Below, piece by piece: positions 1 through 64,000 of a DNA stretch of 64,000 nt (position 1 is the first letter of the stretch; every line of letters starts with the position of its first letter). Origin of the DNA: Octopus sinensis. Taxonomy: Eukaryota. The position numbers and the translations under genes were made by a program. The DNA lies in the NCBI RefSeq assembly GCF_006345805.1, contig NC_043001.1, positions 125,364,001-125,428,000 of the forward strand. Reading direction: 5' to 3'. Below the pieces are notes generated by a model. It had not been told where the DNA came from, did not search any database, and worked only from the letters and a program-made list of their open reading frames with translations.

Positions 1-212
1 TAATAATTTTGAAGTTTGGCACATGCCAGCAAGTTCGTGGGTGGGGATATGTTGATTATATCGACACCAGAGCTTAACTAGTACTTGTTTTATCGGCACC
101 GAAAGGATGAAAAATTTAGTCGACCTCGGCGGAATTTGAACTCAGAACGTAAGGAAGGACGGGATGCCGCTCAGCATTTTTTCCGGCGTGCTAACGATTC
201 AACGAGCTCGCC
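1..212 (-). mobile_element. tRNA-derived SINE, family A (diverged copy)
   Basis: Reverse complement matches the GGCGGCGAGCTGGCAGAA...GAGTTCAAATTCCGCCGAGGTCGAC...AAGTACCAG consensus seen at 615, 49360 and 58015. Confidence 0.75.
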
Positions 213-464
213 GCATTGTAGTGCTTTTGTATTGATATTTAAAATTAGGGAAGTTTTTGTATGTCTTGGTACTTTTCCATGGAACGTTTGGTACTATCAC
301 GAAATATCTGTTGGCAGCCAGGCATTAGATTAGCTCCAAATTAATATCAAACTGCCGTTAGGGTGTATGTATAAGCGGTATTAAGAAATGTAAATTCGTT
401 ACGTGTTTGGCCTTGGGTCGCCGTCTCTAAATAGTCACATTTTATAGAGGCAAACATACAATCA

Positions 465-552
465 TTCTGAAATCCGAAAATATCCACAACCCAAACCTGA
501 AACACTTCTAGTCCCAAGCTCTTCGGATCCGAATAAAGGATTATCAATTGCA
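465..552. mobile_element. Possible pogo/Tigger-like DNA transposon terminal fragment
   Basis: AAATCCGAAAA...GAAACACTTCTAGTCCCAAGC...TTCGGAT resembles Tigger4/MER46-type termini as I recall them. The partner end was not found. Confidence 0.35.
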
Positions 553-614
553 TTTATAGTTTACACAGTTTTTCAATACCTGTAATGTTATTCTGTTATA
601 TGTTCAAGTGTTAA

Positions 615-1029
615 GGCGGCGAGCTGGCAGAAACGTTAACACGCCGGGCGAAATGCTTAGCGGTATTTCGTCTGCCATTACGGTCTGAGTTCAAATTCTG
701 CTGAGGTCGACTTTGCCTTTCATCCTCTCGGGGTCGATAAATTAAGTACCAGTTACGCACTGGTGTCGATATAATCGACTTAATCCGTTTGTCTGTCCTT
801 GTTTGTCCTCTCTGTGTTTAGCCACTTGTGGGTAGTAAAGAAATAGGTATTTCGTCTGCCGTTACGTCCTGAGTTCAAATTCCGCCGAGGTCGACTTTGC
901 CTTTCATCCTTTCGGGGTCGATAAATAAAGTACCAGTTTCGCACTGGGGTCGATGTAATCGACTTAATCCGTTTGTCTGTCCTTGTTTGTCCCCTCTATG
1001 TTTAGCCACTTGTGGGCAGTAAAGAAATA
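615..1029 (+). mobile_element. SINE family A, head plus two tandem body units, flanked by a 15-bp TSD
   Basis: A-box-like TGGCAGAAACG and B-box GAGTTCAAATTC. The body is repeated once. TSD TATATG(T/C)TCAAGTGT at 597-611 and 1030-1044. Confidence 0.85.
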
Positions 1030-1296
1030 TATATGCTCAAGTGTCACGGTAAACTATGAAAGGCAATCGAAGACATAATCGAGTATCACACCTTAAACAG
1101 CTAGAAGTACGGAATGCAATTGAAGATATAATCATTTCAGAATGATAGGTGCAGACATGGGTGTGTGGTCCGTAACTATGTGGTTTCGGGTTCTGTCTGA
1201 AGGCGCAGCACTTTGTGCAGTTACCTTCTACTATAGTCCCGGACCAACCAGTGCCGTGTAAATGAATCTGGGAGAGGAAAATTGTCTGGAAGCTCG

Positions 1297-1353
<57 letters not shown>

Positions 1354-1419
1354 TGTGCGTGTGTATGTATGCATATATATGTGTGTGTGTGTGTATGTAT
1401 GTATATAAATATATATATA

Positions 1420-1985
1420 TAATATTAATAATAAAAGGGTAAAATTAATTAATTAATCAGTCAATTAATAAATTAATAATTAATAATTTTACCAAGTAGA
1501 TCGGTACGTAAGAATAACCTTTTTTAGGTAAAAATTATACAAATATTCTATAATTATAAACATAATTATAATTAAGGGTGGGCTAATTGCTTCACCACTC
1601 TCTGAATTTAGGAATAGGAGTTAAAATTTTTTTCCTGCATATATTTTTGGAAGTGTTGGATGGATATCAGTTATGCAAAAGCGCTCGATCGCGTACATAT
1701 TCAATCATAGCACTCTCAAATTTATATTGAAATGCTGCATTGAAGAGGTGAAATAAGTAAATATAACTTTACTTTAATCTCGAAACGCGTATGCAGCTAA
1801 TCTGAGTCGCGTGGATTCGCTATTTTTTTTTTTTTTTTTTTGCCTGCTTAAAAAAGTGTTTTACTATCTGGGAGATCTTTACGGTAGCAGAAAAGGAATT
1901 TTAACTCTTATTTCTAAATTCGATGCATGCGTGGTAAAGCAGTTAGCTGACCCCTAATTATAATTACGTTTATAATTATAGAATA
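1420..1985 (+). mobile_element. Short non-coding element with inverted arms (1544-1628 vs 1897-1985) and an internal hammerhead motif; PLE-like
   Basis: The arms are imperfect reverse complements. The left arm runs outward into (TA)n. HHR motif at 1734-1797. Confidence 0.65.
1734..1797 (+). ncRNA. Minimal type-I hammerhead ribozyme motif (U3.G8 core variant)
   Basis: GCTGCA-TTGAAGA-[stem II region with AAGTAAA/TTTACTT hairpin]-GAAA-CGCG-T-A-TGCAGC: perfect 6-bp stem I and palindromic stem III ACGCGT. Confidence 0.65.
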
Positions 1986-2016
1986 CTAGCTGAAGGTGAC
2001 CCGCTCTACGCGCGGG
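1986..2016 (-). mobile_element. Helitron-type 3' terminus
   Basis: On the minus strand, hairpin CCCGC-GCGTAGA-GCGGG, then about 10 nt, then CTAG followed by T. Confidence 0.55.
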
Positions 2017-2049
2017 TAAGAGTGTGGTTGTTACTTTCTGTTGCTTCCT

Positions 2050-2372
2050 TTCAGCACGTTAAAAAGCACCATCCGAACGTGGCGGATTGCAGCGCCGCCT
2101 TGACTGGCTTCTGTGCTGGTGGCACGTAAAAAAGCGCAAACGATCGTGGCCGCTGCCAGCCCCCCTGGCACCTGTGCCGGCGGCACGAAAAAAAGCACCA
2201 CTACGCTCACAGAGTGGTTGGTGTTAGGAAGGGCATCCACCTGTCGAAACACTGCCAGATCAGACTGGAGCTGGTGCAGCCTCTGGCTTCCCAGACCCCT
2301 GTCAAACTGTCCAACCCGTGCTAGCACGGAAAACGGACGTTAAACGATGTGATGATGATGATGTGATGATGA
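2050..2372 (+). mobile_element. Family E repeat (RTE-LINE 3' UTR-type tail ending in (GAT)n)
   Basis: GGTTGG(T/C)GTTAGGAAGGGCATCC...CGGAAAACGGACGTTAAACGATG(GAT)n. Other copies at about 45975-46260(-), 50690-50890(-), 50960-51210(+), 57790-58000(+) and 62030-62283(+). Confidence 0.75.
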
Positions 2373-2849
2373 TTCTCCCTCTTGGTTTCTCTCTCACTTT
2401 CCCACTCTCTTACTCTTCCCTTCTCTCGGAACTCTCCCTCGCTTTCTCTTACTCTCTATCTTTATCTATCTCTCTCCCATTTATAAACAACAAAAGATCT
2501 GAGTAAGTTGAGAAATAAAATATTTAGAAAGATCAATCATAAATCAGGCAGTAGTAACAACGGAAAGGTTTGCTTCAAGAAAGACAGCAAAACACTAACA
2601 TTTAAAAGGGACAGACGAACTTGCGAGCTGAATAAAAATAATAAAATATTGGAAACCTAACTTTGAAGGGATAGAATTTGAGGATAGTAGAGTCACCATG
2701 GCTGGCATTTCTTAACGACGGACAGCAACGTATTGACAGTTCAACGGCTGGCGTAAAATTTTGAACTTGATGTAAAAGAAAATCCCTAAAAACCAAGTTT
2801 TGTATGTATGTATGTATGTATGTATGTATGTATGTACAGTAATCCCTTG

Positions 2850-3170
2850 ACTATCGCAGTAATTCCTTGGCTATTACGTTCCAAAGCCACTCGTTACGGG
2901 GACGTAAACACACCAGCATCGGTTGTCAAGGGATGTTGGTGGGTGGGACAATCACAGACACACACACATACACACAAACTCACACACACACACATATATA
3001 TATATACGACGGGCTTCTTTTAGTTTCCGTCTACCAAATTGACTCACAATGCTTTGGTCGGCTCGAGGCTATAGTAGAAAACACTCGCCCATGGTGCCAC
3101 GCAATGGGACTGAACCCGGAACCATGTGGTTGGTAAGCAAGTTACTTACCGCACAGCCACTCCTGCGCCT
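2850..3170 (-). mobile_element. SINE family B (tRNA head, CORE-like segment, internal microsatellite, 3' module)
   Basis: Reverse complement of the family-B consensus at 4000-4413. Confidence 0.8.
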
Positions 3171-3437
3171 ATATATACATACATATATATATATATATAT
3201 TATATATACACACACATATATGTACATATATGCGCACGCCTGCACGCACGCACACACACACACACACCTATGTACTTTATATATATGTTTGTGGTAAAAA
3301 GACCACGAATATTTTGGAGAGTATAGATGTTCATATCGACCCCTACATATATCACTAAATACTTTATACTATCGATTCCTGGAAGAACAAAAGTCGAAGT
3401 CGACCTCGGCGAAGCACGAGGTGTGAATTTAATAAAG

Positions 3438-3438
3438 A

Positions 3439-3487
<49 letters not shown>

Positions 3488-3502
3488 GTTGTGTTGTTGT
3501 TG

Positions 3503-3555
<53 letters not shown>

Positions 3556-3614
3556 ACAATAACAATAATAATAATAATAACAACAACAACGATAACAATA
3601 ACAACAACAATAAC

Positions 3615-3676
<62 letters not shown>

Positions 3677-3752
3677 TAATAATAATAATAATACAATTAC
3701 TACTACTACTGTTGCTGTTGCTGCTGCTGTTGTTGTTGTTGTTGTTGTTGTT

Positions 3753-3783
<31 letters not shown>

Positions 3784-3808
3784 TTATTATTATTATCATT
3801 ATTATTTA
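3438..3808. repeat. Compound (ATT)n/(GTT)n/(AAT)n/(ATT)n microsatellite
   Basis: Direct reading. Source of the poly-L/Y/N/I ORFs in the track. Confidence 0.95.
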
Positions 3809-3965
3809 GTGAGAGAGTATCACGCCATGGAAGTGACGCTGAGATACAAATATACAAAGCCCAATATATCCATCATGACTTTCTTTGTCCGATAAGAGTA
3901 CACAGGCATGTGCATCACTACCATAAATTGGAAAAACAGCATAGACAAATATAATTGGCTACACC
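3808..3965 (-). mobile_element. Family G repeat (3' end of a (TAA)n-tailed retroelement)
   Basis: GTGAGAGAG...GCCAT...GTGAC.CTG.G.TACAAATATAC...CATCATGACT, also present at about 59862-60020. Both copies abut (ATT)n. Confidence 0.55.
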
Positions 3966-3994
3966 GACCCGTTCCCTTCCAAAGACAATGCTGC

Positions 3995-4413
3995 GGAGGA
4001 GTGGCTGTGTGGTAAGTAGCTTGCTAACCAACCACATGGTTCCGGGTTCAGTCCCACTGCGTGGCATCTTGGGCAAGTGTCTTCTGCTATAGCCCCGGGC
4101 CGACCAATGCCTTGTGAGAGGATTTGGTAGACGGAAACTGAAAGAAGCCTGTCGTATATATATATGTTTATATATAAAAGTGTGTGTGTGTATATGTTTG
4201 TGTGTCTGTGTTTGTCCCCTTAAGCATTGCTTGACAACCGATGCTGGTGTGTTTACGTCCCCGTTACTTAGCGGTTTGGCAAAAGAGACCGATAGAATAA
4301 GTACTGGGCTACAAAGAATAAGTCCCGGGGTCGAGTTGCTCGACTAAAGGCGGCGCTCCAGCATGGCCGCAGTCAAATGACTGAAACAAGTAAAAGAGTA
4401 AAAGAGTAAAGAG
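3995..4413 (+). mobile_element. SINE family B, full copy
   Basis: GGAGTGGCTGTGTGGTAAGTAGCTTGC...GGGTTCAGTCCC...CTTGGGCAAGTGTCTT (CORE-like), internal (TA/TG)n, 3' module, (GAGTAAAA)n tail. Confidence 0.88.
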
Positions 4414-4503
4414 TATATGTCTCAGGAATAGGTGGAGTACGACAGGAGGTAGAGTGGAAGAAACTGCTTGATGTAAACGTTTTGTTGTTGTTCTTGTTCT
4501 TGT

Positions 4504-4603
4504 NNNNNNNNNNNNNNNNNNNNNNNNNNNNNNNNNNNNNNNNNNNNNNNNNNNNNNNNNNNNNNNNNNNNNNNNNNNNNNNNNNNNNNNNNNNNNNNNN
4601 NNN
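4504..4603. other. Assembly gap (100 N)
   Basis: Run of N. Confidence 1.
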
Positions 4604-4629
4604 ACAGTCTCAAAGTGCTAGTAAAGGGC

Positions 4630-4693
<64 letters not shown>

Positions 4694-5486
4694 TAATAAT
4701 AATAATCTAAAAACAGAAAAAAGAAAGAAATTGATATAGAGATGAAACTTGAAATGAAATAAAATAAAGAAACAAAGAGGTAAAATAGGTATACAGAAAA
4801 CTAAAATCATGCACCATCTGACTACTCAAGTCTAGGACATTTGGATATCTTTAATTAAATTAAAATCGACATTACGTTAAAATTAAATTAAGTACATTTG
4901 TTAAGGAATGAATGATATGTTGGTTACATAAGAAATAATTCGACTGGGATTTGAGAGAATTAAAAGGGCAAGAACGCTACCATTAATACTATTTGAATCA
5001 AGTAAGTTTCCTAAAGTAGCTAAGTGGAATTTTTAAGTGGAAATTTGAAGCAAATTCTATTTTGGTAAGTGGGAGCAACGGATCAATAATTCATTTTGCT
5101 AACATATTAAATCACACCTACAATTGAGAATTTCTAACTATTCAACTAAGCACAAATTACAGTTACTTCTATCCTTTTGTATGGAAGTGCATCACCAATA
5201 ATTGAGTGATCGAAGTGCATCACCAAAAATTGAGTGATCGATATTTTTCTCCTTGATGAATTTAGCCAATAAGGTACTGTTTGCCTTTTATACTTAAAGA
5301 AGTGTTCATGATTATGAACCTAAGTTTGAAATTAGATGTCATCACAACTGTGTAATAATGGGCGTAATAAGGTCTTTCATTAGAGCATTTATACGTTAAA
5401 TTATTCCTAACGCATTGGTTACTTACATAAACTTTTTCACGATTCCTAGTTATATATATCAAGTCTATCATCAACAGGGTCCTCAC

Positions 5487-6462
5487 TATTATTATTTTAT
5501 GTTTGACTTTTGCTCTGCATTTGTACAAGTTGGCTCCAAGCCTCACCCAGAGACCTCAAGAGACAACAAGTTAGAAGTTCATATTGGTGTTATGCCTTGA
5601 GTACCATATATTTGGTTTTGTACATAGTGTTGTTTAAGAGAATATTTAAGAAACCATAAGAAAATTATGCATTTGTTTTAAAATTTGAGATTACATAGAC
5701 AGTATTTTACGTAGGACATGGGCAGTTCCCATGAGCACTATCTTTTGAATTTCTGCCATTTTGGGGTTCCTGGTATCTGAGCTAGGTAGCAATCAGCCCC
5801 TTTTGCTATCATTCCCAGGGCACCTATGAAAACAGGTATTGTTTTAGTCTTCAGGCTCCACATTTTGCTAATTTCTATTTCAAGATCTTTATACTTGCTC
5901 AGTTTTTGGTAGGTCTTGGTAGATATGTTTATATCGATTGGGACAGTCATAAATGAGGAGGCATGATTTTTGTCTGAAGTCTTTCAATATGATCAATATG
6001 ATGTCTGGCCTATTTGCATCTATCTTTCTGTCAGTTTGAATGGTGAAGTTCCAGAGGAGTGAGATGTGATCATTTGTAAGCACTGGAGGTGGTTTGTGTT
6101 CCCACCAGTTTTTATCATGAGGCAAGTCCAGGTTTTTGCAAATTACCCAGCGAATATATTGTGCAGCTCTATAATGCCTGTTGAGATACTCTGTAGGTGC
6201 AAGAAAACTGCACACGGAGACAACATAATCAATGGTTTCATTTTGTTGCTGACATCCATGGCATATTGGGAAGCTGCCGTTCTTTAATATGTTGGCCTTG
6301 TAGTTCCTTGTAGGTAGGCATTGATCTTGGGCTGCTATGATAAACCCTTCTGTTCCTGATTTTAAGCCAGAAGCTATTAGCTATTGATGGGTAAGGGCTT
6401 TGTCAACATCGGCATTATTCGCTCTCTTTGGGTATATGCCATTGAGAGGTTTTTCTTGCCAT
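5487..6462 (-). mobile_element. R4/Dong-clade non-LTR retrotransposon, 3' part (CCHC knuckle + restriction-like endonuclease + 3' UTR with (TAA)n tail)
   Basis: Minus-strand translation across frameshifts: WQEKPLNG...SGLKSGTEGFIIAAQDQCLPTRNY...CHGC...ETIDYVVSVC...NRHY...LWNFTIQTDRKIDANRPDII...KLSKYKDLEIE...PVFIGALG...VLMGTAHVLRKILSM*. Confidence 0.88.
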
Positions 6463-6464
6463 TT

Positions 6465-7320
6465 ATCAGTCGGGGTAACGATGCTGGCGCGGGTGGGGCT
6501 TTGATCAATTTAGATCAGAGTAAAGCCTTCGATAGGGTCGACCATCGATACCTGGCAGCTGTTCTCAAGGCAGCCGGTTTCGGTCTAGTCTTCCGCGGGT
6601 GGATCGCTGCTTTATACAGCAACATCTGCTCGGTGATACGGGTGAACGGTCACCCTTCGGAGCCGTTTGACATCTCGCGTTCGGTCCGCCAAGGATTCCC
6701 TCTCTCCTCCCTCTTGTACGTATTGACTCTCGAGCCATTACTGCGCAAGTTGGAGGCTTTGAGGGGTATCCCGCGCGATCTAGGAGGTGGAAACAGCGTG
6801 TCTGCTTATGCCGACGACGTCACCGTGATGGTGTCGAGCCACAGGCACATTGACCTGATCGGCGAAACGCTAAACGAATACGAAGCGGTGCCAAGGGCAA
6901 AAATTCTGACTGTAGCGAAAGAGGAGGTATGGTGGACCCGTTTGAAAGGGCTAAGGTCAGACACTTTCCTCTTTGGCCCAGGCCTCATCAACTTTTTCAA
7001 GTTTTACTTGAAAAGGAAGATGAGAGTAGAGAGGGAAGTGCTGTCCGATAGCAAGTTTACTGAAAGGTGGATAAATGTCGCAAGAATGGCCAGTGTGAAA
7101 GAAGCCATTCTGAGGATACACCTGTAAAAAAAAAGGTTTTACAAAAGGAGAAAGGGGCTCGCTACCCCCCTTTTGACAGGCTCCCGTGGCTTTTATGGGT
7201 TTTACCACCAGGAACCTTTCGTAACGCCTCCCCCTATTGGGAGTTTTTCGTTGTTATAATTTTTCGTTGTTACACTGTTTTTACACGGATTTTTACAAAC
7301 GGACAAAACCCCTTTGTAAC
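6465..7320 (+). mobile_element. Tx1/L1-clade LINE fragment (RT core joined by internal deletion to C-terminus and 3' UTR)
   Basis: ALINLDQSKAFDRVDH...SVRQGFPLSSLLYVL...AYADDVTV, then a jump to the C-terminal VWWTRLKG...FFKFYLKRKMRVERE...ERW...HL*. The right boundary is approximate. Confidence 0.85.
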
Positions 7321-7329
7321 CATTCGTCC

Positions 7330-7630
7330 TTTTTTTTTCTTTTTTTCGTTTTTTTTTCTTTTGTTCATTTCTTGTTTCAAGTTTTCTTTCATTACAATTT
7401 TCAATTTTGATGATGCCAGCCTTCTTCGCATGTTTTAACAATGGCTTCACGGCATTTTTCTATACACCACCCAAAACTGTTTTCCCCTGCTTCGATACAG
7501 TTGTGGAAACTGATCAAACCTCTCCCGCCCTTTCTTCTGGACAAGTACAGCCTATTGATGTCACTCTTAGAGTGGAAGGCTCCGTGTACTGTCAACATTT
7601 TTCTGGCCTTGGTGTCCATTTTCTTCACTT
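7330..7630 (-). mobile_element. R4/Dong-clade fragment (post-RT region)
   Basis: KMDTKARKMLTVHGAFHSKSDINRLYLSRRKGGRGLIS is a typical R4/Dong motif downstream of the RT. Confidence 0.8.
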
Positions 7631-7880
7631 CTCTCTGTATGTATGTATGTATGCAAAGTTACAACTACAGCCGGCTATTACCAGTAAAGGTTTTAGTTGC
7701 CAATTTTGTATAAGACATTGTAGATCTTTAGCTGGGCTAAAAAATCGCTAAACTTTGTGGCTACTTAAGCAATGTGTTCGTGGATAGTTAATGGGTTGCA
7801 TCTGACACCGAAGAAGGAGCAATAACTTATGAAATATGCATAATGCACCCATTACCCATTTTTCTATCTTCGATCGCATT

Positions 7881-7922
<42 letters not shown>

Positions 7923-7938
7923 TATATATATATATATA

Positions 7939-7972
<34 letters not shown>

Positions 7973-7984
7973 GTGTATATATGT

Positions 7985-8212
7985 TTGTGTCTGTGTTTGT
8001 CCCCCACATCGCTTGACAACCGATGCTAGTGTGTTTTACGTCCCCGTTACCTAGCGGTTCGGCAAAAGAGCCGATAGAGAAGTACTACTAGGCTTACAAG
8101 GAATCAGTCCTGGGGACAATTTGCTGCTCTCGATCGACGAAGGCGGTGCTCCGGCATGGCCACAGTGAAATAACTGAACAAGAAAAGCGTAAAGAGAGTA
8201 AGAAGAGAGTAT
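7985..8212 (+). mobile_element. SINE family B, 3' half
   Basis: TGTCCCC...CGCTTGACAACCGATGCT...GGCGGTGCTCC.GCATGGCC...GAGTA tail. Confidence 0.75.
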
Positions 8213-8264
8213 ACATACATACATACATACATACATACATACATACATACATACATACCATATA

Positions 8265-8311
<47 letters not shown>

Positions 8312-8394
8312 ATATATATATATATATATACGTATATATAGATACGTATGTATGTATATATGAAACATTCCTGCAAGCAACAACTCTTTTATTC

Positions 8395-8605
8395 CTTCAC
8401 TGTTTTACTTGTTTGATGTTGGAGCACCACCTTAAAAGGTTTTTTAGTCGAAGAAAACGGCTCGAGGACTTATTCCTTGTAAACAGTATTTATTGTATCA
8501 GTTTCTTTTGCCGAACTGCTAAATTAAGGGGACTAAAAAAAACAACCAACATCGGTTGTCGAACGATGGTGGGGAAACAAATATTAACACAGACTCACAT
8601 AAACA

Positions 8606-8652
<47 letters not shown>

Positions 8653-8660
8653 AACAAACA
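8395..8660 (-). mobile_element. SINE family B, 3' half
   Basis: Reverse complement of the same module. Confidence 0.7.
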
Positions 8661-8723
8661 TATATATATATGAAAAAACAAGTCAAAATAGAAAATGCTA
8701 AAATAATTTTATAAAGAACATTT

Positions 8724-8761
8724 CAGTACCGGTTTCGGTCATTTTGAGACCTTTTCAACTG
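8724..8761 (-). ncRNA. Minimal type-I hammerhead ribozyme (U3-A8 covariant core), element-sense copy
   Basis: CAG-TTGAAAA-GGTC-TCAAAAT-GACC-GAAA-CCGG-T-A-CTG on the minus strand. Confidence 0.75.
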
Positions 8762-8989
8762 TAACGATTAAATAATTAAATTTAGAAAAATTAGAAGAAA
8801 AGTTTTTTTAAAGGAATATTTGTATAGTTTTCAAATTTCAGTGGCATTCTACCTTTCTCTGACTCCCTTGTTTGCACTTGTGTGTTGGAGGTCGTTGTGA
8901 ATTCTTGGTAGGGTAGGAGGAGAAGAGGGGTGATGAGGAGAAGGGGTGGAGAAATTTGGGAGTGCCTTGATTGTCGTATTTTGAATGGT

Positions 8990-9111
8990 CAGTTGCAGTT
9001 CAATTCAGGAGAATATTTCTATTGAAAGGTTGGTTTGTGGAATTTGCGTAGGCGTTATACTAGAGAGCATTAGTGATAAAGTTAAAGGTAGAAGGTGGAG
9101 AAGAAGAAGAA

Positions 9112-9143
<32 letters not shown>

Positions 9144-9400
9144 AGAAGAATATGACGAGTTGATGATGAAGTGATGATGATTATGAAGAAGAAGAAGAAG
9201 AAGAAGAAGAAGAAGAAGAAAAGAAGAAGAAAAGATGATGATGAATGATGGTGGATGATGATGACGACGATGATGATGATTAATGATGATGATGAAAAAA
9301 GAGGAAGAAGAAGAAAAGAAAACAGAGAAGGGAGAATATGAATGGGTGAAAGTAGTGAGGTGTTGTATGACTTGAAGTTGGCATGTTATGGATTATAGCT
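8990..9400. repeat. (GAA)n/(GAT)n low-complexity tract in the PLE 3' UTR
   Basis: Direct reading. Confidence 0.85.
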
Positions 9401-12011
9401 GTGATTGGGGGCTGATTTGTAATAGATTCTTTGGAATGTAATATTTGTGTGTGTATATTTCTTTTATTCTAAAGTTGAGGTATATTAATCGTTTGTCGTA
9501 GACCCGTTAAGAAGTGGCCTGTATTTTGTAATAAGAGAGTTTCTTTACTTATTCGTTGTCTCGAGGTTGTATCGTCCCTAAATTGGTAGAGGGGAAAAAT
9601 CCTGAAGCCTGTGTTTTTTGTTGTTGGCGCAGTATCTATGTGTTGGCTGAAAGCTATTTTTCTGTTTTGGGGAATTTTATCTGGGATCTGTGCAGGGCCA
9701 TTCGTTTACGCAAACTATTTTTTGTTTGGCCTATGTACTGCTCTTGACACACCGGAGCAGGTTAGTGAGTATATTAGGTTCTCCGAAGCACATGTGAAGT
9801 TCTTTTCACTGTAAACCGTTGTCCCTGTTTGAAGGAGAACTCTGATCCCTCAATTAGATAATCGCATATCCCGCAATTGGGTCTTCCACATTTTTTAACT
9901 GTCGGCTTCTGTGTTGAAGAGTGAATTCGGGCTTGTGTTAGGAGACTTTTCATTTTCATGGATTTAGGCTGCCTCTTGCTTTTTATGATCGTGTGTGTTT
10001 GGAGGATTGTGTTCATTCTGTGGTCCTTTTTTTAGGAGGGGTATGTTGTGGAGGATGGTGCCGAAGGCTTCGTTATTGAGAGGGTTGTGTTTGGAGATGT
10101 ATGGTAAGGCTTTTGGTCGTAAGTTTTTCTTTGATTTGGGATGTCTCAGTTCCTTGATGTTAAGTTGAAGGGCACGTTGAATGCACTTGTCAATAAGTGA
10201 AGGTGGATGTTTCCTGGTGATAAGGGTATCTTTTAGTTCTTGTAGTCGTGTGTCTCTGGTGTTTGCATTAGAGACTATAGTGCATATCCTTTTTGCTAGA
10301 TTGAAGAGGATATTCATCCTGGTGTGTCTTGGGTGGCATGAATTGAATGGAAGATATTGCTTAGAATCTGTAGGCTTATAATATATGTCTGTTTCTATTA
10401 CATTATTAGCTTTCTTAATGAGGATATCGAGGAAGGGGAGTTGTTGCTGGGTATATTCCATCGTGAATTGGATGTTTACGTCCAGTCCGTTTAAAATTTC
10501 CTGGAATTCTATGAGTTTTTCTATATTTTTATGCCAAAGAATGAAACAGTCATCTAGATATCTCTTCCAGTTGTTTTCTATGTAGATGGAGAAAGGGCTG
10601 CCATATCTTTCTAGAACCTTACGATACAGACTGATCTCTAGATATCCTATGACTAGGTTGGCAAAGGAAGTGGGCCATTCGTGTACCCATCGCAGTCCCC
10701 GATTTTTGTCGGTAGAAGTTGTCATGAAGGCGAAGAAGTTATTTTCCAGATGATTTAACCCTTTCTATCACGAACTCTTTTTTGATGCGATGTGGTAGTT
10801 CGTTGGCGTGATTCTCTAGCCAGAATTGGATTGCCTCTAGTCCTAGGTTTGGGGGATATTGGAGTAGAGGTTGACTACATCGAAGGATACCAGTATGGTG
10901 TTTTTGTTTATAGTATTCGGTAGGTGATTGAGCATATCCAGGTCGTCCCTTATAATCCTTTTGACATGTTTGAGGAGTGGTTTTAACAGGGTGTCTAAAA
11001 AGTTACTGAGGCGGTGGGTTTCGCATGCGAGACCTGCTATTATGGGTCTCAATTTGAGGTCATTAGGATTAGGGACTTTAATTATTTTGTCTGTAGCTAT
11101 CTTGCATGCGTTGCTTATTTTCTCACTTTTGTGTATCTTAGGTATACCGTAGAACTGGCTGTTTTTACTTGTGAAATTGGTCATATAATCATATTCTTTG
11201 TCGGTGAGCCCTTCTTTGTATGGGTTTAACATGGATTTAGTTCCCTCATTATTTTTTGTTGACTGTAGTTTTGTGCCTTTTCATAGTATGTTGTGTCTTC
11301 CAGCATAGATAGTACCAAAGTTATGTAAAATGTCGTATCCATTAGACAACAGCACTCCCTTTATCGGCTCTTTGATTGTTATTGTTTTATCTTGTTTTAA
11401 TTTGTTCAACTCAGCCCATTCTTTTTTGCTGAAGTTTGGTTTGTGTTTTTGTTGTGCATATGTTGATATGGGTAATTTGATATGTGTTTACAGAAATCAT
11501 CAAGTGTTTTGTTCTTACCTTTAGAGGGGTTGTAGTTTATTCCTATTTCTGACTAACGATTCGTCCTCGTTGTATTTGTCGTATAGCTCCTCAGTAGTCT
11601 AATTTTCTGCAGAATTCTGCGATGTCTTCTTCATTTCATTGTAGTTGGGGTGTTGTGGGGTGGGTGTAAACTTGAGTCCTTTGGAAAGTATGTTTATTTG
11701 GTTTGTTGTTAGTTCCTTGTGAGTTAGATTGACAATTTTTATTACTTTTGGTTCCTCCTGCTTGTTTGGTGCTATCTTGTGTCTCTGTGTTTGCGTATTG
11801 GGTCTAAAAAATCCCAAATTTCTCCACCCCTTCTCCTCATCATCCCTCTTCTCCTTCTACCCTACCAAGAATTCACAACGACCTCCAACACACAAGCGCA
11901 AACAAGGGAGTCAGAGAAAGGCAGAATGCCACTGAAATTTGAAAACTATACAAATATTCCTTTAAAAAAACTTTTCTTCTAATTTTTCTAAATTTAATTA
12001 TTTAATCGTTA

Positions 12012-12049
12012 CAGTTGAAAAGGTCTCAAAATGACCGAAACCGGTACTG
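12012..12049 (+). ncRNA. Minimal type-I hammerhead ribozyme (U3-A8 covariant core), inverted-pLTR copy
   Basis: Identical motif on the + strand. Predicted cleavage 3' of A12046. Confidence 0.75.
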
Positions 12050-12131
12050 AAATGTTCTTTATAAAATTATTTTAGCATTTTCTATTTTGACTTGTTTTTT
12101 CATATATATCAACTCGTGTGTTCCTTTTCAC

Positions 12132-12175
<44 letters not shown>

Positions 12176-12177
<2 letters not shown>

Positions 12178-12315
12178 GACGGGCTTCCTTCAGTTTCTGT
12201 CTACCAAATCCACTCACAAGACTTTGGTCGTCCCGCGGCTATAGTAAAAGACATTTGCCCAAGGTGCCATGCGGTGGAATTGAACCCGAAACCATGTGGT
12301 TGGAAGCAAACTTCT
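12176..12315 (-). mobile_element. SINE family B, 5' half
   Basis: ACGACGGGCTTC...TACCAAATCCACTCACAAG...TTGCCCAAGGTGCC...AACCATGTGGTT. Confidence 0.75.
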
Positions 12316-13083
12316 TATGGATGGATTGATGGATGGATGGACGGACGAACGGATGGACGGACGGATGGTTGGATGGATGGATGGATGGATGGATAGATGG
12401 ATGGATGGATGAATGGACGGACGGACGGACGGACGGATGATGTACGTATAACCCCTGTATTTCGAGTCACGCATACTCTATCGTCAGAGGCACCAGACAT
12501 ATATTTTGCTCTTGATGATATCCTATGAGCAACCCAGAATCGACAAGCCACTTGTAAAGCCAATCTTCAAAGAATTAAGTTTTATTAACTTTACATTGCT
12601 AAAAGGCATTGAGTGCTACATTCCATAATAGTACCCAATGGTTATATAAACAGTAATTTAATATCTAACTTTTTATCAATATATATATATCAGGAACGTG
12701 TCGAATGGATAGACAAGGTAAGTAGTATCCACCTAAAACTATAAATATTTATTCTTTGGTCAAAGAAATAAGTGGTTTACAATTCATTATAAAATTTCTA
12801 GTTCTAAAGCATGATTTTCGGTGCACAATCCGGTAAATGACTATTATTTTGATATCAGATAGACACGATTTCCGCTGCCTTTCAACTTCATTGTATATAC
12901 TAAGCGTAACGATAATAATCGCGCATGCCGTGAGTTCGGATCTATAAAATATATAAAATCTAATTGACATGCAAACAGAAATTTCAACTGCTTCCGTAGG
13001 TTTCGTAACAGAATGAAAGTGCCCAGCTTGCATTACGTTTCACGGTGTGCTGTCGGTTTCTAATGATGAAGCTAATTACATGT

Positions 13084-13101
13084 CGTTCCATGTGAGCGTA
13101 T

Positions 13102-13145
<44 letters not shown>

Positions 13146-13310
13146 GGTGGTGGTAGTAGTAGTAACAGCAACAGTAGTAGTAGTGGTGGTGGTGGTGGTG
13201 GTGGTAGTAGTAGTAGTAGTAGTGGCAGCAGTAGCAGCAGTAGTAAACAGTAGTAGTAGTGGTGGTGGTGGTGTTAGTAGTAGTGTAGTAGTAGTTTAGT
13301 GGTGGTGGTG

Positions 13311-13344
<34 letters not shown>

Positions 13345-13403
13345 AGTGGCCGCAGTAGCAGCAACAGTAGTAGTAGTAGTCGTGTAGTAGTGTGGTGGTG
13401 GTG

Positions 13404-13437
<34 letters not shown>

Positions 13438-13646
13438 AGTAGTGGCAGCAGTAGCAGCAACACAGTAGTAGTAGTAGTAGTAGGTATGGTGGGTGGTGTG
13501 GTGTAGTAGGTGTGTAGTGTAGTGTAGTGGTGCGTAGTAGTAGTAGTAGTAGTGGTTGGTGTGGTGGTAGAGTAGTAGTAGTAGTAGTAGTAGCAGCAGT
13601 AGCAGATTAGCTAGCAGTAGTAGCAGTAGTAGCAGTAGTAGTAGTA
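13084..13646. repeat. Mosaic (GTA)n/(GTG)n/(GCA)n trinucleotide tract
   Basis: Direct reading. Confidence 0.92.
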
Positions 13647-14065
13647 CATGTGAAAAAGAAAACTAGGTAACAAAAGCAAGTAACGAGAATATTCTAACTA
13701 GCAAGATACCTCAGAGGGCAGGTGGCGGGAGGGGTGATAATACCAAAGGCTATTCAAGGAACCCCCCCTTAGAAACTGGATCATCCCAACCATGAATGCA
13801 AATGCCTTTTCTCAACTATTGTCTTCTTGCTTGCAGGCGTATGCTCAAAGCCAACCCCGTTCACTCGGCCTGTGTCCGCTTCTTTCACCTTACCTTTCAA
13901 CAAATTTACTAGGATGAGAGACAACATTCCCTGTTCAACCTCACCTTGAAGCGAAACTTGAATGATCTCTGAATACCTGGCTGAAGAAGAAAGTAGTTTT
14001 CAGTTTTCAAGCTTGTCCATCACACAACCTTTTTTATTTTTATATCATAGTTACCAATCAGATAG

Positions 14066-14390
14066 AGTGAAGGTGCGTGGCTTACTGGTTAGGGTATTCG
14101 GCTCACAGTCGTAAGATCGTGAGTTCAATTCCCGGTGACGTGTTGTGTCCTTGAGCAAAACACTTTATTTCACGTTGCTTCATTTCACTCAGCTGGCAAA
14201 AATGCATTGTACCTGTACTTCAAACAGACCAGCCTTGTCACATTCTATGTGACGCTGAATCTCCATGAGAACTACGTTAGGGGTACACGGTCTGTGGAGT
14301 GCTCGGTCACTTGCACGTCAATTTCACGAGCAGGCTGTTTCGTTAATCGGATCAACTGAAAAATCGTCGATGTAACCGACAGTGCTTCTT
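14066..14390 (+). mobile_element. tRNA-derived SINE family D
   Basis: TGGCTTACTGGTTAGGG...GAGTTCAATTCCC head, GTGTCCTTGAGCAAAACACTT core, and a tail shared with 41780-41980. Older relatives at about 38770-39110(-), 44445-44690(+) and 44770-45095(-). Confidence 0.75.
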
Positions 14391-14425
14391 AGCAGATAAA
14401 AACCGCCCGATCTTTCCGACTCCAG

Positions 14426-14999
14426 CAGTGGTTCTCGACCATTTTTGTCTGTGGGCCATTTTAATTCCAGTTTTACACTACTGGACCTCTATAGCTATTC
14501 AGTGTTTAGAAAATCCTCTTATATTTTTACAATGAAATAATATTAGCAATTGTATTAAAAAAAATTGTTAAAATATTTTACGTATTGTAGAATTATAACC
14601 AATATATTGCACATGTGGAGGCGCAATGGCCTAGTGGTTAGGGCAGCGGACTCGCGGTCGTAGGATCGCGGTTTCGATTCCTAGACCGGGCGTTGTGAGT
14701 GTTTATTGAGCGAAAACACCTAAAAGCTCCACGAGGCTCCGGCAGGGGGTGGTGATCCCTGCTGTACTCTTTCATCACCACTTTCTCTCACTCTTTCTTC
14801 TGTTGGCCTGCTCGCTTAGCCAGCGGGGTGGCGTCATTTGAAGGCTAAAAGAATGCGAACGCATTGTGACCAGCGATGTGTAGCAACATCTGATAGCCTT
14901 GTCGGTCACGGTGATCACGGTGATATTGCACATACATTTTAACAATAAGATCTTATATGGGCTCACAAGGATTATATGGATCCCCGTTGAGAACCACTG
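14426..14999. mobile_element. hAT-type MITE interrupted by a SINE
   Basis: TIRs CAGTGGTTCTCG / TTGAGAACCACTG. Related copy at 55173-55534. TSD not evident. Confidence 0.65.
14615..14922 (+). mobile_element. tRNA-derived SINE family C with 11-bp TSD
   Basis: GGAGGCGCAATGGCCTAGTGGTTAGGGCAG...GGTTTCGATTCC head. TSD ATATTGCACAT at 14604-14614 and 14923-14933. Confidence 0.85.
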
Positions 15000-15829
15000 A
15001 GCTAGCGGGAGGTGATGAGTCCTACAAAGGACTCAGCCGGTAATCGGATCCGTTCTACATGCGATACCTGCTGCTGAACAAAGCTCCACGAGTCAGCGAT
15101 GCATAGACACCGAAAGAGTACGTGCAAAACGGTTTTGTCACTCTACACGCATCTTCCGTGCTTATAGGGTTTGTACTGATCTACTAATGATCCTCATAGA
15201 CACCGCCTGGCAAGAAATTCTCCGGAATAGGTGAGCCTGTTTGTCACTGACACCCAAGATCTCTGAGACTGTCGACGCACGTTCCCATAACAAATTCTCT
15301 ATACCGCGCCGCCTTAAGGTATGGACATACTGAACAGTTGCTCAGAAGTCTCACGGGTTTAGGGGCCCGTATGTATGCTGTGGCTTGTTGCCAATGAATA
15401 AACATTATAGGGTCCAGTGCACTGATTCGCCCAGAGGCCTGTAATATTGCTAAGAGAGCCCTGCCTCTAAAGAATTCCAACGTAAAACTTCCAGGCAGCA
15501 TTGCACGACAGACAAAGGGTTATGAGCACTTGACAATATTCTCGATCTTTACTTGATCCAGGATTGCAGCCCCATTAAGGAAACAAACCAAGTAAAGACG
15601 TGCTTGACAAAGGGCAATCACACGTGTCGAGGGATATTTGCAGCTGTAGCAACAATATATTCTGTCCTTCATGCAAATGATGTTAACAACTATTGAACCA
15701 TCTGATTAGGGAAACAAATCTATACATACACGCACAAGCACATACACGCATATATTATACATACATACATACATACATACATACATACATACATACATGC
15801 ATACAAATATATATATAGATATATATATA

Positions 15830-16050
15830 TCCTGTCTGACCACCTCTGTCATGCCATCGCCATTATTGACCGCTAGCTACTAAAGCTTTCTTTTTATTCT
15901 TTCTCTGTTTATTTTCTCGTATTCCTTTCTGTTGAAGAGCGTAGACTCGAAACGTAACACACTTTCTCACCTTCCCGAGCGTTAAACTAATACACCTGTT
16001 TGTTGTTTACACATGTCTTTATTTTTTTTTTTTTTTTTTGTAAATTCCAA
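15830..16050 (+). mobile_element. Short PLE-type non-coding element with a degenerate hammerhead
   Basis: CTGTTGA-A-GAGC-GTAG-ACTC-GAAA-CG-T-A at 15929-15956. The downstream CTTCCCGAGCGT..A.TAATA is similar to the 35157-35340 element. Confidence 0.5.
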
Positions 16051-16436
16051 CTGTATATGAACTTGACCTGGCGAGAAGCCTGCGGTATACACCATACTTT
16101 GAAATTTACCACTTTCGAGGTTCCGCTCGCGATGAAATATATAGAGCCTAGATCTTATCTTCTCCCTTCCTTAACTCTTGTATATATAACGATGAATAGC
16201 CTTCGCGTAAATCACTGGTTCGTTTTGTTTTCTTACTTTATTATTATCTTATAATCATCTCATAATAATGACCTTTATGACTCGTATTACTACTTCAGCC
16301 AATATAAATTTATATATTTGTCTCTATCTGTCATAAATAGCCTTTTTCTATTTGCAATATGCATTTTCGTTGATTTTTCATATTTTACCCTTACATTTCC
16401 ACGTGTATTTTATATTTTCTTTTCGTAACATATTTC

Positions 16437-16471
<35 letters not shown>

Positions 16472-16539
16472 CACAAACACATGCATATATGGGTACAGGA
16501 CGTCACCAACAGTAAACTACATCAAATACGAAAGCAAAT

Positions 16540-16700
16540 GATTGGCTGTGTGGTAAGTAGCTTGCTTACCAACTACATTGTTCTGGGTTCAGTCTTACTG
16601 CGTGGCACCTTGGGCAAGTGTCTTGTACTATAGCCTCGTGCCGACCAAAGCCTTGTGAGTGAATTCGGTAGACGGAAATGGAAAGAAGCCCGACGTATGT
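16540..16700 (+). mobile_element. SINE family B, 5' half
   Basis: GGCTGTGTGGTAAGTAGCTTGCTTACC...GGCACCTTGGGCAAGTGTC. Confidence 0.8.
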
Positions 16701-16711
16701 GTGTGTGTGTA

Positions 16712-16762
<51 letters not shown>

Positions 16763-17009
16763 TAAATGCAGCTCTATAAAAGGCAAATGTGTATTTGTTG
16801 TGTATACGCATGTATAGCTACAACCTTCTCAACAATGGGATTGCCCTGGGTTTCACTTCCATAAAGCGCTCAGCTTTACGGCGTTTCTTCAGACCCTAAT
16901 GGCCAATGGCCTATAACTTCTGCTCAAAGTGGAGGGAGAAAAAACGTCGTGGCTAGTTGTTGGGGTTTCGTAAAGCGGGTCCAGGTAAAGTGAGGTATTA
17001 CTGTATATA

Positions 17010-18541
17010 TATATATACTACATGTGTGGAAAAATCAGTGTGTGTTTGTTTGTGGCGTTGTTAGCTAACTCCTCCTACATCGTTTTATTGATTTTGATGA
17101 AACTTGACACATAAGTAGAACTCATGTCTGGAAACCTCGTGACATACTTAGATTGTTGACAGAAATCGATAATACGGCCCCTGGAAGGAATCTTTATATC
17201 TGTCTCATATAACTATTTTTTTAAAACTATCTGTCTCATATAACTATTATTTTTAAACACTCAAGGGAAATAACCCGTAGCACCTGCATTTACAGTTGTT
17301 AGTTTTTAGCGAAGCGATCAATATTTGATTTTCACGATCTGTGGACCTAATTCTGCATTTCACCACTCACAGTTTTCAACTGCTATACCTTATTATTGCA
17401 CTTTCTTGATGCATGTACACTTTTAATGCTCATAACTCCGATAATTCTGCATTTTTCCAATTAAAATGTTTCAATGACACTACATAAATTTTTGATTCCA
17501 GAACGTATTTAATAAGTGTGTCCCAATACAATGAACTCATACTTTGAATGCTTAAAATTCTTAAAAAATGAAACCAAAATTCCACACCACATTCAGTTGG
17601 GACACCCTGCATCACTTATACTTATTTTACAAATGGTAATATTTATTGCTTATTTACAGTTCACACAACGTTTTCATGAAACGAACTGAGCCATCGAATT
17701 TAGAAATATTTTACAGGTTTCATTGTTTATGTTCGATTACTTTGAATATCGATTTTTTGTGTGTCCAATTTCTAATTTTTGCAAACAATATCACTTTTAT
17801 ACTTTATTTGACACGTGAGTAGAAGTCATGTCTGGAAACCTCGTGACATACTTAGATTGTTGAAAAATATCGATAATAGGCCATTCTATGGATCCTTCTA
17901 TCTACTACATATTACTAATATTTTATTTAAACAACCCAAGGGAAATAACCCATACCACCTGCACTTTTTAGCGAAGCGATCAATATCTGATTCTCACGAT
18001 CAACAGACCTAATTCTGCATTTCCTTATTCAGTTTTTACCCTGCAAGACTGAAATTTTGGAACAAAGGTACTTCTCCGTCCGAAAACCTCTCTTGCCAAC
18101 CTACGACAACCTCACTCGCAACCCCCGACAACCTCTCTCGCTAACCTCCGACAACCTCTCTCGCCAACCTCCAAAAACCTCTCTCGCCAACCTCCGACAA
18201 CCTCTCTCGCCAACCTCCGACAACCTCTCTCAACAACCTCCGACAACCTCTCTCGATAACCTCTGACAACCTCTCTCGACAACCTCCAAAAACCTCTCTC
18301 GCCAACCTCCAAAAACCTCTCTCGCCAACCTCCGACAACCTCTCTCGACAAACTCCAAAAACCTCTCTCGATAACCTCCAACAATTCTCTCTCTCCTAAA
18401 GCTGACAGTCTTTTTGTACATTTTCGCGACGGAAATATACCTTTTGTTGCAGTTATAATGAAATTGCTTTCTTATATCAGTGTAACAAGACGTTTCGATA
18501 GAACGTCTTTATCCCCGTGAATTTCCGGGTACACCAGCTAG
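17010..18541 (+). mobile_element. Non-autonomous Helitron-like element with internal duplication and minisatellite
   Basis: 3' hairpin CCCG-TGAATTTC-CGGG (18514-18529), then CTAG (18538-18541), then T. 5' part has GTGTGTTTGTTTG...GATTTTGATGAAACTTGACAC. Flanked by (TA)n. The 5' boundary is approximate. Confidence 0.65.
18078..18395. repeat. Minisatellite, 23-bp unit AACCTCTCTCGCCAACCTCCGAC, about 14 copies
   Basis: Period measured between 18176 and 18199. Confidence 0.92.
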
Positions 18542-18790
18542 TATATATATATAAACTTAGATAAAGTTAGATATGTTTTGACCAAAAGATTGGTCCAGGC
18601 CATGTCTAACTTAATAGCACCACCTGATAGGATTATCTAAATCCTGTTTAAGTCAAGTTTTGTTTATGGCCCATTCAAGTAGTGAGTTCTTCTTGAGTGT
18701 GTTCTATCCAGGTATGGGTGGCTTATCCGGTATTCCTTGGAGAAATCTGTCCATATATATATAAAAGAGAGTAAAAGAGTATATATATAA

Positions 18791-18825
<35 letters not shown>

Positions 18826-18830
<5 letters not shown>

Positions 18831-19030
18831 TCTTTTACTCTCTTTTACTTGTTTCAGTCATTTGACTGCGGCCATGCTGGAGCACCGCCTTTATCGAGCA
18901 AATCGACCCCGGGATTGTAAGCCCAGTACTTATTCATCTCTCTTTTGCCGAACCGCTAAATTACGGGACATAAACACACCAGCATCGGTTTCAAGCAATG
19001 CTAGGGGGACAAACACACACACGCATATAT

Positions 19031-19062
<32 letters not shown>

Positions 19063-19230
19063 ATATATACGACGGGCTTCTTTCAGTTTCCGTCTACCAA
19101 TCCACTCACAGGCTTTGGTCGGCCCGAGGCTACAGTAGAAGACATTGCCCAAGATGCCACACAGTGGGACTGAACCCGAACCATGTGGTTGGTAAACAAG
19201 CTACTTACCACACAGCCATCCTGCGCCTAT
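18826..19230 (-). mobile_element. SINE family B, full copy
   Basis: TACTCTTT tail, 3' module, internal (TA)n, CORE-like and tRNA head, all in reverse orientation. Confidence 0.85.
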
Positions 19231-19234
19231 AGTA

Positions 19235-19430
19235 TATAGTTAATCAAAACAAATATCCAAACCGAAAACAAAAAAACACACATGCGAGGACGTGGAACAA
19301 CTATGTATTATTGACGCTCAGGAAGAAGGGAAGAAGGAGGGTTTAACGTTCGAGCGGAGATCTTCTCGGAAACATAGGAGAAGGGAGACAGAGGAAAAAA
19401 TATCGCCAACAGTACACACGAGGTCACATT
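19235..19430 (-). mobile_element. Short HHR-bearing element (same family as 35157-35340), decayed core
   Basis: Reverse complement CTCCTATGTTTCCGAGAAGATCTCCGCTCGAACGTTAAACCCTCC...GAGCGTC...TTTTGATTAAC(TA)n. Confidence 0.7.
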
Positions 19431-19454
19431 TTGATATATATATATATATATATA

Positions 19455-22134
19455 TCTTTTCCCCGTCTGTCTTGATAGACAATGGGTCGCGCCAAGGGTG
19501 GGCTACTTTGATGATGAGCAGCGTCTGCTGTGACTGAACAGTCCAATTCTAGAGTGGCAGTCCCTGGTACAGTTGCTGCACACGAACATCGATGGGTACG
19601 GTGGGGTTGTGCTGCAGTTGTCCTCCTCCTGTCCCGCCTGTCCGACCACAGCTGTGCTATCCTTTCCTCAGCCATGGAAACGCCTTTCCTCACTGTCCGA
19701 CGCCAGGCGCAGAGCGGTCAGCAGCTGTTACCTCCACGTGTCCACACAGATGTTGGCAGTCCTCAGGTCGCGCTTGCACACATCCCTGTATCGTAGCTGT
19801 GGACGTCCCTTGGGTCGGGATCCTGTGGTGAGTTCGCTGTACAGGATGTCTTTAGGCATGCGACCGTCCTGCATGCGGCAGACGTGTCCGAGCCAGCGCA
19901 GTCGTCTCCGCACGAGAGGGCATACATGCTTGGCATATTAGTCTGTTCTAGGATGACTCCGTTTGGTACTCGGTCCTTCCAGGAGATGCCAAGGATCCGT
20001 CGAAGACACTGCATGTGGAAGCCGCTGAGGCGGCATTCTTGCCGGGTGTATGTTGTCCAGCTCTCGCTGCCGTAGAGTAGGGGGCTCAGCACGCAGGCTC
20101 GGTACACTGCGATCTTGGTGGTTATTGTGAGCATGTTGTTTTCCCACACTCTCCTGGAGAGCTTAGCCATGGCAGCAGCAGCCTTCCCAATCCGTCTGTC
20201 CAGCTCCGGCTCGAGGGACAGGCTGCTGGAGACCGTCGATCCCAGGTAAGTGAACTGTTCACACCTGCAAGCTGTGGTCGCCGACACTGATGCTGGGGAC
20301 CCCTCCGACGTCCTGGCCCATGATCTCTGTCTTTTTCAGGCCGATGGTAAGGCCGAACTCTTGGCAGGCATCCGCCAGGGAGCTGACCAGCCTCTGGAGA
20401 CCCGGCTAGTTGTGTGATTTAGGGCGGCATCGTCAGCAAAGAGGATCTCTTGATCAGCACCTGACGGACTTTGGTCTTAGCTCTGAGGCGCGCAAGATTG
20501 AACAATCCACCATCAGCCCTGGTGTGGAGGAACACTCCGTCGTCGGACGTTCTGAAGGCATAGACAGGACAAGGGAGAAGAAAATTCCGAAGAGCGTCGG
20601 CGCCAGAACGCAACCCTGTTTCACTCCACTCTGGATGGGGAACGACTCCGAGGGCGATCCGTCAAACTGCACTGTTCCCTGCATACCGTCGTGAAAGGAG
20701 GTGATGAGTTTCAGCAGTCTGGGAGGGCAACCTATCCTACCCAGGAGCGCAAACAGCCCTCCCTGCTGACTGAGTCGAACGCCTTAGCCAGGTCGATGAA
20801 GGCCACGTATAGGGACTGTCTCTGTTCTCGACTCTTTGCTTGAAGCTGCCTGAGTGAGAAGATCATGTCGATTGTAGACCTCTCTGCCCTAAAGCCAGAC
20901 TGAGACTCGGGGTACACACGCTCTGCAAGCATTTGCAACCTCTTCAGGACCACCCTGGCAAATGCCTTACCGACAGTGCTGAGCAGTGATATGCCCCTGT
21001 AATTATTACAGTCCCTTCTGTCCCCTTTGTTTTTATACAGTGTGATGATGTTTGCGTCACGCATATCCTTAGGGACAGAGCCCTCCTCCCAGCACTGACA
21101 GAGCAGCTCGTGGAGATGGCCCAGAAGGGCTGGCTTCCCACACTGGATGACTTCTGCGGGGATGCCGTCTTGCCCTGGTGCTTTGCCCCGAGCGAGTGAG
21201 TCAATTGCTTTGCTCAGTTCTTCCTTTGTTGGAGGCAGGTCAAGCTCCTCCATGACAGGCAGAGCAGGAATGCCGGCGAGGGCAGACCTGGTGACCACAT
21301 TCTCAGTGGAGTAGAGGTTTTGGTAATGCTCGACCCCCCTCTCCATCTGCTTCGCTCGGTCCTTGATGACCTCGCCATCCCTGGACTTCAGTGGAGCAAC
21401 CTTGCTGACAGTGGGCCCGAATGCTTTCTTCATCCCCTCGTACATCCCTTTCACGTTACCACTGTCAGCACAGCACTGGATGTTCTGGCATAAGTTCTGC
21501 CAGCAGATGTTGGCGCAACGTCTGGCCGTCCTCCGGGCGTCGCTTCTGGCTGTTCTCAGAGTAGCCAGGTTCTTTTCTGATGGGTCGCGCTTATAGTTGA
21601 CCAGTGCTTCCCCCTTGGCAGCAATGACAGGCTCCATCTCAGGCAGGTGAGCTTCAAACCAGTCTTGATTTCTCCGCTCCCTCTTTCCTAGGGATGACAT
21701 GGCTATTCTGCAAGTGGTGTCGCGAATAAGCTGCCATCTCTCCTCGATGGACGTGGCTGCGTGATCTTTAAGGGCCTCCTCCATGCGGTTGGTGAATTCC
21801 GAGCGGAGGTCGGGGTTGGTTGTCCTGGCGGTGTTGATGCGTGGGCGGCTTTTCCCTACGGGACGGCGGATTTTCTTTGGGGCCAATCGGACCCTGCTGC
21901 ACACCAGAGAGTGGTCTGTATCACAGTCAGCACCATGGTAGCTGCGTGTGAGAAGCACACTGCCGAGGTGGGCTCGCCGGGTGATGACCATGTCCAGTTG
22001 GTGCCAGTGTCCGGACCTTGAGTGCCTCCATGAGACCTGGTGTTGTGGCTTAGTCATGAAGAATGTGTTGGTAACGCAGAGTTTCCGGTAAGAGCAAAGC
22101 TCCAACAGTCTCTGGCCATTCTCATTCATCTTCC

Positions 22135-22138
<4 letters not shown>
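19455..22138 (-). mobile_element. RTE/BovB-like LINE, 5'-truncated ORF2 (end of APE + RT + C-terminus + 3' UTR), few frameshifts
   Basis: GKMNENGQRLLELC...TNTFF...SWRH.RSGHWHQLD...DCDTDHSLV; KAPGQDGIPAE; NYRGISLLS; GFRAERSTIDMIF; FIDLAKAFDSV; GVKQGCVLAPTLF; LFADDA; FTYLGS; RRLRWLGHVCRM...RPQLRY.D. Both ends abut (TA)n. Confidence 0.95.
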
Positions 22139-22186
<48 letters not shown>

Positions 22187-22192
22187 GTGTGT

Positions 22193-22272
<80 letters not shown>

Positions 22273-22465
22273 CAGGTTATGAGAGGTAATGGTGTCAGTG
22301 AGACCCAAAGGGGTCAGGTAATACTGAATAAGTGCTATGGATAGACCATAATTAAGTTCCAGCTTCGGTGATTATGCAAATAAGGGGTTCAACTTGGGTC
22401 ATATATCAGCAGGTTTGTTATCTCATTACGGAAAAAAGAAAAAAATCTGTTATATATATATATAT

Positions 22466-22865
22466 TGGCTGTGTGGTAAGTAGCTTGCTAACCAACCACA
22501 TGGTTCCGGGTTCAGTCCCACTGCGTGGCATCTTGGGCAAGTGTCTTCTGCTGTAGCCCCGGGCCGACCAATGCCTTGTGAGTGGATTTAGTAGACGGAA
22601 ACTGAAAGAAGCCCGTCGTATATATATATATATATATATATATATGCGTATGTGCGTGTGTGTCTGTGTTTGTCCCCCTAGCATTGCTTGACAACCGATG
22701 CTGGTGTGTTTACGTCCCCGTCACCTAGCGGTTCGGCAAAAGAGACCGATAGAATAAGTACTGGGCTTACAAAGAATAAGTCCCGGGGTCGATTTGCACG
22801 ACTAAAGGCGGTGCTCCAGCATGGCCGCAGTCAAATGACTGAAACAAATAAAAGAGTAAAAGAGT
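22466..22865 (+). mobile_element. SINE family B, full copy
   Basis: Near-identical to 3995-4413 and 38208-38619. Confidence 0.88.
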
Positions 22866-22917
22866 ATATATATATATATATACAAAAATATATATATATA
22901 TATATGCTTGGATTAAC

Positions 22918-22978
<61 letters not shown>

Positions 22979-23148
22979 CCATCAAGCGTTTAGTGCATTA
23001 TATCGATTTACTTTTATATGGTATATATTTTGTTGATATCTGTTTTTCCGACTGCAAAAGTACACATTGAGGCGCGCGTGCGCATACACACACATACATA
23101 CACACACACAAACACACACGTACATACATGCACACAAACATATATATA

Positions 23149-23221
23149 TATACAATGGCTCAAACGGTAGAGTTGTTGCTTAGCATACGCGAAACAGCGA
23201 GATCGATACCCGGATTCTCCA
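23149..23221 (+). pseudogene. tRNA-Ala(AGC) pseudogene or tRNA-Ala-derived SINE head
   Basis: GCTCAAACGGTAGAG...CTTAGCAT...AGCGAGATCGATACCCGGATTCTCCA aligns to eukaryotic tRNA-Ala(AGC). The 5' acceptor strand and anticodon stem are degraded. Anticodon at 23182-23184. Confidence 0.6.
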
Positions 23222-23447
23222 GGTTACTATTTCTTTTAAAATAGTGGTTCCTCAACATTCCCACGGCTCTCAAACTGAAATTAACAATATGTGTGTGTGT
23301 GTGTGTACACGCAAAAAGTGCAAGAGAGACAGAGGAAGGAGAAATGGAGATAAGAAATAGAGAGAGAGCAGACAGTCCCTGCTTGCTTTACTACTAAACA
23401 TTCGTAAACATAGCTCGTGTTTCCTGCATCCCGTGAATAATGCAGCT

Positions 23448-23448
23448 T

Positions 23449-23504
<56 letters not shown>

Positions 23505-23545
23505 CCTATCTATCTATCTATCTATCTACCTATCTATCTATCTAC

Positions 23546-23609
<64 letters not shown>

Positions 23610-23820
23610 ACACTAACACACACTACAGACATACCTATGTGTGTATAGAAGTCTCATTGCATATATCCATGAATACATATTGCTATTTATACGCATACTT
23701 GGCCAGACATACGCTTTGTACCCTGCACACAATATACGAATCAAGAAAGTGAGAATGAGATGTATAAACCGACAACAACATATCTGTGTGTGCGTGTGTG
23801 TGTGTGCGAGAGCATGTTTG

Positions 23821-23893
<73 letters not shown>

Positions 23894-24094
23894 GTGGATG
23901 CTGATCATGCACACACGTACACTCAGATGCAGATGAACACACACACATATGTATATCCACACACGTGCACACTCGGCCATTTGCACTATTAGATAGACAG
24001 ATAGTTAGAGAGAGAGAGAGAGGGGGAGAGGGTGGTAGAGAGAGAGGTAACATGTTTATGCATTTTCATGAGTGTATTCACCACTCCCTATGTA

Positions 24095-24134
<40 letters not shown>

Positions 24135-24307
24135 CGTATCAAGAGGCATAGTTCCAGCTCTCTCTCATTTACCCATCCTAAGCCCAACGATGCCGGAGGA
24201 TTTCAAACCTGGCTGGCTGCTGCCGATGACGATGACGATGACGATGATGATGATGATGACGATGATGATGATGACGATGATGATGATGATGATGATGATA
24301 ATGATGG

Positions 24308-24341
<34 letters not shown>

Positions 24342-24604
24342 AATGATGATGATGATGATGATGATGATGAAACTGCTGTAGCTACTATACTACTACTACT
24401 ACTACTACTACTACTATGGACATGTAAACTCGCGGCGGACATGCAAGTTAGATAGAGAGAGAGAGAAGGAGAGAGAAAGGGGGGAGGACAGACAGACAGA
24501 CAGACAGACAACCTGACAGAGAGATAGACTAGCAGACAGGCAGATAGATTGATAGATGGATGGATGGATGATTGGTAGATAGTCTGGTGGACAGACACGC
24601 ACAA

Positions 24605-24683
<79 letters not shown>

Positions 24684-24686
24684 TAT

Positions 24687-24755
<69 letters not shown>

Positions 24756-24760
24756 GTGCG
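23448..24760. repeat. Cluster of (CTAT)n, (GATA)n, (CA)n, (GAT)n and (TAC)n microsatellites
   Basis: Direct reading. Confidence 0.92.
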
Positions 24761-25172
24761 TGTTTTCTGTGTGCGCGCGTGTGTGTGCGAGCGCGCTATG
24801 CGCTTTTCTTTAACGGCCCGTGAACGATGATAATGAGAGAATGCCGTTTCCATCAGCCTCACGGATGAAGGAAGACTCCTCAATCTCCCATTTTAATAGA
24901 TGGAAAGGAGAGAGAAAATAGAAATAAAAAAAATACAAAATAGAAAGCGATGACAAAATAAGAAATATAACAAAATAAAATAATAAAAGGGACAAAAAAA
25001 TGTTTCCCCCTCTCCTCTCTGTCACTCTCCTCGCCTACACATACAGCACCATATAAAAAAAAAATAAAATCAGAATCGACTAAGAAAAACTACGAATAGA
25101 ATATTTTTTTCTTTAAATACAAATTCTTAACGACAAGGTGGTAGTAATGTTGGTGATGGTTATGATGCATGC

Positions 25173-26804
25173 GAGGTCGACTTTGCCATTCATCCTTGAG
25201 GGGTCGATAAATTAAGTACCAGTTACGCACTGAGGTCGATGCAATCGACTTAATACCTATGTCTGTCCTTGTTTGTCCCCCTCCGTGTTTAGCCCCTTGT
25301 GGGTAGTAAAGAAATAGGTATTTTGTCTGCCGTTACGTTCTGAGTTCAAATTCCGCCGAGGTCGACTTTGCCTTTCATCCTTTCAGGGTCGATAAATTAA
25401 GAAACCAGTTACGCACTGAGGTCGATGTAATCGACTTAATCCGCTTGTCTGTCCTTGTTTGTCCCCCTCCGTGTTTAGCCCCTTGTGGGTAGTAAAGAAA
25501 TAGGTATTTTGTCTGCCGTTACGTTCTGAGTTCAAATTCCGCCGAGGTCGACTTTGCCTTTCATCCTTTCAGGGTCGATAAATTAAGAAACCAGTTACGC
25601 ACTGAGGTCGATGTAATCGACTTAATCCGCTTGTCTGTCCTTGTTTGTCCCCCTCCGTGTTTAGCCCCTTGTGGGTAGTAAAGAAATAGGTTTTTTGTCT
25701 GCCGTTACGTTCTGAGTTCAAATTCCGCCGAGGTCGACTTTGCTTTTCATCCTTTCAGGGGTCGATAAATTAAGTACCAGTTACGCACTGAGGTCGATGC
25801 AATCGACTTAATACCTATGTCTGTCCTTGTTTGTCCCCCTCTATGTTTAGCCCCTTGTGGGTAGTAAAGAAATAGGTATTTTGTCTGCTGTTACGTTCTG
25901 AGTTCAAATTCCGCCGAGGTCGACTTTGCCTTTCATCCTTTCAGGAGTCGATAAATTAAGTACCAGTTACGCACTGAGGTCGATGCAATCGACTTAATAC
26001 CTATGTCTGTCCTTGTTTGTCCCCCTCTATGTTTAGCCCCTTGTGGGTAGTAAAGAAATAGGTATTTTGTCTGCTGTTACGTTCTGAGTTCAAATTCCGC
26101 CGAGGTCGACTTTGCCTTTCATCCTTTCAGGGTCGATAAATTAAGTACCAGTTACGCACTGAGGTCGATGCAATCGACTTGATCCGTTTGTCTGTCCTTG
26201 TTTGTCCCCTCTATGTTTAGCCCCTTGTGGATAGTAAAGAAATAGGTATTTTGTCTGCTGTTACGTTCTGAGTTCAAATTCCGCCGAGGTCGACTTTGCC
26301 TTTCATCCTTTCGGGGTCGATAAATTAAGTACCAGTTACGCACTGAGGTCGATGCAATCGACTTGATCCGTTTGTCTGTCCTTGTTTGTCCCCTCTATGT
26401 TTAGCCCCTTGTGGGTAGTAAAGAAATAGGTATTTTATCTGCCGCTACGTTCTGAGTTCAAATTCCGCCGAGGTCGACTTTGCCTTTCATCCTTTCGGGG
26501 TCGATAAATTAAGTACCAGTTACGCCCTGAGGTCGATGCAATCGACTTGATCCGTTTGTCTGTCCTTGTTTGTCCCCTCTATGTTTAGCCCCTTGTGGGT
26601 AGTAAAGAAATAGGTATTTTGTCTGCTGTTACGTTCTGAGTTCAAATTCCGCCGAGGTCGACTTTGCCTTTCATCCTTTCGGGGTCGATAAATTAAGAAA
26701 CCAGTTACGCACTGAGGTCGATGCAATCGACTTAATACCTATGTCTGTCCTTGTTTGTCCCCCTCTGTGTTTAGCCCCTTGTGGGTAATAAAGAAATAGG
26801 TATT
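25173..26804 (+). repeat. Tandem array of nine 184-186-bp SINE-A body units
   Basis: GAGGTCGAC recurs at 25173, 25358, 25544, 25730, 25916, 26102, 26286, 26470 and 26654. Each complete unit carries the B-box but no A-box head. Confidence 0.95.
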
Positions 26805-27138
26805 GGTGGTGGTGGTCGTCGTAGTAATGGTAGTGATCGTGAAAGTGGTTGTTATGATGGTGGTAGTGATGGTGGTAGTGATGGTGGTGGTGGCTCATAG
26901 TGGAGGTAATGATGGTGATAGTGGTGGTGGTAGTGATGTTAGTTGTAAGTGACGGTGCTGTTGTTGTTGTTATTGTTGGTGGTGGTGGTGGTGGTGGTGG
27001 ACTTGTTTGTTGCAGCTGAGTAACATTTGATGGAACAATGGTTTCTTTAGCCGACTTGACAACGATGACAACATTAACGTCAATATCAAGAGACGAGCCA
27101 ATAGAAGGGAACTGGTTTGTTTTGCTGGTAGTTTTACT

Positions 27139-27720
27139 ACGCGGTGTCTGCACCTGCTAGAAATAGCAGCCAAATCGTTCTTAAACTATACACTATCCTA
27201 CTGTCTAAAAAAACAAGGAAGGATACATTGGGACGACAATACAGCCCTTAAAAGAAAGACAAAGAAAAAAAGGATGTTAGACGTAGGGTAACAGCGCTAG
27301 CTGAGGGGATTTTCAACGCGGAGTCTGCACCTGCTAGAAATAGCAGCCAAATCGCTCTTAAACTACACTATCCTACTGTCTAAAAAACAAGGAAGGATAC
27401 ATTGGGACGACAATACAGCCCTTAAAAGAAAGACAAAGAAAAAAGGATGTTAGTCGTAGGGTAACAGAGCTAGCTGAGGGGATTTTCAACGCGGAGTCTG
27501 GACCTGCTAGAAATAGCAGTTAAATCGCCATCACATTCCCCCGTATCAATTGCCTAAAAAAAATTAAGATACATTTGAATGACAATAACCTCACCAAAAA
27601 GTGGGTGACAGTCGAAGGATAAGAGAGCTGGGTTTCTTTTTCTCTACACGGTGTCTGGACTTGCTAAAAATAGCAGCCAAATCACCTTTAAATCACACAC
27701 CCTTCCCCTATTGCCCAAAA
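27139..27720 (+). repeat. Four tandem copies (157-177 bp) of a family-F repeat
   Basis: AC(G/A)CGG..TCTG..C.TGCTA.AAATAGCAG..AAATC at 27139, 27316, 27489 and 27646. Dispersed copies at about 40780(-), 41100(-), 49215 and 56800. Confidence 0.85.
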
Positions 27721-28299
27721 TATAAAGATGCATTGGGGCAATACAGTCCCTAATATAACAAAAAAATAAATAAATAAATAAAAGAAAAATAAGAAATAAA
27801 GCGAAAGAGAAAGTAAAGTAAGTCGTTGAATAAGAGCGAAGGCTTTCCGACGTACGTCTGGCTCGTCCAGGACTGACCTGGGGCCAAACAAACAAGAGCA
27901 ATGACCAACAGGCACAGCAACAACAACAACAACGCCAATTAGAATGTATTGCTTATTAGCCACAGGGGCAAGGATATTGGTTGATGGAGCGGGGGTTGCA
28001 CAACGAAAGGAATGTATGTATTGAATAGTTTACTGTAAGAGTTATATAAAGGGAGAACATCGCAATGCAGTGTGTTCAATAAAATAATATATAATAGAAT
28101 ACCATATATATATATATATATATAAACAAGTAAAAGGTAGATGTGATGTGACAAACATTATATACATACATGCATACATACATACACAAACGTACTCACA
28201 CATGTATGTATGTGTATATAACATGTGTACACAAACATGTAAAGTGACATGCTTTTATATATGTATATGTATGAATATCCGTATACAAACCTATATGTA

Positions 28300-29800
<1,501 letters not shown>

Positions 29801-32800
29801 CATAATTGCATTGCTTCTTACGCCTCATCCTTCACTTCTGTTATTACGACTATATTATATATATATATATATATATATTTATATACGTGTTTGTTTTGGT
29901 GGTGGTAGTTGAATTTTCGTTACCATTACAACCACACTACCACTACTACCACCACTTCGTCGTTAGACTCCTACTTACAAGCCACCCACATGAAGATGCG
30001 CAAATGTTGTCATGCTCAGGTGGAGATTGGTTTTGGAATCAGCGAAGCCGACCACTACACCGACAAACATTCTGGGATGGCACGGAAAAGAATTCTCTTC
30101 AGCTGAATCTTCCTTCTTTATTTTCTTCTGTTTATAATTTGCGACAGACAAGGATATTTTATACGTGTGTGTAAATGTTATATATATATATATATATGCC
30201 AAATAGATTTTGCATATATATATATCTGTAATAACTCTGAGGGAAAAATAAACCGCATACTCTGAAAATGATAATCAGATAATGAAAAATTACTAAAAAT
30301 ATTGAACTTGCTCGTTCACGCACAAATCGAGGGATTTAAAAAGAAAAAAAGGAAATAGAAAACAAAAAGGATAGATAAACAAGAAAAGAGAAAGCGAAAG
30401 AGAAACCAAGCGGACGATGTTCGGTTGAAATACGTGTCATTTTATACGTCCATATAAAATGAGTTGATTATTACACGTTGTGGAAAAGTTATATATATAT
30501 ATATGTGAGTGTGTGTGTCATATATATGTGCATCTATATATATACATATTCTATCGGAATATTCATGCGCATATTATGTGATTGATATTTCTTGTTCAGA
30601 AGAGAGCTCATTGCTAAACAAAACTTGCTCTTTCGCCTACCACTTTCAATACATCCGTACAGTCATTCATTTCATATGTATTTTCGTCTTTTTTTTATCT
30701 GTTTGCTTCAATGACCCTGTTTCTTACATTGGATTGAATGCTTGTTTCGTTCGATCGCCAATCTATTTCTGAAAGAAAAAGAAGCTAAAAAGGATAAACA
30801 AAAACAGCTGTGGGGGATTTTTTTTTAACGTTCAGATCATACTACATCTATTCTAATTTGATCTATCACATCAAAAAAAAAAAAAAACCCGTCCTTTATT
30901 TTCTTCTCCCTCTCTTTTCTCAATATCTATTTATGTAACCAAGAATAAGAATGATAAAATTATGAAATAACCGACAAGTATTTGTGTGTGTATATTTCTC
31001 TCTACATTTGAAGCGAAAGGGTATGTGAAAATGAAATAACGTGAGTGGATTTTTTTCAAACCAATACTCATCCAAGTGAATCAGGAAGAAAAATATATAA
31101 ATATATTGCAAAGTTTTTTTTTTGCTTTTTTTTTCCTGAAGCAATTACACCACTAAAGGATCTTGAAATTGTGAAAGCTCCCTCAAAACTGCTAGAAATA
31201 ATTCATAAGTCGGAAGTGAAACTATACCTGCTTAACGGATAATTTGTCTTTACATACATTTATACAAACACACACACACACATTTCCTGGTGTTATTTAA
31301 GCTTGTTTTTTTGAGTGACATCCAGTTGGCATGAAAATAATAATAATAATTTTCCCGACAAAAAAGTATAAAACAGCAATAAACTGTTATACTACGACTA
31401 TTCCATAATATAGACCTTTTAGCTTTCTAAAACTAGCATCCTTGCTTAAGATTCCGGACAGAGGGGAAGGAGTACATTCATTCATACTGGAAACGGATAC
31501 CCTACCTATTTACCATTTCTATCTATCACTATCTGTTTGTCTGTCTGGCTGTCATTCATTTATTCAATCATTATATAGTGTGATTTATTCAGCACAAGCG
31601 AGAAAATCTAGAAAAGGAGTAAAGTACACTAATTTACTAATAGATACTTCCCTTGTGTTAAGGTTGTTGTTGCTACTACTATTCTTATTGTTGTTTATTC
31701 CCACTACCACCCCTCGTTTGTTTTATATTATGTAGTAAGCCTAATTAGAAATGTAAATGTTATTTATCAATTATCTCCATTCTCGATTCTGATCTAATTT
31801 ATTAATTTGTATCAACTTAAAAACAAAAAAAATAATAATTAAGTCCAAATCGAACCCCACCCATGCAAAGCTTGTAAAAATTTACATTTCTAAATTGTAA
31901 AACGTCGCTTTTAACCTTGTCTATTATTTGTCTGCAACGAAAGAATAAGCTATCAGATGATTTTATATTTAGTATCATTAATTATCGATATGTGGTTTTC
32001 ACAACACATTTGAAAATTCCATGCCATAGACTTTAGTGTAGTCAGCTATTACTACTATCACTTATAACTTTACATAATCTTCAATGTTTTTTTTTCTTAA
32101 TTAATTAGAATAATAATGTAATAAGAAAACTGCAATTAAATTATTCCTAAAACTTGAACATCTCGTGTATCTGAATGAAAATAATTATATATTTATACTG
32201 TATGTAGGTAGGAAATCGATGATAGAAAGATTCCCTTCAGTTTTATGCAAATATTTCATGAACCAAACACTTGTATATTGATTCCTTGGAACAGTTTGTA
32301 ACAAGAGCTAGTGTAGTGTAGTTGTATCAAATTATATACATACATATTATAGGTATATCAGTTTACTGTTTAATATACAAAAACCTAATTCATTTATTAT
32401 TCACGACCACACCAATACACACACACATTTATAATCGACATATACAGACTTTGTGTAAATATATATGTGCGTGTGTATCTCATTAAAAGAGTATATATTA
32501 TAACAAGGTTAGATTTGTTTAGAAAAACAAAAAAAGCAATTAGCATTCAGTTCAAATTAAAAACAATAATAATATTAGGGGGGATATATTCTGATCAGTG
32601 TTTTTTTATTCTCCTGTCAGCCAATGTTGCTTTTGTTGAATTCTCTGTGATTGACCAGAAGAATTAAATGTTCCGGTCTTAACGACCCAGTTTAGAAATT
32701 CTTAAAATGTGATTTCTATTCTCAACCTTTCCCACTCTATCTACTTTTCCCCCCTCTCTTTATCACTCTCTTCCTCTTTTATTTCTTTGAGCAATTCATG

Positions 32801-32947
32801 CCGCCGTCGTTAACAAGGGCAGCGGATAGAAGACACGATCCACACACTATTTAATAACTCCTTGAGGTTTTTCTTTAATCCTTTTGAGATTTTATTTTCA
32901 AAAACGTTCTGCTCAATCTCTCTATCTCTTTCTCTTTTGCCTTCACT

Positions 32948-33000
<53 letters not shown>

Positions 33001-33049
33001 CTCTCTCTGGAATTAGCATTTGAGTGTGACTCGTTATATTTCCTTTCAG

Positions 33050-33423
33050 TGCCTACCAATTTATATATTATTATAGAACACACTATATCTGCCTATCTTT
33101 ATCCCCAACGAGAAACTTAACGAAACCTTTGTACACGAGATAAATTTCTTAAATAGGATTTCATGACCGTTTGGTAGAAGAATTTAAGGTCAATTAATAA
33201 TCATAATAAATTACGCCTCCGACCGAAAGCATTGGTGTACTAAAATACAACCGCAAACATTCAAAGAAAACTAGAAGAAATCAAACCATGTGATAAAAAC
33301 AAGCCAGAATTCTATCTCGGTAGTGAAAGATGCCAATGTAATTCATGCTCATCGGAAAGCAGTAGGGTTATATCTTGTCGAGCGTGTACATGTGTCTGGA
33401 CAGTGTGGGGCAAGTGGAATAAT
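33050..33423 (+). promoter_or_regulatory. Probable 5' UTR part of the FBXL16 exon, containing several short uORFs
   Basis: Acceptor-like TATTTCCTTTCAG| ending at 33049, downstream of a long (CT)n tract. Upstream ATG-stop units start at 33163, 33288, 33330, 33345 and 33390. No transcript evidence. Confidence 0.45.
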
Positions 33424-34619
33424 ATGTCGACTATACGTAGGGCTTATATGGAATTGTCGAATGGGATCAGGGGCCTTCGTTTACATAGGGACCAGACTCC
33501 TCAGGCTTCGGCATCCACTTCGTCAAAGGATGCTTCGATTACGACACAAATTCCTTCGTTAATCTCATCTAAGTCAACCGTGCCCAATACTTTGTCTTCA
33601 ACAACTGGGGTTGGAGGCAAAATCTTGCGTCTTTCGAAACCAAACCAGACCTACAACAGCAATGTTATTAACACGTCGTCTTCTTCAACCTCTTCGACTG
33701 TATCATCAGTTGCCATTCGAAGGATGCGAATATTAAATGGGCGGTATAGCCCCACATCTGTCCAAGAATTATTTTTAGACGAGAAATTTCTGTCCCGCTT
33801 CTTTTCGTATTTTTCGCCTCAGGAGAAAGGTGACTTAGCACGAGTGTGTAAACGATGGAGAAATATTCTATATAACGTGTGTTACTGGACAGATGTCATA
33901 CCTGTTATATCATGTCGAAAATGGTGTAACGATGTAGAAGGCAGAAATAAATTTTTCGAAAGCCTAATTCTGCGAGGCTTTGACTCGATATGTTTATTTG
34001 GGGCGACAGACGAAGATATTCAGGACTTTGTTAACAATTTCCCCCCTTGTAGGAAACAAATTCGGTCTATCAGTGTACGTTGTTCAAATGTAACGGATGT
34101 CGGGCTCGAATTGATGTTTAAGAAAATGACTTCTGTTTATCGTTTGGAACTTTCTGGTTGTAATGAAATCACAGAGACAGGTTTGTGGTCGTGTTTGAAC
34201 CCCAAAATTGTCTCACTTTCTGTAAGCGACTGCATCAATGTAGCAGACGATACGGTCGGCGCCATAGCACAGTTACTTCCGTCTCTGTACGAACTTAATC
34301 TTCAAGCCTACCATGTTACAGATGCTGCTCTTTCTTTCTTCAGTGCCAAACAGAGCTATACCTTATGCATTCTTCGTCTGCAGTCGTGTTGGGAAATTAC
34401 TAATCACGGTATAGTAAATATTGTACATTCGTTACCAAATCTTACCGTCCTCAGTCTATCAGGCTGCAGTAAAATAACAGATGACGGAGTTGAACTTATA
34501 GCGGAAAATCTTCGGAAGTTACGCCTTTTGGACTTATCTTGGTGTCCTAAAATTACCGACGCCTCTTTGGAATATATTGCTTGCGATTTAAGTCAACTAC
34601 AAGAACTTGTTTTGGACAG
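33424..34619 (+). CDS. FBXL16: F-box/LRR-repeat protein 16, first large coding exon (gene continues beyond this exon)
   Basis: Stop-free frame: MSTIRRAYMELSNGIRGL, a Ser/Thr-rich linker, an F-box (LFLDEKFLSRFFSYF...LARVCKRWRNILY), then AMN1-type LRRs (LELSGCNEITETGLW, LSVSDCINVADD, LNLQAYHVTD, LRLQSCWEITNHG, LSLSGCSKITDDG, LDLSWCPKITDASLEYIACDL..LQELVLDR). These match the FBXL16 family as I recall it. The exon ends GACAG|GTAAAT (phase-2 donor). The ORF-track start at 33403 is a GTG; the first ATG is 33424. Confidence 0.93.
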
Positions 34620-34868
34620 GTAAATCACAATTTATCTTATTTCCTCTTTTCATTGATTTTATTGATTTGACTTCATGCTTTGTCTTATAGGACACGTGAA
34701 ACACACACACATACACACACACACATAAATATATATTCATCCATATATACAAACATACATGCATTTATATCCTTTCTTGCTAAGCCGATTTAGCCTCTTT
34801 CACAATTCCCTGTATGCATCTCTTCTAATTTACTAAAGGCATTCTAAGCCTTTTGTAACACTGTTGTA

Positions 34869-34934
<66 letters not shown>

Positions 34935-34941
34935 GTATTTT

Positions 34942-35029
<88 letters not shown>

Positions 35030-35080
35030 GTATATATATGTATATATGTATATGTGTATATATGTATATATATGTATATA

Positions 35081-35156
<76 letters not shown>

Positions 35157-35159
<3 letters not shown>

Positions 35160-35340
35160 TTTTTTCCTCCGTCTTCCCTTCTCTGGATCTTTCCTTCTCC
35201 TATGTTTCTGACGAAGAGCTCCGCTCGAAACGTTAAACCCTCCTTCTTCCCTTCCTTCCTGAGCGTCCAATAATACTATATTTGTTCCACGTCTTCGCAT
35301 TGTTGTGTTTTCTCTTTGTGTTTTCATGTTTGGATTAACT
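35157..35340 (+). mobile_element. About 185-bp non-coding element flanked by (TA)n and carrying a hammerhead motif (retrozyme/mini-PLE-like)
   Basis: Homologous to 19235-19430. 3' end TTTGGATTAAC(TA)n, also seen alone at about 22908-22920. Confidence 0.75.
35204..35238 (+). ncRNA. Minimal type-I hammerhead ribozyme (canonical CUGACGA core plus an extra A)
   Basis: GTTT-CTGACGA-A-GAGC-TCC-GCTC-GAAA-CG-T-T-AAAC. Predicted cleavage 3' of U35234. Confidence 0.72.
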
Positions 35341-36242
35341 ATATATATATATATATATATATATACTGTTGAATTATATGTGTGTGTGTAGTAATATGCT
35401 AAAAGATGATCATTCAATTGACCACATCCATTTCCGTTTACAAACTTGACCTTGACCTTTTATTTATCTTTACAAAAATTGTTCTTTTCTTTCCAGTAAT
35501 CTACAGTTTAAATCGATCCGGTTACAAACCCTACTCATAACTTATTGAACATTTTGTTTTCTTTTTTTTTGAGGGGCGGAAAAATTCATTTGCAGTTGTT
35601 TTTACACGTATTAACAATTTCATGGCGTAAGGGATAAAATATAAATGAAAATCAACAGACATTAGTATCGAAGTGTTATTTTATTAGGTCGATTGGAATT
35701 ATTATATTCGCTGTGATTTAAACCTCTAATGTCCTTGATAAACATCTTAATAGCTACGTCTCCTTTATTCTCTTCTATAAACCAGATGCCATGTGCCTAA
35801 TCAAAAGAAATCAATATTTATTTCTTCCTTTCTTTTCAAACAAATCAATAATGATGTTGTTCTTTTAACGACCACCGTTAAAGCAAGAGTTTAACAACTC
35901 TTGGAGAATCGATTACGTGAACCGGTTTCGATAGCTGTTTCAAGACATTTTCATTTTTAGGCTTATGTGTATTTTCCTTGTCTTCATTCACATCTATTTC
36001 TCATAGGAATTTTAAATCAACTACAGTTCTTGGTTGGTACCCTGTTTTATTCGACCCTGGAACGAAGTCACGTCAAGTAAACTATGATCAAATTTGAACT
36101 CAAAGCCGAAAAAAACTGGCTGCATCTAAATACCACAAAACGTTTTGTTCGACGCTCTAACATCACAGCCTCATTTTGTCATCGCTTAAAAGTCTGAAGT
36201 CTTACGTTTATGCAAAAATAAATAACTAAATAGTAAATGAAA

Positions 36243-37600
36243 GGTGGCGAGCTGGCAAAATCGTTTGCGTGGTCAGACAAAATGCTTAGCGGCTTTCCTT
36301 CCGGTCCTTTACGTTCTGAGTTCAAATTCGCTTAGACCGGCTTTGCTTTCCATCTTTCCAGGGTCAATAAAATAAGTACCAGTTGAACAATGGGTCGATA
36401 TAATCGACTTACCTACCCCTTGTTGTGCCAAAATAAGAAAGTATTGTTGTTGTTATTATTATTGGGTGGTGAGAATACCCAATAATTCGAGTGTGATATT
36501 GGGTCAGTTACTTCATGATATTAAATATTTTAAGCTCATTATATGTGACAGAAGAAGGCGACAGGCATATTAAAATTGGTGCTAATCATGTCTAATCTTA
36601 GTAGTTGATTCTATTGTTCATGTTTTCGAGTTCAAATTCTTCCAAGGTCAACGTCTCTCATCCTGACTCTGTCACTAAAATAAGTACCAGTAATAAGCAT
36701 AAGGATTATTCAATCGACTATATTCTATTGCTTTCACAAAACTGACCTTGTATTTACCTAAAAGAAGCCATTGGCAGAATCGTTAGAGTGTCGAATTAAA
36801 TGTTTTTGGGGTATTTAGTTACAGCCCTTTACATAAGTTCTGTGTTCAAATCCCGTCTAGATTGTATTTGTCATTCATCTTTCCTGGGTTGATTAAAATA
36901 AAGTACCTGTTAAGTACTGAGGTTGATATGACTGACCACTCCCTACAGCCAAAAACTTCTGGCCTTCTGCTTCTGTTTCTGCCCCTCGCCCTAATTTTTA
37001 GTTTTGTGTCAGTGTTAGAAATATGCTCATTATAATTACTTGCTTTTTGTGAATACGAGAGAAGTATCAGAGCATATGACTAAATGCTTCACAGTATTTA
37101 CTTTGGTTTTTCTAAGATTTGAATTCAAATCATATTGGACTGACTTTACCTTTCATCCTTCCCTAACTGATAAAACAGTAGATTAAAATGCCTAATAAAA
37201 ATTCACCCTGAAGTATGGTACCCATTAGCAACAGCCTAGGACAGGGATCAGAAATAGATGGTTAGCAGACCTTGCAGTTGGGCCACTGAGGTGTTTTCTG
37301 GGGTGCTCTGACCTTATCTAAATGTCGATCTGTGTTTGTTTTGAGTTCAAATCCTGGTAGGTTTCATTTTTGCCTTTTATCCTTCAAATGTCAAAATTGG
37401 CTTAGAAGATTTTAAACTCAATTAGCTATATGTTTGCGGTTTTATGTACCAATTGGGAAAACAAAGGTTCACTTTCTTTTGTTTTCTTTTCTTTTAGTCT
37501 TCTGAGTTCAAACCCTGCTGAACTTCACAGCACTTTTCATTCCTCTTGGGACAATAAAATATCATTTATATACTGGAATCAATTTCTATCAACTCTGTCC
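36243..37600 (+). mobile_element. Cluster of about six old, partial SINE-A copies
   Basis: Recurrent GAGTTCAAAT B-box and ATAA.TAC motif at about 36320, 36630, 36845, 37120, 37345 and 37505. Confidence 0.6.
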
Positions 37601-38207
37601 GTCTTAAAAAATATGCAGCTTATTACCTGTGGAAGAAACTAGCATTTAATGCAAGAATGACTACAAGAGTGTGCAAGACAAGCCTGAGTTCACAGCTCAG
37701 AGTGAAGCAGATTAGAAATAAATCTTCAACCTCTATCACAGGTAACACTGCCTGGTGATTTGGTATCCATTACCTACTGCTAGGGCACGAGCAAATGTTA
37801 AAACTTCTGAAGTGGGCCATTACAAAAAGAAGTTGCTAATTTCTGTACTTGGGGAACTGCGGAAATTTAGAATAAAATGTTCTGCTCTGAAATTTATCAA
37901 AATTTTTAGAGTGGATTGGAACACCTGACTCACGAATAAATAGTCCGATACCTTACCTACTTGTTCATTTCACAGAATAGCATCTATTAAATTTTTTTCA
38001 AGTAAACTTAAGTCATAAAGATAACTTATCAATTACAAAAGGAATGTCCTATGTACTTCTGGATATGCTACATAACTCATAGAATGTTTGGTATATGGTT
38101 CATAGTTGTACTTCTTCATTCAATTTGCAGTCAAATCATGGATATTTTATCATTGTTGATGGACATGCTGCTTGAAAATCTATGTTCATTAGCAAAAAAA
38201 CAAAAAA

Positions 38208-38619
38208 AGTGGCTGTGTGGTAAGTAGCTTGCTAACCAACCACATGGTTCTGGGTTCAGTCCCACTGCGTGGCATCTTGGGCAAGTGTCTTCTGCTATAG
38301 CCCCGGGCCGACCAATGCCTTGTGAGTGGATTTGGTAGACGGAAACTGAAAGAAGCCTGTCGTATATATGTATATATATGTGAGTGTGTGTGTATATGTT
38401 TGTGTGTCTGTGTTTGTCTCCCTAGCATTGCTTGACAACCGATGCTGGTGTGTTTCCGTCCCCGTCACTTAGCGGTTCGGCAAAAGAGACTGATAGAATA
38501 AGTACTGGGCTTACAAAGAATAAGTCCCGGGGTCGATTTGCTCAACTAAAGGCGGTGCTCCAGCATGGTCGCAGTCAAATTACTGAAACAAGTAAAAGAG
38601 TAAAAGAGAGTAAAGAGTA
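38208..38619 (+). mobile_element. SINE family B, full copy
   Basis: Same architecture as 3995-4413. Confidence 0.88.
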
Positions 38620-40854
38620 ATGGAAAGAAGCAGTAAGGACTTTGTTGTGTAGATATTTTGTTATAAGATTATGGTGAGTGACTACATAGCTGCTCAATCA
38701 CTGGTTTGTAAATACTGGTAATGTAATCTAAATGTTTCACAAGTTTTAGTTGCTAGGTTGTTACTGGGTTGTCACCGTTGTTTAGTCTCAGGTCAATCCT
38801 GATTGAGGAATCATGGTCTCACCTGTTGTACATGACAGATGAGGGCTTTGTAAGTAATTTGTTATCGAACAACCTGCACAAATTATTTGTTTATAGGGAT
38901 CAAATGTTTGTGCTGTACATTGACTTACTACCTCCATCAAATCAACATTGCTTGTACAGGTGCACAGCATGCCAATGTCAGACGTTGAAGTTATCGCAGA
39001 GAAATGTGAGATGACGTGATTTGCTCAAGAACACAGTGTACCGCCTGGTCCTGAAATCAAACCCACGATCTCACAGTTATGCATACAACACTGTAACCAC
39101 TTGGCCACACACCCTCATATTTTAGCAATAGCATTGAGGGACTAGTAGAGTGCTGAAAAAGCTGCTTTGTGGCATCTCTTTCTGCTCTTTTCATTCTGTC
39201 TTGGTACCAATGTCCAGGACTAATCACCTGAACATGAAAGCACTCCATTCAACTTACAGTTGGTCACTATGGTCAGGCAGGCCTGCAACTAGAATATAGA
39301 TAAGCTGGTAGCAGTATGCTAAGGTTTCATCCAGAAGGGGATTAACAACAGTTGATTGGACTGTAATAAAGAGAAAATGTACTCTGATCAATGTCATTCA
39401 ATGTGTTCCCCACCTTTTATTTTTTTTACCGTTTTAAGACAGTAAGTTTTGGTTCCAGAGTTATTTATCAGTTATTACTAGCAGTTTGAATGACCACATA
39501 GAGATTCCTTCCCTGGTTTGTATGTTAATCAGACGAGAGAGTTTAATCTACCCCTTTACAGAATTCTGTCTATTGTTGGTAATACACCAAGATAAACTGG
39601 ATTAAGAGAACTAGAGTACATTAAGTATATAATGTTCTGTACAGAAACACAATCATATACTCACAGGAGATTTGAACTTGTTATCTATGAGTTTGTCATT
39701 ATACCTCACTGATTTGGCCATATCAGAAGTTCCACAAGTCAATAAGGTGGCCTGTATGTGGATTCCAAATCTCTCTCAAATCACACCCATGCATTCTTTA
39801 AAACAAAAGAAAGAAACATATTGAACAATATAATCCTAGGTATATAAATCGAAGAGGTGGTCATGGTTAGAGAGCTTGGATTATTGGCTTACTCAATCAA
39901 CACAGTTTGAGGTTAAAAAACAAACATGACATACAATAAAGAAGCCTCTACACAGTCACTCAACCTACGATAATTATTACCCTATCATTTCAAAAAAGGA
40001 CATGCTAGATAATGTACTCCAAGACACATTATTCATGAAAATATGATAGGTTAACCATGTCTTGAATATCTTTGGTTATAGTTCTGCCTAATCAGTGCTG
40101 ACACAGCCCCAAAACCCCACTGAGGTTTGAGTAAGTTATACTTTCTCCCTTGTGAACACAGTATGGCCAAATGGTTAAAAATGTTCGCTTTGTAATTACA
40201 AGGGCCCAAGTTCAGTTATGCTATGTGCATCTCAAGCAAGTGTTATTTACCATAATATCAGAATGACCCAAACCCTGTGCATGAAATGGCATTGAAAGAA
40301 ACTGTACTGGAGGCCATCTGGTGGCTTTTACTTGGAATTTAAATGGCCTAGCCTTGTCACACTATATCATGCTGATACAGCTTAAAGATTACATGATAAG
40401 TACATGTGTCTGTGGAATACACAGCCACTTACACATCAATTCAATTGTTCAGATAATCAAACAACTAATTACTCATTGTAGAAATTTAGAGAGATCCACT
40501 TGCTTAATTATCTCCATCAACACCTTACAAGAAAGTTACAAAGCCTAGAGATTCTTCTTGTTATCATTGTTTCACCCTGGGTCAACCCTGATCAACCAAA
40601 CCTATATGCAAAGGTATTTCAACTAAAACTCTCCAATTTTTTTTTTTTGGTGGGGGGGGGGGTGAGTGTGTAAGACTACATTATCTAACATGTCCTTGTT
40701 TTAGTTAAGGTTGTAGAGTAAATTATCTTATGTGTCCTTGCTTTATTTAAGATTCTAGAATGCCATTTGATAGAGATTTGGCTGCTTTTTCTAGTATGTC
40801 AAGTTACCACATAAAGGTTCTTGTGACAGCTTATTATTATTATTATTATTATTA

Positions 40855-41048
40855 TTGTCTTGCAAACAACTGATCTAGCAAGCGGGGCCTCATATCAGTG
40901 AGGGGGGGCCGGTGCGCATTGATGCCGTCGAGAGGTAGGCCCCGAAACGGCGCGCATTCTCTCCTGATGACCCCATACACTTGCTGGCTTCCGGTATACA
41001 GAGCTTTTGACTGGTAGTACTTGCATGTGCAAGTTGTTTGCAAGACAA
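40855..41048. mobile_element. About 195-bp GC-rich insert with 17-bp TIRs, between about 118-bp direct repeats
   Basis: TTGTCTTGCAAACAACT (40855-40871) / AGTTGTTTGCAAGACAA (41032-41048). 40720-40837 is repeated at 41047-41164 with about 2 mismatches. Confidence 0.75.
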
Positions 41049-41611
41049 ATTATCTTATGTGTCCTTGCTTTATTTAAGATTCTAGAATGTCATTTGATAG
41101 AGATTTGGCTGCTTTTTCTTGTATGTCAAGTTACCACATAAAGGTTCTTGTGACAGCTTATTATTGTTGTGGTATGTATCATTATTATTATTATTGTTTG
41201 TAGGGAGATGGAGTAACAGAAATGATAGAAAGCAGAACAAAATAGCTTGCAGTATTTAGCTATAGACCTTTACATTCTGAATTCATATCCCACCAGATTT
41301 GACCCTTGCCTTTGCTCATTCCAGGGTTGATAAAATAGGTATTTGTTTGATATTGGGGTCGACTGTAGCAACTACACCTTTCATTGAAAACAGGTGGCCT
41401 TGTACCAATTTTATACATGTTGTTATTGTTATTGTTATGGTGATGACTTCACAGTAAAATGTATTTGTAATGCGGCTTCATTTGCTAGTCAGATACATCT
41501 CCTTTCATTCTATTGCTCTTGCTTTTCATATTCCTTGATAAAGGTAACAAACATTACAGCTTTCACTTCTTTCTTCAGTCCTAAAGATATGAGACTGTTG
41601 TTATAAATAGA

Positions 41612-41999
41612 GTGGAGGCGCAATGGCCCAGTGGTTAGGGCAGTGGACTCGCGGTTTCCTAGACCGGGCGTTGTGAGTGTTTATTGAGCGAAAACACCTA
41701 AAAGCTCCACGAGGCTCCGGCAGGGGATGGTGGTGGTGATCCCTGCTGTACTCTTTCACCACAACTTTCTCTCACTCTTACTTCCTGTTTCTGTTGTACC
41801 TTTTTTTCAAGAGGCTGGCCTTGTCACTCTCTGTGTCATGATGAATATCCCCGAGAACTACGTTAAGGGTGCACGTGTCTGTGGAGTGCTCAGCCACTTA
41901 CAAGTTAATTTCACGAGCAGGCTGTTCTGTTGATTCGGATCAACCGGAACCCTCATCGTCATAACCAACAGAGTGCTTCTTCTTCTTCTTCTTCTTCTT
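41612..41999 (+). mobile_element. Chimeric SINE (family-C head + family-D tail) with 11-bp TSD
   Basis: The head matches 14615 and the tail matches 14200-14390. (TTC)n tail. TSD TTATAAATAGA at 41601-41611 and 42000-42010. Confidence 0.85.
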
Positions 42000-43199
42000 T
42001 TATAAATAGAAATCTTTATTGTATAGTTTTATGATGGCCATGAGGTAGCAGAAGTAGTTGGTCCCTTTATCAAAATACCTTTCAGTGTATAATTCTTAGC
42101 ATTTTATACCAGTAGACCCAGCAGACACTATGGCCAAATGGTTGAGAAGTTCTCTTCTCAATCACATGGCTCATAGTTCAAACCCACTGATTGGCATTTT
42201 GGATAAGTGTCTTTTACTATAACCTCAAGTTATAGTCTTTTAATATAACCTCAATGTCTTGTGAGTGAAACTGGATTGTTGGAAACTGTGTGGAAGCATG
42301 TCCAATGAATTGTATGTATACTTTAAATTCTGGCTTTGTCATACTGTGTCACACCTATGTGTCTATCAATCCCACTGATGCAGGTCTCCTTAGCTATATA
42401 TGTCTGTGGAGTACTCAAGGGGATAGGCAGTTCAGTTGACCAAATAACTGAAGATTCACACTTGGAAATTCAAGATCTATTTCCCCCACTAGATCCTGTG
42501 AAATACATACCAGTTGTGTATTGAAGTGAAAGACTGGTAAATACTTCATCAATGCCACATATAAAAGTGGAATCAGCTGAAAATTTGTGAAAGGGGTTGT
42601 GGTCCACTTGCAACAAATGGAAATGTTAAAAGAACATAATATAGAATTGTTTTTTTGTGGTTGACAGTCCAAACCATGAATCACTTTCTATAAAAATGTG
42701 GGAAGATTTGATAGAGATGCAAAATAATTCTTTCTGATTTTGACACAAGGCCACCAAATTTAGAGGGTGGGGATTAGTCAATTACATCGATACCCAGAAC
42801 TTGACTAGTACTTATTTTATCGACCCCAAAAGAATGAAAGGCAAAGTTGACCTCAGCAGGATTTGAACTCAGAATGTAAAGAGTCACAAGAAATTAAGCA
42901 TTTTGTCTGATGTGCTAGCAATTCTGCCTGCTCAACACCTTATAGAGACACAAAATAACAAAATTCTTTCTTTATTTTTGTTACAAGGATAACAATTAAG
43001 AAGGCATTACAAAGCAGGTTACAAAAGTGTAGGGATTTTATATAAATTGAATGAAATAGTAACAATATATATATATATATACACTTATGATAAAGTTTCA
43101 GTAGTAAGACAACTACTTAGGGCCAGTCAACAAACCCCACAGATTCAGGTTTAGTCAGGCTACCAAATATGAGTACCTTCCCCCAGCAGCATTCTCTGA

Positions 43200-44120
43200 T
43201 TCATAAGCACTTGAACCATATTCACCACTATCACTCATCATTTAACAAATTTACTGAAGAGTAGTATCTCCCAACCATCCTCACCTTCTCTTCCAAGTGA
43301 ATCTTAGACAAATCAATGAAAGCTGAAGAGAACAGTCTCAGTTGGCAATTCTTCCAGTCTTGCACACTATTCAATATCTTTCATCATAGCCACCAAACAG
43401 AGGAAAACTGCTTGCTCTTCTCAGGCAATGGAAGTGATCTTCATGATGGAGTTGTCTGATTACTAGAGCCATCTCACTTGCAACAACAGCTGATCAACAT
43501 AAAATCTACATATCAGCGATATTCATGCAGTGATACAGAAGAGTGTTGTCGCTTTAAATGTATTTTAGATAGGCTTGCTAATGGCACTCTTATGACTATA
43601 GTTTATCCTGAATTGGCATCGCCTCCCCTCCCCCACCACCACCACCACCACAGGTAACAGTGTCAGGTGAGAAACTTCTGGAAGTTATCCATAGTTCCAG
43701 GGCTGAAAGCCCACTGGAGCAAATCATCCAACTGACTCTCACTGACATCTAAATTTCTCTGTTCTTCATCACCACTAATCATTGAGGAAAGCTAACATGG
43801 AAGTTCCTCAGGTCATATAGTTCCACTGGTAGAAGCTTTAAGTACCAAACAACACCCCAAATGCCAGATACCAATTTTGGATTTTGTATGATTCAGGCCT
43901 GCCGCTCCAAAGAGACATGCTATGGAAGGATGTGCCTAACAAAGAGCCACTGCATCTACTTACTAAGAGAGAAGGTCTGCTGTTACCACAACCTCGTCAC
44001 ATGTCCAGCATAATCAACCACTGCATGCTAAGCTTTCAATATATAAAGTGTTGGCAACAGATAAGCCACCTGACCAGTGGAACACATCCCTAATGTACTG
44101 AAGCCAACTTAACACATACA
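43200..44120 (-). mobile_element. Degenerate Tx1/L1 LINE C-terminal fragment
   Basis: Minus-strand remnants WAFSPGTMDNFQKFL, PIQDKL, FLCLVAMMK...ARL, KIHLEEKVR, homologous to the 6465-7127 C-terminus. Confidence 0.6.
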
Positions 44121-45822
44121 TAGCCTTCTGCCAACATAAGAGATTATAATAAAAGCTTAGAAGGTCACACAGCAGCAGAAATTGTTGAGTACCAGACTAA
44201 ATGTCCTACAAAATATACCTTATGTTCTGAATTCATATCAGAATCCTTCTGTGGTCAATAAAAAAATACTAGGGTCAATTCTATTGACCATATGCTTCCT
44301 TCCCTACTAATTTAAAACCCATGCCTATATGATAAATGTTGTGTTAGTTTAGCCCCAGATCTACTTCAGTCTACCAGTGTTATAGTTAAAGGTCCTATAA
44401 TCATGACTATCCTCTTTTTTAATTTTTCAGATCCTCTGTATCTAGAGTGAAGGTGTGTGTGGCTTAGTAGATACCAAGTTATGGTATCAATTCCTGGACT
44501 GGGTGGTGCATTGCATTCTTGAGCAAAACACTTCATTTCACTTTTATTCCTGTCTACCCAGCTGTAAATGGGTAACCTTTCAATAGGCCTGGATCTCATT
44601 CAGTAGGGTATATTGTGATCTCTGTCACTTATACACCATAAAAACTGGGTAACTGGCCCTATGATTCCTAGGGCTCAAGACAGTATTTACTACACCTTGG
44701 ACACATCATACAATATATGCTCACTTTTTTTGGGGTATGAAAGGATGTAACTTGAGGGATAAAGGGTAAAGAACCCCTTCAGTCATGAATGACCATGGGA
44801 TTGCACCAAGAAAGCTCTCCTCCAAGGCACAAATCTGGGCAAGATTGTTTGTGGAATGGCAACAGTTGCCATGCATACCAGCCTCTCCTCTTCTCTCCTC
44901 TCCATGCCATTGATGTTATCCAAGGGAAAGGCAAAGACCGATAGAGCTCGGCACCAGTGATGTCACAACTCAGTTCTGCAGCTGAATGAACTGGACCAAT
45001 GTGAAATAAAGTGTCTTGCTCAAGGACACAACATATAGCCTAGTCTGGGAATCAAACTCACAACCTGAGAATTGTACACCTAACACCCTAACCACTGTTT
45101 ACCTTCCTTCAATTAATTTGAAATTATTTTTTCTGAAATTGCCTGAGAGGGAGAGAGAGAGAATTATTAACTCTTTAAATTTGATGTACTTCATTTTATA
45201 ACTTATCTCCAAAGAGTAGATGTTAGTTAGATCTACTGCCCTAAGGACTTTAGAAATTTACCTTTAACTGATGTTGTTTCTTCAAATTATTTGCAAATGG
45301 ATCAAAATAACACAAAACCTTCCACTTGACTTCTTTCATATTTACTCATTGATCTTTCGTGGAAGTTATTTGCACTTGAAAATTGTCTTAGCCACGAGGA
45401 AGAAAATAAAAGTTAATCTCTCTCAGTAAATAAATAAATAAATAAATAAATAAAAAGTAATTCTTATTTTCATTGAAGTAACATACATATAATCTCGTTA
45501 ATCTGTTTTAGGATTAATTGGGTTGATAAAAAGTCTATGTCAGTGTTTTGTTTGTTTATATATTTATTTACTTATTTAACTTCTGATTTGGGTTTTTTTT
45601 GTTTTACAACCTTTTCCTAATGTTAGGTGTGTATGTGTGTGTGTGTGTGTGTGTGTTGGTGGTGGTGGGTACAGGGTAGAAGGTGAATGAGAGAGAAAGA
45701 GAGAGAGAGAGAGAAAGAGAAAGTATATTTATTGGCCTTAAAGATTATGTAAGGTGAAAAATGATCAAATAGATAAGATTCTGAGTTACCATTTCAGAAA
45801 GCTGCAGTTCTTTTGTTTACAT

Positions 45823-45883
<61 letters not shown>

Positions 45884-46439
45884 AGCTGCTACTACTACTA
45901 TTACTGTCATTGATAATAATATATCCAAGAAATGCATCTAGACGAACCGGTACCTGAAGAAAATGTGTCCCCTACAGGCACGGGTTGGACGGTTCAACTG
46001 GGGTCTGGGAAGCCAGAAGGCTGCACCAGGCCCAGTCTGATCTGGCAGTGTTTCTACAGCTTGATGCCCTTCCTAACGCCAACCACTCCGTGAGTGTAGT
46101 GGGTGTTTTTTACGTGCCACCTGCACAGGTGCCAGATGAGGCTGGCGAACAGCCACGATCAGATGGTGCTTTTTATGTGCCACCGACACGGGGGCCAGAC
46201 GAGGCTGGCGACGGCCACGTTCGAATGGTTCTCTTACGTGCCACCGGCACTGGTATCACAGCTAAAATTTCCATTGATGTTGATCGATTTCGATTTTGAT
46301 TTTCACTTGCCTCAACAGGTCTTCACAAGCAGGGTTTGTGTCACAAGAAGGAAAGATATGCATAAGTGGGCTGGCTACGTCCCAGGTAGAGGTCACGGGT
46401 ATGCTCATTATATCACATATACAGAGAACACCCAGAGGC

Positions 46440-48575
46440 AATTGACCACTGGCTCTTTTCTGGCCAGACTACCGATGGCAAGCGCCAACCTTTTCACTAA
46501 TACCTTGGCCAAAATCTTAAACTCTGTAGAATTATGGGCTGAAAATTCCCAAGCACGTCCCCATTGTCAGCATCCTTTCTCAGCAGTGTTACCACACCCT
46601 GGCTAACAGCACTAGGGATTCTCCCATTTAGCTGTTAGTTATTGTAGATGTCTTCCAAGAGGCTGCCAAACAAATCTGGCATGAATATATAGAATTCGTA
46701 GGGCAGACCATCCAAACTGGGTGATTTGTGACTTGTGCAATCGCTGATTGCCTCCCATATTTCAGTGGCCGTAATTGGCTTTTCGTAGAATCTCACATAA
46801 ATAACTGAGAGCCATATAGTCTATCCAGGTACAAAGTAAAGTCTGCTACCATTGTCAACCCATCATCCTCCCCAAACAGCCATGCAAAGTTCTGCTGGAA
46901 AGTCACACACATCTGCTCAGAACCGAGTAGCACATGTCCATCTTGATCCATCAAAGACTTGACTGTGGTTTTGTTTCCACGTCATGCCTCTACTATTTGG
47001 GCCCATTGGACAGCTTTAATTCCTTTGTGTTTTAGCTCATGGACCTTAGCTCTAACAACACACACTTCATGTTTCAACTCAAAGATATGATCTAATCTAT
47101 TTCTTTCTGTCGCTAAATACAGTCTGATAAATAGTCTTGATTTTTGAAGGTTCATAATTGGTTGTTTCTGTGTTTCTGTGATTTCATGCTGTTGATGATC
47201 ATGTTGCTGTTTTTGAAGTTGTTGTTGTTGTTTTTGTTGGCGTTGTTGAGAATTATGTTTCAGTTGTGGTTTCAGTATATCCTTTTGTTGAGTTCTTGGA
47301 ATAGAGCTACGTACTCTCCTTTTGCTTACCCACTTTTGTCACTGTGATCCATTGATCTTCAGTTCTTTTTCCATGTCATTGCAGTTGATGTTGATGTTCA
47401 GGAGGTGGAGCATTCAGGAGAAGCTTGCTTTTCTATGGCAACTGGGGTACACTCCTTCTTTGTCTTGGTTTGGGAGTGGGTGTGGTCGTGGGTATGGGTG
47501 TAGGTGTAGGAACCTTGAGCACTTGTTCATGATTTTGTGTTTGTGGTGTTTGTAGTGCTGGCAGCAGTGGGAGTTTAGTTTTTTTTTGTTTCAGAGCAGA
47601 AAGCCTTTAAGTGACTTACAGATCCCCATATGTGGCATCTGGACTTTCTGCCCTCCACTGATGCTGACAGGTGAGTACCATCTAGGAGATCATTAGATCA
47701 GGCAGCTGGTCAATATGGTCATCCTGCTATCATTGTAAGGTCAGTTCCATACCTATACCTGACCAGTTTTGCCTAGGTATTTTCTTGACCTCCAATATCA
47801 TCACTTCATCTTCTCCTAATCCTGCCAAGACAGCTGCCACTAACCAGGTGACGGGTATTTTGGGCGGCACATTCAACACCCTAATCTTGGCAAGACATTG
47901 GCTGCGGTGGTTGGGGATTAAGAAGTTGTCATTCCTCAAAATGGTTGTGGAATTACATCTCGCTCCTCCTCTTGCTGTCTCAAATCTCATCTCAATTGTT
48001 CCAAACTTCTTTCCTCGGGTGACGTGGGTCTTTTGATCCTACACACACCCAAGGCATTTTTGCATTTTGCTCTCAGGAGCATTTTCCACCCAGTGTGACT
48101 TAACAGCCATGCAGCAGTATGTGACTGTGCATCTTAAGATATTTTCTGTTACATCAGATGGAGGATTTAAAGAGATGCTTCTCCCGTTCCTTTTTACAAT
48201 TTTCCTGGCCATTTTTTGGATCATCTTCATCTACGCAGAAATCCTCCAAATTTCTCACTGCAATCGCAAAAGAAACCTACTTTACAGCGGAGGCCATTGT
48301 GGAGGTGGTGGAAATGATGATATTCACATTTCTAAATTTCACTTTGTTAGTATCGTTGTTGGTGTTGTTGTTGTTGTCACTGCTGCTGCTGTTACTGTTC
48401 TTCTTGTTGTTGTTGCCATCACCGAAAATTTCGACATTGCTTAGAGACAAAACAGTATTCACCTCAGTGACGTCATTAAGTTTAGGCCATTCTATATTTT
48501 TGTTCTCAGTTTTCTCTCACGAGGAACATGTTCCTTTGTCAAACATTATGATGGCTTCTTTATCAGCCATCTTTA
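46440..48575 (-). mobile_element. Degenerate Tx1/L1 LINE: ORF1 remnants plus N-terminal RT region (APE apparently deleted)
   Basis: MADKEAII..., KIRVLNVPPKIPVTWLVAAVL, knuckle-like HLKAFC, then KSPSLDGLPYEFY...GRIP...GVVTLLRKD...NFQPI...KILAKVLVKRLA. Confidence 0.7.
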
Positions 48576-48954
48576 ACTGAATAATGAAAACAGCAAAATA
48601 TTTTTTTTTCTGAAAGTTGTTAAGATTAAAAAAATATTGATATGTACCCCCTGCAAAACAGAGGTTGTTTCTACACAAAAATACTATCTGCGCAGTCTGG
48701 ACAATCTCAGAAATGCAATGGTAACAATAATATGAAAATATGGGACCTTAGAAGACCAAAAAGATTACAGAGCTTCAAATTTCCATGACTTACAGCTTGG
48801 CAGCCATAATAATAATAATAATAATAATAGTAATAGTAATGGCTTCAAATTTTGTCACAAGGGCAATAATTTTGGGAGAGAGGATGAGTCAATTACATCA
48901 ACCCCAGTGTTCAACTGGTACTTATTTTATCAACCCAATTTCATAATAATAATG

Positions 48955-49002
<48 letters not shown>

Positions 49003-49358
49003 TGGTGTTGATCCTGCCTATTTAATTCAAAATTCGCTTTGAGGGCTACCACTTCACTGATGTTGTAATCAACTAACTACCAAGCCTGTTATTCCACCAC
49101 CTACACCAAAGATATGATATAGAATGTGTAAGACAGAGAGATGGGAAGAAAAAAATTGCTCATTAGCAAACACTTCTGGACAGAAAGCTGACACATGTCT
49201 TTCAGCCTGCTAAAAGTAGCAGCCAAAATTGTCCCACTATAACCGTTATAAGTAATGGTTGTATTCTTTTCTACTCTAGGCACAAGGCCCGAAATTTTGG
49301 TGGAGGGGGCCAGTCGATTGCATCAACCCCAGTGCGCAACTGGTATTTAATTTATCAA

Positions 49359-49583
49359 AGGCGGCGAGCTGGCAGAATTGTCAGCACGCCGGGCGAAATG
49401 CTTAGCAGTATTTCGTCTGCCGCTATGTTCTGAGTTCAAATTCCGCCGAGGTCGACTTTGCCTTTCATCCTTTCGGGGTCGATAAATTAAGTACCAGTTA
49501 CGCACTGGGGTCGATATAATCAACTTAATCCATTTGTCTGTCCTCTCTGGGTTTAGCCCCTTGTGGGTAGTAATGAAATAGGT
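49359..49583 (+). mobile_element. Young SINE-A inserted into an older minus-strand SINE-A
   Basis: TSD GGTATTTAATTTATC on both sides. The host copy spans about 49275-49710. Confidence 0.8.
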
Positions 49584-49999
49584 ATTTAATTTATCGACCC
49601 TGAATGGATGAAAAGCAAAGTTGACCTTGGCGGAATTTGAACTCAGAGAATAAAGACAGACGAAATACTTTTGCCCGGTGTGCTAATGTTTCCGCCAGCT
49701 CGACACCATAAGTAATGGCTATATTGAACAATGTAACTATTGATATACAAACAACAGGGTTGTCATGACAGGAGTGCCTTTCATCATAGTTTTGTTTGAC
49801 TGATTGACAAAGGAATAAACAATAAGAACAAAGTTTCCTTTCAACCACTGAGGGAAAATCATTGCACATGTTGTCACACTGCTAGACAAAGCAAGTGAAT
49901 TTCTCACATATCATCACATTCAACGTCTGAAATTAATTAGGAAACGATTACTTACAAAATATAGTCCTATGTATATATATATATATATAAATGAATGTT

Positions 50000-50430
50000 T
50001 TTATATATAATGAACGTGAAATACAGGAAGGGACAAACACGGAACACAGACAAATCATTCGAAGCCTTCAATCTTCAGTCAGACACCGAATCATCATAGC
50101 AAATTTCGGCTGTTCAATTCTGATATTTGCTCCAACTCGGCCAGCCCCAAGAAAAAAACTAAGCTGTAAGCATTAGATTTCTTGGTAGAAGACAGGAATG
50201 TGAACGCACAAGACGGATGTAAATACAAGAGACGAAAACGAAATTGAAAACAGTAATGAATAAACAAAATATATATAACGGTGGTTGTCATATGACTTTA
50301 GACCAAATGAGACAAAACAACAACAACATAGCAGCTGGCGTAGAAATAATTACCGTTTCGGTAGCGGGGACACATGTTGGTCAAGATACGATGGCCAACA
50401 GAATGGTTAAGAATCAGCAGGTCGCAGGAG
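50000..50430 (-). mobile_element. CpG-retaining insert next to (TA)n with a decayed hammerhead-like motif
   Basis: Minus-strand CTGAAGA (50072-50078)...CGAAT. CpG-rich relative to the flanks. No second copy in the window. Confidence 0.35.
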
Positions 50431-50466
50431 AGAGAGAGAAAGAGATATATATATATATATACAAAT

Positions 50467-50497
<31 letters not shown>

Positions 50498-50673
50498 CAT
50501 ATATGCACGCAAACACGATAAGACACGCACATGCACACACTCACACACATACACACACACATAAGCATACACACAAATGTAGCATTCCCTGAAGGAGGAT
50601 GAAATGGTTATAAAATCTAAACCTTGACCTAAAGCCTCAGCCACTGGCTGTTTTGCTCTGCTTGAGAAGACAT

Positions 50674-50721
<48 letters not shown>

Positions 50722-51164
50722 GTTTAACATCCGTTTTCCGCGCTAGCACGGGTTGGACGGTTCGACTGGGGTCTGGGAAGCCAGGGCTGCACCAGGCTCC
50801 AGTCTGATCTGGCAGTGTTTCTTCAGCTGCATGCCCTTCCTAACGCCAACCACTCCGCGAGTGTAGTGGGTGCTTTTTACGTGCCACCTATGCTATTTAA
50901 AACCGTGTTTGTCTTTGCATACTGACATGTCACCTGTATCCTTCTTTATCTGAGTGAACCCAATCTTGCAGGCTTGGGGGTGCTGGTGCCATGTAAAAAG
51001 CACCCATGCCAGTGTTATGTAGAAGCACTCATGCCAGTTCTGTAGAAAAGGACCCAGTACTCTCTGTAAAGTGGTTAGTGCTAGGAAGGGCATCCAGCCA
51101 TAGAAGCCATGCCAAAACTGACATGGTACCTGGGCGGCTCCTCAGCATGGAAAATGGACTTTAA

Positions 51165-51212
<48 letters not shown>

Positions 51213-51233
51213 TATATATACACTCATACACAC

Positions 51234-51277
<44 letters not shown>

Positions 51278-51682
51278 GGCGGCAAGCTGGCAGAAGTGTT
51301 ACCATGGTGGGCAGAATGCTTAGCAGTATTTTGTCTATCTTTTCGTTCTGAGTTCAAATTCCACGGTCGTCGACTTTGCCTTTCATACTTTCAGAGTCGA
51401 TAAGTTAAGTATCAGTTGCGTACTAGGGTCAATCTAATCGACTGGCCCCCTTCCCAAAAATTTCAGGTCTTGAGTAGACAAGAATATATATATATTCGAT
51501 GGGTGAATGAATTATCCTATGTTTACCGTTAACATCGAAAATTCAATGAACTGTTACCAGGGTAGCAAATTCACGTCAGAAACTCGGTTGAAGCGACCTA
51601 TCCATGCTGTCTTCGAAACATATGTCGAAAGTAAAGGAATTTTATTAACATCTTCGTTCAACTCCATTCATTTATTTATTTA

Positions 51683-51735
<53 letters not shown>

Positions 51736-54380
51736 GTATGTATGTTTTTTAAACATTTAGTTTTCCTTGCTTGCATAGGACAAATAAGGCTCTATGAGGC
51801 AGATTTTCTATATGTTGGATGCCTTTCTTGTTACTGACTTTCACCTGTTATCGAGCATGTGCACACACACACACACACACACACATACACACACATACAC
51901 ACACATGCACACACATGCACGCACACATGCGCATGAACAATAGACTTCTTTCAATTTCTCTATCTACCAAATTCACTCACAACACTTTGGTTCAACCAAG
52001 AAGATTTGCCCAAAGTGCCATAGAGACAAATGCTCTGAGAATATTGTCGCTGCTTGAATATAAATATATATATATAAATTCATTATATTTAAGGCTTCAT
52101 GCAATCAAACTTTTGTTTGACAGTACTCCTCTTTGGGAAATAGATAGCACACTCTTTCAATTCTAAAGATTGCCACCAGCATAGTCAAGCACTCAGTAAA
52201 CCTATTCTTTTCCCTGGGCATAGAAGAAGCTAATGTATCTTCTCTCCATACTAACAATCTCAACAATAAAACTGGTTAATAAACTCTCTGGTTGTGGTAT
52301 GGATTTAATGAAGCATGCTGATGCATATGATATTGTTTTCGTATATCTTTTGTTGTTTTTTTCTCCCTTTAGCACCTATCACATACCATAGATTAATTGA
52401 AACTGCTTAAAGTAGGCCATGCTATTAATTTCATTATTTTCAGTAAGCCTGTTTGTTACCTTGGTGTATAATATTGGATTTTCAGCAGTCAATGAATCTG
52501 ATAATTAATTAATCTAAGATTATTTCATAGTAATTGCTATTTCAACAGAACATTGCCATATCTACTATTATAAATCTTTCAGTTTTCCATATTCATATAA
52601 CGTAATAAGCCATTTTGTTGCTTGAGTGGTGAGCAAAGAGTTTTACATGCACAACTATTAGCACATAGTGTAGATGTCCAAAAACAGCTCCTTTGCCATT
52701 GTTACTTTCACTCCTCAAGGTTCTGAGTTCAAATCCCATGATAGTGTTGATGGTGGTGGTGGTGGTGGTGATGATGATGACGATGACAGTGATCATGTTG
52801 ATAATGATGAGGTTGGTGTGACGATGGTTGTAGTGATAGTGGTGGTAATAATATCAATGATGATGACAACAACAACGGTAGTGGTGGTGTTGATGGTAAT
52901 GGTTCTTTAGACTTAATCCCTTGCTTTTTTTAATACCACTACCAGGTCATTGAGTGCTTTTAGTGAAGTTCAGCTATGGCAAGCATTTGGACCAGATTTT
53001 CAGTCTAGGAATTTCTTTTCCCTTCTTGCCAGTCTACAAAAAAGAAGGCCCTTAAAAAGGATTTTAGGTGTTGCATTTCTTTCTCTTACTGGGCCATAAA
53101 AAAAATACAGTCGCTTTAATCGATACCAGTACTTACCAGGTTCTTTTATTTCATAAACCCCAGAACAATGAAAGACAGTTATCCTCAGTAGGCATTTGAA
53201 CTCAAAATCTAAAGCGACACAACTAAATACCATAAAGCAGTTTGTTTGATACTCTCATAGTTCTATCACACTACAACCCATGTGATGATGATGATGATGA
53301 CGACGATGACGACGATTGTTTCTAGCATATGCACAAGGTCTCTGGGATGCTGAAAACAGAAACAATGTCTGTGTCCTGAGGGTTTTCAAAAGTTTTTTTA
53401 AATGCAAACAAAAGCCCCAGGACTTACAAACATACATAATAAATAGAAAATAATACCACTAGCCACTAGGCACCACACATATTTCATAGAACACTTTTAA
53501 TTCAATAAGCCATTTCAAACCATTGCATATACTGAAGGCACAATGAACTGTACGTTCAAAGTAGAGTAGTGAAAGTGCTTAATAATAATAACAATCCATT
53601 TTACTATAGTGTAGCATGCATTTGTGCAGTATTATAAGATTTTAAGACAATTTAAGCCCCCAAAATCAATATGCCTATTATACATGGTTACATATTATAC
53701 ATTGGTGCAGGTGTGGCTGTAAGAAGTTTACTTCTAAATCACATGGTCTGGGTTCGGTCCCCTGGTGTGACACCTTGGGCAAGTATCTTCTACTATAGAC
53801 TATGGTTGGCCAAAGCCTTGTGAGTGGATTTGGTAGATGGAAACTGAAAGAAAAGTTTCACATATATGTGTGTGCATGTGTGTGTGTGTGTGCATGTGTG
53901 CATGTGTCTGTGTTTGTCTTTCTATCTGTTCCCCCCACCACTTGACAACTGGTGTTGGTGTGTTTACATCCTCCATAGCTTAGCAGTTCAGCAAAACAGA
54001 CCAATACAATAAATGCCAGCCTTAAAAAAAAATACAAGTATTGGGGTCAGTTTGTTTGACTAAAATTCTTCAAGGTAGTGCCCCAGCATGACCACAGTTT
54101 GATGACTGAAACAAGAAAAATGATTTCAAATTTTGGCACATGACTGGCAATTTTAGGGGAATGAGGTAAATCAATTACATCGACCCCAGTGTTTAACTGA
54201 TTCTTATTTCATCTACCCCGAAAGGATGACAGAAAAAGTTGACCCCAGTAGCATTTGAACTTAAAACGCGAAGCTGGAAGAAATGCTGCTAAGCATTTTT
54301 CCAACGTGGTAACAATTCTACCAGCCGACCACCTTACGAAAACAAGTCAAATATAAAAGATAAAAGCTAGCAGTGTAATA

Positions 54381-54790
54381 GGCGCAGGAGTGGCTGTGTG
54401 GTAAGTAGCTTGCTAACCAACCACATGGTTCCGGTTTCAGTCCCACTGCGTGGCATCTTGGGCAAGTGTCTTCTGCTATAGCCCCAGGTCGACCAATGCC
54501 TTGTGAGTGGATTTGGTAGATGGAAACTGAAAGAAGCCTGTCGTATATATGTATATATATATATGTATGTGTGTGTTTGTGTGTCTGTGTTTGTCCCGCT
54601 AGCATTGCTTGACAACCGATGGTGGTGTGTTTACGTCCCGTCACTTAGCAGTTCGGCAAAAGAGACCAATGGAATAAGTACTGGGCTTACAAAGAATAAG
54701 TCCCGGGGTCAATTTGCTCGACTAAAGGCGGTGCTCCAGCATGGCCGCAGTCAAATGACTGAAACAAGTAAAAGAGTAAAGAGTAAAGAG
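54381..54790 (+). mobile_element. SINE family B, full copy
   Basis: GGCGCAGGAGTGGCTGTGTGG head through the (GAGTAAAA)n tail. An older copy lies at about 53705-54120. Confidence 0.88.
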
Positions 54791-55172
54791 ATACATGGTT
54801 TCATATCATGTATGATTGTATATTACACAGATCACTGTATAATGCAGGGACAGCATTTTATCTATCTTGAGCCAGACTTCTCAATCATTTTTTACCTATG
54901 GCTTCCTTTGATTACTTTTTTTATCCTGTTGGATCTCCATAGTCATTTGATGTTTAAAAACTAATTTTGTAGACCCTTCTTTCAAAATTTCTATTTTGTT
55001 TTTCACACATTAGCTTGTGAAGGTTGAATTATGTAAAACGTTTGGGAAAGAAACCTAGCTGTTTCTTGCAATAAATCATCTAAGGTAAAATTTCTTTCAA
55101 TTGACCCTTGATGAACTCTTGTGGATTCCTAATTTGCTATTTTACTTGTGTGGACTTCCTAAAGCTTTGCAT

Positions 55173-55534
55173 CAGGAGTTCTCAACCATTTTTTTTTTTT
55201 TTAACTATGGACCCATTTCATTACTACTTTTCTCTGGTGGAACCCCACAGCTATTCAATGTTTAAAACTAGTTTTATAGAAACTTCTTTCAAAATTCCTG
55301 TTTTTTTTTTTTTTTTTACATATTAACTTTTGTAGATTCAATTATATGAGATGTTAGAGAAAGAAACCAAGCTGTCCCTCGTAATACATACCAATACATA
55401 CTTCTAAAGCAAAATCTTTTCATGGGCCCTTAAAATACTATTGTGGATCCCCAATTTACTATTTTGGTGTGTGGATCCCCCAAAATCTTATGTGGACCCT
55501 CAGGGGCCACATAGACCCCAATTGGGAACCACTA
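55173..55534. mobile_element. hAT-type MITE (relative of 14426-14999)
   Basis: CAGGAGTTCTCAACC ... TTGGGAACCACTA, with internal GGACCC repeats. Confidence 0.55.
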
Positions 55535-56493
55535 ATCAAGAGGGATAAATGGTTAAGTCAAGTCCAAGAGGTTTTTAATTCAGAATGTAAAAGGAGGAAG
55601 TTAACTAAATAATACAAGACATTTTAACCTGGCTCTTAATTTTGTTTGTACTTCAGTCTATCCACCCACTGGGAATAAATACCAGATCTTCTCGAAATGT
55701 TATTATCTTCCATACTCTGTAAGTGGGAGTTTAGGAATTTAGTGAAAGGATTTACTTCATGCCAATTTACCTTTGTAAAGTAAACCAAAAGCAATAAATT
55801 TCATGAAACCCTTGAGGTTTTAAGGACATTTACAATTTACTGTGACTCAAAACAAATTTATTAATTTTTATTTAATTTTAATTTCGTTTTTTTTTTTACA
55901 TCTGTATTGCAGAAAACAATCCTCTTCCACCGTTGGCACAAACCATGCTATAAATAAAATCATCTCTACAAACATTGCATTACATTCAATTTACCTGGAA
56001 GCACTATATTTTCACAATTTTCTTTTTCTTTCCTCTAAATAGCAACAAACTGAAATAGACTACCCACACACAACAATTTTTTCTTCCTCTTCATACTGGC
56101 AGAAGGCTGGATTGAGTCTGTTCCACTGTCTTTAAAAGCCTTAACAGCCAGATTTCTTCATTTTCCAATATGTAACAAAATAATAGCACATTATTCCATC
56201 CTTCTAACAATCTGCCAGTTTGTCATCCTTTTCAGCCCACTCATCCAATTTCATTTAGCTCAAGGGTAGAGAAATGTGTCAGAGTTAAAAAGAAAAAAGA
56301 AAAATAATAATAAAATGAATACATAAATGGCATTTCAAATTACTGAGCTAAGACTGCAACATAATTTCAATTCCTGGTTGAAGCTACTGCACTTTCCTCA
56401 TTAAAGACCTAATTAATATCCATAGGAAGGATATGAACATGCAATGATATCACTTCCTCTCTTCTAAATGTCTGAGATAAAAGACACACACAT

Positions 56494-56546
<53 letters not shown>

Positions 56547-58014
56547 ACATGCACGCACACATGCTGTATGTGTGTGTGTGTGTGTGTGTGCATGTCTTTG
56601 TTTATGCATGTGTATTTAGGTACATTTACCATTAAGATGCATTGCTTTTTTTTCTGTTTTTAAGCCTGCATTCCAGTCAATATCAACAATCATCAGTCGT
56701 TAACCAAACACAGAAACATTAGTACATTCACAATCACATAAAATCACAGAAATAATAAGGATCAAGTCAGCAAGGGAAACTTTATATAGCCCCCTCAGTT
56801 TGCTAGAAATAGCAGCCAAATTTCCATTATACAGTATATCTAACACTACATTCATTCCAATGTATTCTTCCTTTAAATATATATATATATATATTATAAA
56901 ATGAGATAGGGGTTGTGAGTGTAACCCACTATGGGATTCATTTATAACCGCATATTACCTTAATACATCTGGCTAATATGAGCATAATGAGTTACTCTTA
57001 TCTACAGGCTGAAACAGCTGTAAGATCCATTTTATATTTATATGTATTGTTCTTATGGTATTATCTTACTCATTGATGTGTACTGTTTTATTCTGTATTA
57101 TTCTGTTTGATCTGGATGTTCCTAAATAATTAGTTAATAAATTATATGAATTGGTACTATCTTGTAGTTGATGATTGATAGAAATCTATTCCTCCATTTT
57201 CTTATTTTGTATATATATATTATATATATATATAGTTGGGTGTGGTTTGATGGACACCCAGCTGCTATTTTTAATAGGTAGCTCAATCAAGTGTGTAGAG
57301 GCTGCTTTGATTACTCGTAATGAACTACTCTTCATTCAGACTAGTTTAAGGTAGCGAGCTGGCAGAGTCATTAGCACACCAAACACAAATGCTTAGCAAC
57401 ATTTTGCCTGTCTTCATGTTCTGAGTTCAAATTCTGCCAAGGTTGACTTTACTTTTCATTCTTAAGAGGTTGATAAAATAAGTACTAGTTGAGCACTGGG
57501 GTTGATGTAATCAACTTACACAGTGCCTCGAAATTACTGGCCTTGTGCCAAAATTTGAAACTAATATATTCAGAATGTTTTACTCACTGACTCATCAACT
57601 CTCTTTAACTTACTCTCTAACTCATCCACCTTTCTTTTCCAACTAGGTTATCCGTGTATCTACTCTGCAGCAAGACATCTATTCCTGTCCCTTTATATCT
57701 TTTATCTCTCTTCAACTTGCACAAAGCTACCACCATTCAATACCACCTTCCACTCCCAGTTGAGGGGTTTTTTGTCTTGCAGGTTACTTGATGACATTGC
57801 TGGTGCCGGTACCATGTTAAAAGCACTGGTGCTGGTGCCACGTAGAAAGCCCCCAATACACTCTATAAAGTGACTGGCATTAGAGAAGGCATCCAGCTGT
57901 AGAAACCATGCCAAAACAGCCAATGGAGCCTGCTGAGGCTCCCAGCCCTACTAGCTCCTGTTGAACCATCCAACCCATGCCAGCATGGAAAATGGACTTG
58001 AAATAATGTTGACG

Positions 58015-58244
58015 GCGGCGAGCTGGCAGAAACGTTAGCACGCCGGGCGAAATGCTTTGTGGTATTTCGTCTGCCGCTACGTTCTGAGTTCAAATTCCGC
58101 CGAGGTCGACTTTGCCTTTCATCCTTTCAGGGTCGATTAAATAAGTACCAGTTACGCACTGGGGTCGATATAATTGACTTAATCCGTTGGTCTGTCCTTG
58201 TTTGTCCTCTCTGTGTTTAGCCCCTTGTGGGTAGTAAAGAAATA
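58015..58244 (+). mobile_element. Young SINE-A monomer with 15-bp TSD
   Basis: TSD GAAATAATGTTGACG on both sides. Defines the monomer 3' end as AAAGAAATA. Confidence 0.88.
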
Positions 58245-58819
58245 GAAATAATGTTGACGATGATATATCGTCATCGTCATTATCATCAACTTCATCGTCG
58301 TCGTCATTTTAAGGGCCCACTTTTCCATACTTGTACAAGTCTGACCAAGTTTATTGCGACAGATTTTCTACAGCCATATGCCTTTCATGTCACCAACCGT
58401 CCCCTGTTTCCAAGCAAGGTAATATTTCCCCATGGCCAGACATATTTTCAGAGAATATTGGAAATGAATGCCATTTCTTACCTGACCGTGACAATCATTT
58501 ACAACCATCATGTGATGTCAAGACAAGGAGACACAAACATGTTCACTCACACAAACACATGTACATACATATATATATACTGTGTTCTCAATAAGTGAAT
58601 TTGTCACAGTTAATAAGATTGCAAAGAGACTAAGAAATGAAAACGTTAACACTTGTTAAGACTAATTTTAACCTTTCCAAATGTAATTTGCTTACTAACA
58701 CCTACAGCCAGAAACCAATCAAAACATTGATTGATTGAACATTATGATGAGAACCTGATGGTTCCTTCCTTCCTTCTTTTTTCAATTATGTATTCAATTT
58801 CATGCAATTGAAAGATTAT

Positions 58820-59850
58820 TGCTGTTCTGCTATGTTCTGAGACCAAATTCTGCTGAAGTCAACTTCAGTAGAATTTGTCCTTTTAGGGTCAGTAAAATAA
58901 GTACCAGCCATGTACTGAGGTTCATATGACTGATTTACCCCATCCTCTAAAACTGCTGGCCTTCTGCCAAAATTTGAAATCATCATTATTGTTGTTGTTG
59001 TTGTCACCATCACTGTCGCTGCCATCACTGTCAAAGCAGGAAGCTGGAAGAAGCATTTGCACATCAGACACAAAATACTTAGCAACATTTCTTCCATCTC
59101 TTTATGCTCTGGGTTTGAATTCTGATAAGGTCAGCTTTACCTTCGATACTTTCAGGGCTGATAAAATAAAGTACCAGTAAAGGACTCCTCCTCCTTAAAT
59201 TATTGGCTTAATGCCAAAACATGAAACAATTATCATTATTGTTGTTGTTCTTGTTGTTATTAAGGCAGTGAGCTGGCAGAATTGTTAGAGTGCCAGAAAA
59301 ATGCTCTTTACATTCTAAGTTCAAATCCCACTGAGGTCAACTTCGCTTTTCATCCTTTTGGGGTTCATAAAATAAAGTTCCAGTTAATTGCTTGGATTAA
59401 GGGTATCAGCTAACCCCATCACCTCTAATTTCTGGCCTTGAGCTGCCAGAATCATTAGCATACTGGCCAAAATGCTTAGCAGCATTTTAATGGTTTCTAC
59501 ATTCTGAGTTCAAATTCTGCCAAGAACAACTTTACCTCTTGTCCTTTCAGAGTCAATAAAATAAGTACCAGCTGAGCACTAGGGTCGATGTAATCAACTT
59601 GCCCCATCCCCTGAAATTGCTGGCCTTGTGCCAAAGGCGGTGAGCTGGCAGAATCATTAGGACACTGGGCAAAATGCTTAGCGGCATTTCATCCATCCTT
59701 ACATTCTGAGTTCAAATTCCACTGAGGTTAACTTTGCCTTTCATCCTTTCAGGGTCAACAAATTAAACACCAGTCAAGTATTGGGGTCGATGCAATCAAT
59801 TGCCCCTGCCTCACAAAAATTCAGGCCTTGTGCCTATAGCACAAGGGATT
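58820..59850 (+). mobile_element. Chain of old, CpG-decayed SINE-A copies
   Basis: Repeated GAGCTGGCAGAAT heads and B-boxes at about 58840, 59110, 59320, 59505 and 59710. Confidence 0.65.
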
Positions 59851-60615
59851 ATTATTATTATGTGAGAGAGCAGCGCATGCCATCAAACTGACACTGGGGT
59901 ACAAATATACAAAGTACAATATACCCATCATGACTACCCGTCTGATAAGGGTACACTAGGCACATGCATCACAACCATGTGTGTGCAACATGGAGATCTC
60001 ATGTCAAGATAAACAGCAGTGGGGCTCAGTTAGAATTTTCTTCAGGTTGAGTAGACCATCCTGCTCAAAAGGTCCCTGAATAAGTTTTGCTTAAGGACGA
60101 TGAACAAAACAACCATGTTTCCAGAGGTGAATTATTCAAATACCAAAGAATTCCTCTCAGTACATGGCTATGATGCTCCCCCACTACTTCTGCTCATGAT
60201 CAGAGATGCACATATTGTCAGCCACTAAGGGACATTCTCAACTGGTTACGGTCAAGCAACTGACAAGCAAATCTGTGTTATTGAGCAGAATATTTGCTGT
60301 AGCCCATCTTTTATACCAAGACAAAACAATGTACATGATAACACTTCCAATCATTTAAGATCAAAAGCCATGAGAGCTTATTATTATTATTATTATTGTT
60401 ATTGTTGTTATTATTATTATTATTTTTTTTTCTTCTTCTTTCAAATTTGCTTCCATTTCTTGCCGAATGTCTTCCCGACTCCTAGGGCAAAGAAACTCAT
60501 AGTATACATTGGTAGGCCATTAAACTAAACTCAATAGTTCGTTCATTTTTTTTTTTTTTAAAGTTAAATTAAAATACATGGGTAGTAGTTTATTATTATT
60601 ATTATTATTATTATG

Positions 60616-60669
<54 letters not shown>

Positions 60670-61689
60670 AATTATTACCTACAATTAGAATAGTTACATA
60701 CGAAGGCATGTGCGGTTACATGTTTTCTTAGCAACCACATGGTTTTAAGTTTTGTCCCATTGGATGGCCCTTAGAATTAGTATCTTCTACAACAGCACTG
60801 GATTCACTAATTCAATATGAAAGATGGAAACTGCAAGAGGCCCATTGTGTGTGTGTATGTGTGTGTGTGTACTAGTGTGTACAAATGTACATGAATATTG
60901 ATATCCCATGTTTGTCACTGCTTGAGTGAAATGGTAATGCTGACATTCTTTTATGCTTTCAAAGACTTGAAATAAAAAAAAAAAGAAAACAAACCTTTAT
61001 TTGAAAAACATGTAAGTGTTGATGACAGGAAGAGTATCTGGCTATAAACTCCTTCCTTGAATAAGTTCCTGCCTAACACAAGCTTGCATGGAAAAAATGG
61101 ATGTTGAACAAACATATGAAGAATAAAACCCCATACATGCATCTATTAATTAACGAGTATATATATATTTATTTCTCTCTAATATCTAATAGATATATAT
61201 TACACTGTATAACATGATTTTTGTCCTTGGATAGAAGCTGTCATTTCCTGTTTGTTTATCCATAGAAAGTATGGAAAATGGCTAATATTCCCTTCAAACG
61301 TTGTTTTTTGTTACATTTATTCAAACCCCAAAGAATCCCTCTCAACACATGGTTCTGATGCTCCTCCACTACTCTTGCTCATGATCAGAGATACGCATAT
61401 TGTCAGCTACTAAGGGATATGCTCAAGTGGTTAAAATCAAGCAACTGGCAAGCAAATATGTGGTATTGAGCAGAATATTTGCTTTCATGATATTTCTGCT
61501 TCAGCAACGCAGTGCTGAATCTGTCTGAAATTTAATGGAAAATAGATCAGTTACAAAACATTGATGTCCAAGTCACAAAAGCAAAGTTTGAAGGGAATAG
61601 TAGTCATTTCCTTTGAATTCAAGTTAGAAGTAAATAAGAAATAACTCTTACTGACCAAAGACAAAAACAAATATAAACTTTGTTACACA

Positions 61690-62283
61690 GCACGACAGAG
61701 TGTAAATGATTTAAGAAAGAAATTTGGTATAAGAAGCATCAGATTTTGTGTGCAAGAGAGAAGACTGTGCTAATTTGGTTGTGTGATGTATAAAGATTAG
61801 GGCAGCAGTGTAAAAAAGTGTCGAGCTCTAATTGTGGAGGGTACTTGTGGAATGGGTAGATCCTGGAAGATGTGGGACAAAGTGGTGAAAAAAAATCTTC
61901 GGACACTGGGCCTCACTGACAAAATGACAAGGAACCAAGAGATGTGACAATTTACCATACTTGATGTGTTAAGCTAAGTAAAATTGCTGTCTTCCACACA
62001 TACAGGCTTGTCCGTTCAGGTGCCAGTGCCACTTAAAAAAACACCTGTGTCAGTGGTGCACTAATGCATCCATGTTGGTGCTGTGTAAACAAACCTATGC
62101 CGGTGGTATGTAAAAAACACCTAGTACACTCTGTTAAGTGGTTGGCATTAGGAAGGGCATCTAACTGTAGAAACCATGCCACAACAGACAATTGGAGTCT
62201 GGACAGGTTTGCTAACCAGCTCCATTCAAACCATTCAACCCATGCCAACATGGAAAGCAGAATTAAATGATGATGATGATGAT
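61690..62283 (+). mobile_element. Old RTE LINE 3' end: RT C-terminal remnant contiguous with the family-E tail
   Basis: VQERRL.*FG...VKKC..LIVEG..G.GR..K.WD.VVK..L...GL...M, followed by the family-E sequence ending in (GAT)n. Confidence 0.75.
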
Positions 62284-62394
62284 TTCTGGTTGTTTGGATC
62301 TCTGCATTGGTTGAACCAAGTGCAATTGGCTGCCTAACCACTCATCGGAGGAGACACATTATTGCATTATGATACAGAGAACTAATGTCTAGAC

Positions 62395-62594
62395 CAGTGG
62401 TTTTCAACCAGGGTTCCACGGAACCTTAGGGTTCCGCCAGTACAGTCCAGGGGTTCCGCAAGAAGTTACAAAACTGCTAAAATCGGCAGTAATTTTTAAT
62501 TATCCTGTGCAGATATGTGTGCATAAGACTATTAAATTATTGCACAGAATGTTTCCTTGGGGTTCCGCTCAAGCAAAAAGTTTGAAAACCACTG
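62395..62594. mobile_element. hAT (Charlie-type) MITE, 200 bp, with 8-bp TSD
   Basis: TIRs CAGTGGTTTTCAA / TTGAAAACCACTG. Perfect TSD GTCTAGAC at 62387-62394 and 62595-62602. Confidence 0.92.
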
Positions 62595-62975
62595 GTCTAG
62601 ACATTAGCACTTGAGACATCCAATGCAGAGTTTCAAACAACCACAATGTTGAAACGTACATAGGAAAAAATTATATAAACTTGTGTTTATCATAATATCT
62701 CTTATATCTGTTCTATGTTGTTCTATTATCTAATGTCTTGTATAATAATGATTTATGTATGTTCACACTTTTTGCTTTATAAATAGATAGCAATACATTA
62801 CCCTATATCTTTGTATCAAGTACCACACACTTTTATTGTTTTTTTATGTTATATATATTATTAAGCTTGATACAATTTATGTGTATGCACGGGTATGTAA
62901 ATAGATAGATAGTTAATCTATTTACACACACGCATTGTAACAAGATTGATAATATATATATATATATATATATAT

Positions 62976-63072
<97 letters not shown>

Positions 63073-64000
63073 TAGATAGATAGATAGATAGACTGACATA
63101 CTTATATGCATATACTTATACATATACATGTACAAATAAATTCACATCAAGATAGGCAACAAATTTTTATCTTTCATATGTTTTAATTGGTTTTTAACTA
63201 AAATAGATCGTAAACTAATTTCTATATATTGTTTTTTTCTTTTTCATTCCCCAACTTCTAATAATCTTTGATTTCATAATTAGTTTTTATTCATAATATT
63301 CCAATATCTTGCATAATGGATTCTCCTTGCCTTTTGATTTTTAACTGACGTAAGCAGATAAAAAAAAAATGTAAACTACCACATTATCTTTTTTTTCCCT
63401 GTCTATAGCCCTTTTAAGCTGGTGATGAGCTGTATATGCATTGTGTAAATTAAGTACCTAAAACTGGCAAGTCTGTTTTAGACAAAATGCGATTAGTTTT
63501 ATGATAAAAATAGGTTTTGTGCATTTAATAATATCCAACTGCGAATATGAATAAAGATAGTTTTTAAAAATGCATTAGGTTTTCTGTGGAGTACCAAATA
63601 TATGCTGAGACTTGCCAGTTGCTATTTGAATGTAAATATGATTTTTATAAATATATTTATTATTATTATTATTTGATGAGAGGATGCAGAGGTGTTTCAT
63701 CTTGGCAAGTTGGCTTTTATTCAACATTCAGGACTATCTGGAAATAAATTTGGTCTAAACAGCAAGACTTAATCAGTTGTTCGATTCAAGACAACCACCT
63801 GCCTTGCAGATAGATAGCTTTAGCAGAATCAACTACTGTTGAAAGGATTCAAACCAAGTCTCCTGTCAGAAGATAACTTCTTCTTCCCCCCCCCTCCCCA
63901 CCAATCTCAGAAACCCTGAGAGGGGTCATAGAAAGAAAACAAGCACATTACATCTGATTCCCCATTTATCCTGTTCTTCTCTCAGATTATTTGTGCTCAA

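What the first reader, a model, noticed from the sequence alone, without database searches (positions are those of the whole stretch)
35204..35238. Sense-strand hammerhead ribozyme about 585 nt into the FBXL16 intron
Seen: intact CUGACGA and GAAA, 4-bp stems I and II, palindromic ACGU stem III and a UU cleavage site, in the same orientation as the gene and close to the splice donor. The extra A between A9 and G10.1 has a natural precedent in a viroid (CChMVd) hammerhead. Inference: if active, it would cut the nascent pre-mRNA soon after the first coding exon and could tune splicing or expression. Caveat: minimal HHRs usually need a dimer partner, and U17 is a weak site, so a lone copy may be nearly silent.
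Basis: partly seen in the sequence, partly recalled or inferred. Interest (0 to 1): 0.78.

Follow-up and report, generated by a model that had tools for sequence, protein, structure and literature searches.

The report
Transposon-borne minimal hammerhead relic in intron
The hammerhead-ribozyme motif is really there. It is the stripped-down "minimal" type that rides on Penelope-like retroelements, it sits in a short repeat inserted into a (TA)n microsatellite, it is missing from the closest relative's intron, and alone it is probably inactive, so it is an ordinary transposon relic and not a gene switch.

Summary
Window 35204-35238 (+) reads GUUU-CUGACGA-A-GAGC(UCC)GCUC-GAA-ACGU-U|AAAC, 583 nt past the donor of an FBXL16-like exon and on the sense strand. 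A minimal-hammerhead descriptor is expected about 0.001-0.013 times per shuffled window, so this is more than chance.

The gene-regulation inference is not supported.
- The motif carries the published hallmarks of metazoan "min-HHRs" of Penelope-like elements (PLEs): an unpaired base between A9 and G10.1, a G10.1-C11.1 pair, a palindromic 15.2-16.2, no helix III of its own, and a 4-bp helix I.
- It lies in a ~185-215-nt interspersed repeat bounded by (TA)n. Two more copies are in the window and one is in Argonauta hians. All three have broken CUGA boxes.
- The first 10 kb of the A. hians orthologous intron has no copy.
- No partner motif lies in the ≥29 kb of intron held here.
- The lone RNA prefers a fold that buries U4-G8 (-7.7 vs -3.8 kcal/mol).
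- The window also holds a PLE whose terminal repeats carry a different min-HHR.

Verdict: a new member of a known kind, probably catalytically silent. Derivation of this repeat from a PLE was tested and not shown.

The parts
35204..35238 (+). Minimal type I hammerhead motif. It has helix I (4 bp), the CUGACGA box, a bulged A (35215), helix II (4 bp, UCC loop), the GAA box, the palindrome ACGU in place of helix III, and U17. The predicted cut is 35234|35235.
   Evidence: Read directly. It is the only descriptor hit of this type in the window. Shuffle expectation is 0.013 or less per window.
35157..35341 (+). Copy A of a ~185-215-nt interspersed repeat that carries the motif. Relative to copies B and C it is shorter at the 5' end.
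   Evidence: blastn against the window, alignments, nhmmer E=4.7e-49.
34873..35156 (.). (TA)n/(CATA)n microsatellite that bounds copy A on the 5' side.
   Evidence: Tandem Repeats Finder; sequence.
35340..35365 (.). (TA)13 that bounds copy A on the 3' side. It may be the insertion target or the element's own tail.
   Evidence: Tandem Repeats Finder.
19238..19452 (-). Copy B of the repeat, 84% identical to A. Its hammerhead relic at 19341-19373 is broken: CCGA-GA (U4C plus a 1-nt deletion), GAUC in helix II, and G-AAC.
15831..16060 (+). Copy C of the repeat, ~73% identical to A. In its relic at 15925-15960 the core is CUGUUGA (A6U), helix II is reduced to 3 bp, and helix I no longer pairs.
33448..34621 (+). 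FBXL16-like coding exon (F-box plus LRRs). The donor GT is at 34622-34623. The next exon is not in the window, so the intron is longer than 29 kb.
   Evidence: ORF, Pfam, homologues, transcript L002 aligning to 33249-34621, no downstream exon found by tblastn.

Best explanation
The motif is a genuine descendant of a retroelement-borne minimal hammerhead ribozyme (min-HHR), the class described for Penelope-like elements and related non-autonomous elements of animals.

It arrived in the FBXL16-like intron as part of a short (~185-215 nt) non-coding retroelement copy that sits in a (TA)n microsatellite. In the life of the element, such ribozymes are thought to act in multimeric or tandem transcripts. 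Two copies pair through the palindromic ACGU to build helix III, and each cuts after position 17, which processes element RNA.

Here the copy is solitary. It has no helix III of its own and no partner nearby, and its core bases U4-G8 can pair with C15.2-A1.1. It is therefore most likely catalytically silent and neutral for the host gene.

Shown here: the motif, its hallmarks, its place in a repeat family, decay of the sister copies, absence from the relative's intron, and the presence of hammerhead-bearing PLEs in the same window.

Inferred: that the family's founder had an active ribozyme, that PLE enzymes rather than LINE enzymes move the family, and that this copy does not cleave.
For: (1) Four hallmarks that the PLE min-HHR paper says emerged without being in its descriptor are all present: a base between 9 and 10.1, G10.1-C11.1, a palindromic 15.2-16.2, and a short helix I of 4-5 bp (PMC4209133; sequence).

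(2) The motif lies in a repeat family. There are three copies in the window and one in A. hians at L004 5382-5620. The majority consensus over the motif is CUGAUGA-A-GAGC-UNN-GCUC-GAAACGU. The extra A is present in all copies.

(3) Each sister copy carries a different inactivating change in the CUGA box: U4C plus a deletion, A6U, and U4C plus G5A. This is what neutral decay from an intact founder would give.

(4) All window copies abut (TA)n. (TA)n is a preferred PLE target, and PLE hammerheads sit near the 3' end (PMC8557442).

(5) The same window holds a PLE (RT plus GIY-YIG remnants). Its 298-nt inverted arms, 99% complementary, each carry a min-HHR with the published U3-A8 core variant. 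That motif gets a sub-threshold Rfam HH9 hit. The homologous O. vulgaris PLE locus has the covarying version (L006).

(6) A scan that fixed only helix II and the GAAACGU block found a eukaryotic metagenome contig (L009). There the unrequired CUGAG box, the extra A, C17 and a helix I changed on both sides at three pairs are all present. A second, inverted min-HHR-like motif lies ~350 nt away.

(7) Evidence for silence: the first 10 kb of the orthologous A. hians intron has no copy; no second motif lies in the 28.7 kb of intron downstream; the monomer's lowest-energy fold is -7.7 kcal/mol with the core sequestered against -3.8 for the hammerhead fold, and the dimer's lowest-energy fold is an extended duplex; single min-HHRs were inactive in vitro (PMC4209133).
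Against: - No PLE ORF adjoins any copy of the repeat, and the repeat shows no significant similarity to the PLE terminal repeat in the window.
- LINEs and SINEs in this window also end in (TA)n, so the (TA)n flanks do not single out PLE machinery.
- Helix I pairs only in copies A and B, which are identical there. Copies C and the A. hians copy do not pair.
- Within the family there is no compensatory change. All three come from the unrelated contig L009.
- Only four family copies could be obtained.
- No Rfam hammerhead model scores the motif.
- Helix II is 4 bp, shorter than the 6-8 bp typical of the described PLE min-HHRs.
- No cleavage data exist.
Confidence: 0.72

Rival explanations
1. It is a chance look-alike. 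The repeat family carries a conserved hairpin block (GAAGAGC-NNN-GCUCGAAACGU) for some other reason, such as recognition by its reverse transcriptase. Copy A happens to have CUGA and a pairing helix I next to that block.
For: - The invariant block across the copies is helix II plus GAAACGU, while the CUGA box differs in every copy.
- Helix I does not pair in two of the four family copies.
- The lowest-energy fold is a simple extended hairpin.
- There is no Rfam hit.
- A ~1-Gb genome would hold tens of chance hits at the rates.
Against: - The majority consensus of four independently decayed copies restores CUGAUGA.
- All four unbiased hallmarks of the min-HHR class are present together.
- L009 shows the same helix II and GAAACGU block with a CUGA box that the search did not require and a covaried helix I. 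I estimate the chance of that at about 5e-4.
- The per-window expectation is 0.013 or less.
Confidence: 0.13
2. It is a real hammerhead on a SINE-like element moved by a LINE, not by a PLE. The (TA)n on the 3' side would be the element's retroposition tail, and the ribozyme would trim read-through transcripts, as proposed for the Schistosoma Sm-alpha elements.
For: - The LINE 3' end next to copy B and the tRNA-derived SINEs in the window also end in (TA)n.
- All copies are short and of similar length (185-230 nt), with a shared 3' end GATTAAC(TA)n in A and B.
- There is no similarity to the PLE terminal repeat.
Against: - No tRNA, 5S or other small-RNA head was detected in the repeat (ARAGORN; Rfam at E<=1 on copy B).
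- The 3' end shows no similarity to the LINE 3' end (by eye).
- The motif's architecture matches the PLE min-HHR class, not the canonical type I hammerhead with loop-loop contacts seen in Sm-alpha.
Confidence: 0.12
3. It is a host-co-opted intronic ribozyme. The sense-strand motif would cleave nascent FBXL16 pre-mRNA, perhaps by pairing in trans through ACGU with transcripts of other family copies, and so tune expression.
For: - It is on the sense strand, close to the donor, and is the only family copy seen with an intact core.
- Conserved intronic hammerheads exist in amniotes (cited in PMC7229834).
Against: - It is absent from the orthologous A. hians intron, whose sequence is unrelated from the donor onward.
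- It is transposon-borne.
- It has no cis partner. A 4-bp trans helix III is weak, and the competing fold is favoured.
- One intact copy among four at ~10-25% divergence is what neutral decay would leave (my estimate).
- In Xenopus, retrozyme copies are depleted from introns, which suggests that active ones are selected against there (bioRxiv 10.64898/2026.07.22.740005).
Confidence: 0.03

Closest known systems
Minimal hammerhead ribozymes (min-HHR) of metazoan Penelope-like elements (Cervera & de la Pena 2014, PMC4209133)
   Same: - Type I topology with a canonical CUGANGA...GAAA core.
- No helix III of its own, with a palindrome at 15.1-16.1 that allows a dimeric helix III.
- An unpaired base between A9 and G10.1, and a G10.1-C11.1 pair.
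- A helix I of 4-5 bp without loop-loop contacts.
- Mostly dispersed single copies in a genome that also has PLEs.
   Different: - Helix II is 4 bp with a 3-nt loop, against 6-8 bp in the described families.
- This copy is not in a recognisable PLE terminal repeat. The carrier repeat shows no similarity to the PLE in the window, whose own hammerhead uses the U3-A8 core and an ACCGGU palindrome.
Non-LTR retrozymes of animals (Cervera & de la Pena 2020, PMC7229834; Li et al. 2026 preprint)
   Same: - A short (170-400 nt) non-coding repeat unit carrying one type I hammerhead.
- Solitary 'monomer' copies of such units are known.
- A proposed link to PLEs.
   Different: - Retrozymes are defined by tandem arrays, and in invertebrates by canonical hammerheads with loop 1-loop 2 contacts.
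- Here the copies are solitary, the hammerhead is of the minimal type, and it sits in the middle of the unit, not split across the unit ends.
Chrysanthemum chlorotic mottle viroid (+) hammerhead (extra A10; De la Pena & Flores 2001, as cited in PMC4209133)
   Same: An extra unpaired A between A9 and G10.1 that is compatible with catalysis.
   Different: The viroid ribozyme is type III, has a stable helix III and tertiary contacts, and sits in a replicating circular RNA. There is no evolutionary link to this motif.
Conserved intronic hammerheads of amniotes (Rfam HH9/HH10)
   Same: A sense-strand hammerhead inside an intron of a protein-coding gene.
   Different: The amniote ribozymes are ultraconserved at orthologous sites and fold as stable monomers. 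This one is lineage-specific, transposon-borne, lacks helix III, and gets no Rfam hit.
Newt satellite 2 and Schistosoma Sm-alpha hammerheads
   Same: Repeat-borne animal hammerheads. The newt one has a very short helix III and works as a dimer.
   Different: Those have canonical helices I and II with loop contacts and occur in tandem satellites or in SINE-like units with a tRNA-like promoter. Neither is seen here.

Membership tests
Hammerhead ribozyme (catalytic motif) | Conserved core boxes C3U4G5A6N7G8A9 and G12A13A14, with A15.1-U16.1 and H17 at the cleavage site | tested here: met
   CUGACGA at 35208-35214, GAA at 35227-35229, A15.1 at 35230, U16.1 at 35233, U17 at 35234.
Hammerhead ribozyme (catalytic motif) | Three helices around the core | tested here: inconclusive
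   Helices I and II can form with 4 bp each. Helix III cannot form within one molecule (ACGU with no loop) and exists only as an intermolecular 4-bp duplex.
Hammerhead ribozyme (catalytic motif) | Match to a curated hammerhead covariance model (Rfam clan CL00010) | tested here: not met
   No hit at gathering score on the window and none at E<=10 on 35100-35350. The PLE motif at 8707-8772 does get a weak HH9 hit.
Hammerhead ribozyme (catalytic motif) | Site-specific self-cleavage | not testable with these tools
   This needs in vitro transcription or RNA end mapping. The energy model favours a competing fold (-7.7 vs -3.8 kcal/mol).
PLE-type minimal hammerhead (min-HHR) | Helix III absent or reduced to a short palindrome (dimer-dependent) | tested here: met
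   ACGU at 35230-35233 is its own reverse complement.
PLE-type minimal hammerhead (min-HHR) | [quoted passage not shown] | tested here: met
   A at 35215, present in all four family copies and in L009. This hallmark is described in PMC4209133.
PLE-type minimal hammerhead (min-HHR) | G10.1-C11.1 closing pair and a short helix I (4-5 bp) without loop contacts | tested here: met
   G35216-C35226; GUUU/AAAC.
PLE-type minimal hammerhead (min-HHR) | Located in the terminal repeat (pLTR) of a Penelope-like element or a truncated copy of one | tested here: not met
   No RT or GIY-YIG ORF lies next to any copy. The unit against the window's PLE terminal repeat scores within the shuffle range. PLE proximity was seen only for the other motif at 8724-8761 and 12012-12049.
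PLE-type minimal hammerhead (min-HHR) | Forms consensus families with covariation in the helices | tested here: inconclusive
   Five sequences give 82% of cells paired and 3 pairs changed on both sides. All three changes come from L009, and two family copies do not pair in helix I.
Non-LTR retrozyme | Tandem repeats of 170-400 bp, each unit with a type I hammerhead | tested here: not met
   All copies are solitary. No tandem array of the unit was found.
Non-LTR retrozyme | Expressed as linear and circular RNAs of unit length | not testable with these tools
   No transcriptome of the source species is on hand.
Conserved host intronic hammerhead (HH9/HH10-like) | Orthologous conservation of site and core across species | tested here: not met
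   The A. hians intron (L001 11204-21203) has no copy and is unrelated in sequence from the donor onward.

The most novel reading that the evidence does not exclude
The repeat is an undescribed cephalopod family of short non-autonomous elements carrying a canonical-core min-HHR. The intact sense-strand copy in FBXL16 would then be cut at a low level when it pairs in trans, through ACGU, with abundant transcripts of sister copies. That would give a transposon-derived, dose-dependent brake on a gene with a very long first intron.
Probability: 0.04. Interest if true: 0.7.

Novelty: new member of a known kind. Interest (0 to 1): 0.25.

Why it matters
If the reading is right, this is one more example of minimal hammerheads spread through animal genomes by retroelements, here in an argonaut or octopod genome. 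I found no paper on hammerheads in that group in the library.

It is useful as a caution. An intact-looking ribozyme in an intron need not be a host regulator.

It also gives a small lead for transposon annotation in cephalopods. There appear to be two min-HHR types: a canonical C3-G8 core with a bulged A on a ~200-nt repeat, and a U3-A8 core on a PLE.

It does not open a long-standing question.

Tried and rejected
- **Rfam.** All 4227 families on the whole window and a permissive local scan gave no hammerhead hit for the finding.
- **Search for more copies through spurious ORFs.** I searched the 60-aa minus-strand translation of the unit against the 5.8-billion protein set and got nothing. 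This used one of the three searches.
- **Metagenome scan with the conserved block GAAGAGCTNNGCTCGAAACGT**. It gave three hits. Two look like chance matches: L007 is a GC-rich (62%) contig and L008 a coding-looking stretch whose upstream bases do not complete a hammerhead core. One was informative (L009).
- **Orthologous site.** The A. hians locus L001 was fetched. Its intron is not alignable and has no copy, so an 'empty site' could not be shown base by base, only absence within 10 kb.
- **Link to PLEs.** I fetched PLE loci from A. hians (L004, L005) and O. vulgaris (L006). blastn found no unit copy. nhmmer found one in L004, 4.5 kb from the PLE ORF and not obviously part of it. Local alignment of the unit to the window's PLE terminal repeat was not significant.
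- **Small-RNA head in the unit.** I looked for a tRNA, 5S or other head and found none.
- **The conserved block at 38252-38357.** I considered it as the next exon and rejected that. It is a tRNA-derived SINE.
- **A candidate in L004 at 6176-6205 / 12487-12516 (CUGAUGA...GAAAC).** Rejected because it has no G10.1-C11.1 and no regular helix II (by eye).

Full report
**1. What is in the sequence.**

Window 35204-35238 (+) reads GTTTCTGACGAAGAGCTCCGCTCGAAACGTTAAAC. In hammerhead numbering:
- Helix I is GUUU (35204-35207) paired with AAAC (35235-35238).
- The core is C3-A9 = CUGACGA (35208-35214), followed by an extra A at 35215.
- Helix II is GAGC/GCUC closed by UCC, with the G10.1-C11.1 pair.
- G12 A13 A14 follow.
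- A15.1-C15.2-G16.2-U16.1 forms the self-complementary ACGU with no loop.
- U17 is at 35234, so the predicted cut is 35234|35235.

**2. Chance.**

My first descriptor finds only this site in the window. In 300 Markov shuffles it gives 0.013 hits per window with a palindromic or hairpin helix III, and 0.11 with any helix III. A min-HHR descriptor that requires G10.1-C11.1 and a palindromic helix III gave 0 hits in 400 shuffles. My hand estimate for that descriptor is about 0.001 per window.

So the motif is unlikely in one window. A ~1-Gb genome would still hold some tens of chance hits, which is why I examined the context.

No Rfam hammerhead model matches, even at E<=10 on a 251-nt slice. This is expected for a motif without helix III and with a bulged base.

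**3. Gene context.**

ORF 33403-34623 carries F-box and LRR domains. It is 98% identical in protein, and 90.7% in DNA, to the FBXL16-like gene of Argonauta hians. The window therefore comes from a close relative of that species, not from the same genome.

An octopod transcript assembly (L002) aligns to 33249-34621 and stops exactly at the GACAG|GTAAAT junction. Its protein then continues with CTHITDIG.... That continuation is not encoded anywhere downstream in the window. The motif is therefore 583 nt into a sense-strand intron longer than 29 kb.

**4. The motif belongs to a repeat.**

The 184 nt between two (TA)n tracts (35157-35340) recur in the window at 19238-19452 (-), 84% identical, and at 15831-16060 (+), ~73% identical. 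A profile of the three copies finds a fourth in A. hians at L004 5382-5620.

All window copies start after a (TA)n or (CATA)n tract. Copies A and B end in GATTAAC(TA)n.

Over the hammerhead segment:
- The block GAAGAGC-NNN-GCUCGAAACGU, including the extra A, is nearly invariant.
- The CUGA box differs in every copy: CUGAC (A), CCGA- (B), CUGUU (C), CCAAU (A. hians).
- The majority consensus is CUGAUGA-A-GAGC...GCUC-GAAACGU, an intact core. This fits independent decay from a hammerhead-bearing founder.
- Helix I pairs in A and B, which are identical there, but not in C or the A. hians copy. Support from within the family is therefore limited.

**5. What is known.**

Cervera & de la Pena 2014 (PMC4209133) described thousands of "min-HHRs" in animal genomes, located in the terminal repeats of Penelope-like elements and mostly dispersed as single motifs. 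Their features are:
- no helix III, or a short palindromic one, so that two copies must pair;
- a helix I of 4-5 bp;
- a conserved unpaired nucleotide between 9 and 10.1;
- a G10.1-C11.1 pair;
- a palindromic 15.2-16.2.

In that study, single motifs showed no detectable cleavage in vitro, and dimers and trimers showed only low activity.

Craig et al. 2021 (PMC8557442) place PLE hammerheads near the 3' end. They also note (TA)n as a preferred target and describe inverted 5'-truncated copies.

The finding meets every motif-level hallmark. The "anomalous" extra A is in fact typical of the class.

**6. PLE hammerheads in the same genome.**

The window holds a degenerate PLE on the minus strand at ~9400-11300. 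It has RT motifs and a GIY-YIG remnant, and its homologues carry PF01541 and PF26215. It is flanked by 298-nt inverted arms that are 99% complementary (8664-8961 and 11812-12109).

Each arm contains cagUUGAAAA-GGUC..GACC-GAA-ACCGGU-A|cug. This is a min-HHR with the published U3-A8 core variant, and it gets a weak Rfam HH9 hit. The homologous O. vulgaris PLE locus has UUGAUAA-GGUUC..GAACC-GAA-ACAUGU-A|aaau about 1 kb 3' of its ORF (L006). There, helices I and II and the palindrome all differ while pairing is kept.

So hammerhead-bearing PLEs are resident here. However, the finding's carrier repeat shows no significant similarity to this PLE's terminal repeat.

**7. An outside relative.**

I scanned metagenome contigs for only GAAGAGCTNNGCTCGAAACGT and got three hits. 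One of them, the eukaryotic contig L009, has the unrequired CUGAG just upstream, the extra A, C17, and a helix I changed on both sides at three pairs. A second, inverted min-HHR-like motif lies ~350 nt away, with helix I GACU/AGUC, an extra U, ACGU, C17 and a G5A core.

That opposite-strand pairing is an arrangement reported for min-HHRs in Schistosoma mansoni, where motifs ~100-700 bp apart lie on opposite strands. It argues that this particular helix II/ACGU hammerhead type is real and recurrent.

**8. Is this copy likely to act on FBXL16?**

- The A. hians intron differs from the window right after the donor and has no copy of the unit in its first 10 kb. The insertion is therefore not a conserved feature of the gene.
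- No other min-HHR of any type lies on the sense strand in the 28.7 kb of intron downstream or the 583 nt upstream.
- ViennaRNA gives the 35-mer a lowest-energy fold of -7.7 kcal/mol in which U4-G8 pair with C15.2-A1.1. The hammerhead fold is at -3.8, the same competing helix persists with 10-75 nt of flank, and two copies prefer an extended duplex.
- The GUU triplet at the cleavage site is generally reported as a weaker site than GUC (from my own knowledge, not tested here).
- One intact copy among four at 10-25% divergence is about what neutral decay would leave (my estimate).

**9. Verdict.**

The motif is best read as a transposon-borne minimal hammerhead of the PLE/retrozyme class that is probably silent as a lone copy. 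The regulatory inference is not supported.

Three points remain open:
- whether PLE or LINE enzymes move the carrier repeat, since LINE and SINE tails here are also (TA)n;
- whether the family's young copies keep and covary the ribozyme;
- whether any cleavage occurs.

Noticed in passing
window 8664-12109 (arms 8664-8961 and 11812-12109; hammerheads 8724-8761 (-) and 12012-12049 (+)): A degenerate Penelope-like element (RT plus GIY-YIG remnants on the minus strand) sits between 298-nt inverted arms that are 99% complementary. Each arm carries a minimal hammerhead with the U3-A8 core variant and an ACCGGU palindrome. It gets a weak Rfam HH9 hit, and a covarying counterpart lies at L006 11723-11767 (O. 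vulgaris).
   Followed up: partly
L009 3596-3650 (-) and 3999-4045 (+): A eukaryotic metagenome contig with dynein-like ORFs holds two inverted min-HHR-like motifs ~350 nt apart. One has the same helix II/ACGU as the finding and an intact CUGAGGA core. The other has a G5A core.
   Followed up: partly
L004 39-87 (-): A. hians has a candidate min-HHR, CUGACGA-A-GGGG..CCCC-GAA-AAUU-U, with an interrupted helix I. It scores 16 bits (E 0.26) with model R1 and lies at the edge of the fetched locus.
   Followed up: no
window 25500-26804: A tandem array of a 184-nt unit, at least 7 copies at 95% match. By eye the unit resembles the 3' part of a tRNA-derived SINE (not tested). It has no hammerhead motif. 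A related sequence lies at L001 5381-5525.
   Followed up: no
window 19060-19225 (-), 38207-38370 (+), and about 8400-8600 (-): Copies of an abundant SINE-like repeat that I judge tRNA-derived (GGCTGTGTGGTAAGTAGCTTGC...GGTTCGGGTTCAGTCCCACTG; ARAGORN called no tRNA in the window). One copy is also found in the A. hians intron (L001 15842-15947). That copy was the only alignable block between the two introns and could be mistaken for an exon.
   Followed up: partly
window 19470-22138 (-) and 6384-7127 (+): LINE fragments with RVT_1 domains. One of them (the minus-strand copy, 19470-22138) ends in a C-terminal CHSRIGLFSHSRRC motif followed by a (TA)n tail that abuts repeat copy B. LINE tails here are therefore (TA)n too.
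   Followed up: no
L001 10001-11203 (A. hians gene model P0001): The annotated A. hians FBXL16-like protein stops at the TAA that overlaps the splice donor (GAC AGG TAA). The public model is probably truncated at exon 1, because the octopod transcript continues for ~100 more residues.
   Followed up: partly
window 4504-4603; 3327-3857: An assembly gap of 100 N. Nearby lie long trinucleotide microsatellites that read as poly-L, Y, N or I ORFs.
   Followed up: no
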